Assembly (NCBI GenBank): GCA_964106915.2
Contig: OZ066914.1
DNA: 64,000 nt
Direction: 5' to 3' (one strand)
Source of the DNA: Podarcis gaigeae
Taxonomy: Eukaryota
Each line of letters opens with the position of its first letter. Positions within the stretch are counted from its first letter, which is position 1. The notes beneath the pieces are model-generated. The model was not told the DNA's origin. It was given only the letters and a program-made list of their open reading frames with translations, and made no database searches. Positions 1 to 64,000 of this stretch are shown one piece after another. The position numbers were made by a program, and so were the translations under genes.

Positions 1-399
1 TCACCAATAGTGATACCATCTGAATTCAGACCAGAAGGTTCTCAGGTCAAATTCCATCTGATCCTGTAGAGAGCTTGGGTGGTAACATTGGGCTCATACT
101 GGGGAGACTGGAGTTCAAATCCACATTCAGCCACAATGCTCATAAGAACACAAGAGCCTACTGGATCAGCCACCATCCTGTTCTCTCAGCAGCCAACCAG
201 ACATCTATGGAAAGTTCACTGGCTCACTCTGCCAATTACTGTCTCGCTTCCTAACCTACAGGGTGGGTGGTTGTGAGGAGAAAATGGAAGTGGTGGCAAA
301 ACTACCTAGGTGACCCCAAGCGCCTTGGAGAAAGGCGGGGAGACAAATGCAATACAACTGCAATAAAGTGAATCAGAAAACTGAAAAAGAAATCAAAGT

Positions 400-3300
400 G
401 ACTTTAAAAGGTAATTGCTGTGAATTTATTGAGGCCTGCTTTCTTACAAATGGAACATTCCTCTGTACAACATTCATTTGAAGAGGCACAGTTCTCGTGC
501 TTTTTCGGTAGCACAACATACACATGATGTTAAATATGTGATAGACAGGTAGGAAAGAACGATGTGTAGCTGGAGCAACACATTTGGTTTGCTGCCACGA
601 TAGTTCCCACTGGCAGAGAGGGACGGGGAGAGAGAGAAGAGGACATCTTTAGAAATGGAACAGTGGCTTGTTTCTTGGATAGTGGAAACAAAGCAGAAGT
701 AAGTGACGTTTCAGGTTCACATGCATTCTCTCCTACCAAGAATACCACTCCTTCCCATTACAGCCATAGAACACAATCTAGTAAATCATAACTAACTTTG
801 TGGAGCTTAACACTTCCGTGGTGTTTGGGGGGGGAGGGAAGAACCATAGCTCAACAGCAAAGCACATTAACTGCATGCAGAAGGCGCTATGGGTCAATCC
901 CCATCATCTCCAGGTTAAGGCTGGAAAGAACCCTTCTCTTGAGCCATGGAGAGCTTCTTGGAGGTAGATTTAGGGGAATGCAACCAATTCGGTCACAATG
1001 CAGAGCCTCGGGGGCGCCACGACTATTATTTAAAAGGGAGTGCGAGAGGCGGGGCTGGCGCCGAATTTCGGTGTCACACGGGGCGCTGCTGAAATTTGAG
1101 ACCCCAAGGTCTGCCACTGAACTTCTGCCAATCAGAGTAGATGATAAGTCAGATGGACCAATGGTCTGACTCCTTACAAGTCAGCTGCCTGTATTCTTCC
1201 CTGTTAACTTCAGCTAGGCATGACTCTTGTCTTATTTCACAGCTTTCAATAGCCTGGACCACAGTTTCAAATAAGGATGGTTTAAAACGAGTGTGTGCTT
1301 AGTTCTTTCTTTCAGCACTGTGGACAGGAAACAAGTAGACACCAGCTCTTGTGGCTTGATTCCCCCAAACAATCAGGGAGTGGTAAGCCAAAGTTTGCTC
1401 TTGACTTACTTCTGCTTTGTTGGGGGAAACCAACTAGGAGCACTGGGTTCACACAATACAATGTCCTCCCCAGTGTGCTGAAGGAAAAAGTGGGGTGATG
1501 ACTGAAGCAGGGATGTGGTCACCTTAAACCATAGCTTATTTAAAACTATGGTTTTAAGTGATGTGCAAATCAGGCCACTGTTAGTCAAACTCTCAAATGA
1601 ATATTTACTGGATTGTGCTCATGATTTTCTTTAAAAGACAATTCAACTTTCATTATGGTTCTTTTGCTACACATTTTCTGTTAGAAGTAAAACAAAACAC
1701 TGCACAAAATGTAGCACGTAGTTTGGTAACATTGATTTTCTCCCCTCTCAGAATAAGCATGAATTCAAAACGAAACCCAACTCAACTATTGTCCTTAAGA
1801 TATGTTACTTATACCTTTCTGCACAATCATTTCCTGGTGGGTAGGCTAAGCGAAACGAAAGAACTTGACAATGAAAGTTATTTTACAGGGAAATAATTCA
1901 GTGGCAAGTTAGCTGGAGAACAAGATATGCGGATCAGCGTTACAGTTCTGCATCCACCAAAGTAAATGAGGAAATACCTGTTTTAATAGTTATTGATTGC
2001 ACTCAAATTCTCAAAAACCTCAGAGGTAAATGAATTTTCCCAGTCTCAGATTTGGCACCATTTTCCTAACCACAATGAAGGCTGAGAGAAAATCCATCAA
2101 ATCACAAAAGTATGGATTAGTACTCTTGAGTGTGGTCTTTGTTCATTTACCTATACAGAATGGAACATAATCCAAAGGTACATTCCCATGTCCACAACCA
2201 CTATTTCTGAGCCCTGGATTGGGGAAAACCCACCAAATGTTTATTTACTACCTATATTTTTTATCACTTTTGCTCTGGTTACAAATTGCTTCACGGCAGA
2301 GACGTAGCTAGGGCGGATGGGGGGGCAGGACATACTGGCCCCACACCCAGAGGGTGGCTCTTAGCATGGGGCCTGGCCCAAGCCATGCGTCTCTCCTGGG
2401 AGTGACACAGCGGCTCAGATGGCTGCAGGCTCCGTGCTGCCCGAAATGGCAGCGTGGGGCTGGCATACACCTGCCTCCGTCTCAGCTGTAGGGCTTCGCC
2501 GCTGCTTCAAGGCTTTGTAGTGGAAAGCGATATATAAATTTAATAAACCTAAGAGCTCCTCCATCTTGAGGTGTTTTCCCCCCCTATCGAAGAACACTTA
2601 CAGATAACTACTACAGGAGTAGCTTTTGCCTCAATGTGCATCAGTGCACCACGACTTCATCCAGCAATGGTAGCGATGGCATGCCAAGCATTTGGGTTAG
2701 GGGGGCAGTTTCTGAACCCTTGCATGGTACAAGGCCTGGGTTTAGCAAGCCCCTTGGGAGGCCTTTCTAGATCTTTTCAAGAATCTAGAAAGCCTCCTCT
2801 ACTTTCCCCAAATTTGCAGGTGTGCTGAAAACCTCTACTACTGAAATGTGATTATATCCATCGCTAATAGAAGAGAGGAAGGGGCGGTCTACTTGAAAAC
2901 AAGAGCATATACAGAGCTCAGGCAGGGAACATGACTGTGGTATAGTTTGGTGCAGCGCCTTCCAGTTTAACAAGGAAGCAAATCATACAATGTCTTCTTG
3001 AGATTTTCCTGAAGCTTGCAGGAGTGGGAAGAGGCTCAGAGTACAGAAGACCTCAATTTTCAAATCTGGAAAATTTAATAAAGAAAAGTCTACATCATAT
3101 GAGTTCTGTCACTTGCAGAAATACACAATAATTTGCATTTCTGCCGGATAGGGTGAATATCCCTTCTTAAGTGAGTTCCATGATTGTGTTTTAATTGGTT
3201 TGTTTTGCATATTTGCTACTAATGTATATATTCTGCATCTCTCTCGCTATGTATATATATTTGTTTAAAAATTGTTTTTGTATAGTATTTTTGAAAAAGC

Positions 3301-6300
3301 AACTCTGTAAAATTCATGTTTCGAAAAAGAAAAGAAATGCATGATATTCATGACTCTGAGGCTGAATCTGCATGTTATCTCTGCAGTATGGATGCTACAG
3401 AACCACGGTTCCACAAGTGGCTACCATGTTGTCATGGTAATGTATAAAAGCACACAATTCCATATATTGCCTAGATCACATGGGCATTTCTGTACCAGCA
3501 TCTATCTGTCCACCACGGACACGCCACTGCTGCAAGCATTACCCAAGTGTTCTAGGTAAATGATATGACCAAACTCTTCAGTACGTAACTAATGTAATGT
3601 AGAAGGAGAAAGCAATTTTTTTCCTGCAGCAGCCACACCACAGAGACCCTGTGTAAAATGATTCAGATAAATTCTGCAGCAAGTGATGTGTGACTGCTTT
3701 GCACGATTGGAATCCATGAATTTCTAGCAGGGCTGGCCTGGCATAAATATTATACGCTTTGTTTAGACTTAGTTTAGTGCATAAAAAAACAAGAAACTCA
3801 AGGCGAGTGATGCACTGAACGGTTTTGAACAGATCCCAGGCTATGACGAAACTAACTCAGAGAACCCAAGGTGGTTAGATTAGGTTGTTTATGGGTTTTG
3901 GGAGAGCAGCTTCTTTGTTCCACGTAACAAACATACCTTTAAAACCTACGGGAATTGTAGAAGCAATCGGTGATGTGGCAGGAGGGAAGTGTGGAGGGGC
4001 AGGGGCGGTTTCTAAAAATGTTTACTGGGCCAGCTCAAGTCTGTTGCATCAGCCCACATAGGGAATTGGCCTTTGTGTACATTATTGCTGTTTTAAAAAT
4101 TCAAATTTGACTGAAATGGAATCTCTAAGGAAGGAAATGACTTGAAGGGGAGGGGAGAATCTGTGTTGACAAGACATGTCAAAGGACAAGACAAGGGAGT
4201 CAGTTAATTACTCAGTTGTGGATCATATCCAATATTCTTTCACCCTTGAATAATAGCTGGACATCGCAGCAAAGTTGGTCCAACCATCAATTTTGCTTAC
4301 CCCTGCCCCTTTGCTCCTGGAGGACAGTCTGCTTTCTTTATAAATAAAAAATAAAATCACATAATGGACACCATTCTTTCTTTCCTTCCATTTAAGGAAA
4401 TATGTTTGGTATTTTTTTCCAAAGTGAAAAAACAACAATATTGCTCCAGGGAAAAGGGATTGATGGCTCCTTGTGACATCATGGGCTTCAGCCAATCAAA
4501 CTGTCCATAACTTATTTTTGTCACAAACTTAGAGGGCTATTTTGGCCACTTCAGAGATCAGCCCCTAGAAATTAAAGGTACATTTGGACAAAACGACCAC
4601 ACTACTCTAAAAATGTTACATCTGTCTCTACCCCCTTGTTTCAGTTAACTTTCATACGGGTAATAAATTAGCTGTTTTGATTAAAGAGTTTGATTAGATT
4701 TGAATGACAGAAGGGAAGAAGTGAGTTCAGCAAATATTCTCATGAAGACTGGGAGCTATGATTAGTAGTTCCAATGGTCCCACGCTGCGCCCCTGAAATA
4801 TTTTACCAACACTCTTTCCAGTCTTCATATGATACCGTATTTTTCGCTCCATAAGACACACTTTTCCCCTCTTAAAATCTAAGGGGAAATGTCTGTGCGT
4901 CTTATGGAGCGAATGTGTGGTCCATGGGGCTGGACCCGGGCTTCCCCTGCCAGCCCCGACCTGCTCTTTGAGGCTGGCCGTGGGGGAAAGCAGCGCTTCC
5001 CCCCACGGCCAGCCCCACAAGCTCGTGGAGCAGCGGGAAGGCTGCACGCCTTTCGGCTGCTCCCTGACCTGCTCTTTGAGGCTGGCGGTGGGGGAAAGAA
5101 GAACTCCCGGTGCGCTCCGGAGGCTTCAGGTTGCCTTCACGGAAGGCGACTGAACGCTCCTTGAATGCACTGAACGCACCTTGTTTTAGAGGGGGAGAAC
5201 AAGAAAAAAAAAATCTCCCCCTCTCTGCGCAGCGCCTCCTGCTGCTTCGCTGAAGGGGAGTTGCGCAGAGAGGGGGATAATTTTTTTTTCTTGTTCTCCC
5301 CCTCTAAAACAAGGTGCGTCTTATGGTCAGGTGCATCCTATGGAGCGAAAAATATGGTAATCCCCAAAACCAGAAGCTGCAGGCTACAAAACTTGATCTG
5401 CTTAGAAAATGAAAACTGATATTTTGAAATGTCAAACAGAACATTTGCAAGAACAGACTTAAAAGGTCATTATGTGATCATTGCCATTGAATCGTCTGGA
5501 ATTTATTCTAAGCCTCAGTCAAACGAAAGAGATCCTGAGCTACAAGTACAGCTCAGAAAGAAGTTGTGGTCAAATATTTAAATATCCATCAATATTGTGC
5601 ATACCAAGAGGAATTAACACTGTGGGGAGAAATCATATTTATAACTCTTTGCTTCTTTGGCAGATGTGCTTGTAAAGAAGGAATTGTTGGCTTTAGAAAT
5701 ATATATAAAATTTGTAGCTCAATTTGCTTTTGGGAAATAATGGTAAGAGACACCTCTGTATCTCTATGGAACCCCACCAAAAAGTCGTTCTTAAGAAGCA
5801 CCATGCAAAGGAAAATTAAGCATATTTAGAATTATGTGCTATGTACTGTATACGTAGAAATATTTTTTTGAAATCTAATACAAGGAGATCTTTTCTGTCA
5901 TTGATGCCTATGAGGTGCAAGTAGGGAGTCTGTTAGCAAACTGGGCATGAATGAAAGACAAGATGACATTTTAAAAAATAGGATTTTTATCTATTAATAC
6001 TGGCTACAGCAAAGCATGCCAACTTCACTTTACTTTGAGACAGAGGTCATGCAGGCTCCTTCCATATACATCATTGAAATGTGCTGCACAGCAACCATTT
6101 AAGGTCTTGCTTCTTCATTGAAAAATATAATTGCCTTTTTGTAAAATGGCAAAATAGAATTATGCACAAAAGCAGTATTAGCAGTGGCAAGATGCTGCCA
6201 AGAACTTAGTTGCATATGCTATGTTGCTTTCCCCATAAAACAGATGTGAAACAAAAGCATCTTGTGTACCAAAGAGAACATGACCATGTATGTTACCAGG

Positions 6301-7315
6301 ATAATCCACCTCTGGGAAAGGAGACAAGACACTTATCATTTTTTGTGCTTAACACTCATGCGAAGCTTCAGGGAATTCCAATTGTATAAAGACTTATGAG
6401 AAAATGAGACAAAAGTGTGAAGCCATGGGAAGAGATGGTATATTTATCACAGCATTAGGCGTTGAGAATACGACCTCGGCTTCATCTGCCAAGGTTGTTA
6501 CAAAACCAGCCATTCTCCTTTCAACTTGACCACACAATAGTCCCCACCCCACCCCCAAAGTTAAAACAGGTACTAGTTGATCACTTTCCTTTACAATCCA
6601 TTTAGGGTTTCTCTCTTTTCTCTTAAATAATAATAATACACTTTCTTCGTTATTTATAATATGAACAAAATCCTAGCGCTTTAAAAATCTGCCCCTGACA
6701 AACGTCTAAGAATACATATTTTAAAATGACTTAAATGTACAACTTCACATTGGTGTGTTTTCTTTAAGGCATGAACAATGGCGAATGAATGAGGAGAGCT
6801 TCCAGAAAAGCATTATGCCTTTTTTCGACGTGGCCAGTCCAAGCACATCACACATCAAGAAACTAACCCGAAGCTAGAAATGAACAAGTATTGCGACTCA
6901 AGGTTTAATAATAGCATGGGTGGACATTCTAGACATGTTCCATTAAAACAAATATTTTTTTTGTTTTTGTATCTTTTCTGTTGTCTATTTTAAGCACCAG
7001 ATACTCTTCGAAAGCATCTTTGGCTAACTCAGTGCATGCTTCTCTTGCGCTGCATTTCCCTTATCTCAATATTTAAAGGGTGTGTTGGTTCCCCCTCCCT
7101 TTAATTTAATGCCAGCTGCAGAAATGTCCAAGGTCTGGGCTAATGCACTTTTGGAAGTCCATTTATAAAGATGAATATAAAAGCAAATGAAAGGTTTCTT
7201 GCAGGCCCACAAACCAACCTCAGCTATAAGAAACATGTTGTGCATAGGTTTTTTTTAAGGTTTTTCTTTTCTTTTTTTTAAAGGAGTGATATGTTACTAG
7301 ATCTACATTCTCAGT
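400..7315 (-). other. OSBPL6: Putative long OSBPL6 3'UTR; candidate poly(A) signals AATAAA (minus) at 425-430 and 2240-2245
   Basis: AT-rich sequence after the stop codon with no other exons recognised; the AATAAA at 430-425 is followed by U-rich sequence. The true end cannot be determined from sequence alone. Confidence 0.4.
4835..5357. mobile_element. Tc1/mariner-type MITE (TIR CCGTATTTTTCGCTCCATA, TA TSD)
   Basis: TIRs at both ends flanked by TA; internal hairpin. Confidence 0.85.
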
Positions 7316-7424
7316 TTACCAGAGTTTGAGGGTTTCTACTTTACTAAAGCCAGGATCCTTTCGGAGTTCCCAATACGTGTCGTTAGAAACCCAAGCTTCT
7401 CTTTGATTGGCATCGATAACTTTT
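7316..7424 (-). CDS. OSBPL6: OSBPL6 last coding exon ([35 protein letters not shown])
   Basis: ttgcag|A...TGG TAA, stop at 7318-7316. Confidence 0.95.
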
Positions 7425-10400
7425 CTGCAAAATCAAAAGAAAAATACACACCTGTTAGACAAAATAAATTCAGGAGTACCTTTAACAAGAACCAAATTAT
7501 ACTCCCTTGCGACACGGCACCTGCCGAGTCCTTTATAAGAAGCAAAAATCCCATCAACCAGTTGTTTGGTAAGGAAGAGGGAACAGAGGGGTTGAATTCA
7601 GCCCACAAAATGACAAACAGGCAGTATTTCGGCTTTTAAAAAATTTCCTATTGGACATCAGGTGTGGGGCAGGTAAGGCTGGAGCCATGAATGAAGTGGA
7701 ACTATAACACAAGATCCCGATTGTACCATTATAAATGGCAGTCTCTATGAGTGCTAGTCAGGTGATGTCAACCTGAACATTACCTCACACCAGAAGTCCC
7801 AGCCAAACAGGGCTTATAATCAAATTTGTTTTTGTTTCTTGGGTTGCTGTTTTTTTAAATCTCTCAGCCTGTGCAATGAGAAGAAACAGACATTTTCCAC
7901 ATAAATGCATTTTTCCAATGCTGAAAATGAAACTGTCTCAACAACTCATGGAAATATTTCTGTAAAAAGTTAATTGTGATAACAATGGGTGGTATTCCAC
8001 TAAGCTTTGATTGGGGTAAACCCACTGAAGTTAATGACCATTATGAAGTTAAATGTCCATTAATTTCAATGGGTCTACTTTGAGTAAACCTTAGTTTACT
8101 CATAACCTTTACAAGCTGCCAACTCCTCAACCCAGTTTCAACTATTTAAATTTTCCCACTCTGTTACCAGGCTGGTGGTGTATCTGTTAGCAAAGGGGGG
8201 GGGGGAAACAAACCACATTCCTGAGTTTACATACTTAAAAAATTTTGGTACATGTTCCATATTATTTTCTTCTAAGTAGCGTCTTCGACTTCTCTGGAGT
8301 TCTTCTATTCTTAGTTTTTCTGACGCTGCTGCTTCTAAATCCCCGTCTTCCAAAAGCCTGCAATAAAGCAAGTGGAACTTCGAATATACAGTATACCAAC
8401 ATTCAAGCACTGGAACGAATCAAGAAAACCCCGGAGATGACAAACCTACACCCATCAAGAGTTGCTGGATCCGTACCATCCAGATACTGCAGTTCAGATA
8501 AAATTAGCAGGGATGAGAGCCAATTAATTAAACAAATCTTTAATTATTAAGCATGTGAGTTTTAGATGATTGTCTGTATACTGACTTGCTGATTAAACCA
8601 GAATAAATTAATATTAGTTTTTTAAAAGCACACAATTGTTTTCAACAAGCAGCATGCTTATTTTGTTTTATGCAAACCCCATGCCAATCTTAAAAGAGTC
8701 AGTTCCTCTTGGGAGTGAAGAGCAATGCCTCTGCTATGACAGCAGCTGCCCAATGTAACTTTTATAGCTACTTGAATCATAAACAAACCAACCTTCCTGA
8801 TTAGTGTGGGGCAGACCCTTAGTTGATCAAAGGTTTTTTTAAGCAAAGTGATAGACTAAACTAGGAGTGGGGAACTTCAGTGGGGAACACCCTTTCACTG
8901 GCCCTGCTCTGCAGCCTCCCGGGGTGTTTTTGCCTGGCTGAAACGTGTCCTTATACTGCAATAGTGCCTCTTACTTACCAGGTTTACTTGTGTGTAAACC
9001 TCTATCAGGGCCGGTGTTGGGAGCAGGCGAGCAATAACTCGCAAGGCGTCAGTGGAGTTAACTCTTTGTTCAAATAAACAACAGCTCAGGCCTAGTGAGC
9101 ACAGCAACTCTTCCCAGCAGATCTTGCCCCAATGAGGCAGTTGCGAGGACTGAAGGGCCACGCCTTCCCAGTGCTCCCCAAGACTCTTCCTCCCTTGGGT
9201 CCTTCCCTAGCAATCTGAGACTCTGACACCTTGTCTGTTTTTGCTCCACCCTCTTCATTCTTCTTCTGGTTCTGGGAGACCAGGAGGGAGGGGAGCTGGT
9301 CACCGCAGGAGAGGGAGACCCCCTGGCTTCTTCAACAGCCTGATTCATCTCTGCCTGGTAGCCTCCTCCCTACTCTCCAGACTCCTCTTCTGCCTCTGAT
9401 TCTGGACTGCTCTCTGCCACAGCCTCTTCCTGCTCACTAAAACCTGTTACCTTCAGCTTACAACACCTCCTCATTCCAGACTTCTCCTTCTGACCACTCA
9501 TCAACATCCCATCACCAGTCCCCTGGCTCTGAGCCTTCTTCCCTTGGGGGTTCCTGAGATGGTGACTCCCACCACTCCTTTGCATCCAGTCAGTCCATGG
9601 CAACCTCTTATTTTTGCTTGGCTGGAAAGTAGCCTACAGTACAAATTTAAAAGCTGCATCTTTTGTGCCTGGATAAACTAACCCACCACTGAGTCCCTGG
9701 AAAATGACCCACGAGGGAATCTGGCCCTCATGCTAACGAAGCTTCCCCACCCCTGGACTAAACATTGGGGTATTAAATAACGACAACCAAGTGATTCTTG
9801 CCTTTGGTCTGGCCTGAATCGGGCATCTGTCCTTGGAAGAAGATCTTTCAGTGCAGGATCTAACTCATTCAGCTCAATGGCAAACCTTGTGAAGCCATAA
9901 TAACGCTCGTAGTTGGTGGGCATGGAGCCTGCATTAACAGATAAGACAAAGTGAATAGCTAAGCATTGTGAACGGAGAAGACATAGTCCTCTGAATACAG
10001 AAGGTCAAAATCCCTGCTTGCAGCTCCTGAAGTTGGCTCTAACTACTGGTGTGTAATGGTTATATGGGGTTGCTCGTGCGTAAGTTGCCGCCACTCCTGG
10101 CTAGGTAGCCTGGTTGAACCTTTCCTGGCTGGACAGCCCCGTCACTTTTTGGCTGTTCAGTCGTTAGCAGAATCCGTCAGTGGGCGTTTCCTGAATTTCT
10201 TCTAGCAAAGAAATTCTTTGACGCCAAGTCTATGCCTAACTTCCCTGCGCAGGAGTCTTCTGCGCAGGGTGGGTGTGGGTAGCGGAGGACCTGTGCTCTC
10301 CCCACTGGTCTCCAGCGAAGAGTCCTGGAGCCCTCTCTCTGATTCCCCCATCCGCCTCCCTTTATCCCTGGTGTTACGCTGAATTCCTTCCCCAGCTGCT

Positions 10401-13400
10401 GAGTCCCCTCCCTGCTAGGCCCTTCTCCGGCATCGCTTGGGAGCCCTGCCTCCACTCCTGTCTCCGATGTCAGTTCCCTGACATGGTGATAAACTGACAC
10501 TGGTCAAACGTCATGCAAGCACTGCCAAAAGACAGTCAGCACCTCTCACAGTTCTAACCACTGTCTGTGGGGTGGACTAAGGCTTGCTCTACGTCCACTG
10601 AGCTGCCACCTGAGGTGGTGCCTTCTACATATCTTGCTGCCATTATACACAGTGCCTGGGCATCCCAGGGTTCTTCTGCCTCATTCAGAGCCTTTCAACA
10701 CCAGCATCCCCTCACTCCCGGAGGAGAGTCGTGCCGGTCTGAAAACTCGGCCTGCTGGGAGAAAACTCATGGAACAAACACTTTTACACCGTGAGCATGA
10801 TAGGGCACTATGTGGGTCCTGCTTCAAGTAGCCTCCACCTGGGGGAAAATTTAGTTTGATCCAGGCCAATAGATGGCCCAGCTATTAAAACAGAAAGTGC
10901 TGAATCATCATTAGGGAGAGGAGAATACCTACGAGCTGCATATGAAGGTGGCCTTGGCCACTGGTCCAGTGTTGTGTACTCTGGCAAAGGTTGTCTGACA
11001 GCCACCTTTCATAACCCTCTTACCAGAGATCTTTAGAGGTCTCACTGCAGGGGTCTGAAGCTCAGGCCTGATGTGATAGCTCAGTTGGTGCTGATAACCC
11101 CAAGGTTGCAGGTTCAATCCCTATGTGGGACAGCTGCATATTCCTGCATTGCAGGGAGTTGGACTACAAGATCTTCAGTATCCCCTTCCAACTTTACAAT
11201 TCTATTATTTTGCGTGGCCTAGTATGGAGCAATGGCTCTTCCCTGCACCTGCCACTGTGGTGAGACAGTTTGTAAACCAGAGCCGAGTTTATTTCTCCAA
11301 GTAACAGTTCAGAAAACGCAACTGGTATAAATTAGGAACAACCGATACACCAGAGCTTCCATTTTCAAATCAGGTGGTCCTATTATTGCTGTGACAAAGA
11401 ATGCTTATTGGAGACCAGTAAATGAGTACAATGGTACCTCAGGTTACAAACTTAATTTGTTGCAGAGGTCCTTTCTTAACCTGAAGCCGTTCTTAACCTG
11501 AGGTGCGCGCTTGCTAATGGGGCCTGCTGCTGCTGCTGCACTGCCACTGCACGATTTCTGTTGTCATCCTGGGGCATAGTTTGCCACCTGAGGTACTACT
11601 TCCGGGTTAGCAGAGTTTGTAACCGGAGGTGTTTGTAACTCAAAGCGTTTGTAACCCGAGGTACCACTGTAATTAGAAATCCCCAATTATTTATCTTTCA
11701 AAGAGGAAGTACGCAGTATTTTGTAGTGCAAATACTTCCAGCCTTGCTGTGTCTACTTTTGTGATTGGGTTTGCAGCACACCAGGAGATTTATCTCTGCC
11801 AAGCCACCAGAACGGTTACTGTGCATAGAAAACAGTTTCTATTGGTGCCAGTGAGACTTTTTAAGCCTTGCAGCTGCTAGGAGGAGATTTTCAGGAGACT
11901 CTGTGACTGAAAGAAGAATGGGATAAATCTCGCCCCCATGCATCCTGCAATCCCAGTGACACTGGCTCCCCGCACTTGTAATTAAATGAAAACAAGAGAT
12001 GTAGTGCATGAAACATAGCCTGCAGCTTGGCCCCTTCAGTCTATCTAAAAAAGGCTTCCTCAAACCTGGCCCTCCAGATGTTTTGAGACTACGATTCCCA
12101 TCATCCCTGACCACTGGTCCTGCTAGCTAGGGATCATGGGAGTTGTAGGCCAAAAACATCTGGAGGGCCGAGTTTGAGGAAGCCTGATCTAGAGTCATTC
12201 CAGTCTGCAGTACTTGATATGATGATGAAGCTCCTTCACCCATAGTACAAGTATTGAATCCACCCCACCGCTTTACCTAAAAGAGCTGTTCCTCTAATAG
12301 GTTCATACCTGGTCTCCATATACATTTTGCCGAAGGCCCAACTCCACAGTACAACCCTTCATGCCACTTTCCAAAGAGGCGATGTACCACCTTTCCTTCT
12401 TGGTCCATGACAACACCTTGGACTTCATTCACGTTCGAATTCCAGTAATTCACCTAAAAAAAATAATAATGCCTTTTTCTTAACTGTTAAGGTCAATCAC
12501 CCCAGTTTCAGGTGTCTGGGTTATAACTAGGTATCAACTTTCAACAAGACCAGGCCTTCTGACAGGCAGATCTGTATCACACCCATCCAACAGCTAGGCA
12601 GTGCCAATGAGCTGCCAGAAGCGGGTGGGGAATCGGGATGATTCAGACACCACAACCTCCACCCCTTATCGTATCGTGCCAAATATCTTCAAATGCAGTC
12701 CCAAAGAGGTGCAGAGGATAAAGACCTTGCCAATGGAATTAGCATGACCGCTGGCAACCGGTGAAAGGGTCTTATATTTATCGGCCACACTTTGGTGCAC
12801 AGATTCATACAATTCATACAGCTGGTACCTCCAGCTAGTGAACATGCCTTGTGTGCTCCTAGGAGCTGCTGTGCAACGGGCCACCAATTGCACAAACACC
12901 CTTTTCACTGTTCATAATGAGTATCAAAGAAACGTTACCTTGATGAATGTGAGTTTACAAATACAAACGCTGCTTTTTGTGTTTCTGATGGTTATTTCTC
13001 CATAATGTTCTATCCATCTCCTTCCACTGAGGATGTTGTGTATGCAAGTAGTGACTTTGTTCCATACGTAGGAATCACCGTACCTGCAAAGAGAGTTAAC
13101 TGTGGAAACTGTGCTCCAAAAATGCCCTTTCCAAACCACCACCTATTCACAAATGAAACAGTACTCCCCCCTCCAGTACTGAAAGCCAATGGACCACCAA
13201 CAGAACTCAAATATGAAAATACCCACACTTTTTACATGTATTTGTGTCCTGCTAGGGGCATAACTGTCAACCTTTCCCTTTTTTTTAAGGGAAATTCCCT
13301 TATTCCGAATAGGATTCCTCGGAAGAAAAGGGAAAAGTTGACAGCTATGGCTAGGGGTTGAATTGCAAATCAATTAGAACAATAAATAATTTAAAACCAG

Positions 13401-13908
13401 TTTTTTAAAAAGGTAATAAAGCAAAAGCACAACAATAAAATAAGAACAAAACAGCAGTGCAGAATGGGCAGCAATCATAAACACTACCCCCACTGATTTC
13501 CAAAGCCACCAAAGGCCTGGGTAAATAAAGATATTTAAAACTTATTTTTAAAGCATAAGGAAGTGTGAGTGCCTGACAAATGTGTCAGAGGGAAGCACCT
13601 TCCACAGCCAGGGTGCCAATACTAAGAAGGCTTTGCTTCTTGTAGCTATATAGCCATTGCACTTTTGAAGGTGGAGGCGAAAGGAAAGGGTGTCCACAGA
13701 GAACTGGCAGCGCCCCCCCCCCCAATGCTTAACCATTGGTTACTGGTTATTCTCACAGATAGTCAGTCAATTCTACAGACACTTAAAAAGATGCTCTGTG
13801 AAACATTACAGCCCTCTATAATGAAGATACATTTTGGATAATATTATTCTAAAACAATCTTTTTATGTTGTAAGCTGTGATCTCTGGATGAAGGGCAGTA
13901 TATAAATT

Positions 13909-13955
<47 letters not shown>

Positions 13956-16900
13956 CCTTCTGCCAGACATCATAGTATGTGTTTTCCTACTACGGTTACA
14001 TTGGTTCCGCACAGTATTATATAAAAAAACCTGTTTTGTCCTCAAAATAACTCTATTAAGTAGATTAGGCCAAGAAATTGCGAGTTGCCCAAAGCCCCAC
14101 ATTGAGCTTCATGGTTCATTAGAGTTTTGAACTCAGTTCTCCCCAACTTTTAAGCCCATTATGCTGTTAATTCCACTGGACTTGTTCTGAATGAAACAAG
14201 ATGAGATGAGCAGAGTAACTGCAGGATTAGCTGACCAACTGCAAAGAAACTGCAGGAGGTACACATTGCAGGACAGTAATACTTTCCCAAGCTTCCTTGC
14301 ACTGAAACAGGACTCACCCTTACCTGCCACACTCTATAGGTAAGAGTTCATGTCATCGTGAAACCTCATGTTTTACAAGAACACACCTCATTTTGAGTTA
14401 CCATGATGCCTCTCACCTTTTTCCTCCTAGGGGAAATCCGAACAATTTTTACCAAAAAAAGGAATATGCTTCCTTTTACTGTGCAAAGCAAACACAGTAC
14501 TAAAACATCTCTCACTCAGGAAGCTGCTGTGAATTAACTAGCCTAATGTTCACAACTGTTTGATCAAACATAGTTGCAGCATCTAATAATAGGAGGTAGA
14601 GCAAGTAATTATTCAGAGATCCCAGTTGCCTTATCACTACATGCAAGCTGCTGCTATGTGCTCCCTGCCTTGTCTGGCTTCAGTTTTGCTACATTATTCA
14701 TCAGTGTGCATCTGGGACTTGAAGTGCCTAAATTAGTCTCATGGAACTGCTTTTCCAGAATGAAGAAGAAACAAACAAACAAACAGGAAAAGAATGGAGA
14801 AGCTGCTTACTTTGGAAGCGTGACATTCAGTGTTCCGATTGGCAGTATTTCCATTGACTTGCCCCAGAATTTGTTTTTCCACCTGATATCTGAATAACAT
14901 AGCAAAGATTCAGAAAGCTGCAAATTACAGAAGTTCTACAAATGCAACAAACCATTATTTGTCTTTGTCTAATACGAAAGTCCTAAAACAGCAGGCTTCA
15001 CAATTATATTAACCTTTTCGTTAAATTCCACAAAAATGAAACTATGCATGTAATTGTAAGTTTTCTTTTTTTAAAAAAAAAACAAAAACAAAAACAGAAC
15101 TAAATTGGTCTTTAGGCTTCTGAATTAAAATGTATACCTTGCCAAAACACAAAATTCTTTGATTCACAGTGACAGGCAGAAATGGGTGGGTGGTGGCTAA
15201 CCTGAAATAAAAAATTACGGTGGTGAGGAATTGTTGCAAAAGACTTTCATTTTTATCATCACTGTAACAGACACCTTACATAAAAGAGAGATGATGGAGC
15301 AGCAGAAAAAGCTACTGCTATTCTAGGCTGCATCAACAGAAGTATAGTATCCCAATCAAGGGAAGTAATAGTACCGCTCTATTTTGCCTTGATCAGACCC
15401 CACCAGTAATATTGTGTGCATTTCTGGGCACCACAATTTAAGAAGGATATTGACAAGCTGGAACTTGTGCAGAGGTGAGTGTCCATGATGATCAAGACTC
15501 TGGAAACCTACCCTTATGAGGAACAGTTGAGAGAGTTTAGTCTGGAAAAGAGGAGACTGAGAGGAGATATGATAGCCATCTTCAATTATCTGAAGGGCTG
15601 TCACAGGGAAGATGGAGCAAGCCTGTGTTCTTCTGCTCCGAAGGCTGGTATCCGAACCAACAGATTCAAGTTACAAAAAAGGAGATTCCAACGAAACATC
15701 AGGAAGAACTTTCTGACAGGAAGGGCTGTTCAATAGAAACAGATCCCACAAGAGATGGTGGACTCTCCTTCCTTGGAAGTTTTTAAGCAGAGATTGTATG
15801 GTGATGCGTCATGTAGGATCTAGTTGAGATTCCTGCATAGAATCATAGAAATATAGAACTGCAAGGGACCCTGAGGATCATCTAGTTTAGGCATCCCCAA
15901 ACTCGGCCCTCCAGATGTTTTGGAACCACAACTCCGACCATCCCTAGCTAACAGGACCAGTGGTCAGGGATGATGGGAACTGTAGTCCTAAAACAGCTGG
16001 AGGGCCGAGTTTGGGGGTGCCTGATCTAGCTCAACCCCCTACAATGCAGGGATATGCAGCTGTCCCATATGGGGATTGAATCAGCACCACACTCTAACCA
16101 ACTGAGCTATCCAGAAACTTGGACCATTACAGGGAGCTGGGCCATCAGGGTCCCTTCCAGCTCCACAGTTCTAGGATTCTATGATTTCTGCAAAACTGGA
16201 TTCAGCTTTACAATGCTGAATTGCACCTAATGCTTGAAAAACAAATATATATCTTCAAATCCATTTTAAAAGGTATATATTTAGATTCATATTGGCCAAC
16301 ATTCTGAAAATAAGATGAAATGCATCAACCAAAATAAACAAATAAATCACAAATTAAAGCCACGGTGCTATTTGAGGGTCTCTTTTGGAACAGATTTTAC
16401 CTGCTCCGAGAAAAAACGAAATCCTTTGTCTTCCCTAATCGATTCGTAAGTTTCACCAAGCACAGGGTTAAAAGGCTTGCTTCCAGCTCTGTAGTAAGTG
16501 GAGGCATATCCTGAAGTTGCAAAGGCAGCAATAAGGACCTAGTTAAAACAAAGTGAAAAAACTTGAGAAACAATATCCAAACAGTACTGGAGAGACTGTG
16601 CAAGCGAAAGGGTGTTTCCTTTTCTGGGTGATGGCAGCACCTTTGGTGTTAGTGCTACAGCTGCAGACAGTAAATCTGTTCTTGCAATAGCCACTGTCCC
16701 AACATAATAAAGGACAGGGAAAGTCACGCTCCAAGTGGTGCGAAGGTAGGAACGCCAATAATATCCATCCGAATCTGTTCCCAAGGCATACAGTATCCGA
16801 AGCAGGCTTAAAGATGAAGAATATATTTGCTATTTTTGTCTTGGGGTCAGAGGCAATTGTGTGGGGGAAAGAAAGGATGTGCAATCTGGAAAGCCCTTAA

Positions 16901-19900
16901 TGGCGAAACAAGTTTTTTTTTTTTTTGTGATACAAGGATCTACCCGGGGGGGGGGGGGGAGAGAGAGCTAGCACTCCCCTTTTTTGCATTTCCAGTTTGC
17001 ATCCTCCCACCTTTTCCATACTTTTACTCTAGATCGATATCCTGAGGATTTTTATTTGGGTTTTATTAGGCGCCATCCTCAGGTGCTGACAAAAAAAAAA
17101 ATAACACCAGTTAGTCGGTGATAGAAGGGGGCAGAAATGGATGTGTCTTATGCAATTAGAGAAAGCAAAGAGTACTTTCAGATCTCTGGAGAACTGTCAT
17201 CTCTACAAGCCTATTGAGAATCATCTCATATTACAATTTGGTCTGTTTTGCAGACCCGGAAAGTGGAGCACCACTCCTGTGTACAGGAATATAATGGAAG
17301 CAGTCCGCCTGGAATCCTCCCCTCCCCCCCCCATTCATGCCATCTTGAAAGTTGTCTTGAGCAAAAGCATTCCTAGCGGGGCTTGCAGAGTGGAATTCCC
17401 CAGCGATTTGCTCATTGCACAGAAAAGGGTAATATAGGGATGTGGCTACAGCTTTGGAATTCACAGGTCTGACAAAATAGACAGACAAGTGAGTGATCAC
17501 TCTCTGCAACAGAGGCTCTAGTGGTTTTTTAAACTACTTATTTCCCTTTAGAATCGCTCAAGAGGCTTATACCAAGTGCCTTCTCTTGCATTACCTTAGC
17601 AGTGTGGCCGCTACGGTAGCATCACTCCTTTCCACACTGTGAAGGTAGCGTCAAAAGTTTCAAACCATGTAGCACCTGAAACTCCTAATCTCAGGGTTGA
17701 GGGTTCAAACCACACACTGGGCAAAATGTGGATTCCGGCACTGCAGGGGGTTGGACCAGATGACCTTTGCGGTCCCTTCCAACTCTATGGTCTTACGATT
17801 CTATGTGGGAGGAGCCCATACTGTAGAGTCCTTAGATTACTTCATCATACTAGTATTGCCCTGTTTGGAAAGCAAGGCAATGAGGGGGGAAGGGGGGGGA
17901 AACAACAATATGAGCTCTTCCCACATGAGCTGGGTCTCCTGGCAAAAGGATGTCCGTGAGCAGCTTCCATACCACAAAGGTAATGTGAGACTGGACCCTA
18001 AGACTCACTATAACACGTATGCAAGTTCATTCATCCAAATTTATACTGCTCCTGCAAGGCTCCACTTATGTGAGCAGTTATCTGCAGAGATATAGCCAGC
18101 CAAGGACCATCTATACTGGTTATAAGAAAGTACGCCAACGAAAGGAACAGGCTGGAAAAAAAGTAAAAAAATCCTTTATGTCAGAATCTAGCTGCTTTCA
18201 CGCTAGAGGTGAGGTTAAAGGTAAAGGTAAAGGTACCCCTGCCCATACGGGCCAGTCTTGACAGACTCTGGGGTTGTGCGCCCATCTCACTTAAGAGGCC
18301 AGGGGCCAGCGCTGTCCAGAGACACTTCCGGGTCACGTGGCCAGCGTGGCAAAGCTGCATCTGGCGAGCCAGAGCCGCACACGGAAACGCCGTTTACCTT
18401 CCCGCTGGTAAGCGGTCCCTATTTATCTACTTGCACCCGGAGGTGCTTTCGAACTGCTAGGTTGGCAGGCGCTGGGACCGAGCAGCGGGAGCGCACCCCG
18501 CCACAGGGATTCGAACCGCCGACCTTTCGATCGGCAAGTCCTAGGCGCTGAGGCTTTAACCCACAGCGAGGTTACAATAATGGAAAATGCACAAATGTAC
18601 AGTGGACCCTCTAGTTATGTACCGCTCTGGATACATAACTTTCAGGTTACGAACGCGGCAAACCCAGAAGTGTATGCTTCCGGGTTTCATCGCGCGCATG
18701 CGCAGAAGCGCTCTGCACACCGTGGGCATGAGCAGAAGTGGCGCTTCTGCCTACGGACTTTTTGGGTTGTGGACAGACCCCCAGAACAAATTTAATTCGT
18801 ATCCGGAGGGTCCACTGTATGCAATATTAGAGCTTTAGGAGAGGGATAAACACATGAAGGGACATGCAAGGGCGTGCTCCGTCTGGTTTACTACCATTCG
18901 TTCGTAGGGGTCATCAGATTCAGCAGCCTTGTCCAAGAGTTCACTGTATTCCAGTTCCTCACAAAGGTGTTGCAATGTATTCAGAGGCTCGTTTAGCTCT
19001 ACCGGCATGGATACTTTTGAGAGATCCTTCCCGATATTGTTCCTCAAAATGTTCCACAGGTTGATATTACTAGTATCAGGGCAGGGGGTCGGGAGGCACG
19101 TCCTTCGTCCATTTCTGAAAGCACCACCGGTCAGCTCATCATTAAGTACTGGAAGGGAAACAGCAGAACAGCAGGGATGTGAAATCCTTTCACTGACTGA
19201 TAAACGAAAAATAAAATGGTTTGTATCCAGTGCTAGCTGTACTCAAAGTAAACCCACTGAATTTCATAGGTATGACTAACTTAGGCCCATTCATTTCAAA
19301 GGGTCTGTTGTTGTTATAGATTTATTTATACCCCACCTTTTTCCCTGACAGGACTCAAGGCGGTTTACAGATAAAAAGAAGGACCGCTAAAAACACAGAA
19401 AAAAACATTGTAAGAAAACAACTATAAACATTGAAAGAATTAAAATTATATACATATAATGAAATCTACTAAAACCATAGAAATAACTACAGTAAAAAAC
19501 AGAAGGAAGAGTGCTATTCTACAGTTAACAGGGATAAAAATGTAAAAGTGGCCCTCGCTGACTTGAGTTGCATCCAGAGATGGTTCTGATTTATATGTGC
19601 ACCAACCACACCTAAAAAGAACACTTATTTTCTAAAACTTAAAAAAAACAACCCTGCATACATTGCCGAGAAACGTTGTCTGCAACACTGGTGTTGTCTT
19701 CTGATATGTTGTCACTCACGTCACTGATGTACGACTCATCATCAGAAGCCTAAAGAAGAAAACAAAGAGATTTAAATGAAAAGCAAATGGAAGCAGAGGA
19801 GGAGGAGGAGGAGGAAGAAAACAACAAGTGGAACACTAAATAGAAATGTTTTCATAAATTCAAGTCCCAGTGACGCATGTATCCTAGAGTTGTTATCAGG

Positions 19901-20687
19901 CTGAAGAGTGCCTGTTTTGTGAAACCCAGGTTTGGCCAATATCATCCCATTTTTAGCTCGTGCCTAAATATGTAAGCTCTCCATCTTCCTCTCTGAAGAG
20001 CAAGCTGTGCTGGAAGTGACTGTAGGTCAAAGAGTGTCTGTTCTATTGAATACAGATGACTCATGTAAGCCTATCACTGTCCATATGATGTATAAGGGGA
20101 ATGCCTCTAAATCATTCTCTGCAAACACACTTCAAACCATGGTTTTAAAGAAGGGAAGGGTAACTTTTTCTGGCACCACAATCACAGGTGTGTAGATGGT
20201 TGGGGGCTGAATCCCAGAAAGCATGACCGGAGCCAGTCACACTGCCATACCTTAAACCAACTCATGCTCACAGACACTCTTGGAAAGACAGGTACCGTAT
20301 TTTTCGCTCTATAATATGCACTCTTCCCCTCCGAAAAATTAAGGGGAAATGTGTGTGCGTCTTATGGAGCAAATGCAGGCTGTGCAGCAATCCCTCTTGC
20401 TGTTCTGGCTTCAGGGATAGCCGCGCAAAACCTCTTCAACAACATTTGATTCAGAATATTTTTTTTCTTGTTTTCTTCCTCTAAAAACTAGGTGCGTCTT
20501 ACGGGTCGGGTGCGTCCTATAGAGCGCAAAATACGATACATGGGGTATGTCTTATTTCTCCATTTTAATTACCTCCAACCAGCCTCCCAAACAGCTGTAT
20601 GCACAGGGAAGCACACACTCAATCATTCATGGGAAGTCAGATGCTTCAGGATACAATATGACCCCTTTTGAAGAGGAGGTGAGGTTG

Positions 20688-20761
<74 letters not shown>

Positions 20762-23700
20762 TATGTGCCCACCCTCCCCAATCTACACAAGAATACTTTC
20801 CTCACTGCAATTAGCAACATGGAAACAGAAGAAGAAGAAGAGTTTGGATTTGATATCCCGCTTTATCACTACCCGAAGGAGTCTCAAAGCGGCTAACATT
20901 CTCCTTTCCCTTCCTCCCCCACAACAAACACTCTATGAGGTGAGTGGGGCTGAGAGACTTCAGAGAAGTGTGACTAGCCCAAGGTCACCCAGCAGCTGCA
21001 GGTGGAGGAGCGGAGACGAGTCTATCGCTCTTAACCACTACACCACACTGGCTCTCAATTCTCTTCCCTGCTGCGCTGCTGATGGCTGATTAACTGGGCA
21101 GTAGGAAGAGTGAGCAAGTTTCCCCCACAGCTTGGTGGGCTGTAGAGAGAGTGGTTGAGGGCCCTATGTGGCCCACCCTTGTTTTAAGGAAAGAAAAACA
21201 AATTTTCTTGCCATGGCAAATGAAAAACCAGTAAGCGAAAAACAGGGTGCAAGTGTGGGTAGGGGCGTCAAAACTGAGCTACTAATTTAAAGGTAAAGGT
21301 ACCCCTGTCCGTACGGGCCAGTCTTGACAGACTCTAGGGTTGTGCGCTCATCTCACTCTAGAGGCCGGGAGCCAGCGCTGTCCGCAGACACTTCCGGGTC
21401 ACGTGGCCAGCATGACGAAGCTGCTCTGGCAAACCGGCACCAGAGCAGCACACAGAAACCCCGTTTACCTTCCCGCTGTAAAGCGGTCCCTATTTATCTA
21501 CTTGCACTTAAGGGTGCTTTCGAACTGCTAGGTGGGCAGGAGCTGGGACCGAATGACGGGAGCTCACCCTGCTGCGGGGATTTGAACCGCCGACCATGCG
21601 ATCGGCAAGTCCTGGGGGGTTAAGGTTTTACCCACAGCACCACCCGCGTCCCTACTGAGCTACTAATTTACTTCCTTCCAAAGAACGGAAAATGGGGGAA
21701 ATGCAATGGTAGCAATTTACGTGTCACTCATTCCACAACACTGCTGCCTGCTTGTGACAGGAGGAAGGTGGAGCAAATGGGTCACGAATTGCTGCCTCTG
21801 GCCATGATCTCAAGGCAATTAAGTGGCAAGCAGTTCCTTTACTCCAGATTAACCCTACAAAAATCAGTGGGACTACTCTTGGAACTGTCAGATTGTTCTA
21901 AGAGCTTCACCTAATTCTTAGGACTTTGTGTGATAGGTTAGGATTATTATCCTCATATTTCATTCTGAGATAGTGACTTGCCTACGGTCAACAACTTAAC
22001 TTCATAGCAGAGGTGTGATTTGAACCAGGAGACTGCTGTGTCCATGTCCAAGCCTTCCGAATTAGGATCAAAAGTTTGGTAGAGGTAAAGGTAAAGGGAC
22101 CCCTGACCATTAGGTCCAGTTGTGGCCGACTCTGGGGTTGCAGCGCTCATCTCGCTTTATTGGCCGAGGGAGCCGGCGTACAGCTTCCGGGTCATGTGGC
22201 CAGCATGACTAAGCCGCTTCTGGTGAACCAGAGCAGCGCACGGAAACGCCGTTTACCTTCCCGCCGGAGCGGTACCTATTTATCTACTTGCACTTTGAGG
22301 TGCTTTCGAACTGCTAGGTGGGCAGGAGCAGGAACCGAGCAACGGGAGCTCACCCTGTCGCGGGGATTCGAACCGCCGACCTTCTGATCGGCAAGTCCTA
22401 GGCTCTGTGGTTTAACCCACAGCGCCACCCGCGTCCCCAAAAGTTCGGTACTTGATCCCAAATGCATTATAATTATATAGAGCACAGCAGAAGAAATAAT
22501 CAGGCTTTCACTCCCTAACCTCGTTTTCTGATGAGCTTGCAGACAGAAGCACCTCCTGCGCATCAAAGAACTCAGAGACAGATTCCGACATGGAGAGCCT
22601 GCTTTCATTAGAAACTTGCTGGGAGAGTGGGAGACTGACATGGATCTGTTCACCTGCCTGCAAAAAGGGAAAAACACACACATATGAACTCCAGATGCCC
22701 ACACATGACAGAGAAAAAGCAAGAGCATGCCTAATCAATATATTTTATTGGACAGATGCCCTGCTTCTTCCCTGCATGGCCGCTCCTTCCTCCCTGTTTG
22801 GAAAATAAGCTCTAGCAAACGGAGAGTTCAGGTTGAAAAGAAGCCATTTTGCAAGGGGAGCGCAAAGAACCTCTTTTCCAGCTAGCACTCGAATAACTCC
22901 TTTTTTTGTGTGGCAGGGGACAGAGAGAAATGCCTTCCCTCAAGATTGTTCCTCTGCTACAGGAAAACCCAGCATCTTCCAGCACTGAAATGATACCTTG
23001 TGTTTGATGGGGAAGGGAGGCCCAACCCTCACCTGACACACTTCAGCTTCAGCCATGTTGTAAGACTGCTTTAGCACAATGCTCTCATGTCCTGAAGCCT
23101 GAGCTTGTTTGTTTGCATGTATGCGCACACACAGGGGTGGCCTGCAGCAAAAAGTTGCAGCTCATCATCCCCTATTAAAAGAAACGTTCTTGTTCCTGTT
23201 TCGAACCATTCCTTCCTTCCCAACCTAGCATTCTACTGTGTCCTAGTTTTTTGTTTAGTTTTTTGCAACTGTCTCTACCTTTTGTGGATACTGAACATGC
23301 TCAGGGTTTGTCAGGCTGTTTTATGTTTGCTTGCAGGGGTTTTCTTTTGTCTTAGAGGGTTTTTAAAAGGATGATTTTTTTTGTACTTCTGCAAATGAGC
23401 CTGCTGTTATGTTCGTCTTGTTTCTCAGTGGTCCCATTTTGACTACAATCGTTTTGGCACTCACCACCTGTCTTTGTCTTTAGGTAAAGGTAAAGGGACC
23501 CTTGACAGTTAAGTCCAGTCACGAACGACTCTGGGATTGCGGCGCTCATCTCGCTTTACAGGCCTAGGGAGCCGGCATTTGTCCGCTCCGCAGACAATTT
23601 TTCCAGATCATGTGGCCAGCATGACTAAGCTGCTTCTGGCGCAATGGAACACCAACACCAGAACAGCGCACGGAAACACCGTTTACCTTCCCACCGGAGT

Positions 23701-26700
23701 GGTACCTATTAATCTACTTGCACTTTTTGGGGTGCTTTCGAACTGCTAGGGTGGCAGGAGCTGGGACCGAGCAACAGGATCTCACCCCATCACGGGGATT
23801 TGAACCACCGACCTTTTGATTGGCAAGCCCAAGGCTCAGTGGTTTAGACCACAGCGCCAACCGCATCCCATGTCTTTGTCATTAGGTGGGAGCTTATCTA
23901 TTTATCTGAAGTGTTCTTTACCTTACCCTTCAGTCAAACAGGTTCCCAGTGCCATTTCCTCAGAAGGAAAGGCCCACTCACTACCTGAGGGATAGCTCAG
24001 TTGGTAGAGTATGAGGGCTCTTAATCTCAGGGTGGTGAATACAAGCCCCACATTGGGCGAAAGATTCTTGCATTGCAGGCTAGATTGCTGACCCTTCCAA
24101 CTCTACAATTCTATGATTCTATTTCAAATTTAGAATATGTAAATGTTTTCCTTAGTTCAGGTCTGGAGCTCACGTCTCCTTTAGCTCCCTCCTGTAGCAA
24201 AGCTCATCCTCTCACATTACACACAGTTAATAAGCTACGACTACAAGACTGGGACAAGAAACAGCATCACACCATGGGGATGGCCACTCCAACTAACACA
24301 GAGACAAGACAGTGGCTATAGAAGCCCTGGAACTCCAAGAATGATTCAGGGCACTCTGCCTTTGTAGCACCCAGCAACTTTTATACAGTAGCCTCAACAC
24401 ACTTATTTCTGACTATATAAATACACTTCGAAGATTCTTCTCCCAGTTTTCTATTCTATAAAGCTGACTTCAAATGAAGGAGGCTCCGAAAGGAATTTCC
24501 ATTTTTGTCCAAGCAGAAGGGATTCATCAGAAAAGCACATGGTAATGGTAAATGGTGAAAAATAAAGGAAAAGGGTGTGGGTGTGTGAGGAGACACTGCA
24601 ACTTGAATATCATCAAATACAGAGCGTTCAGTGAGACCAGAAAGAATTATCTTATGGTGTGCCTCATATGTTTAAAAGACATCTGCTTTGTCTCGCTTGG
24701 AAACTGAACTTTCCAGCATTTTGGAGCTCAGTAGTGGCTAAGGGAGGATTGGAAAGAAACTGAACTCTCTAGCATTTTGGAGCTCAGTTGAGGCTAAGGG
24801 AGGATTGGAAAGAGGGAGACCAGACCCTACACAAGCTTTCCTACTGGTTATAGGGCTTGTTATTCTGGACAATCATTATAACTTCAGTTAATCTATTTCA
24901 GCATGGCAGTATTAAGAATAACTAGCGTTCTTAACAATGGCAGTACATGTGGACTAATGTATTTGCCTTCCATCTTTCCATATTTGAAGTGTGAGGATTG
25001 GTAACTTATTGAAGAACAGGGATGGAGAGTAGGAATAAATGAGTAATTCTCACAATGGAGGGATGCAAGAAGTGGAATGCCACCCAAATTGGAACTGGTG
25101 TTTTTCAACTTGTTCATCAATGATCCTGAGTTAGGAGTGAACAACAAACTTTCCAAGTTTGCAATTATCCCAAATTATTGAAGATGATGAAAGGAAAAAC
25201 AGATTGCAAAAGAACTCCAAAAAGGATGCCTACAAAATGCTGAACGAGTAACATAATCGCGAATGTGGTTCAATGTCAATAAATGTAAAGAGATGAACAT
25301 TGTGGCAAAAAAATCTGAAGTTCATACGTATAGTGATGGTGTCTGAGCTGAATGTGACTGGCTGGGAAAGGGATCTTGGGGTGGAAGCAGATTGCTCCAT
25401 GAAAATGCTGACCCAGTGTGCAGCAGCTATGAAAAAGCTACAAATTCATGTCAGAGATCATTAAGAAAGTGTCTGAAAATTTTAAAAAAATGTGAATACT
25501 GAAATGCCTTTGTACAACTCTTTGACGTGGTCATACCTGAAATACTGAGTACAGTTCTGGTTGTGACACCTCAAACAAAATCTATTAATTTTTTTGTAGA
25601 ATTGGTAAAAACCAACCAAAATGATAAGAGCTGGAGAAGCTCCCCTATGAGGAAAGCTTACAATTTTTTAAGGCTTTCTATAGGGTTTTTTTTGGGGGGG
25701 AGGGTAGCTGAGTGAAAAGTTTATTAAAAAAATATACACAATATGGAGAAGGTGGATAGTCAGAAGACTTTCTCCCTCTCTCATAGCACTAGAACCTAAG
25801 GTTATTAAATGAGTCTGACTGGTGAGACTGTCCCAAGCAACAAAAGGAAGTCCTTCTTCATATCACACATAGTCAGCTTATGAAATTGGCTGCTTCAAGA
25901 TTTGTGGTGATTGCCACTAGGCCAGATAGCATTACAAGGGGGTGAAGAAAACTCATAGAGGAGAAGGTTACCAGTTGGGAAGGCTATATAGGCCAACCCT
26001 AGGATCAGATGCAATCTGCCTCTAAATACCTGTTGCTGGGAATGGGGTGGGCTGAGGGTGAGGTTTCTTGCCCTCAAGTCCAGGAAACAGAGCTAGTGGT
26101 GCACTATGGGGAAAAGGCCGTTTGACTTAACTAGTCTGGTCCAGCAAGGCTCTTCTTATGGATTCTTGGCTGCTTGCTTACTTAAATACAAATGCACCAG
26201 AAACAGGGCTAATTTGTATTCTAACACCAAACCTTCCACTTCTCAGATTTCCAAAAGGAATCTCACACAAACTACAGCTCATTACTTTCATCAATGCTAC
26301 TGGAACATTTCCTGAAATGAGCCTGACCCAATGCTTGCCAGCTTTGCCAAAGAGAATGATTTAGTCATTAGTGATAATTAGCGGGTTTTGACTACTGTAA
26401 GTCCATTAGAGCAATGACAAAGTCTTACCTCATCAGGACTAGGGATAATATTTACACTGACAACCTGATCACAAATAACAGACTCTGAATGTATTCTGTT
26501 CAAGCGACTCCTTAGTTCAGCATTCTGGTTGATAGCCTTAAAATAACAAAAATTAAATATTTAATTTCAAATGTACAAGACAGCACAAAGCAGAGTCAAA
26601 CCACTGCTGTACCCTATATTTGGGCCAGAACCAAAGTGTTACATTATATGGATGGTACTTCTAAGCAACTAACTTTTTTCCTCCAACCATTAGTATTATG

Positions 26701-29700
26701 TCCAGCAGTTTTGGTTAGGTATGTTTCCACTACCTATCTTAAGTCAAATTAAACTCATTTAACTATTCTGGCTTTCTTCCATAGAAAAAGGGATGGTAGT
26801 TTGGTGAGTATGCTGAGGATTCCTTGATAGAGGTCTGCATCCCTCCTCACTTTAAACAAGTTTATGGCCAAAGGCAAGAGGTAGAATAAATGTGATCAAT
26901 TAAATTTATACATATGAGGAGCTATGAATAAGATACAAATAGTAGTGGAGAAGCGGGCTTGATCAGCCCTTTCCTTCTGAGACATTTTTCTAGTCAAAAT
27001 TACCACCCAACGCCCAGCCTCTTTTCCACTGGTGAGGGAACAGATATTAGGTTCCTACATCCTTTTACCTGGTGAGAAAGAAACACGGAGAAAGGATTAT
27101 AAACCCCTCCTTTCTCTTCCAATCAAATGTACAGCACATCCATAGTGACACTTCAGTGTTGTTGTTTTTTAAGTGGGAACTGCTCCTACATCTCCTTGAG
27201 TTTGGCCCCAAGATTACAATCCCCCACACCTTTGCTCTGGAGTAAGCTACTTGGTGGGACTTATTGTCTAAATATGCATGGGACTGGGCTGCCAGAAAAG
27301 TAGACACACCTTTAGCCTTTCCTTGCTTTGTTAGATTCTGTAAGACAATGAAAGAAGAAACCCTAGTTGTGTTTGCTTCAGGGGAAGTGATTATTTGGAA
27401 GACAAGCACCAGTCACAGCAGATGGTTGTATGTTTTGCCATTGAAGCTGTTGTATTTGCTTCTGAATTCAATAAGCACGATTTAGCCTTTACATTTATTT
27501 AAGGTCACCCAACAAGACCAGTCTATCCTCTTGAATGCTCTGTGCAGCTCATACAGCATAAACAATACTGATAAGTTAATGGGTCATGCTTATAATCCTT
27601 TAGCATCTCAACATTAGACCACTGATATTGTCCATAGTGTATCATCCCATATTACTGACATAAATGAAGACGTAATAGAGGAGCAGAAATAGTTTACGCT
27701 TCCCAACTCATGTCATAACCTACAGCAGGCAATGGAGTACTCAGATGGATATGAGGTTCAGGCTATTTCGTCAGAAAGCATTGGTCTTCAACTGGTGGTT
27801 TGCTACAAGAGCGCTACCAGCACACAAATGTACACTAAAAGGTTAGGAAATGGGTCCCCATTTGCATGTTTGGATTAAAAGTGGATCCTGGGTCAGAAAA
27901 GATTGAAAATACCTGCTCTATAGAACCTAGCAATAAAACAGAGTTCTCTACCATGGTCTTAATCAGAGGATGACTCCTCTGCATACTATTTTTTTTCTTC
28001 CAGTTGTGCAGAAGTCAAATTCTGCAACATAAGGCAAGAGCCTTATTCAGCCAGATTCTCCAGGAAGGTGGAAGCTGGGACACTAGATCTGATCAGCTGG
28101 CACTAGTTCCTTGAAGGGGTAACAGCTTTATGTCTGTAGCTGTCTTAGCAGCACCCCTAGGAACTGTCCAAGGTCCTGTTCCTATCTGCTCTCTGCTTTG
28201 ACTGGCCACTGCCTGTATCCCCTGCAGTCTAATGAAACTGGGCAAATAGTCACCAACCCTTATGCAAACAGGCAGGAAGAAGCAAACACAGTAATTAATC
28301 AACTAAACTGCATTCGTTTGCCACGAGTCAAAAAGAAAGTACTGCAACACGGAAAGTCAAAGCTCTGCAGGTTTGCGGCAAATGAGGTAAAGCATGCAAA
28401 ATGTCCATATTATTTAATATTTAATTTGATTATTTTAAAAGGCCAGTCAAGTTTAATTCATTAGGTATGACTTTCGTACCTCTTTAATTTAGACAGCACT
28501 ACCTGTACTAATTTAAGTACTGCAACAGCAAAATGTGGAGCAACAGCAGTGAGAAAGCAGGAAAAGGACTGATGAGATTTTGGAAAGCAGTACTGGAGGT
28601 GCAAAGAAGCTGAGACTGCGAAAGACACACGCGCGCACACACACAGACTTGTAAGGAATGAACATTTGATGTGCTAACTGGAAGCTTCTTCTTCTAATCT
28701 CAGAGATTTTAAGTTCTTCTACAGAAAATAAGCTCCTCATATGAAGAGAAAGCTAGAATTCTTCGGAATCCAGTAGATTCTACACTGGAAACAAAAATGA
28801 ATGCTTTGACAAGTAAGTTCTTGGCTAAAGCACAATAAAAGGGGGGAAATGGTTTGGCCATTTCAAGATTTTAATTCAATTCTCATGACGAAAACCTTGC
28901 AAACACACGACACTACTACTATTAATCTGCACATGACAGTGTTCCTGGTTCTTTAGAAATGAGTATATTGGCAGCTGTCCTCTCCAAAGAAAGTGCCACT
29001 TGTGCAGATAAAACAGAGACAGAAGACAAGAGAATAGAATCCAAATGGACTCAAGAATTAGCATATGACGCAAACGATGAGCTGCTGTCTTCCCCCACTT
29101 GTTCTCTGCCTATCTTTTCGCAACATAGAGAAAAATATCTATTCTGGATACCGAAGGAGACCATAGAAAAAGAGGACAACTGAAGGAGACCATAGATTAA
29201 GCGTGGTATCAGGTGACATAACAAGAAAAGGTGGCGACATTGTATGAAGCAGAACACTGCTGAGAGCAAGATGACAGAACAGAGGTTAAGCAACAGAATA
29301 CCATTATCCTGGTTAAGTGAAGCAGTTCAACTGATGCCGCAGTCCTCAGTTATACTCTAGTGCATAAATCCTTAGCTCAATGAAGCTTTATAGTGAAAGC
29401 AAACTGGGTAGAAGCGCAGTTCTTCAAAGACTGAACTGAGTTCTGTCTGGTTAGCTGAACTGAAAATTGTGAAATTATCTTGTGTGTTTGTGTACATACA
29501 CATGGACAAAACTGGATAAAGCTACCAGGTTGGGTCAATGAGATTGGCCTCGCTTTCCTGCATAACTGGGGTGGGGGGTGGGGGGTGTAGATTTTATTGT
29601 AAGATGAGGCAAGCTCAAAGATGGCAAGCACGCAGAATACTGCTGCTCCAACATGAATATATCCAGTTTTGATGAAATGAGAATTAGAATACTACTAGGG

Positions 29701-32700
29701 GTCCCAAGGCCATAAAGTTAGTCCTGCTGCAGGCTCAATTTTACAGCTATAGACATGCAAGTGATGCAATAGAAGGAACATACTGAACTGAACCTGAAGT
29801 GGGAAAAACAAGTTATCTTTTATTTGATTAAAGTTTTTCTAACAGAACCAGCATCCACAGACTAGTTTCTTTGTGATTATGCAACACTGGACCGCTCAAC
29901 CTATATTATACCCTGTATTGAACAAAATAATTCAAAATGTAATGTGATATTAATAGTGTACAATTTTGCATAACATCCCACGCTTTATTTCTACATTTAT
30001 CTAGGTTGTGGTGTTTTGTTTTGGTTTTTTGTGTTGTTTTTTGTATAAAAAAAACCACCCTAGTATCTGGACAAGAAGTTGCCTTTATCTGTATTTTTCT
30101 TCTTCTTCATAATCCCTAACCCCATTATGTTTGAAAGTATAGGGTAGATCAGGACAGGAATTCATCAGTATCGTAACATTTGATTTTGTCACTTGTTTTT
30201 AGAGAGGTATCTGGCATTTATGGAAAGCAATGCCACAAATGGCATTTACCACCTGTGGCAAACAACAGTTACAAATCATGGTATTTCCAAAACCAACCAT
30301 CTGAAAACGTAGCAAATTGCCATGTAAGATCATACCTGCGAGAGGGATTGCCTGAGACACGTTATCTGTGTATTGTGTCCAGCGAAATCATGTTCTGAAA
30401 CCATCTGCTTAAGTTTCTCCTTCTCTATTGCTATGCTGTTGAAGGCAGACTTCAGAAGAGAATGTACTGGGGAGAAAACAGAAATGTCTCTGGTATACAC
30501 CACAGACCTCTGCATGCAACTTACAAAAAATATGTATCAGCGAACATTTTGTACAGTGCAGTTCCCAATGCTACAGAAACAAGATGCAGATTTTGAAGGG
30601 CCGAGCCTATCACTTCCGAACTTCCATATGCCCTACTTTGGATAACCACGTATGAAAAACAGCCATTAGCCATGGCTGGAGTTTTGTCCTCATGTACACA
30701 GTGGAGCCTACAGTGCCATTATTCCTCAGAGAGTGCAAAATCAGTTTAGTCTATTTTTCTCTCATCAACTACGGCTACTTCTCAAATATTCAGGGTATTT
30801 TCACACATCCTGCAAAATAGGGGGAAGGGGGGGTGAGCCACTCAGGTCAAGCATATTTATATTCTGTTCTTTAAAGCATATCTCCATGCTACATGATTCC
30901 CCAAACTTCTGAAGGGCAGGCCATTTTTCCTGTCATTTATCACTGTGATAATTCAAAGGGTTCAGTGCAAAAAAAAATTGGGGGGGGTGTCTTTATTTTT
31001 AGACTCAGACTATAAGAGCCAACAACTTGTACATCTTCGGCTAGAATTTTAAAACATGGCATAGCAAGTGGGTGCTGATCAGGTGAAATTTTTTTGCAAG
31101 CCATCACCTTGCAAACTTGCAATATTCATACCCGTACTGCAAGAAATCGCTTCCTTGCAACTGCATCTGTGTGCAAAATCTGTGTGAGAAGCACAGCTGA
31201 AATAGTTGAAAAGTAAAACACAAGGGATCTTCCGAAACTTAACAGGATAAGAGAGAAACCTTTGGCAGCTGCACATTCAACATGCTAGCTTCAGTTTCTC
31301 TCAAATTAATCAATCAACACACACAATGCCTTGGCCCAAAGCTAGCCTACTCTGTATCAAAGGTTATTTCCACTGAGATGCTGCTGTTACGCATACAATT
31401 ACCTTTCTGTGCCATGAGGCAAAACTCTTCTTGGAGTTTCAGGTAGTCCGTGGAGCTTTCCAGGGGGTCAGATGCATGGCTTGGAGGAGACTGAAATTCG
31501 ATGTCTGCACAAAGATTAGGATTGGATGAATGCAGGCGAACAGGAGACATTGTAGCGCTGAAAGGAACCTAAATTGGAAAGCAACAGATACAAGGGACTG
31601 TATCTTTCTTCCACAGAACATCTGGCACAGCACTGTAAGACTTTTCTCACTTTACCATAGCGCTTAATATTTATGAGTCGTGGCACTGCTGCCAAGAGGT
31701 ATCTTTTTAATCTCCCTCAAAGCAGGAGTTCTGCTCCTTCCCTGAAATCAATGTTGATGTGTTATAAGCGTTAATTTATGAGGAAGAGGATTTCAATTTA
31801 AACTTGCAGTTACAGCTTGTAACATAAAAAAAAAGGAACAGTGCTTTCTAAGTAAAGCCAAACACAACCAACCAAATATTCAGTGTGGGACATTAAATAA
31901 TAGAGCTTCAAGTGTCTTCCAGAATCATTCAGTGGAAATCAGAAAAGTGAAGGGAGGCATTTTAGGAGAGAAAACTTTACTAAATTTGTAGTCTGGCCTT
32001 CCAAACATGTATGAATAATGTATTAGCAGCTACTGTGAAAAAAAGAAGATTTGAAAAGTACTATTTTCTCCAGCAAACTAAAAACATGGCTAAACATCGC
32101 CAAAGAAGAATTATGAACAGATTTATGAAAGTGTTGGTAAATGGGGAAATGGATATATAATATACGGCATTAGTACATCTACAAATCACAAAATGTGAAG
32201 CTGGATGCATTGAGTGCCTGTCCTTTAATGTAGAATGTCAATTTAATTTGTTGTATTTATCTACACATTGTGTATATACAACGCACAGAGAGACAATCTT
32301 GAATCATGTCTTTAAGACACAATTTATTATACCACCTCCACTTTTCATTCCCTTCTAAGAAATATGTTTGTGTATATATGTGTGTGCTTTCTCACATTGC
32401 TTTTTTTTATTACACAGAATACACACAAACATATAAGCATCATGCACACATCTGCAGTGCTTTTTAAAAATAATATATAAACTATTCAGTGATGACATGC
32501 AAGACAAAATGCATTCAGCCTTAGGTGCATTCCGCGGCCCAATGTTCAAGCATTTTTGTGAACGAACTTGCAACCCAATTCGGCACTTGAATATAAAGTC
32601 AAATGTTAAATTACATTGTTGTCCAAATAGTTCATGTAATTTAAATGTCAATTTCTTGGGGGGGGGGGGTGTTACAAAATATATCACATGCTTTTGAAAT

Positions 32701-33028
32701 ATCCTCAACAGGACCAGCGTAAAAAGTCATATTACTTTACATTTCAACAGACAATGGATTCATTGCCCTAACCAGTAGGAACTTCTTGGAATACAATTTT
32801 CTCCAGTTCTTTCAGGAACCCGGACTTGCACAGTATATAATGTAAAGTTTTAAGTCATCAGTTGATGACATCCTATTCTGCCCACATATTTATTGCAGCT
32901 CATCTACTGCCACCCAGTCTCTTAACATTGGCACTTTATGTTAATACATTTCTTCCATTCAGCTCTATGAAAAACACTAACTTTGAATCTGAGTTAAATT
33001 TAAATTGGAAAAAATGGAATGCCTCCTT

Positions 33029-33083
<55 letters not shown>

Positions 33084-36000
33084 AACAACAATCAAAAGGA
33101 GTGTTTTCCTTTCCCAGGGGAACTTCCAGTATTACCACAGGAACATAGTATCCTTGTATTACAATTAGAGTTCATACTAAACTAAAATTCTCTCTTTAAC
33201 AATTCCTTAGAATAGCCTTCTTTTGGCAAACAAACTTTGATCTCAATTCTTGATCCACTTCCTTCAAGTTTGTAACTTTGCCCTTTTCAGATGAGATCCA
33301 ACATCATGCCAAAGGATGGGATATCCCCCATCCTATCCCTCCATACTGCAGCCTAAATCTGCTCCAGAGAGTCCCCAACCCTCTAGATCACATTTTGAGG
33401 GTGTGCAGAAAAGGAAGAGGAAGTCTTGCTCGCACAAACAGAAGTCGGTTTGCACAGGCAGGAGAACACAATTGGATAGCACCATTCATTAGGATTATTA
33501 TGGCTGAAACCAAACAGCAGCAACCTACGAGCTGACCGAGCTATAAACTGGGAGGGAAAAAAGCTCAAGGAAGAACCTAGAAAGAGATAAACTAGGAAGG
33601 GAAATCTTAATCTACTTTCAGTCTTTTAAAGTGGCAGTTTCTGAAAGACCAACTCTATAAGCCAGTGTGCCAGGGAAGGCACTCATAAGATGGAAAGCTA
33701 AGGTCACAGAAGGTATGCTGTTCTCTCAAGGTGGAAGTGGAATCTGAGGAAGCAGCTGCCATCATTGCATGAATAACTCTGCTGAGAGTGGTGCAAGAGG
33801 AGGCAAAGACTAAGGAAGCTCATGCATTTGATCCCTGGGAGTTCTATAAAAAGAAGGACAAACAGAAATATTTCTGCTCCAAATGAAAGATTCTAATTTA
33901 GTGTACACTGGCTGCCAATACCCAGGATGCAAATGGGCGGTAGGAGGAGCTGTTGCAGATCCTTCTCAAAAGGAAGCCCTTGCTGCTAGTCAGCCATTTG
34001 CTCCCCATGCTGAAAGAAACTTTGAAAGCGGCATTCTATGTTACTCAAGGATGTGAGGGTAGGATGAAAAACCAGGAAAGTTCTCGTTTGTCAACAAAGC
34101 GAGTTCACACATCTAAGAGGCACCTTAGCCTCCAGCTAATGTACATGAATTTTAAAAAATGAATGAATGCAAATATTGGAACACCTGAAACGAACTTAAT
34201 CACACGAGGAAGAGGCTCGGTGCCTCAATTTTATTCAATAATGATGATCCATGTTCAGGGGATATATAGATTGCTTTACCTCTAAGTATTTAACAAAAAG
34301 GCAAAGCCCAAATACTACGTTAGTCATTCAGATTACCATAGTAACCTCCCTTCCAACTATGAGAGGCAGAGGCAAATGATTATTATTTTTTTGGTATAGC
34401 ATCTGGAAATTAGACCAAACATCTGGAATGAGGGTGTGGCTAGAGAGCATTACGCAATTGCTTTAAATCCAAGAGTTAATGTGTTAAATTGGGACTCAAA
34501 ATAGAGGCCAAAATATTTTGGCAATTAAATTCAACACCAAATTTGGAAAGAAATAGGTAAAAAAAAGTATGTGAGAAATATACAATGCTGGCAGTATTTG
34601 GACAATCGAATCTTGGCTTAAGTTAACTTTAAACCATATCATGTTTCATTTGGAAACCATTCAGCATAGTTTCCCAGTCTGGACATAAAAAGCTCTGGTT
34701 CCCTGGTGAACTGGGGCTTCCTGGCTTGTTTCTCAGCTCATGTGACATGCAGGAGTCTTGGTTTTAGATCTCAGCTTGTTAATCAAAGATTCGATCAACT
34801 GAATATAGACGCTGTGAATCACAGGTGTGGCCCTCCAGATGTTACTAAACTACAACTCCCATCTGCCCCAGCAAGCATGGGCCAACGGTCAGGGATGATG
34901 AGAGTTATAATTCAACAACATCCGGAAGGCCAGTGGTTCACCACACCTTATACTTTCATGCTGAGGTGGGTAAAACCTTGGCTCCAGTAGGCCTGGAAGA
35001 TACACATATTATAATTTTAGGGTGTGGTATTAAGTGCATGCTTGCCATTCACAACATGGCTGCACCTTTCTCAGTTGCAGCACTGCCTTCCATAACAATC
35101 AGCTATTCGGCTCTTTTCCCCCGCCCCCATCTCAAAGTGGATCCACTACAATGTTGTCTTGCACAGCCATTATCTGCTCACCCAGGGGATACCTTAAAGC
35201 TACAGTTACCGCCTTAATCTCCTACTCCACATTACCTACCCACCTAAAGAATGCTTCCCAAGTGTACCGTTCAGCTCTGCTTCCGCCGCTACACTCATTT
35301 TCTCGTTTGTTCCCCATCTTTCACAAGCTCCATTTTCAGATACAGTGGTGCCCCGCAAGACGAATGCCTCTCAAGACGAAAAACCGCTAGACGAAAGGGT
35401 TTTCCGTTTTGGAGGCGCTTCGCAAAACGAATTTCCTATGGGCTTGCTTCGCAAGACGAAAATGTCTTGCGAGTTCCTGCGGGGTTTTTTTCTCCCCCCC
35501 CCCTTTTTCTAAGCCGCTAAGCCGCTTATCTGCTTATCTGCTAAGCCGCTAAAAGCCGCTAATAGCGCTAATCCACTAATCCGTCAATGGGCTTGCTTCG
35601 CAAGACGAAAAAACCGCTAGACGAAGAGACTCGCGGAACGGATTCTTTTCGTCTTGCGAGGCACCGCTGTACATGTTCACAGCATTTTTTGGCTTGGTGC
35701 AGTAGCCTGCTCTGATTTTTTTTTCCATTTTTTAAAAAGTAGCACAGTTGTACATTAATATGCACATTCATTCCTGAAAAGCTGATTCAAGTATTAACAC
35801 TCCCCTCTAAATGACCACTGGTATGTGATTCTGGGCTCAACTGAAGCACCTATAAAACCCTAACTTGGCCTGGTTACCCAAAGAACCACACACTTTCTAC
35901 CCCACAAGATTGCCTGAAGCTTGCTTTTTTTACCACAGGCTGTCCCCTGAGTCCTACTGCCAATGGAAGTTGAGTTTAGTGATTGGAGAAGGGCCCTTCA

Positions 36001-39000
36001 TAGTTCTAATGCCATATATTGGGGATGTTCTTCCCATGGAAACATTGCCTGAAGCCAACTCTGATATATTTCTGGCACCAGGCAGAGACATTTTTAATTT
36101 GTCCAGACATCCAAGCATATTCAACAGATGGTTTTAAGAGTTGGTTATGATTCAGTGTGGTTTATGGATTGAGTGTTGCTGGGGCGGTGGTGGTTATATC
36201 ATTTTATTGTACTGTTTTATTCATTTATCTGAATGCTATCCTGGCATAGTATGCGAAGGGTGGGTGGTAAATTAAAATAAATGCATTCATCCCTTGAATA
36301 TTAACATCACTTTCCGTCAATGTGCAATTTGGCTTGAGTGGCAATTTGTTATTTCAATGAAATATCAAGGACCTCTTGCTAGCCAGCTCTCAGGTATCCT
36401 CATTTCCTGACAATTCAGATTCATTGTGCCAACCTTATGCAATCATGTTACCGTAGGCCGAAGTAAATACGTCTACTTTCATTAGAACTACTGAATTAGG
36501 TGAACATTCTGCTATTCCAACTCTTCAAAGAAGCCAAATAATACACACTTTGATTTATTTATTTAAATTTTTCTTCCACCAGAAGTCTAACTGCTTTAAA
36601 AAAACAAAACAAAGTAAAATACAATTGGTGTGGCAGTAATATGACTTTTTGAGATTATGGAACATAAATAAAACTTATGCAATATAATATAGCATGATTG
36701 AATTTATTTATGGGCCTGGTAACTACTGTACTTCTCTTCTGCTTTCTTGATTAAAACAGTAACTTAACAGAATTACAGTGCAAAGATTCTTCCAGTCTAA
36801 GAATCTTTACTCATAAGTAAGACCCTCAGAGTGTGTTTTTTTAAAAAAAAATACCTACTCTCAAATGAGCATTAGAACCTTAAACATAGACAATCACTTT
36901 TCCTAGTATAAGCCTATGTCATACTTTGATATTTTTATTATTGTTGGTTTGTTATTTTGTTCTTTTTTAAAATATTTGCTGTCAGCCATTTTGGACACCT
37001 CCATATGGAGTCAGAAAGCTGGTTATAAATTTTATTCTAAATAAGTATAAATAAGCATACTAACAGGATAAAGTCAGGCTCTGACATCACCTAGCATGGC
37101 TTCTCGTGTATTATTTCTCTGCCAAAGTCCATCCTTTTTTATATACACGGTGCCTCCTGTTATGCATATTTTATTTGTTTGACTATTTCCACCCCACCTT
37201 TTGATCCAGAAGTGTTCCCCAAAATAGCTTAAGTAAAATAATTAAATAGAATTTAATTAAAGCTCTCATTTCCTCTTGCACACTGCATTGGTATGGGGAA
37301 GCCATTTCCCTCAAACCCCAAATTCTCATTGGCTGCTCCTATCCTCCCTCTTTCACTCTGCTATGGACAAGAAATGGGGAGGTCAATTGTTGGGTATTTC
37401 TCGCTCTTTCTCCACACCTAGATGCTAAAGGACAGTGGTTGGATGGTCATTAATCTCAGCATATAGAGATAAGCATGTGCAAACAGGTTAAACAGAGTTA
37501 TTGGTATGTTGTTTTTTAGAGTTCTCTGAGTAAAGGATCCAAAAATAGCCACACCATGAAAAAGCAGCGGTAAGACTGCTTTTAATCAACAGTGAAGACA
37601 TGCTGCCAAAGAGAACTCCTTTTCACTCTTTTGCACATAGCAAAGTGCACCATGCATACAAAAACAAAACAACCCCAAACCAGACTTTGGTTCAGAGAGC
37701 AGTGTCCAAAATGGTTACACACTAAACATACAGATAAACATACACATTTTAAGCTGGAATCATTTAGACCTGAAAGAGCTTAGGTTTGGCTAGATTTCGT
37801 GCATTTTTTCTCCTTTTTACTTGGTTGCACTGTAAACATGCACAAGTTAGACGGTTTGTGAGCCCACAAACACTTAAAGAAGAAGAAGTGACGCAGCTTA
37901 GCCTTCCAACCTCACCCTTCCCATGCTCCCCGGAGTGTCATGAGCGCCACCAGCACATCTACATCAATGTCTGCAGCTTCCCATCTTTAAAGCTTCTATG
38001 CGCCTTGACTGTTAAATCCACTCACTGTTGTAGCCACTGCATCTGCTAGTCTCTGGCGACGCCGTGCGGTACTGAACTGGCTTTTCAGTGCTGTCCCTTC
38101 CTGACAGTGAACAGGAAAAGAACAGGGAAGCAGAAAGAAGGGGAAAAGGATGATGGGAACTCAGGAAAGACAGTCAGAGAAAAAGAGGAGGACGTTCTTC
38201 CAACTGTTTTACTTCTACAAAGGGCCAATCTGCAGTGCAACTGAGGAAAAACTGAGGAAAGGGGAGTCACCAAGTTGTTCCGCTATGTGTACCTCATCCC
38301 CAGTTAGCCCCATGATAAGCTACACAGAGTAGGTTTCTAACTCAGTTCATCACAGACTGACTGACAATTAGAGGACACGGTGAAGCCACTGAACAAACCG
38401 TTGCAGCACCACTTACCCAGCTGCTATAAAGTGACAATTCTTCTTTTGCAAACAGGTGGAAAGTAATTGGTCCTAATAGTAAGAAGCAGAAAACTTTTTG
38501 GCATCAAATAGTGTGGTCTAAATCCAGAACAAAAGCGATGCTTGCTTAAGGCCATTGCAATCACTTTGTGTTGCATTTAGGGCCTACGCTTTTCTTATTC
38601 ACACACGTGCAAGATACATTAAGAATAATTGGCTATTAAAAGGTTCCTGGTGGCATTTGATAGTTGTGAACTACAACTGCATGTCCATAATGTATGCATG
38701 TTATTTGGCAGGCAAATAAAAAACAACAACAGGAGGCTATGGGATGAAAAGACGACAAAAATCCAAAATTTGGATACAGTTCAATTACATTACACAATGT
38801 AGCGGAAATCACCCAGAATGCTGTTCTCTCAGCATGCAGGTCTACTAGACATTGTAAGCTAACTAAAGGTGTTTGGCAACTAAGAATTTCTCTGCATAAA
38901 ACTTTATGCCACCTGAGACTGCAATCTGCTACAAGTTTCACCCAGACCAGCTATTCAACATTCCTTTACTTCTGCATTGCTGTTTTTTGTTTTTTGAATG

Positions 39001-42000
39001 ATCAACCTATTCATTCATTCCAACATATTCTGCATTATTCCTAAAACAATGCAAGGATGGCAGACAAGCACTTATTTAAATCACTGTCTGCAGGCTGTAC
39101 CTTCTAAAAGAAGTGAGTGATTTATAACAGTCCTTCAACATGCCATTAAAAATCCAAGTGGCACTCTAGAGTAAGCAGTTTCACAAGGGTACAACCAACT
39201 TTTTAAAAAAACAACAACATTTTGAGTGGTTTTCTTGAAGGCTACTACACAACTATATATATCCACAGGTAACTGAAGATAGGGGACAAAGTATGTACCA
39301 CAACTCCCACCTCTGCTGGTAAGCTCTGAAAACCTTCCCTATCTCAGGCTTGTATGATATATTCTTTTCTCAGTCCAGGAAGAGGGAACAAATCTTAGCC
39401 ATGCAAAAACCTCCAGATCCTCCTAGCTTTACTTTGTCAAGTTGTCCCTCAATTAAAAGAAGTGAACAGATAGGAGTTCTGGGATAGCCTAGGTACAGGT
39501 AAAGCTGATAATGTGCAGGATCAGGTAGTCCTTTTTATCCAAGAACAGGGCAGGAGGAAGAGGCGAGAGCATGCAAGAGCCACAGACTCATTCACTCTCT
39601 CCTGGGTCCAGAAGTTCAGTTTAAATAGGCTCTCAATTATAACCAGGAGCTTCTCTTTCGATTCTTGTGAGCCATACATGTAACAGAGAGCAATACGTTC
39701 ACAGGCTGAATATACCAATAAGGTGTTTTTTTCCACGTGGCTTTCCAAGGCCCTTGCTTCCCTCCCTAAACAGGCCTTCAAATTAATTTCATTCAACATG
39801 AAAACAAGCATTAGCAAGTCAGAAAGTTCCCGTGAAGCTGTTAACATAGGACTTGGGGCAGAGATAAGGAAATTTAAATTTGACTGCAAGCTTTTCTGAC
39901 CAATCTGCACTTCCTTCAAATTATCAGTGTTCCTTCTTTGAGAGAGCGACAATGACCACTCCCCGCTTAAAACGGGGGGCGCCCTTTGCGTGGACGCGCA
40001 CAGCCCCTAGATCTGGAGCGGCTCCAACAGCATAGGTTTGGCTTTGCCTTCCCTCAGGTGGGATACCTGGAGGTCTCCGCCTACCCCAGTCAGTTGTCCA
40101 ATCCCACCTGGGGGAAGCGTTGCCAAGGAGACCAGGCCAGGTAGGGGAGGGATTAACTGCCCACACAATAGAGGGAGGATCTTACTTGGGAATCCTCTCT
40201 ATATTTTAAAACTCTTGCAGCATGTGAATCTCACAAGGATCTAGTAAGAACTAATGAAAACTATGAATTATCTAAAAAAAAATATGGTACTAAATTATAG
40301 ATAAACATACCGAGAGTTGCAAACTTTACAACACGTAAAATGCAGTTTTAAAATGTTGCAGCCCCTCTTCTTCTTATAACCTCTTGTGTTCTTTTCTGGT
40401 TGCATTGGAAAGCAATGAACCCGACTACTGACTGTCTGTGCAAAACTTTGCATCATAACTTCTAAGGCAATTCAGGAGTTTGTGGGTCATTTGCACACAC
40501 CTCTGGATTAAAGCCTCTATGTGAGAAAAGGAAGGATGGTCAGAAGGCAGACTGACCAGCTTCTGGGGCTTTAGACCTGAGGTGGGGATTTTGTTGGGAG
40601 GATGGAAACTGTAGTCCGGTAACATATAGAGGGCGGCAGGTTCCCCACTGTTGCTTTAGAGTTTCTGAGACTTTGGAACATTCTCTGGAAATTTCCTCTC
40701 AATGAGTCACTCTTCCATTACAGCCCAGAGAAAAAGGGGTGGGGAGGAAGAGAGAGAGAGAAAGAAAGAAGCTGGCTGACTTTTAAAAGAATAAAGTCTG
40801 GTAAAACTGAACCCTTAATTCAACAAACATGGACCCTCCACTGCAAAAAAGAAATAAAAAACAAAAGTTTGTTGCACAAAACACTCTGCATCTAGTTAGC
40901 ACTTCAGACAACAGACATTCCTACCAATGACACAAAAAATGTAAAACACAGCACAGAAACAAGCACAGATTGTTTGAGGGTGCTACATTACCTACAAAAA
41001 GCTCTTTTTGTCAAGTGTACCCTTTTGTTAAATCACTGGTTTCTTCTTCCAGAAAATATTTCAAGAAAACCTACAAAAAGCTCTTTTTGTCAAGTGTACC
41101 CTTTTGTTAAATCACTGGTTTCTTCTTCCAGAAAATATTTCAAGAAAAACTTTCAAGAATGAAAAGGCCAGTGCTTCAACAATTCAGAGGCATCGTTTTT
41201 CTAAAACTGTGGTGAAAATTGAAAACATGAACGCAGTACCTGAAGCTGTATTTTAGCATCTTTGCTGACACTTTTTGTTCTCCATCTTCTTGTGACACGC
41301 TTGTCCTTCTTATCTACACAATTAGCCTACGTCATGAAATAGTTAAAAGCAACAAAGCATTGTGTTAAAAGCACATATAAACAACCGACAGAGACAATAC
41401 TGGAAAAGTTAGTAACAAGAATCTTGGTGTTAGTTTTCAGCAAATAAAATTATGGTAAGAATGCTAACCCAGGCTCTCCATAAAAAGCAAACAATGTGTT
41501 ATTTTAAAACAAAGTTAAAAGCAAACTAACTCTGGAATACAAGAGTCATTTACTTTAGTAAATGAATACAAGAGTCATTTACTTTAGACTTTTCTGCCTA
41601 AATTCAGTGAAAGTATCCTTGCTTCCATATGACACTTAGTAATGCAAAACAAAAACAAAATGAATATTAAACTACTGGAACAAAGTATCTTATGGAACAA
41701 AGGTTATGAAAAATTATATTGGTTGCAGTATTTACAATCCTCACAGAACTGGATTATAGCAACAAGTTATTCTGCCCATGCTTCGATATTTCGTATTTGA
41801 CTAGAGAGTTTCTAAATTTTGCAGGCTGACAATTGGTTTCCTCTAGGAACCAAGTTTTCTATAACAAAACACATCATCATTTTTTTAAAATTTTGAATTC
41901 AAAACTTGCTTACCTGCATATCCGTGAAATTTGGAGCTGACTGAGTCCTCTGAAGTATTTCTAAGTTTTGAAGAATTTTACTGAGTTCCACAAGGTTTGA

Positions 42001-44316
42001 TTGGCAGTGCGTAAGGTCTGACACAAATTATATTCAAAGAAAGTACATTAGTTACCTTGGTCAAGATTTTATTTTTTCTATGGTATCTCATAACTTAAAT
42101 AGGATAAGATTATCAGTATANNNNNNNNNNNNNNNNNNNNNNNNNNNNNNNNNNNNNNNNNNNNNNNNNNNNNNNNNNNNNNNNNNNNNNNNNNNNNNNN
42201 NNNNNNNNNNNNNNNNNNNNNNNNNNNNNNNNNNNNNNNNNNNNNNNNNNNNNNNNNNNNNNNNNNNNNNNNNNNNNNNNNNNNNNNNNNNNNNNNTGTC
42301 TTCCCGTGTAAAAGTTGGGGTGTCTAGGCGACGTTTCGACGAGGTCTCACTCGTCATCTTCAGGCTGGTGCTTTCGGCTTCTTGTTACTGGAACAGAGCG
42401 GGATCTCAATGTTTGAGTTCCTATAAATACTGTAGAGGGGGTGTGGTGTCTAGCCTCCAATGTTCTGGGCAGAGAGGAAGTTCCCAGGCTAGTGTGCCTT
42501 TTCTTCTTTTGTTCCTTAATTACTTGAGAGATACCTTGAGTGATTTCTTGAGTGATATCCTGAGTACCACTTAGGTGGGTCATTAGGTGTGGATTAGTTG
42601 CTAAAGTCTTTGTGTCTTGACCTCTTGAACTTTGTGAAGAGTTTTCCTGAGAAGATGGCTGTATTGCACTTAGTTGTGCTTTGGCTTGGCTTCGTGTATA
42701 GGGGCGAGCTGTGGTTTTGTGGCTTGTGTCAGCCAGATCTGTGTAGGGATTGCAGGGGGGTGCAGCATCCGGAGGTGCCACCATGGATTGGCTACTGGAT
42801 GGTGTCAGTAATTCATCTGTGGAGAGGGTCTGGGTTTGGGTCTGGTGTGGTTGATTGGTGTTGGCGTTCTGTGTGCCTCTGGATCTGGTGTCAGTTTTTG
42901 TGGGGAGGGCTAATTTCCAGATGTCTGGCAAGCGGGATGTGTCGTCACGCTTGTTCATGTTGTGAGGGTGTTTCTCTATCTCGATGGCTTCCATGATTAT
43001 TCTCTTGTGGTGATGTTCCGTGTTAAAGAGCAATTTGGAATCTGCAAAATTAATTTCGTGTCCTGTTTCTTTCATGTGTTGGAAAAGAGAGGAAGTTTTT
43101 TCTTCTTTTTTGACGGCATTCTTGTGTTCTGCGATACGTGCATTTATTCGTCTGTTTGTTTGTCCAATGTACGTGGCTGGGCAGACTTTGCAGGGTATTT
43201 CATAGATCCCTTGGTTTTCCAACTGGATTTTATCCTTGGGGTTTCTGAGGATATTGGCTATTTTTTGGTTGGTGCAAAAGGCTGTTTTGATATTGTGTTT
43301 ATGGAGGATTTTGCTAATTTTATCTGTAGTGCCCTTGATATAAGGAAGGAGGGCCATGCCATTGTTTTCTTCTGTGTCTTGGTTTTTGGGGGGTGTTTCC
43401 TTTTGGATTAGCTTCGTAATCCTGTTTTGCTGGTATCCATTGGCAATTAACACATTTGAGAGATTCTGTAACTCAGTTGTCAAGTGGTCTTTGTCAGCCA
43501 GGCGTTTGGTTCTGGAGATGAGAGTCTTGGCTACGGAGTTTATTTGTGCAGGGTGGTGGTGTGATTGTGCATGTAAGTAGCGGTTGGTGTGTGTTTTTTT
43601 CTGGTAGATAGTGTGTCCTAGGGAGCCATCAGGTTTTTTGTAGATTAGGACGTCAAGGAAGGGAAGTTGGTTGTTGGCTTCTATTTCCATAGTGAATTGT
43701 ATTTTGGGGTGTAAGTTGTTGAGATGTGTGAGGAAGCTATCCAGTTTTTCCTTCCCGTGTGGCCAAATTACAAAGGTGTCGTCAACATATCTGAGCCAAA
43801 GTTTGGGTTTGTGTTCTGACTTGTCTAAAGCATTGGTTTCAAAGTGTTCCATGTACAGGTTTGCGATGACCGGTGAGAGGGGTGATCCCATAGGTGCTCC
43901 TTCTATCTGTTTGTATCTTTGTCCATTGTGGATGAAGTACGTGTTGGTTAGGCAGTGGTTGGTCAGGTCCAAGATGTATTCGGGGGGATTGTATTTGTTT
44001 TGAATAGCTGTCAAGGCTTCATTAATGGGCACTTGTGTGAAGAGAGATACAACATCGAAGCTCACAAGTAGGTCATTAGGATGTAGGTTTTGCTTCTTTA
44101 TTGTTTCTATGAACTGGAAGGAGTTTGGTACGTGTGAAGAGATGGATTCTGCATAGGGATCCCGCTCTGTTCCAGTAACAAGAAGCCGAAAGCACCAGCC
44201 TGAAGATGACGAGTGAGACCTCGTCGAAACGTCGCCTAGACACCCCAACTTTTACACGGGAAGACACCCGAGGACACCAAAACCTGCATTCCTGTACCCG
44301 TGAAAATCTACGAAAG

Positions 44317-44354
<38 letters not shown>

Positions 44355-45954
44355 TGCTACGCTTTCCATAGGCATAAAAAGTTATGCCCTAAATGAGGGA
44401 CTCAACATATAATCCCTGTACTCTTTTAATCTTCTTAATCCAAGAACAGCCAACACGGTGCTCTCCAGATAATGAACTATAAATCCCATCAGAGCGACCC
44501 TTAATTTCATAGGGTATACTTTGAGTAAAAGTTACTTGACTACAACCCAACATGCTGGATGTAAATAATTAGGCAAAAGAAAGCTAAAAGCACATTCCTC
44601 GCCAATTCCTTTTAATTCTTGAACTGGATTTTCATTGGGCTAGGCAATCCACCCCCCCAAATCTTGATTAGCTGTTTTATAAAGATCAGCAGTTCAATAT
44701 ACTGCCGTAATGGCCAGCAAGTAGCCATACCTCTGCCATGACTCATCTTCATCAGATAAAAAGCACTCAGAATATAGGTTGGTTAAATCTCCATTTTCTG
44801 TTAACTGTCAACTTATTGAGTATTGTAAGGGGGGTGGGAATATGTGTTATCGTCCCTGAAGCTGCTGTGACATCTTGGTTGGTGGAATCCAGTCTCAGAT
44901 CAGCTTAGCCAAGAGAACATGTGCTGTGAAATGGGCTCAAGAAGTTGGCTGTCCATTGTCTATTCTAGACCACATTTTGGGTCCCCAGCTGTTGTTGGAC
45001 TACAACTCCCATCAGCCCCAAGCCCAGGTCTTGTTACCTAGGAATGATGCCAGCTGTAGTCCAACAACAGCTGGGAAGCCAAGTTTGAGAAACACTGGCT
45101 AGACCAAGCATCCCCAAACTCAGCCCTCCAGCTGTTTTGGGACTAAAGTTCCCATCATCCCTGACCACTGGTCCAGTTAGCTAGGGATGATGGGAGTTGT
45201 AGTCCCAAAACAGATGGAGGGCCGAGTTTGGGGGTCCCTGGGCTAGACCATTCGCAGCATGCCATAAAAACTACAGATATAACATTAAAAACTAATCAGG
45301 AACCCTCATTTGTTTGTTTTTTTAAATAGCTCCCAGATACCTTGACACAAACTAGACAGATTTAGAAAAAGGCTAGTGCCAAACAACATTAACCTCCATT
45401 TTTAACCTGAAAGCCACCATAGGCAGGATTCATTGTGACCAGAAGTACCAACAGATTGCCCTTATTATTTTTTTATTGTATTAGTTATTAAATTCATATG
45501 CTACCCTTCATCCGAAAAGCACAGAGTGGTTTACAACATAAAAACACAAAATACATATTAGCAAAAAACAGTAAATCCACTGTTATAGGGAAATATGAAT
45601 ACTACATATTTAAAGCCCTAAATGGCCTCAGTCCTATATACCTAAAGGAGCATTTCCACCCCCATCATCCAGCCTGGACACTGAGGTCCAGCGCCGAGGG
45701 CTTTCTGGTGGTTCCCTCACTATGAGAAGTGAGGTTACAGGGAACCAGGCAGAGGGCCTTCTCGCCTGCCCTGTGGAACGCCCTCCCAGCAGATGTCAAG
45801 GCAATAAACAACTATTTTACTTTTAAAAGACAACTGAAGGCGGCCCTAAAAGGGAAGTTTTTAATGCCTGATGCTGTATTGTTTTGTATATTCAGTGGAA
45901 GCCACCCAGAGTGGCTGGGGAAACCCAGCCAGATGGGTGGGGTATAAATATTAA

Positions 45955-46001
<47 letters not shown>

Positions 46002-47329
46002 TGGGAACTATCTATTAGCCAGAAGCTGAGTACCTATAAATGGAAGGAAAGAAGCTTGACTAGAGACTGACCTTCCGCACACCTGTCCATCTCCTCGGAG
46101 TCTTGCAACCAAGCAACTACTTTACTTTGGCCAGTGGTACATGTTGCGGGGAGGCTGTTGCTGCAGGTAATTGATGGCTGCCATGGGAAATTATTCTGTG
46201 CGACCTAAAAAAAACAACCCAAAGATTCGAAAATTGTATAACTGAATACCGGGAGAAAAATGGCCTGTGCTAAAATCAAACCATCAGACAAGAAACAAAT
46301 GATATCCCATTTGAAAGAAGGCAAGCAAGTATGAATTCAGCACCTTAGCCCAGTGGTTCACAAACTCACCACCACCACCATGGACTGCTTGAAAATTGAT
46401 GGTGATCTTGGTTTTTCTGCCTGTTGTAACAATTGTAATGCACTGTGCTGGGTGCTACATTGTTTTTAAACGTATTTTTATTGTGTCCTTTCTTTCTAAT
46501 AATGTATTTTATTGTAATACAATTTGCATTCCATAGGATTAAAACTGTGATACAATAAAATACAATGAACAGAACGAAATAAGCAATAAAAATACAATTA
46601 AAAATGATGGTGTATATCAAATGTGGACATGCCGCAAACCACCTGACCCAAGCTTGTGGTCCACTGGCGGATGACAGTTTGGGAGCCCCTTCTCTAGTCC
46701 AAATAAAACATCAATAACAAGCAGTTCAGCAAAAGTGGTAAAATCTGGGACTTATTCAGCTTCCTCTTCTCTTCACTTCACTAGTGCTATCAATAATGGC
46801 ACACATTTCCTAACGGAGGACAATGGTTAGAAAATGTGGTGGATTATTAAACAAGTATCTTCCGATCAGGGACGTTTTATACCTTGGCCTCCAGGGCAGC
46901 AACATTAGCAGCTGGTGAAGATTCAGTAGTTGACGCTGAAGGGAATATGTGGAATCCGGCATCTCGTGGTGATCGTACAATCTCGTTCTGACGGTATAAC
47001 CTGTGGTGGCGCAGCCTCGATACCCAAGCATCAAACGAGTCCTGGGATTTTACCTAGTGAGAACGGGGAGCTCAGTAATAGTATCTGACTGTTTCAAATT
47101 GAGAAGAAAACTAATGGGAAGCATTCCTTACTTTCAAATGGTAAATATGCTCTTCAGTGTCAAGGTCTATCCTCCGAGTTTTCTTTTTAATCGACATAAC
47201 TGATAAGCCAACATCTATGCTTCCGTGAACCTTTCCTTTCTGAGTCTGAAAAATAAAAATGAAGAGAAAACATTGCCAATGAGCTGGGAAAAATAAGGTC
47301 ATTTATTTATTTAAGTATTTATATATCAC

Positions 47330-47376
<47 letters not shown>

Positions 47377-48817
47377 TCATTTATACCCCGCCCATCTGGC
47401 CGGGCCTCCCCAGCCACTCTGGGCGGCTTCCATAGAAACCAAAAATACAGTAAAATATCACACGTTAAAAACTTCCCTGAACAGGGCTGCCTTAAGATGT
47501 CTTCTGAATGTCAGGTAGTTGTTTATCGCTTTGACATCTGCTGGAAGGGCGTTCCACAGGGCGGGCGCCACTACCGAGAAGGCCCTCTGCCTGGTTCCCT
47601 GTAGCTTTGCTTCTCCGCAATGAGGGAACCGCCAGAAGGCCCTTGGCGCTGGACCTCAGCGTCCGGGCAGAACGATGGGGGATATATTTTATATAAAATA
47701 TATATATATAAGTGGCTTACAACGTTAAAAAAGATAAAAACCATACAATAAAATTTATGGTGCCCAATTGAAATATGTTGTTTACTAGGTCAGAAACATC
47801 AGAAAATATTATTAGATGGGGAGAAAACGAAAGCATCATTTTTCTGGAAAGGGAATCATGAAGATAGGAATGCATTGCCCTCTGATTTCCTAATAAACAC
47901 TTTCTCCGTGACTAATTCTAAAAAAGGCTTTATTTCATATGCTACATTAACATATATTAGAATCTCTGCTTGCTATAGACCACACGCTAAAAGCTGCAGA
48001 AAATAAAAGAAAATTAAAAGATATAACTAAATAGTCCTTCACCAAACAAAACATTCTTCTCCTTTCTTTCTACATCAATCATCATCAAAGGAAATATTAA
48101 TTATAATATTGGATTTTTATAATGTTACCTTTTAAAAAAATGCTCCAGTATTACTTACATCAATTGGCGACTTTGAATATTTCAACATTCCGTTATCCAG
48201 GACAAAAAAGCGCTACGGGGGGAAAAAACAATTTGTAAGAGGTCAAATAAAATCTGGCATATGTAAAATAATATATCTAATGAAGACAAATGCCTGTTCC
48301 TCGTGGTTACCAAATAATGAGCACACAGCAGAAACCATGCTGACAAGAGATCTTGCTTCCATTCCGTAGCCTAGATATGAGGCTTAGCCACTAAACTTTA
48401 TATGCCTTACAGCAGGGCTGAGGAACCTGGGGCCCAGGAGTTGAACACAGGACTCTGTGCCTTTTTATCTGGCTCTCAGGACTGTTCCCAGCCTAGATGT
48501 CATCTCCTCCTCAGCCCTGCTCTACTCTCAACTCAAGTGCTTTTGTCTGGCTGGAATGCGTCCTTGAAATATGCTCTACCCACACCTCTGACTCCATCCA
48601 CCACTGGCAAGTTGCCCTGTGAAGTTGCTCATGAAGAAATGCAGCTCTTGGGCTGAAGAAGGCAGACCACCCATGTCTCACAAGCATGGAGAGCAGGCAG
48701 CCCACCGCCAACTGCCATGCCCCATCTAGAACACTGGCCTTGAAGTCCAAACTATAATGGAGATGACCTAACGGCAAGCAAAAGACCTGCATACAGCACC
48801 CACTGTTACCTTCGCTC

Positions 48818-48858
<41 letters not shown>

Positions 48859-49245
48859 CACTATGAGAGATTGTAATTAGGAGCAGTGGACTCAAAAAAG
48901 AGAGTGTTTGTGTATGCTTAACCTTGTGCTCTCTGGTTGTTCTCCTCAAAAAATTTGAATGAAACAATAGCGAGAGTGGAAAGGGTCAAGCATATCCTCT
49001 CATTTTTCTCTCTCCTCATCACAGACTCCTGAGACTGTAAAAAACAGTGTTGGAAGAATGTCGCATTGAATGTCTAGTTTGGTCCTGAGGCCATCCATTG
49101 AATTCATCACGGGATTACCATTTCCCAGTTTTCTGGAGTTAAGTATCCTGACTAAACAATGCACATATGAGAAAAGGCAGGTAAGCTCTTAATAGCTTCC
49201 TAGCAATACCAGCAGGTGTCTCAGCTACGAGAACTGCAACTGCAT

Positions 49246-49303
<58 letters not shown>

Positions 49304-52300
49304 TCTATAGTAATGGTCATCTAAGATGTTTATGGATGCCTTACCTTGTGCCAACCTTTCAAAGGCCATTTCCTCTTCTTCAGCATGAACCCTTCATGTT
49401 TGTCTGGCTTCTGGACATTGGTCTGCCCAATTTTGAGGCCTTCTATAATTTCCCAGCTGTCTGGCTCCTGAAGGAAAAAGAGTGGGGGGAAAACACCAAC
49501 AAATTCTGTGAGTTGAGATCAATATTATCTGAAACACTTGCACTGTGTTGGATGAGCAGTGGCAGATCTTGGGGTCTCAAATTTTACTGGTGCCCTGTGT
49601 GATGCCAACATCCAGTGCCCTGTTGGTAAATTGCCAAAACAAACTTCAAACGAATCTTTAAACAGGGCCTTGAAGCACATCCTTGAGGCACGCCTAAAAC
49701 ATCAACTTAGCAACAAGAATTCTCCCCAGCAACAGATGTTTGGAGAGATGCAGTTGAGTGTGAGGCAGTCAAGGGTTGGTCATTGAGGCTGCCAGAATAT
49801 ATGAAAGTCTGTGAACCTGTCTCTCTGACCCGATAGCTGAAGGGAGCAGAGATCTGTATATAGTTCTGTTTCTTATTTTATATGTAAACCAGTAGCGTTG
49901 TGCAACTTCTAATGCAGATAATAAAGACTTTAGAGAAGAACTGCATGGGTGAGGAGTTTATTCTTGTCACAGGAATTCACCAAGAGAGGGCTGGACTGCT
50001 GCTGCTGTGAAGACGCAGGAAGACTTTCTGAGTAAATCTGCTGAGACCCCAAGAGTTGGCGCTCACACACTAACATGCCCCCCACTCCATTCTAAATCTT
50101 AGTTGCAGCACCCCCAAGGCTGTGAGCCAAGTGTGACCATATCGGTCACATTCTCCTAAATCCACTTATGGTACGAGCCATATCTTCAAACCATTAAGGC
50201 TGCAAGCCAATGTTCATTTCTATAAAAGTAAGTCCCACTGAACTCAGTGAGACTTGACTTCTGAGGCCAGATACCCAGCACTGTGTCAAGACCCATCAGC
50301 GATGTTATTCTCTCCAACTCTGCAAAGGGAACTCTTTCAAATAAGAGTGCATGGATCAGATGGAGACAGAGCAGACTGGATGACTCAACTCTGGTGTCGT
50401 TTCATAAACGGTTCCGGTGTCATGCTGTTTTATAAATTACATGCCCTTTCTAGAAGCTCACAAGAAGGGAGAACAAGGGGTTAGTGTTGAAAGAACTTCT
50501 TTGAATGTGCCTGCAAAGTCACTTGGCTGTTCTCAAAAGGCTTCACTGACAAAATTAGCCCCAAGATGAACTCTTTTCTCACGAGAACCAAAGGGTAAAA
50601 GCGTGGTTTTCTTCTTTAAAAAGAACATCATAATCTAATCTGCTAAAAAGCAGTTCTTTCATGAGGTTTGTTGGTCACATTCACACCATTCATTTAAAGC
50701 ACATTTATAACACTTTAACAGTCATTACTCCCCCGCCAACCCTGGAAACTTTTACCCCGCAGTTTACCCCACAGAGAGAGAGCGCTATAATTCCCAGCAC
50801 CCTTAACAAACTATAGTTCCTAGGATTCTGTGAAGGAGGCCATGTGTGGTAGGGAAGCACACAGAAGCTGCTGCCACAAGTTTGTGGCTGAGCACAAGTC
50901 ACACAGGGTATTACTGCAAGCACTGGAACTGTCTTGTGGTCTTCAAGTGAAGGGTGATATACAAATTTCATAAATGAATATAAACTCATTGTGGAGGTAT
51001 CCTCAACCTTCTCAGATGCAGGACCCACTTTTAACCCAAACATGCATTTGGGGAACCATTTCTTAATCGTTTACCACATATTTTCATGGTAGTGCTCCTG
51101 TTGCAACACACCTTGAATCAGGTTCCAACCCACTAGTGGGATGCAAACCATGAGTTCTGAAGACCAGAGAGCCAGTCCATGGGAATAGTGTTGTTTGGAG
51201 TTTTGGCGACAGCCATATCATAACATAGGTACTGTTCCTAAACTATCCTTCATTCTTTTAATTGTTACATATGACAAACCTTTTATTGTTACATACTTCA
51301 AAATAAAATCAAGGATTAAAAAATTGAAAGTGATCAATGAAGCAATCGAGAATTGATTAAAAGCTAACAATCTTCCATCCGTATATGTGATCAGTATTTA
51401 CAAAATTACAATGATTAGTTATGTAAGCAAACTAAACTGAACCAAGCCAATGTATTGAAAAAGTTTTGCGCACCAAATTCTAGGGCAGACACCGTGAACT
51501 TAACTTACTTTAGATACAGCTACTGGTTCATTTTCTAGCAACTGTTTGCCAAGTACCGGATCTGTGCTTCCAGAAGAAAAATTCCGCTCTAACACATGGC
51601 CACTCTAAAGCAAAAAGAAGAGGAGTCAATTCTAAGACACAGAAGGTATATTTTCTGCATACAAACCAGAGACCAAAGGCCGGCATAGTTTACAGAAGAA
51701 CACCCCATTCCTTGAAACTTACCAAATTTTCCTCCGCTGACCCTTATAATTCAGAAATTTCTACCCTTCTGTATTTTACACTTTAATACCACCTTACGTG
51801 CAAATGAATATTGGCAGTACCACATGTGTCTTGCTCTAAGATTAGCAATTTTTATCTATCTTTGGATAGGAGGGTGAGGTAGGAATTTGCTCAAACAAAT
51901 TTTAAAAACCCAGAAATGTCATAGAGAGTTGAGTTTAGCTGCACTGTTTCATCTAATACCTTTACATTCCGCTGCCCTTTCTTCTAGGGAAGAATTGGGA
52001 GCTTATCTCCCATCCTGCATGAGACAACACAGGGCTGGAGATAAGCCACTCTTCCTCATTTGGGGAAGCAGGGTTAATAAGCAGACATCTCTCATCCTCC
52101 TTCTGACCAAGGAGATGGGAGCAAAGCGTCCTTTGCTCCCACCCAGCTTCCTGTTTCATTGTGATTGCCCAATCCGCAACTGTCTTGCGGCTAGGCAAGT
52201 ACGGTTGAAACAGCCGCAACGAAGAGGCATGTATTCTGTCGCTAATCTCTTCCCTCCCCCACCCCGTTTCTGTAAGAGGAAATTACGTTCAGCAAATAAT

Positions 52301-53372
52301 ATGAGAATTAAAATTACAAGAAAGAAGAATTTCCTTCCTTGTAGTTTGCAAACAGAAGGGGAAATATAGGAGGGGAAAGTACATAACAAAGCCAACTGTT
52401 AAATTAACGGAAAAGCTGCATCTTGCAAGGTTCCTTAGCGTGGAAAATATATTTTGAATTTATTGTCTTGGAGCAGACTTATGCATACGAATGCACACAC
52501 TCAGTAGTTCAGTCCTACAATAAAGTTAACTCTGGGATCATCAGCAAGTCACCCATGGGCATTAAGGCACATCTGCCCAGGCCTTCTGCCCTCCCAATGA
52601 TTTATTTATCCCTGTTCCCCATTGGAGCTGCGAATTCCACCAACGTTAAAGAGATAAAACCCCAGATGAATGTAGCTGGTGGGGGAAGTCATGGGCAAGG
52701 TGAATTTGCAAGGGGAAATCAGTAGACCAGTCAAGCGTTTCTCTTTCTTTATGCTGCTCTCCGAAGAGTCTCCTCATCCTCCATTTGTTAGCAAACACGT
52801 GGATGTGGTCATGTATTGCCAACATAGGGAGGAATTCCATACGGCAGTCTTCTGATCATTCCATCAGTGCAATAATTATTTCACCATCCCCTTCCCTGGC
52901 CCACAACCAGCGTGCAATTCTCCCAACCCCTCTCAGAGCCAATTTTGGGGGCACAAAGGGGGGGACAGGAGCTTCCACTGCCAGGACTCATTAGTTGAGC
53001 CCCAGCCATTACATCTAGTTCTGCTCTAATAGTAGGTGTAAACAGACTTTCCTATGTACAGAAGCACACCTGGCATTCACCAAATCCCTGGCATATTTCT
53101 CTTTTCTTAAGCAGCAGCAGAAAACAGAAGATTACAGGGTCCGTAGGGGAGTTTTATTGATGTTACATAGAAAGCTTTTGTATGCTGACCTCCAAGCGTT
53201 GCTGTCACAATGAAGAAATTATAGTGAGATGGCATCTTAAATGCGAATAATTTAGCATTCTTTCACTTACCTGCCTGCTGTCCCGCTGGGAGGATGAAGA
53301 AGAAGAGGCACTTTTATGAGATGGTGTAGAGGTTTTGTGAGCAGGAGATATACCTTTCTCCTCTGAACTCAT
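7316..53372 (-). CDS. OSBPL6: Oxysterol-binding protein-related protein 6 (ORP6), spliced CDS span; 23 constitutive coding exons, 932 aa (957 aa with cassette exon)
   Basis: N-terminus [36 protein letters not shown] domain ([22 protein letters not shown]), FFAT EFFDAQE, ORD signature EQVSHHPP, C-terminus ...[19 protein letters not shown]. Exon lengths sum to 2799 nt with consistent phases. Confidence 0.97.
8235..8357 (-). CDS. OSBPL6: OSBPL6 coding exon 22 ([40 protein letters not shown])
   Basis: tgcag|G...AA|gtatgt, 123 nt. Confidence 0.95.
8991..9602 (-). mobile_element. Probable solo LTR nested in an older hAT-like element (~8860-9690)
   Basis: TG...CA ends and purine-skewed GC-rich body; TSD unclear. 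Confidence 0.45.
9802..9928 (-). CDS. OSBPL6: OSBPL6 coding exon 21 ([25 protein letters not shown]...[10 protein letters not shown]), ends in a GC donor
   Basis: tgcag|GC...CAAAG|gcaaga, 127 nt. Confidence 0.93.
10052..10483 (-). mobile_element. Solo LTR (TG...CA) with perfect 5-bp TSD tggtg
   Basis: tggtg|tgtaatgg ... ccctgaca|tggtg; GC-rich; strand assignment tentative. Confidence 0.8.
11066..11210 (+). mobile_element. SINE with tRNA-Ile-like head and CR1-derived tail
   Basis: gatagctcagttgg...gctgataac...ggttcaatccc + ttcctgcattgcagg...ccttccaactttacaattctat. Confidence 0.7.
11429..11669. mobile_element. Tigger/pogo-like MITE (TIR CAGTGGTACCTC, TA TSD)
   Basis: ta|caatggtacctcaggttac ... 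gtaacccgaggtaccactg|ta. Confidence 0.85.
12051..12186. mobile_element. Palindromic hAT-type MITE (same family)
   Basis: aggcttcctcaaac...gtttgaggaagcctg; imperfect TSD atctaaaa/atctagag. Confidence 0.85.
12309..12453 (-). CDS. OSBPL6: OSBPL6 coding exon 20 ([37 protein letters not shown]...IWRP)
   Basis: tttag|GTG...CCAG|gtatga, 145 nt. Confidence 0.96.
12939..13083 (-). CDS. OSBPL6: OSBPL6 coding exon 19 ([29 protein letters not shown]...KLTFIK)
   Basis: tgcag|G...AAG|gtaacg, 145 nt. Confidence 0.96.
13910..13953. repeat. (ATT)n microsatellite
   Basis: Seen directly. Confidence 0.95.
14811..14889 (-). CDS. OSBPL6: OSBPL6 coding exon 18 ([27 protein letters not shown])
   Basis: ttcag|AT...AA|gtaagc, 79 nt. 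Confidence 0.95.
15138..15201 (-). CDS. OSBPL6: OSBPL6 coding exon 17 ([21 protein letters not shown])
   Basis: ttcag|GTT...CAAG|gtatac, 64 nt; ORD fingerprint. Confidence 0.96.
15837..16114 (-). mobile_element. SINE with tRNA-Ile-like head and CR1 tail, interrupted by a hAT MITE
   Basis: Minus: ctggatagctcagttggttagagtgtggtgctgat... tail ...ttctatgattcta. Confidence 0.7.
15888..16023. mobile_element. Palindromic hAT-type MITE (same family)
   Basis: TSD atctagtt/atctagct. Confidence 0.85.
16401..16538 (-). CDS. OSBPL6: OSBPL6 coding exon 16 ([32 protein letters not shown]...FFSEQ)
   Basis: actag|GTC...CAG|gtaaaa, 138 nt; KPFNPxLGETYE motif. Confidence 0.96.
18214..18568 (-). mobile_element. 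Sauria SINE
   Basis: (ACCTTT)n tail on minus, GTTCGAATCCC B-box, CTAGCAGTTCGAAAGCAC core. Confidence 0.9.
18600..18817. mobile_element. Tigger/pogo-like MITE (TIR CAGTGGACCCTC, TA TSD)
   Basis: ta|cagtggaccctc ... gagggtccactg|ta. Confidence 0.85.
18895..19148 (-). CDS. OSBPL6: OSBPL6 coding exon 15 (ORD start: [31 protein letters not shown]...DPYERM)
   Basis: ccag|TA...ATG|gtagta, 254 nt. Confidence 0.96.
19662..19749 (-). CDS. OSBPL6: OSBPL6 coding exon 14 ([29 protein letters not shown])
   Basis: tttag|GCT...CAAT|gtatgc, 88 nt. Confidence 0.94.
20295..20536. mobile_element. Shorter copy of the same CCGTATTTTTCGCT MITE family
   Basis: Matching TIRs and subterminal sequence, TA flanks. 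Confidence 0.82.
20691..20758. repeat. (CT)n(CA)n compound microsatellite
   Basis: Seen directly. Confidence 0.95.
20828..21056 (-). mobile_element. tRNA-derived SINE (Squam3-like) with (CTT)n tail
   Basis: Minus-strand head GAGAGCCAGTGTGGTGTAGTGGTTAAGAG and an L2-like 3' end. Confidence 0.7.
21290..21652 (-). mobile_element. Sauria SINE, full length, with 17-bp TSD actgagctactaattta
   Basis: Head GGGACGCGGGTGGTGCTGTGGG; TSD at 21273-21289 and 21654-21670. Confidence 0.93.
22082..22437 (-). mobile_element. Sauria SINE, full length, TSD caaaagtt(t/c)ggta
   Basis: Head GGGACGCGGGTGGCGCTGTGGGTTAAACC, ACCTTT tail. Confidence 0.93.
22520..22657 (-). CDS. OSBPL6: OSBPL6 coding exon 13 containing the FFAT motif (EFFDAQE)
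   Basis: ttgcag|GCA...GAG|gttagg, 138 nt. Confidence 0.96.
23482..23869 (-). mobile_element. Sauria SINE, TSD tgtctttgtc
   Basis: Same head/core/tail as the other copies. Confidence 0.9.
23985..24122 (+). mobile_element. SINE with tRNA-Lys-like head and CR1 tail (related partial copies at 17680-17803 and 55143-55275)
   Basis: gatagctcagttggtagagtatgagggctcttaatctcagggtggtg...ccccacattgggcg + cccttccaactctacaattctatgattct. Confidence 0.72.
24701..24812. repeat. Diverged ~56-bp tandem duplication
   Basis: aaactgaact...ttggagctcagt..ggctaagggaggattggaaag x2. Confidence 0.85.
25050..25960 (+). mobile_element. Old degenerate CR1 LINE fragment
   Basis: Residual RT-like sequence (ttcaatgtcaataaatgtaaa, ggaaagggatcttggggt, tgagtacagttctggt). 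Confidence 0.7.
26429..26536 (-). CDS. OSBPL6: OSBPL6 coding exon 12 ([36 protein letters not shown])
   Basis: ttaag|GCT...GAG|gtaaga, 108 nt, symmetric phase 0. Confidence 0.94.
30336..30466 (-). CDS. OSBPL6: OSBPL6 coding exon 11 ([25 protein letters not shown]...LRQSLSQ)
   Basis: cccag|TA...CAG|gtatga, 131 nt. Confidence 0.95.
31403..31568 (-). CDS. OSBPL6: OSBPL6 coding exon 10 ([25 protein letters not shown]...EEFCLMAQK)
   Basis: tttag|GTT...AAAG|gtaatt, 166 nt. Confidence 0.95.
33029..33081. repeat. (GTT)n microsatellite
   Basis: Seen directly. Confidence 0.95.
35343..35669. mobile_element. Tigger/pogo-like MITE with internal CAAGACGAA and GCCGCTAA repeats
   Basis: ta|cagtggtgccccgcaagacgaa ... 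ttcgtcttgcgaggcaccgctg|ta. Confidence 0.87.
38026..38100 (-). CDS. OSBPL6: OSBPL6 alternative cassette exon ([25 protein letters not shown], 25 aa)
   Basis: Long pyrimidine tract + tcag|GAA...ACA|gtgagt, 75 nt phase 0/0. Resembles a 25-aa insert I recall from mammalian ORP6 isoforms. Confidence 0.85.
40990..41147. repeat. Perfect 79-bp tandem duplication
   Basis: acctacaaaaagctc...tcaagaaa repeated at 40990 and 41069. Confidence 0.95.
41240..41326 (-). CDS. OSBPL6: OSBPL6 coding exon 9 ([29 protein letters not shown])
   Basis: cgtag|GCT...CAG|gtactg, 87 nt, symmetric phase 0. Confidence 0.93.
41914..42017 (-). CDS. OSBPL6: OSBPL6 coding exon 8 ([35 protein letters not shown])
   Basis: gtcag|AC...CAG|gtaagc, 104 nt, phase 1/0. 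Confidence 0.95.
42121..42296. other. Assembly gap (176 N) covering the 3' junction of the PLE
   Basis: Run of n preceded by ...cagtata. Confidence 0.99.
42324..42370 (-). ncRNA. Minimal type-I hammerhead ribozyme motif (PLE pLTR), sense to OSBPL6
   Basis: Minus strand: gc-CUGAAGA-U-GACGAG(ugagac)CUCGUC-GAAAC-GUC-gc; 6-bp stem II, palindromic ACGU stem III; stem I has only ~2 bp. Confidence 0.7.
42347..44157 (-). CDS. Partial PLE RT-GIY-YIG endonuclease ORF (N-terminally truncated)
   Basis: From ORF 42347..44248; the first ~30 codons are antisense pLTR and the genuine RT sequence begins at ...[16 protein letters not shown]. Confidence 0.88.
44193..44239 (+). ncRNA. Second, identical hammerhead motif in the inverted pLTR
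   Basis: CTGAAGA 44200-44206, stem II 44208-44225, GAAAC 44226-44230, GTC 44231-44233. Confidence 0.7.
44320..44350. repeat. (TA)n microsatellite at the PLE junction
   Basis: Seen directly. Confidence 0.95.
45105..45240. mobile_element. Palindromic ~136-bp hAT-type MITE with perfect 8-bp TSD ggctagac
   Basis: Near-palindromic body; TSD at 45097-45104 and 45241-45248. Confidence 0.88.
45605..45998 (+). mobile_element. L2 LINE 3' end with (TTA)n tail
   Basis: Translates [14 protein letters not shown] / [22 protein letters not shown], a typical L2 ORF2 C-terminus. Confidence 0.82.
46072..46204 (-). CDS. OSBPL6: OSBPL6 coding exon 7 (VAQNNFPWQ...[13 protein letters not shown])
   Basis: tttag|GTC...GAAG|gtcagt, 133 nt, phase 0/1. 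Confidence 0.95.
46883..47053 (-). CDS. OSBPL6: OSBPL6 coding exon 6 ([31 protein letters not shown]...EAK)
   Basis: actag|GTA...AAG|gtataa, 171 nt; the preceding intron is only 78 nt. Confidence 0.95.
47132..47245 (-). CDS. OSBPL6: OSBPL6 coding exon 5 ([38 protein letters not shown])
   Basis: ttcag|ACT...AAA|gtaagg, 114 nt. Confidence 0.96.
47330..47681 (-). mobile_element. L2 LINE 3' end, same family, opposite orientation
   Basis: Reverse complement of the 45605-45998 copy; (AAT)n on plus. Confidence 0.85.
48159..48212 (-). CDS. OSBPL6: OSBPL6 coding exon 4 ([18 protein letters not shown])
   Basis: cgtag|CGC...GAT|gtaagt, 54 nt. Confidence 0.95.
48821..48856. repeat. (CT)n microsatellite
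   Basis: Seen directly. Confidence 0.95.
49246..49302. repeat. (AAC)n microsatellite
   Basis: Seen directly. Confidence 0.95.
49345..49467 (-). CDS. OSBPL6: OSBPL6 coding exon 3 ([41 protein letters not shown]), start of PH domain
   Basis: ttcag|GAG...AAG|gtaagg, 123 nt. Confidence 0.96.
51509..51604 (-). CDS. OSBPL6: OSBPL6 coding exon 2 ([32 protein letters not shown])
   Basis: ctttag|AGT...AAA|gtaagt, 96 nt, phase 0/0. Confidence 0.9.
53271..53372 (-). CDS. OSBPL6: OSBPL6 coding exon 1 (start codon), 34 aa; the exon extends 5' as UTR to an acceptor at 53540
   Basis: ATG at 53372-53370; ends CAG|GTAAGT; upstream acceptor tttcttcttgttaaag|. Confidence 0.95.
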
Positions 53373-53616
53373 TGCTGCAGCTAGATACTGGTGATCTCCT
53401 TTGACAATTAAGACCACGTCAATCTCTTTTCAGTCTTCCATACAGGGAGGGAGCCAAAATATTTTCAGCATTTTTTCTATTTCACAGAATGTCCATTACA
53501 CACAAAGGTAAGAGGAATTCAAAAGGCATCCAAGCCAGACCTTTAACAAGAAGAAAAAGAAGATGAAGAGATTGTATATGCTTACAATTAAATATTTATT
53601 TATCATATATAGAGAG

Positions 53617-53947
53617 AGGTAAAGGACCCCTGGACGGTTAAGTCCAGTCAAGGCCACAATGGGGTGCAGCACTCATCTCGCTTTCAGGCCGGGGGAGCTG
53701 GTGTTTGTCCACAGACAGCTTTCCAGGTCATGTGGCCAGCATGACTAAACCGCTTCTGGCACAACGGAACACCGTGACGGAAGCCAGAGCTCACGGAAAC
53801 GCCGTTTACCTTCCCACTGCTGTGGTACCTATTTATCTAATTGAACTGCTGTGCTTTCGAACTGCTAGGTTGGCAGGAACTGAGCCAGAGCAGCAGAGCT
53901 CACCTTGTTGCGGGGATTCGAACCGCCAACCTTCCAATCGGCAAGCT
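53617..53947 (-). mobile_element. Sauria SINE (5'-truncated)
   Basis: Core ggtcatgtggccagcatgactaaaccgcttctggc and cgaactgctaggttggcagg. Confidence 0.87.
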
Positions 53948-54452
53948 CAAGATATACTAGTATTCCTAGCTAAATTCAAATATAACATAAAGTGGGCAGA
54001 ATCCCCTCCTAGCAGGATTTTGTTTTGTTTTCATTTATTGAGCGATACACACACACACACACACTTGCTCAGTAAATGGGGGGCGGAATACTGCCGGGGG
54101 GGGCGGGAATCTGCCCACTCTATGTTATATCTGAATTTACCTAGGAATCTCTTAGGTCTTATCTACCAAACTATTAAAAAACACTAAAACCGGTGTGCGT
54201 AATGGGTAGGGAAAGCTGATTGTGAACCATTTCTGCTGCACAGTAAATTTGCACTTGAGAAACCAGGCAAGAGAGAACTGAGACCGTGTAATGAGGAATT
54301 GTGTTCTGCCATTCGTGAAAGTACTAGCTGGAAATCTTGCAGAGCAGAATGGAAATTGCCTCTGCCATAGAATTGCATTTGCTTTCACCAAAACTTATCC
54401 TTTAGAAAATATTTTATTGGCACCTCGTGGAAAAAAACAATCCAGCAAGCTT

Positions 54453-54558
54453 CTGATATTTCTCAGTGGATTTGCATCTTTATTTTTCATATAAACCATT
54501 TGCTTCACATTTTAGTTTATATGAAAAATAAAGATGCAAATCCACTGAGAAATATCAG
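54453..54558. repeat. Perfect 44-bp inverted repeat with 18-nt spacer
   Basis: 54453-54496 is the exact reverse complement of 54515-54558. Confidence 0.97.
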
Positions 54559-54739
54559 TTCTTATCCTGAGGCGCGCTTTCGCTAATGGAGCCTCCTGCT
54601 GCGTGCGTGCCCCTGGCGCACAATTTCCATTGACATCCTGGGGCAAAGTTTGTAACCAGGAGCACTTACTTCCAGGTTAGTGGAGTTCATAACCCGAAGC
54701 GTTTGTAACCAGAAGCATTCTTGGCCAGAGGTACCACTG
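54558..54739. mobile_element. Left-truncated copy of the 11429-11669 MITE family
   Basis: Shares ttcttaxcctgagg..gctaatgg..catcctggggca..gaggtaccactg|ta; left TIR absent. Confidence 0.8.
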
Positions 54740-56068
54740 TAGTGGCAGTTAGGAGAGGGTAGTTTTAAACCCTTCCTATGAGATGCTTTGAGAAATTAGC
54801 ATTGAAAGCCCAACAGACAATCAGAGTTGGCTGAAAAATAAAGCTCTCCAGATCTCCCCAAACCAGCAACTTTGTTCAAAAAGTAGTGGGTTGTGTTGTT
54901 GTTTTTCAGGGGCAGGTGTATGTGCAAAAACGACTCCCGAAGGTGGGCAAATTCTCAGAACTCCTGGGTGTTGGGGTAGCTAGCCATTAATGACAAGATG
55001 GCTGAGAGCCTCTCCTTTCCTCTCTCTTAAAAATAAAAGAAAGTTTCGCCACTTTTTCAAGTGGCAGCTAGGCTGCCAACATCAGCTTAAGAGGCATTTC
55101 CTTTTAATTTGGTGCAGAATGATCCATGGGAATTATGGCACATCATGAGATGAGGCTCTTAATCCCAGGGCTGTGGGTTCAAACGCCACATTGGGCAGAA
55201 AATTCCTGCATTCTAGGGGGTTGGACTAGATGACCCTTGTGGTCCCTTCCAAGTCTACAATTCTAGGATTCTATGAAACAGAGTGTTGTTTTCCATGATC
55301 CAAGCAAACTCCCTACCCTATCGAGTGCCAACTGTACTGTAGTCGCAATGCCCTGCAAGTATATAGGAAAATGCTGCATTGTCTTTACATAAGTCCATAA
55401 AAATGTGTGAGATTGTAGTCATAATGTATAATTATACCACCTAGCTAGCTAGGGCTGATGGGAGTTGTAGTCAACAACAGCTGGAGACCCAAATTTGGGA
55501 AACCCTGCTCTAAAATAAAATTTGTTATTTCAAGATGCACACGCCCTCTTGTTTTAGCATGAATTTAAAAATCAATTACAATATTCAAAACAGCTGCACC
55601 TTTAAAGGTTTGTCATATCACAACGAAAGAGTGAAATAATAAATTTATGATAGTTCACTGAGCTGCACTCAAGAGCTTATTCAAGAGATAGAAAGGAAAG
55701 GCTTTCAGGTATTTATGGCGAACAGAGGACATTAAAAAAAACTTGCCAACTAGACCTTGGGTAAATGGAAATCTAATGGGTTTTTGAAACATCTGAGCTC
55801 CCTTCAGTTGATTCATGTGGAAAAATTTATATTTATATTTAGCACTGGTCATGTGGATTTGTGTGTAAGATATATATAGAGAAAGAGATCTGACTCTTGG
55901 GTCTGTGCCCTGCACTTTTTATAAAGTGTGTCATTGCTAGATCCAAGCAAGGTAATAACCAACTGTTTCACAGAAAAGCAAGAGAAATAGGTTGCTAGGT
56001 TTGACTGGTGAACAACACTGTGTGTGGAAATAACTAAAACAAGGCAGCCCATGCAGTGTGGTGGATAG

Positions 56069-56371
56069 GGCCACATTCACATCATGAATTAAAAGCACTA
56101 AGATAATTCTGAGACCCGTAGTTAGTTAAGGGTTCTGAGGGTTTTTAGGGCACCTCGATTCTCCTCCCAAAGTTACAACCTCCAGAGTTCCCTGTGAAAA
56201 ATGATTAATTGTTAAACCGCTCTGCAGTTCTGTGAGGGGAATAGAAGTCTCCTAACAATTATCAGCACCCTTAACAAACTACAGTTCCCATAATTCTTGG
56301 GGGGGGGGGGGTAAGCCATGACTGCTTAAAATGGTATAAGAGCACTTCAAATGCATGGTGTGAATGTGGCC
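56069..56371. mobile_element. PIF/Harbinger-like MITE (TIR GGCCACATTCACA); related partial copy ~50673-50840
   Basis: tag|ggccacattcacatcatg ... catggtgtgaatgtggcc|tgg. Confidence 0.65.
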
Positions 56372-59300
56372 TGGGTCTAGGAGACCCAACTTCGCATTCC
56401 CATTCAGCCATGAAGTTCAATGAGTAATCTTGGGCCAGTCAGGTTCCCTAATCCTAATCTACCTCAGAGGGTTTTTCCAGGGATAAAATATGGGAGGAAC
56501 CATATATGCTGCCTTGAGCTCCTTGGGAGGAAATCCTGGATGTAAATGTAATAATAAAAAGCATACTATAAATGCAAGTTTGCTAGGTAGAGCAGAGAAT
56601 GATAGGGTAAGGGTTATGATTACTCCCTCATACCTATGGCAATGTGTCTCAAGGCACCGTCTCAGATAGTAAGAGTAGTGGGGAAGATGAGAGGAATAAA
56701 GCTGACATTTGGACTAAAGAGTGTGGCAGATTGCGATGTCAAGGTACATTTAACAGACTCAAAGAATGGTTTGGCCACAAGGCACATGAAAGTAACGTAG
56801 TCCAGTCAGCCTGCTATACTGAGGCATAATTGTACACACACACACACAGTGCCCCAATTTTTGCCACATTTTGCAAAATTACAAGATGCCAGAAGTGTCA
56901 TGTAGTTACTCAAACTTTTGATACTACCCTTCATTATCTGCATCCCAGTGTGATTCCCAACGGCATAGGAAACACAGCAAACCGAATACCTTGGTTGCAG
57001 CAAAAATAACTAAAACATTACTAAGGCACATCACTATAAGAGACTTTTCAAAAGCTTGGGCGAAAAGAAAGGTTCTTCCTGATGCCTAAAGGTCAAGCAA
57101 GACCTTTCAGGGGAACATTATCACTGGAGAAGAGAACCTCTCCTTAGCATTGACAGTATGCAATAAGGCAATACGTAGCATTCATAATGTCCCAGTTTTA
57201 ATCCCTGGCATTTCAGGTAGAGATGGAGAAGGCTCCCATCTGAAACCCTCGCATCAGAGTAGACATTATTGAGCTCTATGGATGGCTTCACTCCATATAA
57301 GGCATGAAAGCAAGTGAGTTTTCTACGATTTATTGGAAAATATCCATCACCTATTCAAAAGAGAAAGTATCTTATTCAAGAAGGCAGATGTTTGGACTAC
57401 AATTCCCATCTGCCCTAACTTCATGAGGGCACCAGACTAGAAAAGGCTGAAGCAGAACAAATTCTGTATTATTTAAGACATCCACTAGTTTCACAGGGAG
57501 CATTATGAGCAGATTAAATGGTAATGTATTGTTAGCAGTACCCTGGCACCCAAATTACTCAATATACATGCATTTAGGATGCAGGATAGCAATGACCCTT
57601 ATCTATGGTCATATGCTTCCTTTGACAGTAAGCAGCTGTCCAAAGTAAGCGTATAAGACAGGGATGGGGAACCTGTGGTCCTCCGTACATGTTTGGACTC
57701 CAGAACCCATCAACCCAAGGGGGTATGGTTAACAGCAAGAGGTGATGGGTGTTTTAGTTTAGCACTATTGAAGGCCACAGGTTCCTCATCCGTGGTATAA
57801 GGATACACTGGTAATAGAATCAATAGTCCTGATCCACACTTAGTCATGCTTAGCATAGATCCAATGAAACCAATGAGAAGTAAGCTAGCCATGACTAGTT
57901 AAGCATTGGTTTCAATGGGTCTACTTTAAGCACAACTATGTCTGGCTCTAACACAGTATCGACAGCTTGTTCTATCTTCCATTTTATAAAGTTCCTATAT
58001 TTCTTGACATGGATGCGAACTGGGCCTTCCACACCCAAACCCAACGCTAACCAACAGCTAACACTGGCTCAGGAAAGAAATATGTGTGCTCATGAATTGT
58101 ATGAACTTTGGGAATATAATTTAAAGCCTAGGAAAGGGGCATAATTTATTAAATTGTTAAATTGTACTAATCTTGAAAACGCACTATTTTCTTTGCTGCA
58201 GGCCAACACATACAATCAATCAACTAACCACCGTATCTGTAGTATAATGCAGAACTCAGTAATGTGTTTGCTGACCTTTTCTCAAGCAGTAAAATATCAA
58301 TTTTGTTTTTGTCACGGTCAGAAGCAATTAGGTTATAAGTTCTGCAAATTCAAAAGTGTGCTTAAAAACAATGCAGCTCAAAAATGCAGCAAAACACATG
58401 ATATTTAATAACATGCATATGGGAAACAAGCAATTTCTATTTGCAAAACAACCCCTAATACAAGATCAACCGCCTCAGCATGTGAAACTAGCTCTAGGGG
58501 ACAATTTCTGGATTACACTCCATTTTCCAACACAACATGAGAAAACTAAAGACTGCAGCACCTAAAGCAGGGGTAGCCAACAGGGTGTCCTCCAGATGTT
58601 GTTAGATTTAATTTAGCATCTTGTTAAATTTAACAACTAGTACTCCATCCAGTCTATTTTAGCTAAAATCAACACACATTTTCCATTACAGTAATAACAA
58701 CAGTTAGTATAATATATGGTCTTCCCATAGGTATCTGGTTGGCCGCTCTGAGAACCAGATGTTGCACTAGTTGGGAATTTTGTCTGATCCAGCAGGGCGC
58801 ATCATGTGTTCTTATTATTGTAAAATAGATTTAAAACGGCAAATAATAATAAGGAAATGACAGAGGCCTTCAGAAGTGGGCAAAGGAAGTAGGTGATTGA
58901 AAGAAGGGGGCAATGAGCAAGAGGGGGCGCTGTTCAAAAATAATTTAGGGGGCACGTAGATAGGAGAAGAGGCTTTGTGCTACTTACAGAAAAAGTGAGG
59001 GAGGCATAGCGTGCAGAACATTCAAGATTTTGATGTCACAGTGCTATTTTCTGTATAACTGCTCACATAAGCTATTTCTATGCCGCAGTCAAGAGATGTC
59101 ATAGTCACCTAGTTAACCGTGGAGCATATTAGTAAAGAACAGAAATAAAAAATCTCTGCTAATATTTAGATTTAATTAGGCCAACCTGGCAAAAAAAAAA
59201 AAAAAGGCTTATAAAAGTTAAGCACAGTGTGAAATTCCAGCAGCCTATCAAATTCTACTGGGAAAGGGAAGCTATGCAAAGTTACAAATATCACCATGGA

Positions 59301-61214
59301 AGTCGTGTAAAATACCTATTTTTCTTGCAATTTAATGTACTTTTCCAGGTGGCATCAAGAGTTTATCTCAACACTTCGCAGATAAATGGGTCAAATGCTC
59401 CTATCTCATACTTGAGGCTGCCTGTCTGCACATTCCCTACTTCATAAAATATTGCACTGTGGGACAGATCATATAGTCCCTGACGAGAATTAGTGTTTTT
59501 TTTATTATTTTGCTATAGTAGTAAAATGTATTGTATTGAATCCGCTTTGTGTTCGCTTTCCCCAACTATCCATTCCCCATATATTCTGTAAGAATGATTT
59601 TTCTTATGCCTGTTTCAAAATATAGGCATAGTATTTTTATTTTTATTTTGTAGAATCCTGCTAGCTTCAAATTTCTAAAGCTTAAGACTGATTTCATCAA
59701 TGATAACCTCAAATAGATGGTGGAGGTCAAACAACAGATAATCATATTCTGGTGACAGGAGGTCAACATGACATCTGCCTTCCCTATTTGTCGTTTGCCT
59801 ACATGATTGAGCACACTTTTCTACCCCTTTAGAAGCTCTGATGCATTTATGGTAATTAGGAGCGTTCCAGTGCGTTTAAATTGCCGACTTAGATGATCAT
59901 TTTGAAAGGAGTCTCCATTTCTGTTCCAGTTCTGCATCAGGACCAACTCAAGTAACTGAAGGGGCTTTTAATATTCTTTGTTATGAATTTTGACTCAAGA
60001 TTGTTTCAGCTACTATTTTTTTTGTCCTGCTTTTGTTTTTTTTTCCTGCAATTGCCTGAGCATTGTCATTCAAAGGAACAGCATCACAGCCGTGCAAACA
60101 ATAAATACATTTGGCAATGTCAGGCTAGGGCAGCTGTGCATGGAAAAGGCATGCACACACTAGTATTCCCCATGCCCCAAAGCATTTTCTACTGAAATAC
60201 AAAAGGAAACCCCACACTGCAAACTCTTCTGAAGTGCATCTTGATGCTTCACGTCTGCTGAAGCTGAGAAGCCAGAGTAGCGTTATATAGCAAATCATTC
60301 TGATTCAACAAAATAATCGCAATCAGTGACGACATCATCACCTTTACAATAATGAAGAATCCTAATCAACCGGGAACGTATGCCTTGGATGAGCTAAATC
60401 ATAATTTGCTTTATGGCTTTTCTCATACAGTATTACTCATAAGCCGCAATTCCTCCTATGGCTGTCATATTGATGGGTGGTGGGTGGGAATCACTCTAAA
60501 ACCTTCATTTCCCTGATGGTTGTAAATTTCTAATTTCTAGCTTAGAACGGCAATGGTCACATATCCCTGCCCGCACTATTACGCTTTCTTCTTTTTCAGG
60601 TTTACCCCAATAATAGCCTTGCGGTCCAAATACATTATGACTCCTCTCAGTGTTCTGTTTAGCCTAGCAGAAATGTCCCTGCAAAGTGTCTCCTTGCACT
60701 TGTGCCAGCTTTAAATTTCAGAACAGTGCAGAGCATTCTCAATTACGTCAATCTGTATTCCATACAGAGGCAGCGCCGCCGCCGCCGCCGCCTCCTCCTC
60801 TCCCACATTTTCTCTCTGTTGCCTTCTTTTTTTCATCCTCACGAACACTGTATTTTGCTTCTGTGCAGATTCATCACATTTAGCGGTTCAGAAACCACCT
60901 CCCGCCTTCTCAAAATCACAAACTTTTACGAATGCCAGAATGAGACCCTGGCATAAAAGCAAAGTTCATTAGGGGTATAAATAACCCCAAATGAATGTTA
61001 CATGCTGGTGCAAACTAAGTGTTCTCCCGAAGCATAACCTAGCTATACAATAGTACGTAAGCAGAGAGGGATTTAATTTACATCATCTTTCATAGAATCA
61101 TAGAATTGTAGAGTTGCAAGGGACCCTGAGGATCACTTTGACGTCTTTCATGTAAAACAAAATCAAATGTTCAGAAACGGACAGAAGTTGCAAAATCCTT
61201 AATTTTTGGAGCAA

Positions 61215-61219
<5 letters not shown>

Positions 61220-61280
<61 letters not shown>
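61220..61280. repeat. (CA)n(GA)n compound microsatellite
   Basis: Seen directly. Confidence 0.95.
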
Positions 61281-61286
<6 letters not shown>

Positions 61287-62129
61287 ACATATAAGCCTGC
61301 CAAAATTTGAGAGTCCTGTTCAAGTTATTTCCACCCCAATCAGAACAAGCAGTCACTAATCTCATCTAGAAATGTTTTTGTACTTTGGCTAGGTTTCCTG
61401 CTGAATAGCTCATACTGGTGTTCTTCAGCTGTGACCTGTGCAAAACAGATTCTGCTGTACAAAACCTTATATAATAACTAGCCTTCATGCAGTTTAACTT
61501 GCTTTACTGACATAGTGGACAAATGTACAGCATATACAGTAGCCGCTCTACTGAATGACATATATCTTGCTCAGAGCCAGTATTTTCAAAGGTGCATGTG
61601 CAGCAGGATATTTCCAGAAAGGTTTGCTCTCTATTGTTTTTAAAATGTTGGTATTGTCACCTTAGATTAACAGAGAGCCTTTCCCTACAGGTCTCAAAAA
61701 AACAACTAATTTTAAAAACAGACTGTAGTCAGGACTTGCAAACTCCAGCCCTGAACAAAATTTGCAGCGCCCACTTTCAGTTTACAAGCATAGATACAAT
61801 AAAGCCTTCTAGCGCCCCTTTACAACCATTATGGTAATACAAGATTTAGAGCTTTCTCTGTAGATAACATGTTATTTGATTTGCTATTTACCCAGTGCTA
61901 GAAACTGAGATGTGAAAGCTAGGAGCTAAATGGCACTTTAAACCTACGTTACGGGTGCAACAACAGAATGATTAGGTGCACTTTTTAAAAAACAAGAATG
62001 ATAGCTGAAAATGAATGAACTGCAGCTAAAATCTTACGTTCGTTTTTCACATGGTCTAGTCCTCATAAGAAGACTTCAAAAAACAAAGCCATGCTTCTTC
62101 AACTGCCCATCCCCTAATATTCTTAAGAG

Positions 62130-62575
62130 CGTGGGTAGGCAAACTAAGGCCTGGGGGCCAGATCAGGCCCAATTGCCTTCTGGATCCGGCCCGTGGATGG
62201 TCCGGGAATGGCCACGTAGATCGCCAGCGCGCATGTTCTTTCCCTCTCTCTTCCTCTCTTTCACACGGGCAGCGGTGCCTCCTCCCTCCCGGCTTCTCCC
62301 TGCCCTGCCTAGAGGAGGAAAGGGGCTGGGCTTTGTTGGTGCCAGCAGCAGCAGCAGCGCTTGAGCGACCGCCATTTTAAGCAGCCCCTCTCCAGAGCCC
62401 TTTTGTGCACCACTCATTGTCCCACCACCAGCCCCTGCTGCTCGCAAGACACAGGTAAGCAGCCATCAGGGCTCGTGGTACTCTTATATCATTTCCCCCC
62501 AAAAAAATATAGTCTGGCCCCCCACAAGGTCTGAGGGACAGTGGACCAGCCCCCTGCTGAAAATGTTTGACCCTG
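62130..62575. mobile_element. Non-autonomous hAT transposon with perfect 8-bp TSD cttaagag
   Basis: cgtgggtaggcaaact ... gtttgaccctg; GGCCC subterminal repeats; TSD at 62122-62129 and 62576-62583. Confidence 0.85.
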
Positions 62576-63235
62576 CTTAAGAGGGTACCTTCTGCAGTCT
62601 TCAGAGAGTGGCTGGAAGTGGGGAGGCAGAAAAAGTCCTCCTTTCTGCACACAAGCCCTAGATTCTCCCTACACCCGCTTCCCTTTATATGAATATATTT
62701 TTTTGGCACCACAATTAACACATATTAAAGGCCTATTACAAACTGATGGCAGAGACACCCACCTTGAGAGTCCAGTTCAAAAACCTAAGACTTAATGGTT
62801 CTTCAATGATCTAACTCCAAAATTTGTTCTGATTTTAGGCATCACTGTGAGAGTCTTAGATAGATAAAACTTTAACATGCACTACTAAAGAAGCCATCGT
62901 AACTAACTGGCTAGTATATTTCAAATTAAAAGCTAATAAAAGTACATTAAACAAGGCAACTAAAACCTAAAAAACCCATGTTGAGTTTAAAAGAAAAGAA
63001 AGTTTTCAAGTCCCCAATCCATGCATGTTTTACCTGGGAGGAAGTCCCATTAAACTTGGTTAGGATTTACTTCTGAGTAACAGTGGCAATTTTAATCTGA
63101 AATCTTAGGTGCAGTACTGCGCCCAGAGCTCAGAAATTGCTCGCGTTTATGAAATTCCCTGTCGCAAAATGTGCCTAGAGCAATGGGAGTTTTGAACGCT
63201 GTATTTACCAAATATCAAAAAATATACATTTGGAA

Positions 63236-63580
63236 AAGGTAAAGGTAAAGGAGCCTTGAACAGTTAAGTTCAGGCAAAGGCGACTATGGGGTGTGGCGTT
63301 CATCTCACTTTTCAGGGTGAGGGAGCCGCCATTTGTCTACAGACAGCTTTCCAGGTCATGTGGCCAGCATGACTAAACCGCTTCTGGCACAACAGAACAC
63401 TGTGACTGGTGACAGAGTGCACAGAAATGCCATTTACCTACCTGACGCAGTGGTATCTGTTTATCTACTTGCACTGGTATGCTTTTGAGCTGCAAGGTTG
63501 GCAGAAGCTGGGACAGAGCAACGGGAGCTCACCACCGCCACGCAGATTCAAACCACCGACGTTCCAATCGGCAAGCCCAA
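63236..63580 (-). mobile_element. Sauria SINE (diverged)
   Basis: aaggtaaaggtaaagg tail and conserved core. Confidence 0.85.
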
Positions 63581-63969
63581 TTTTGCTCTGATTATTCCTC
63601 TTAAAAGTTATCACGTAAGGACTGTCAAATGTAAACTTCAGAAAACCTTAAACTGAAATAATGAATTTCCTTTTTCTATTTAACCCAGATGTGGATTTCG
63701 GAACCACAACACAATCTTTCCCCCCTTTTTCTTTCAATGTGACAACTCAAAGCTTTAGTTATATTCAAATCAGTTTCAGACAATGCCATTATTTTGCCCA
63801 CAGTATTGGAAGTAGATGGATGAAGAGTTCAGGGCGGCCAATATCTTGAATTAGCGTAAATATAAAACGTTCACATTAACAGAATAGAATAGAAAAGAAG
63901 TGGGTTACCAATTTGCTAATATGGATATGTGCCCTACTCAGGACACAGAGAAAAAAACTCTTGACTTAC

Positions 63970-64000
63970 CTTAGAAAAGGACTCTCATAGGCTGCATTTA
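63970..64000 (-). other. 3' end of a probable upstream non-coding (5'UTR) OSBPL6 exon
   Basis: Perfect donor AAG|GTAAGT at 63970/63969 on the gene strand; the exon runs off the window. Confidence 0.5.

What the first reader, a model, noticed from the sequence alone, without database searches (positions are those of the whole stretch)
42297..44320. Hammerhead-ribozyme motif and its perfect antisense copy inside the OSBPL6 pre-mRNA, delivered by a Penelope-like element
Seen: the PLE is co-oriented with OSBPL6 in intron 7, so the pre-mRNA carries CUGAAGA-stemII-GAAAC-GUC (42363->42330) about 310 nt upstream of the exon-8 acceptor (42017). The inverted pLTR (44266->44158) is transcribed ~1.75 kb earlier and is an exact 109-nt antisense of the ribozyme-containing arm. 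Established: PLE pLTRs carry minimal hammerheads with palindromic stem III that are thought to act as dimers, and 5'-truncated PLEs often have inverted pLTRs. Inference: intronic self-cleavage of the host transcript could compete with a long-range duplex that masks the ribozyme and is itself an ADAR/Dicer substrate, making a potential cleave-or-mask switch. Caveat: stem I has only ~2 Watson-Crick pairs (gc/gc), so activity is uncertain.
Basis: partly seen in the sequence, partly recalled or inferred. Interest (0 to 1): 0.8.

Follow-up and report, generated by a model that had tools for sequence, protein, structure and literature searches.

The report
Penelope retrotransposon hammerhead in gene intron
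A young, dead-on-arrival Penelope-like retrotransposon sits in an intron of an oxysterol-binding-protein gene, and its hammerhead-ribozyme motif and mirror-image copy are standard equipment and a standard insertion by-product of this transposon family, not a host regulatory switch.

Summary
The interpretation as a host "cleave-or-mask switch" is not supported.

**What is there**
- A 34-nt minimal type-I hammerhead motif lies at 42363->42330 (-), and an identical copy lies at 44200-44233 (+).
- They sit in inverted arms that are 115 nt long and 98% complementary, with 109 nt exact.
- Rfam finds no hammerhead. A covariance model built only from seven relatives (viper, anole, lamprey, ant and a metagenome contig) finds both copies at 36.6 bits; the next best hit scores 12.5 bits.
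- Helices I and II covary across the relatives.

**What it is**
- The carrier is a 5'-truncated Penelope-like element with RT and GIY-YIG domains. It is 97.9% identical to a Podarcis muralis copy.
- It is inserted in a (TA)n microsatellite, in an intron of an OSBP-related gene, and is co-oriented with that gene.
- Relatives in four other species are built the same way, with an inverted 5' copy and a direct 3' copy. The literature describes this as typical of the class.

**Why the switch is unlikely**
- There is only one sense copy, and it has no helix III loop, so it would need a partner to form a dimer.
- Helix I has only two contiguous pairs.
- The anole homologue cleaves only when the element's protein is added.
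- The arm duplex (-234.5 kcal/mol) dwarfs the active fold.

The scan's first readers noted the same family at three other places in this genome.

The parts
44321..44350 (.). (TA)15 microsatellite flanking the element. It is the presumed insertion target.
   Evidence: Sequence read. Relatives in L001 and L002 are likewise embedded in (TA)n on both sides. (TA)n is listed as a preferred target for Penelope-like elements in PMC8557442.
44152..44320 (+). Inverted 5' copy of the element's 3' end (pLTR piece plus terminal 'tail'). On the host-gene strand it reads as the antisense of the ribozyme arm.
   Evidence: Inverted repeat I1. Alignment to the other arm. blastn to L001 at 98.5% over 194 nt. The 44267-44320 part has its potential partner under the N run.
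44200..44233 (+). Minimal hammerhead motif on the plus strand, which is antisense to the host gene.
   Evidence: Pattern match. Covariance model R1 built from relatives: 36.6 bits, E about 8e-9.
42347..44151 (-). 5'-truncated ORF of the Penelope-like element, with no internal stop codon. RVT_1 maps at about 44107-43712 and GIY-YIG at about 43210-43088. The UGA stop (42349-42347) is the first three bases of the loop of hammerhead helix II.
   Evidence: ORF list. Pfam RVT_1 at E 4e-13, covering profile positions 55-176 of 205, and GIY-YIG at 20.5 bits against a cut-off of 22.6. 93% identity to a Podarcis muralis protein, 80% to Vipera and 47% to Anolis.
42297..42411 (-). Direct 3' pLTR arm on the host-gene strand. 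It is cut off by the N run.
42330..42363 (-). Minimal type-I hammerhead motif on the pre-mRNA strand. Layout: C3-A9 at 42363-42357, extra U at 42356, helix II at 42355-42350 paired with 42343-42338, GAAA at 42337-42334, C15.2 and G16.2 at 42333-42332, U16.1 at 42331, C17 at 42330. The predicted cleavage site is between 42330 and 42329.
42121..42296 (.). N run (176 N) that hides the element's 3' boundary. Not filled.
41913..42017 (-). Downstream host coding exon. It is bounded by an AG acceptor and a GT donor and reads open in frame 3 (34 aa).
   Evidence: Sequence. Frame 1 has a stop. Frame 3 was read by eye.

Best explanation
This is a recent, 5'-truncated and therefore non-autonomous insertion of a Penelope/Poseidon-like retrotransposon. 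It landed in a (TA)n microsatellite inside an intron of an OSBP-related host gene, in the same orientation as that gene.

The element carries the family's standard minimal type-I hammerhead in its 3' terminal repeat. During integration, both target strands were probably cut and extended from the same RNA template. That produced a short inverted copy of the element's 3' end at its 5' side.

The hammerhead is a real member of its class at the level of sequence and structure. At this locus it is a passenger. A single copy without a helix III loop needs a second copy, and probably the element's own protein, to cleave. In the host pre-mRNA it is expected to be locked in a perfect duplex of at least 109 bp with the upstream arm.

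The net effect on the host gene is most likely nil, or that of any intronic inverted repeat.

Shown here: the anatomy, family membership, covariation, genericity of the arrangement, youth of the insertion, and energetics. Inferred: the integration mechanism and the lack of cleavage in vivo.
For: - **Motif and arms at the stated coordinates:**
- **Carrier is a Penelope-like element:** RT and GIY-YIG domains. There are 1222 homologues at E<=1e-10, the best being Podarcis muralis at 93%.
- **Same hammerhead architecture in relatives:** found at the 3' end or pLTR of elements from Podarcis, Vipera, Anolis, Petromyzon, an ant and a metagenome contig.
- **Covariation:** 90% of cells are paired, against 58% in shuffles. 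Nine of ten pairs show changes on both sides. The two innermost helix I pairs are paired in 8 of 8 sequences, although my search descriptor did not require helix I.
- **Independent model:** a covariance model built without the window's sequence scores both copies at 36.6 bits (E about 8e-9). The next best hit scores 12.5 bits.
- **Generic arrangement:** inverted 5' copy, direct 3' copy and (TA)n flanks recur in L001 (arms of about 2.3 kb) and L002 (321 and 1477 nt). The inverted pairing also recurs in L005 and L006.
[quoted passage not shown] The anole element's nuclease cuts and extends both strands, its hammerhead is inactive without the element's protein, and no RNA-seq ends were found at its cleavage site (PMC11167929). 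Minimal hammerheads are inactive as monomers and weak as dimers (PMC4209133).
- **Youth:** the arms are identical at 109 of 109 positions. The element is 97.9% identical over 1860 nt to the Podarcis copy.
- **Energetics:** the arm duplex is -234.5 kcal/mol against -20.6 for the arm alone. The double-hammerhead fold is -18.1 against -30.2 for the best homodimer fold.
Against: - Absence of cleavage in vivo is therefore inferred, not shown.
- Nearest-neighbour energies ignore the tertiary contacts of the hammerhead core and co-transcriptional kinetics.
- The family looks recently active, so the element's protein could be present in some cells and could act as a chaperone for cleavage.
- The 3' boundary is hidden by Ns, so the target-site structure on that side is unknown.
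- The helix II covariation is partly pre-selected, because my descriptor required at least four terminal pairs.
Confidence: 0.85

Rival explanations
1. The intronic hammerhead self-cleaves the host pre-mRNA in competition with a masking duplex formed with the inverted arm, giving a regulated cleave-or-mask switch for the host gene.
For: - A sense-strand hammerhead with an intact catalytic core lies about 312 nt upstream of an exon acceptor.
- A perfect antisense arm is transcribed earlier.
- Intronic ribozymes that affect host mRNA are known, for example the conserved intronic hammerheads and the CPEB3 ribozyme (references in PMC6765202; PMC10919898).
Against: - There is one sense copy only in the window, and it has no helix III loop, so it has no cis partner for a dimer.
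- Helix I has two contiguous pairs.
- Homologous hammerheads are inactive alone in vitro.
- The duplex is overwhelmingly more stable.
- The architecture is generic to insertions of this family in five species.
- The insertion is too young to have been selected.
Confidence: 0.03
2. The hammerhead is irrelevant, but the intronic hairpin (a perfect stem of at least 109 bp with a 1.7-kb loop) is processed as double-stranded RNA. It would be hyper-edited by ADAR and/or diced into small RNAs that could target active copies of the same retrotransposon family in trans.
For: - The predicted duplex is -234.5 kcal/mol.
- Both arms lie within one intron of a gene on the same strand.
- Long intronic inverted repeats are the classic ADAR substrates (established knowledge).
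- The family has near-identical copies elsewhere (first-reader notes).
Against: It was not tested, because no reads could be obtained. Even if editing occurs, it would be a passive consequence with no demonstrated function. Host-gene expression level and tissue are unknown.
Confidence: 0.1
3. The inverted arm and the adjacent N run are an assembly artefact of a repetitive element in a microsatellite, and not the real structure of the locus.
For: - The 3' arm abuts a 176-N run.
- PMC8557442 notes that complex tandem or inverted Penelope-like insertions cause assembly problems.
Against: - The same inverted arrangement appears in independent chromosome-level assemblies of four other species.
- The junction at 44152-44158 is a clean join between a truncated RT and an inverted pLTR.
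- The operators state that N runs may be deliberate masking.
Confidence: 0.02

Closest known systems
Minimal hammerhead ribozymes (min-HHR) of metazoan Penelope-like elements (Cervera and de la Pena 2014, PMC4209133; Lunse et al. 2016, cited in PMC6765202)
   Same: CUGANGA and GAAA boxes, a GUC cleavage triplet, an unpaired nucleotide between A9 and G10.1, a G10.1-C11.1 pair, a 6-bp helix II, a palindromic C15.2-G16.2 with no loop 3, a short helix I, and a location in the pLTR next to an RT/GIY-YIG ORF.
   Different: Nothing of substance differs. Helix I is at the short end of the range: two contiguous pairs, as in D. virilis, against three or four in most of the relatives sampled here.
PAc, the Poseidon element of Anolis carolinensis (PMC11167929)
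   Same: It is a squamate element with 47% protein identity. The hammerhead architecture is the same, and A9, the extra U and G10.1 form an AUG. Its nuclease acts on both target strands, which can explain inverted copies.
   Different: In PAc-type copies (L003) the pLTRs are direct and the ORF is full length (836 aa). The window's copy is 5'-truncated with an inverted 5' piece, and its upstream ORF runs into the ribozyme and stops in the helix II loop.
[quoted passage not shown]
   Same: A self-cleaving motif on the sense strand of a host intron, upstream of an exon.
   Different: Those ribozymes are monomerically stable, detected by Rfam, conserved at orthologous loci over long times, and shown to be active. 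This one is a young transposon passenger without a helix III loop, and Rfam does not detect it.
Intronic inverted-repeat double-stranded RNAs edited by ADAR (for example inverted Alu pairs)
   Same: Two inverted copies of a retroelement in one intron, able to form a long perfect duplex.
   Different: Here both arms come from one insertion event of one element. Editing was not tested.

Membership tests
Minimal hammerhead of Penelope-like elements (type I, no loop 3) | Catalytic boxes C3-U-G-A-N-G-A9 and G12-A-A14, A15.1-U16.1, and H17 at the cleavage site | tested here: met
   CUGAAGA, GAAA and a GUC triplet are present. These columns are invariant in 8 of 8 aligned relatives.
Minimal hammerhead of Penelope-like elements (type I, no loop 3) | An unpaired nucleotide between A9 and G10.1, and a G10.1-C11.1 pair | tested here: met
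   The extra U is at 42356. The G-C pair is invariant in 8 of 8 sequences (pair 15-33). Both features are listed as family hallmarks in PMC4209133.
Minimal hammerhead of Penelope-like elements (type I, no loop 3) | A long helix II (6-8 bp) supported by compensatory changes | tested here: met
   Helix II is 6 bp here. Five of its six pairs show changes on both sides across relatives, and 100% of cells are paired. Caveat: my descriptor required at least four terminal pairs.
Minimal hammerhead of Penelope-like elements (type I, no loop 3) | Palindromic positions 15.2-16.2 with no loop 3 or a palindromic one, which implies a dimer | tested here: met
   A-C-G-U follows GAA. The CG is invariant in all eight sequences.
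Minimal hammerhead of Penelope-like elements (type I, no loop 3) | A short helix I (4-5 bp typical; 2 bp in D. virilis) | tested here: inconclusive
   There are two contiguous pairs plus one past a bulge. The relatives have 2-4 pairs. The two innermost pairs are paired in 8 of 8 sequences with covariation.
Minimal hammerhead of Penelope-like elements (type I, no loop 3) | Recognised by a structure model trained on other members | tested here: met
   Model R1, built from seven relatives without the window's sequence, gives 36.6 bits (E about 8e-9) for both copies. The next best hit scores 12.5 bits.
Minimal hammerhead of Penelope-like elements (type I, no loop 3) | Self-cleavage activity, as a dimer or with the element's protein | not testable with these tools
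   This needs in vitro transcription or RNA-end mapping.
Rfam hammerhead families (Hammerhead_1, Hammerhead_3, HH9, HH10, Hammerhead_II) | A match to the curated covariance model | tested here: not met
   There is no hammerhead hit at E<=10 on 7 kb or on 164 nt. The anole PAc-type hammerhead is missed as well, so these models do not cover the loop-less variant.
Penelope-like element with endonuclease (Penelope/Poseidon type) | A single ORF with a reverse transcriptase followed by a C-terminal GIY-YIG nuclease | tested here: met
   RVT_1 at E 4e-13. GIY-YIG scores 20.5 bits, just under Pfam's cut-off of 22.6. Homologues are annotated with RVT_1, DUF8422 and HTH_animal. The RT is truncated at its 5' end (profile positions 55-176 of 205).
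Penelope-like element with endonuclease (Penelope/Poseidon type) | pLTR repeats (direct or inverted), 5' truncation, an adjacent inverted 5' copy, a terminal tail and a microsatellite target | tested here: met
   compared with the description in PMC8557442. The 3' boundary is hidden by Ns.
Host-domesticated intronic ribozyme | Conservation at the orthologous locus, and activity as a monomer | tested here: not met
   The insertion is young: the arms are identical at 109 of 109 positions, and it is 97.9% identical to another copy. It has no helix III loop, so it cannot fold as a monomer. Orthologous loci in other species could not be fetched.
ADAR-edited intronic inverted repeat | A long intramolecular duplex in one transcript, with A-to-I editing clusters | tested here: inconclusive
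   The duplex is predicted at -234.5 kcal/mol, and both arms lie in one intron. Editing could not be tested.

The most novel reading that the evidence does not exclude
When the retrotransposon family is active, its protein, or transcripts from other copies, could supply the missing chaperone or dimer partner. The sense-strand hammerhead in the nascent host intron would then be cut unless the inverted arm masks it. That would couple the integrity of an OSBP-related pre-mRNA to transposon activity.
Probability: 0.03. Interest if true: 0.6.

Novelty: new member of a known kind. Interest (0 to 1): 0.15.

Why it matters
It matters mainly as a calibration point.

- **Recognition.** Loop-less hammerheads of Penelope-like elements are invisible to Rfam. 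A small covariance model or descriptor recognises them easily.
- **Interpretation.** The arrangement of a ribozyme plus a perfect antisense copy is a signature of how this family integrates. It recurs from lamprey to ant to squamates. Similar findings elsewhere in this genome should therefore be read as ordinary insertions unless RNA data say otherwise.
- **If the switch idea were true.** It would be a rare case of a transposon ribozyme acting on a host pre-mRNA. Nothing found here favours that.

Tried and rejected
- **Rfam scans.** I scanned 40000-47000 and 42297-42460 at E<=10 and found no hammerhead. I do not take this as evidence against the motif, because the anole PAc-type hammerhead is also missed.
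- **Chance occurrence of the motif.** Rejected: none expected in shuffles.
- **Unusual stability of the ribozyme arm.** Rejected: z = -0.34 against shuffles. Only helix II forms reliably.
- **A second sense-strand hammerhead that could act as a cis dimer partner.** None was found in the 64 kb.
- **Lunse et al. 2016 (PMC5785218).** The paper is not held in the library. It is cited only through PMC6765202.
- **Naming the host gene as OSBPL6.** I verified it only at domain level. The costly protein search was not spent on this side issue.
- **Limits I kept to.** The N run was not filled or inferred from other copies. The alignment tool printed a consensus line for the 47-nt ribozyme alignments, and I do not reproduce or use it.
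Full report
**1. Observation**

It consists of CUGAAGA, one unpaired U, a 6-bp helix II closed by a 6-nt loop, then GAAA, CG, UC. It runs from 42363 to 42330, with C17 at 42330.

The pattern occurs exactly twice in the 64-kb window: once on the minus strand, and once on the plus strand at 44200-44233. None is expected in dinucleotide-preserving shuffles.

The repeat finder reports inverted arms at 42297-42411 and 44152-44266. They are 115 nt long, 98% complementary and 1740 nt apart. A pairwise alignment shows that 109 consecutive positions are identical.

Two things limit what can be said about the arms. The downstream arm stops at a run of 176 N (42121-42296). The upstream arm continues outward to 44320, where a (TA)15 microsatellite begins. 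The duplex is therefore at least 115 nt and could be up to about 169 nt. The Ns were left as they are.

**2. Is it a hammerhead?**

Rfam gives no hammerhead match at E<=10 on 7 kb, or on the 164 nt around the motif.

That negative result is uninformative. The same scan also misses the hammerhead of an Anolis carolinensis element. In that element the start codon and cut site sit exactly as described for PAc, the element whose ribozyme was shown experimentally to cleave (PMC11167929).

The published description of metazoan Penelope-like-element minimal hammerheads (PMC4209133) lists these features:
- an unpaired nucleotide between A9 and G10.1;
- a conserved G10.1-C11.1 pair;
- a long helix II;
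- a palindromic 15.2-16.2 with no loop 3;
- a short helix I (2 bp in D. virilis).

The window's motif has all of them.

For an independent test, I found relatives of the element's protein and fetched the DNA around eight of them. I then scanned that DNA with a simple descriptor. The same architecture appears in or next to the elements from:
- Podarcis muralis (identical motif);
- Vipera latastei (two variants);
- Anolis carolinensis;
- Petromyzon marinus (two variants);
- the ant Mycetomoellerius zeteki;
- a metagenome contig.

On an alignment of the eight distinct sequences, 90% of pair cells form standard pairs, against 58% in shuffles. Nine of the ten pairs show changes on both sides. Sliding the partners by one to three columns destroys the signal.

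Helix II pairing was partly imposed by my descriptor. Helix I was not, yet its two innermost pairs hold in 8 of 8 sequences with four and two pair types respectively.

A covariance model built from the seven relatives alone scores both window copies at 36.6 bits, with a rough E-value of 8e-9. The next best hit in the window scores 12.5 bits.

The motif is therefore a bona fide member of the class by sequence and structure. Its helix I is at the weak end of the range: two contiguous pairs, plus an A-U pair past a bulged C.

**3. What carries it**

The minus strand has a 633-codon open frame from 44248 to 42347. Pfam finds a reverse transcriptase domain that lacks its first quarter (profile positions 55-176 of 205) and a GIY-YIG nuclease just below the cut-off.

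The best relative is an uncharacterised Podarcis muralis protein at 93% identity, followed by Vipera at 80% and Anolis at 47%. At the DNA level the element is 97.9% identical over 1860 nt to the Podarcis copy, without gaps. The family has therefore been active recently, and the window probably comes from a lacertid lizard.

The copy is 5'-truncated. The sense body starts in the middle of the RT at about 44151-44158, directly abutting the inverted arm. It is dead on arrival.

**4. The antisense copy is generic**

- In the Podarcis locus, two inverted copies of the 3' part of the element face each other, with arms of about 2.3 kb and 5 nt between them.
- In the Vipera locus, two insertions have inverted arms of 321 and 1477 nt.
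- All of these are embedded in (TA)n on both sides.
- The lamprey and ant loci also show an inverted upstream hammerhead paired with a direct downstream one.
- Only the full-length anole copy has direct repeats.

This matches the literature. Penelope-like insertions are often 5'-truncated and often have an inverted 5'-truncated copy adjacent. They carry a 30-40-bp tail at one end and prefer microsatellites such as (TA)n (PMC8557442). The purified anole enzyme cuts and extends both strands of its target (PMC11167929), which offers a mechanism for the inverted copies.

The window's arrangement is therefore a by-product of integration. That mechanism is inferred here, not shown.

**5. Host context**

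Stop-free minus-strand stretches give colinear matches to the Oxysterol_BP domain:
- profile positions 1-57 at about 19 kb;
- 58-107 at about 16.4 kb;
- 200-236 at about 12.3 kb;
- 264-305 at about 9.8 kb;
- 304-349 at about 8.3 kb.

A PH domain piece matches at about 47.2 kb.

The host is thus an OSBP-related gene on the minus strand, and the element is intronic and co-oriented with it. The next exon downstream is 42017-41913, bounded by AG and GT and open in frame 3.

The peptides look like ORP6 to me from memory, but I did not test that name or the exon numbering.

**6. Would it work as a switch?**

- *Dimer partner.* The model search finds no other sense-strand hammerhead in the window, so there is no partner in cis. 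Because A15.1-C-G-U16.1 has no loop, a monomer cannot form helix III.
- *Energetics.* The double-hammerhead fold of two copies evaluates to -18.1 kcal/mol. That is less stable than two separately folded monomers (-23.4) or the best homodimer (-30.2). The duplex between the two arms is -234.5 kcal/mol, against -20.6 for the ribozyme arm alone. These numbers ignore tertiary contacts and kinetics.
- *Order of transcription.* The antisense arm is transcribed first, so it is already available when the ribozyme arm emerges.
- *Published activity.* A schistosome minimal hammerhead was inactive as a monomer and weak as a dimer or trimer (PMC4209133). The anole hammerhead showed no cleavage without the element's protein, and no RNA-seq reads began or ended at its cut site (PMC11167929).
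- *Age.* The insertion is too young for host selection to have shaped it.

I put the cleave-or-mask switch at about 3%. Passive editing or dicing of the hairpin is plausible but untested. It would be a property of any intronic inverted repeat.

**7. What could not be done**

I did not pursue reads by any other route. No statement here about expression, editing, small RNAs or cleavage ends rests on data.

**8. Earlier notes of this scan**

First-stage notes on the same genome describe three other places with the same family:
- a young insertion near HOXC13;
- a 250-bp palindrome with two opposed hammerheads in (TA)n;
- a hammerhead on the EYA4 pre-mRNA strand.

Another note on this window points out the overlap of the ribozyme with the ORF end. 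These notes are unchecked, but they agree with a multi-copy, recently active family.

**9. Verdict**

The element is an ordinary new member of a well-described kind. The proposed host function is unsupported. Interest is low.

Noticed in passing
window 42347-42357 (-): A9, the extra U and G10.1 of the hammerhead form an AUG that opens a short ORF (MTSETSS...). The RT/nuclease ORF, in another frame, ends at a UGA that is the first three bases of the helix II loop, a few bases downstream of that AUG. A start codon at the beginning of stem II is published for the anole PAc element (PMC11167929). The extra nucleotide is A or C in the lamprey and ant relatives, so the AUG is not universal.
   Followed up: partly
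L001 4001-14158 (Podarcis muralis, protein P0001): The annotated gene LOC144326219 looks like a chimeric gene model across a transposon palindrome. Its first 37 or so residues match the antisense-strand ORF that the window also shows at 43671-44003 (+). The rest is the sense RT/nuclease ORF.
   Followed up: partly
L002 1-13096 (Vipera latastei): Two insertions of the same family, each with inverted arms and (TA)n flanks, lie within the span of a gene whose product matches thiamin pyrophosphokinase domains, on the same strand. This is another case of a sense-oriented intronic hammerhead with its antisense copy.
   Followed up: no
window 44977-45246: A cluster of near-palindromic repeats: a 64-nt inverted repeat at 86%, and direct copies 143 nt apart. 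They give sub-threshold hits on both strands to the miRNA families mir-5408 and mir-3160 (39-48 bits against cut-offs of 80-90). This looks like a MITE-type hairpin repeat rather than a miRNA gene.
   Followed up: no
window 41000-41151 and 41535-41587: There are two short tandem duplications in the intron downstream of the exon. One has 73-nt copies at 99% identity, 79 nt apart. The other has 24-nt copies at 100% identity, 29 nt apart.
   Followed up: no
window 22511-22744 (-): An exon-like stretch encodes an EFFDAQE motif, which resembles an FFAT motif as found in the ORP3/6/7 subfamily. That identification is from memory and was not tested.
   Followed up: no

Follow-up and report, generated by a model that had tools for sequence, protein, structure and literature searches.

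An inverted pair of L2-type LINE 3′ ends around exons 5 to 7 of OSBPL6 in a lacertid lizard, probably a recent chance juxtaposition

The closest described counterparts of the arrangement considered here are the inverted Alu pairs around the circularizing exons of ZKSCAN1, HIPK3, and EPHB4, in which same-family arms of about 300 to 350 nt lie in opposite orientation in the flanking introns, near splice sites (PMC4201285). In the primate cases of loop-out skipping, a lineage-specific insertion completes an inverted pair across exons (PMC13019027, PMC13019944). At mammalian circRNA loci, the associated repeat pairs are reported to be mostly young and species specific, and likely by-products (PMC8516420), and at zip-2 of Caenorhabditis elegans one pairing, through a match of 13 nt conserved in five nematodes, could drive back-splicing as well as skipping (PMC8330042).

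The pair at lizard OSBPL6 shares something with each of these. It resembles the three Alu loci in the size, kinship, and placement of its arms, and its putative 418-nt circle is comparable in size to the 360-nt EPHB4 circle (PMC4201285). However, it is made of lizard LINE 3′ ends, spans three exons, has a short upstream intron, and is known from DNA. As in the primate cases, a lineage-specific insertion completes the pair, but the putative skip would remove three exons and would be out of frame. Like the loci of PMC8516420, it has at least one young arm that is absent in a close relative, surrounds constitutive exons, and is best read as giving by-products, although that study was built on sequenced mammalian circRNAs and ours on the layout of DNA in a reptile. 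As at zip-2, a single pairing could serve both outcomes; unlike the zip-2 match, the lizard pair is not conserved. Judged by titles and the beginnings of abstracts, in an incomplete coverage of the literature, we found no report of a LINE-driven circRNA in a lizard or other reptile or of an OSBPL6 circle, and supplementary tables of mammalian studies might list OSBPL6 circles. OSBPL6 appears in PMC7680858 only as an mRNA and an lncRNA.

Exons 5 to 7 of OSBPL6 and the two arms

The window, by which we mean the whole 64,000-nt stretch that was analyzed, comes from a lacertid lizard genome of 1.51 Gb and carries OSBPL6 between 53372 and about 7300, with the gene running on the minus strand. A sequence-only reading had already named this gene, and the identification was borne out by exon mapping with tblastn and by the translation of exon 6, which is 100% identical to Lacerta and Podarcis (lacertid) OSBPL6 proteins. 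The exons that matter here are all coding and all on the minus strand. Exon 4 (48212-48159) and exon 8 (42017-41914), placed by tblastn and their boundaries, would provide the donor and the acceptor of a hypothetical skip junction. Between them lie exon 5 (47245-47132, 114 nt, PH domain), exon 6 (47053-46883, 171 nt, placed by protein identity and boundaries), and exon 7 (46204-46072, 133 nt, placed by tblastn and boundaries), separated by introns 4, 5, 6, and 7 of 913, 78, 678, and 4054 nt. The splice boundaries of exons 4 to 8 are all canonical AG/GT. In particular, the loop includes the acceptor AG at 47246 and the donor GT at 46071, so that 47245 is the putative back-splice acceptor and 46072 the putative donor. 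The mapped boundaries agree with the sizes given earlier, 114 + 171 + 133 = 418 nt, with 418 mod 3 = 1. The description of this block as the PH-domain region held for exon 5 and the first part of exon 6, which encode the domain (residues about 92 to 179), and not for the remainder, which is linker; the PH_8 match has an E value of 0.0075, which taken by itself falls short of the curated cut-off.

When the window was compared with itself by BLAST, 45659-45999 aligned with 47681-47332 on the minus strand at 81.6% identity over 353 columns (E 6e-92), in agreement with the claim that two L2 3′ ends lie in opposite orientation around exons 5 to 7 and are reverse-complementary over some 300 nt. The upstream arm (47330-47681, minus strand, sense to OSBPL6) is a 5′-truncated L2-type LINE 3′ end of 352 nt that we assign to a young subfamily, with a (TTA)n tail at about 47330-47376. 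The downstream arm (45605-45999, plus strand, antisense to OSBPL6) is an L2-type LINE 3′ end, apparently of an older subfamily, with a 9-nt internal deletion and its tail at about 45955-45999. The tails do face inwards and are able to pair, with 46 nt at 100% complementarity, and the distances of about 84 and 73 nt first proposed were correct: 84 nt separate the end of the upstream arm from the exon 5 acceptor, and 72 to 73 nt separate the exon 7 donor from the downstream arm. A 27-mer quoted in the sequence-only reading sits in the arm pair at 45724-45764 and 47575-47615. One qualification to the pairing described there is that 45605-45658 has nothing to pair with, since the upstream copy ends at its truncation point, 47681. 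Inspection by eye revealed no clear target-site duplication at the arms.

Both arms are 5′-truncated 3′ ends of a non-LTR retrotransposon (LINE) with a simple-repeat tail. Longer relatives (L007 and L004), 96% identical to the upstream copy, encode RVT_1 (E 2.6e-37 and 8.6e-29) in frames of 405 to 466 residues. The clade is likely L2 rather than CR1, a label that draws on the C-terminal motif, which we take to be that of L2, and on the type of tail. That tail is a 3-nt repeat, unlike the octamer of amniote CR1 (PMC4316615), and L2 ranks among the three LINE families that are both abundant and active in squamates (PMC6050309). The earlier assignment of the arms to L2-type 3′ ends is thus likely right. 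No labeled L2 or CR1 reference was present among the 120 matches listed, and the 10 Rfam matches were all far under gathering scores, none of them a LINE 3′ element. Among relatives of the family, L037, L038, and L043 (G000:C32) are 97 to 99% identical over 2.5 to 3.3 kb including flanks, which suggests segmental or tandem duplication.

The complementarity of the arms far exceeds that of random sequence, yet it is at the level expected of two members of one abundant family. The upstream copy has relatives at 97% on several other contigs of the same genome and differs from the majority of six close copies at 6 of 303 columns. For the downstream copy, with 6684 first-look candidates, the closest other genomic copies are 90% identical, and it departs from the young-subfamily majority at 60 of 302 columns. 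By these differences the two arms are members of separate subfamilies, and their complementarity would for that reason reflect family ancestry.

Several other repeats lie in the window. On the minus strand within intron 7, 42297-44266 holds a stop-free frame of 634 residues with RVT_1 (E 4e-13) and a weak GIY-YIG match (E 5e-4, under cut-off), in an element that we presume to be Penelope-like. A 115-nt inverted repeat at 98% (42297-42411 and 44152-44266) forms its ends, and it adjoins a stretch of N at 42121-42296; the element seems young and might fold into a hairpin of its own within intron 7. Self-palindromic, MITE-like repeats of about 150 nt are found at 44977-45247, 15881-16030, 12044-12193, and 5174-5319, of which the first three match one another across introns. 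Within the loop of the pair, intron 6 has at about 46340-46660 a repeat that is rich in AT and palindromic in part, and whose copy depth is very high in DNA runs from relatives. Finally, six copies of a Sauria-SINE-like repeat, each about 350 nt, lie at 18222, 21288, 22083, 23482, 53617, and 63243, all sense to OSBPL6, with a tail matching the motif given in PMC13295347. In control DNA such copies are divided 44 plus to 46 minus (n = 90), and six of six in one orientation has a p of about 0.03, calculated after the fact.

Predicted duplex and its putative products

In a predicted fold of 2111 nt of pre-mRNA, 300 of the 352 bases of the upstream arm pair with the downstream arm across the exons, in helices of up to 46, 42, 32, and 28 bp. 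The duplex has a predicted energy of -513 kcal/mol, which becomes -459 kcal/mol when the tails are left out; pairing of the splice-site regions within the loop was disregarded as unreliable. No further copy of the family's 3′ end occurs in the window, and neither flanking intron contains a same-family competitor. At the level of DNA, the locus thus has what is expected where repeats drive circRNA formation, namely, the arms, canonical splice sites, and freedom from intra-intron competition. It lacks what would mark a conserved regulatory RNA structure, the presence of both arms in related species, with the upstream arm missing from one run of one relative (organism G, below).

The putative circle would be 418 nt long. 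Its longest reading, of 142 residues, ends at a stop shortly past the junction, which rules out an endless frame. A skip from exon 4 to exon 8 would be out of frame, as had been predicted, with an early stop at nucleotides 55 to 57 of exon 8, which is 47 nt before the next junction. Under the usual rule for NMD, a premature stop leads to decay when further junctions lie beyond it. Since many junctions follow the exon 8 stop, decay of the putative skip transcript is to be expected. None of the 24 runs considered is recorded as RNA; 18 are guessed to be, and these come under other organism codes than the best DNA run. In two of the 18 (X10 and X4), the contigs aligned to 45990-47340 were all of the intron 6 repeat, with none on the exons, an outcome that may come from filtering and speaks neither for nor against the putative products; these organisms may also be without the pair. 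Peptides from the frameshifted skip or the circle were found in none of the 190 proteins of the OSBPL6 searches, which comprise the best 120 of about 1000 matches per search and represent a kind of record in which such products are rarely annotated. Among 180 OSBPL6 proteins with exons 3 and 8, 169 fully retain exons 5 to 7 and none is without all three, in a set biased by the many members that were found with exon 6.

Age of the pair and chance expectation

The comparison of species lacking one copy, suggested at the outset, has been made in part. In run X22 of organism G, which differs from the window by about 1 to 2%, a contig of 2059 letters (depth 12.1) fits 46413-47340 at its letters 1-913 with 16 differing letters, and 47716-48300 at letters 934-1519 with 7. 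We treat these two records as a single contig given their equal length, depth, and strand and their consecutive coordinates. Where the window has 1303 nt the contig has 933, and once 15 internal gap letters are subtracted the contig is 355 nt short, compared to 352 nt for the element. By this one run from one relative, organism G appears to have an empty upstream site, that is, to be without the upstream copy; as an alternative to a recent gain, G may have lost the copy precisely, or lineage sorting may be responsible. The contig starts at 46000 and so does not cover the downstream copy.

For organism F (X21), one contig ceases to match the window at 47326, with 19 of its letters still to come, suggesting an empty upstream site there too, and another extends 38 letters beyond 46000 towards the downstream tail, suggesting that the downstream copy is present. 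Across 47655-48300, X21 has no contig and X24 has only a repeat piece. In X19, with 0 differences and possibly from the source sample itself, a contig begins 30 nt within the upstream copy, as expected if that copy is present. In Anolis, polymorphic LINE insertions are plentiful and most of them are rare (PMC5389967), and the upstream copy may therefore even segregate.

How often should such a pair arise by chance? The control was 1.6 Mb of DNA in 16 blocks, two of them adjoining the window, which was itself excluded. It holds 54 copies of the LINE family of at least 40 nt, 39 of at least 100 nt, and 21 of at least 200 nt. The 100-nt class corresponds to about one copy per 41 kb and to about 37,000 in the whole genome. 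Family pairs within 2 kb were direct in 5 cases and inverted in 1, and within 10 kb direct in 9 and inverted in 2; close inverted pairs may thus be depleted, with the reservation that the numbers are small and some direct pairs are perhaps fragments of one element. An opposite-strand copy lay within 1.5 kb at 3 of 58 other family loci, three of the 58 being near-duplicates of each other. Other close opposite-strand pairs of the family were seen in the L091-L100 block (G000:C3, about 60090716-60091707) and at L049, L050, and L059, one of them 393 nt apart.

With repeats of any kind and gaps of 100 to 2000 nt, the 1.6 Mb yielded 12 inverted pairs versus 14 direct at thresholds of at least 150 nt and 75%, and 6 versus 7 at 250 nt or longer and 78%, some of them probably the terminal repeats of single transposons; the stricter class amounts to about 0.24 per 64-kb window. 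For the LINE family, with both arms near an exon block, the genome-wide expectation is about 7 pairs within 300 nt and about 0.4 within 100 nt, on the assumption of 350,000 exon blocks and with a 100-nt threshold picked after the fact. The bracket at OSBPL6 is therefore a rare tail event of near-ideal geometry that is still compatible with chance.

Competing explanations and meaning

We think it probable that the pair consists of two independent chance insertions of an abundant LINE family and that its duplex yields at most low-level, unselected by-products. The older antisense copy, judging from its subfamily, would have come first, in intron 7, and the young sense copy would have landed later and recently in AT-rich sequence of intron 4, on the upstream side of the pyrimidine tract, which it left undisturbed, and 84 nt from the acceptor. 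We imagine that the duplex would form only in the fraction of transcripts in which the 913-nt intron 4 is still unspliced, with the paired arms then holding the exon 7 donor close to the exon 5 acceptor. Back-splicing, loop-out skipping, and A-to-I editing could follow, while normal linear splicing would dominate. A-to-I editing of the arms is the outcome that we would expect, with only mild confidence; a detectable back-splice junction has a somewhat less than even chance, and skipping above 5% seems improbable. A strong effect on splicing would likely be purged, since Alus within about 100 nt of exons are depleted by purifying selection (PMC13019027). Given the strength of the predicted duplex and the lack of a same-family competitor, the effect could nevertheless exceed what we assume.

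A bolder form of the story, which we put forward tentatively and consider doubtful, is that an L2 copy inserted very recently gave this genome one of its tightest inverted brackets and thereby switched on a lineage-specific OSBPL6 circRNA or skip-and-decay. If true, lizard L2 LINE 3′ ends would play the role of the primate Alu, and relatives with and without the insertion would be a natural knock-in test.

It is unlikely that the young insertion has created a real splicing output in this lineage, a 418-nt circRNA and/or an NMD-targeted skip that lowers OSBPL6, not yet shaped by selection. The extensive pairing of the upstream arm in the predicted fold is consistent with it, as is a skip product that stops in exon 8 with many junctions downstream. 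Repeats of 30 to 40 nt are enough in reporters (PMC4201285), enrichment of inverted Alus around skipped exons grows nearer the splice sites (PMC13019944), and reverse-complementary matches drive both back-splicing and skipping (PMC8330042). However, the upstream intron is just 913 nt, and back-splicing is described as slow and as requiring slowly spliced introns; the splice sites are canonical; and low-complexity tracts and G-U distortions can inhibit circularization (PMC4201285), the inner end of the stem here being a low-complexity tail.

A selected, conserved architecture that tunes OSBPL6 by circRNA or by skip and NMD is very improbable. The bracket is tight and symmetric, and such closeness is rare. 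The upstream arm is nonetheless absent from a relative only about 1 to 2% different, each arm belongs to a subfamily of its own and the two differ accordingly, and the biased set of OSBPL6 proteins retains all of exons 5 to 7 in 169 of 180 members and lacks all three in none. An assembly artefact or a local inverted duplication in place of two insertions is less probable still: although the only DNA runs covering nearly the whole stretch (X19 and X20) may be from the source sample, the arms are closer to dispersed copies (97% and 90%) than to one another (82%), and the X19 contig starts inside the upstream copy.

The proposal that had drawn attention to this pair was of a circRNA and multi-exon-skipping architecture. 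Its layout is as described, but a chance juxtaposition is favored over an evolved design, and a recent one, because organism G appears to be without the upstream copy and the arms are of different subfamilies. In kind the pair is ordinary, a lineage-specific counterpart of two inverted Alus, likely recent and unselected. For now it amounts to what an active LINE family ordinarily leaves behind in a genome rich in repeats, and its value is the natural comparison of presence and absence between close relatives. If a circle or skip were found only in carriers of the upstream copy, the locus would show, in a clear comparison of the states before and after insertion, a transposon creating a splice product outside mammals, and would support the view of such RNAs as by-products of young insertions.
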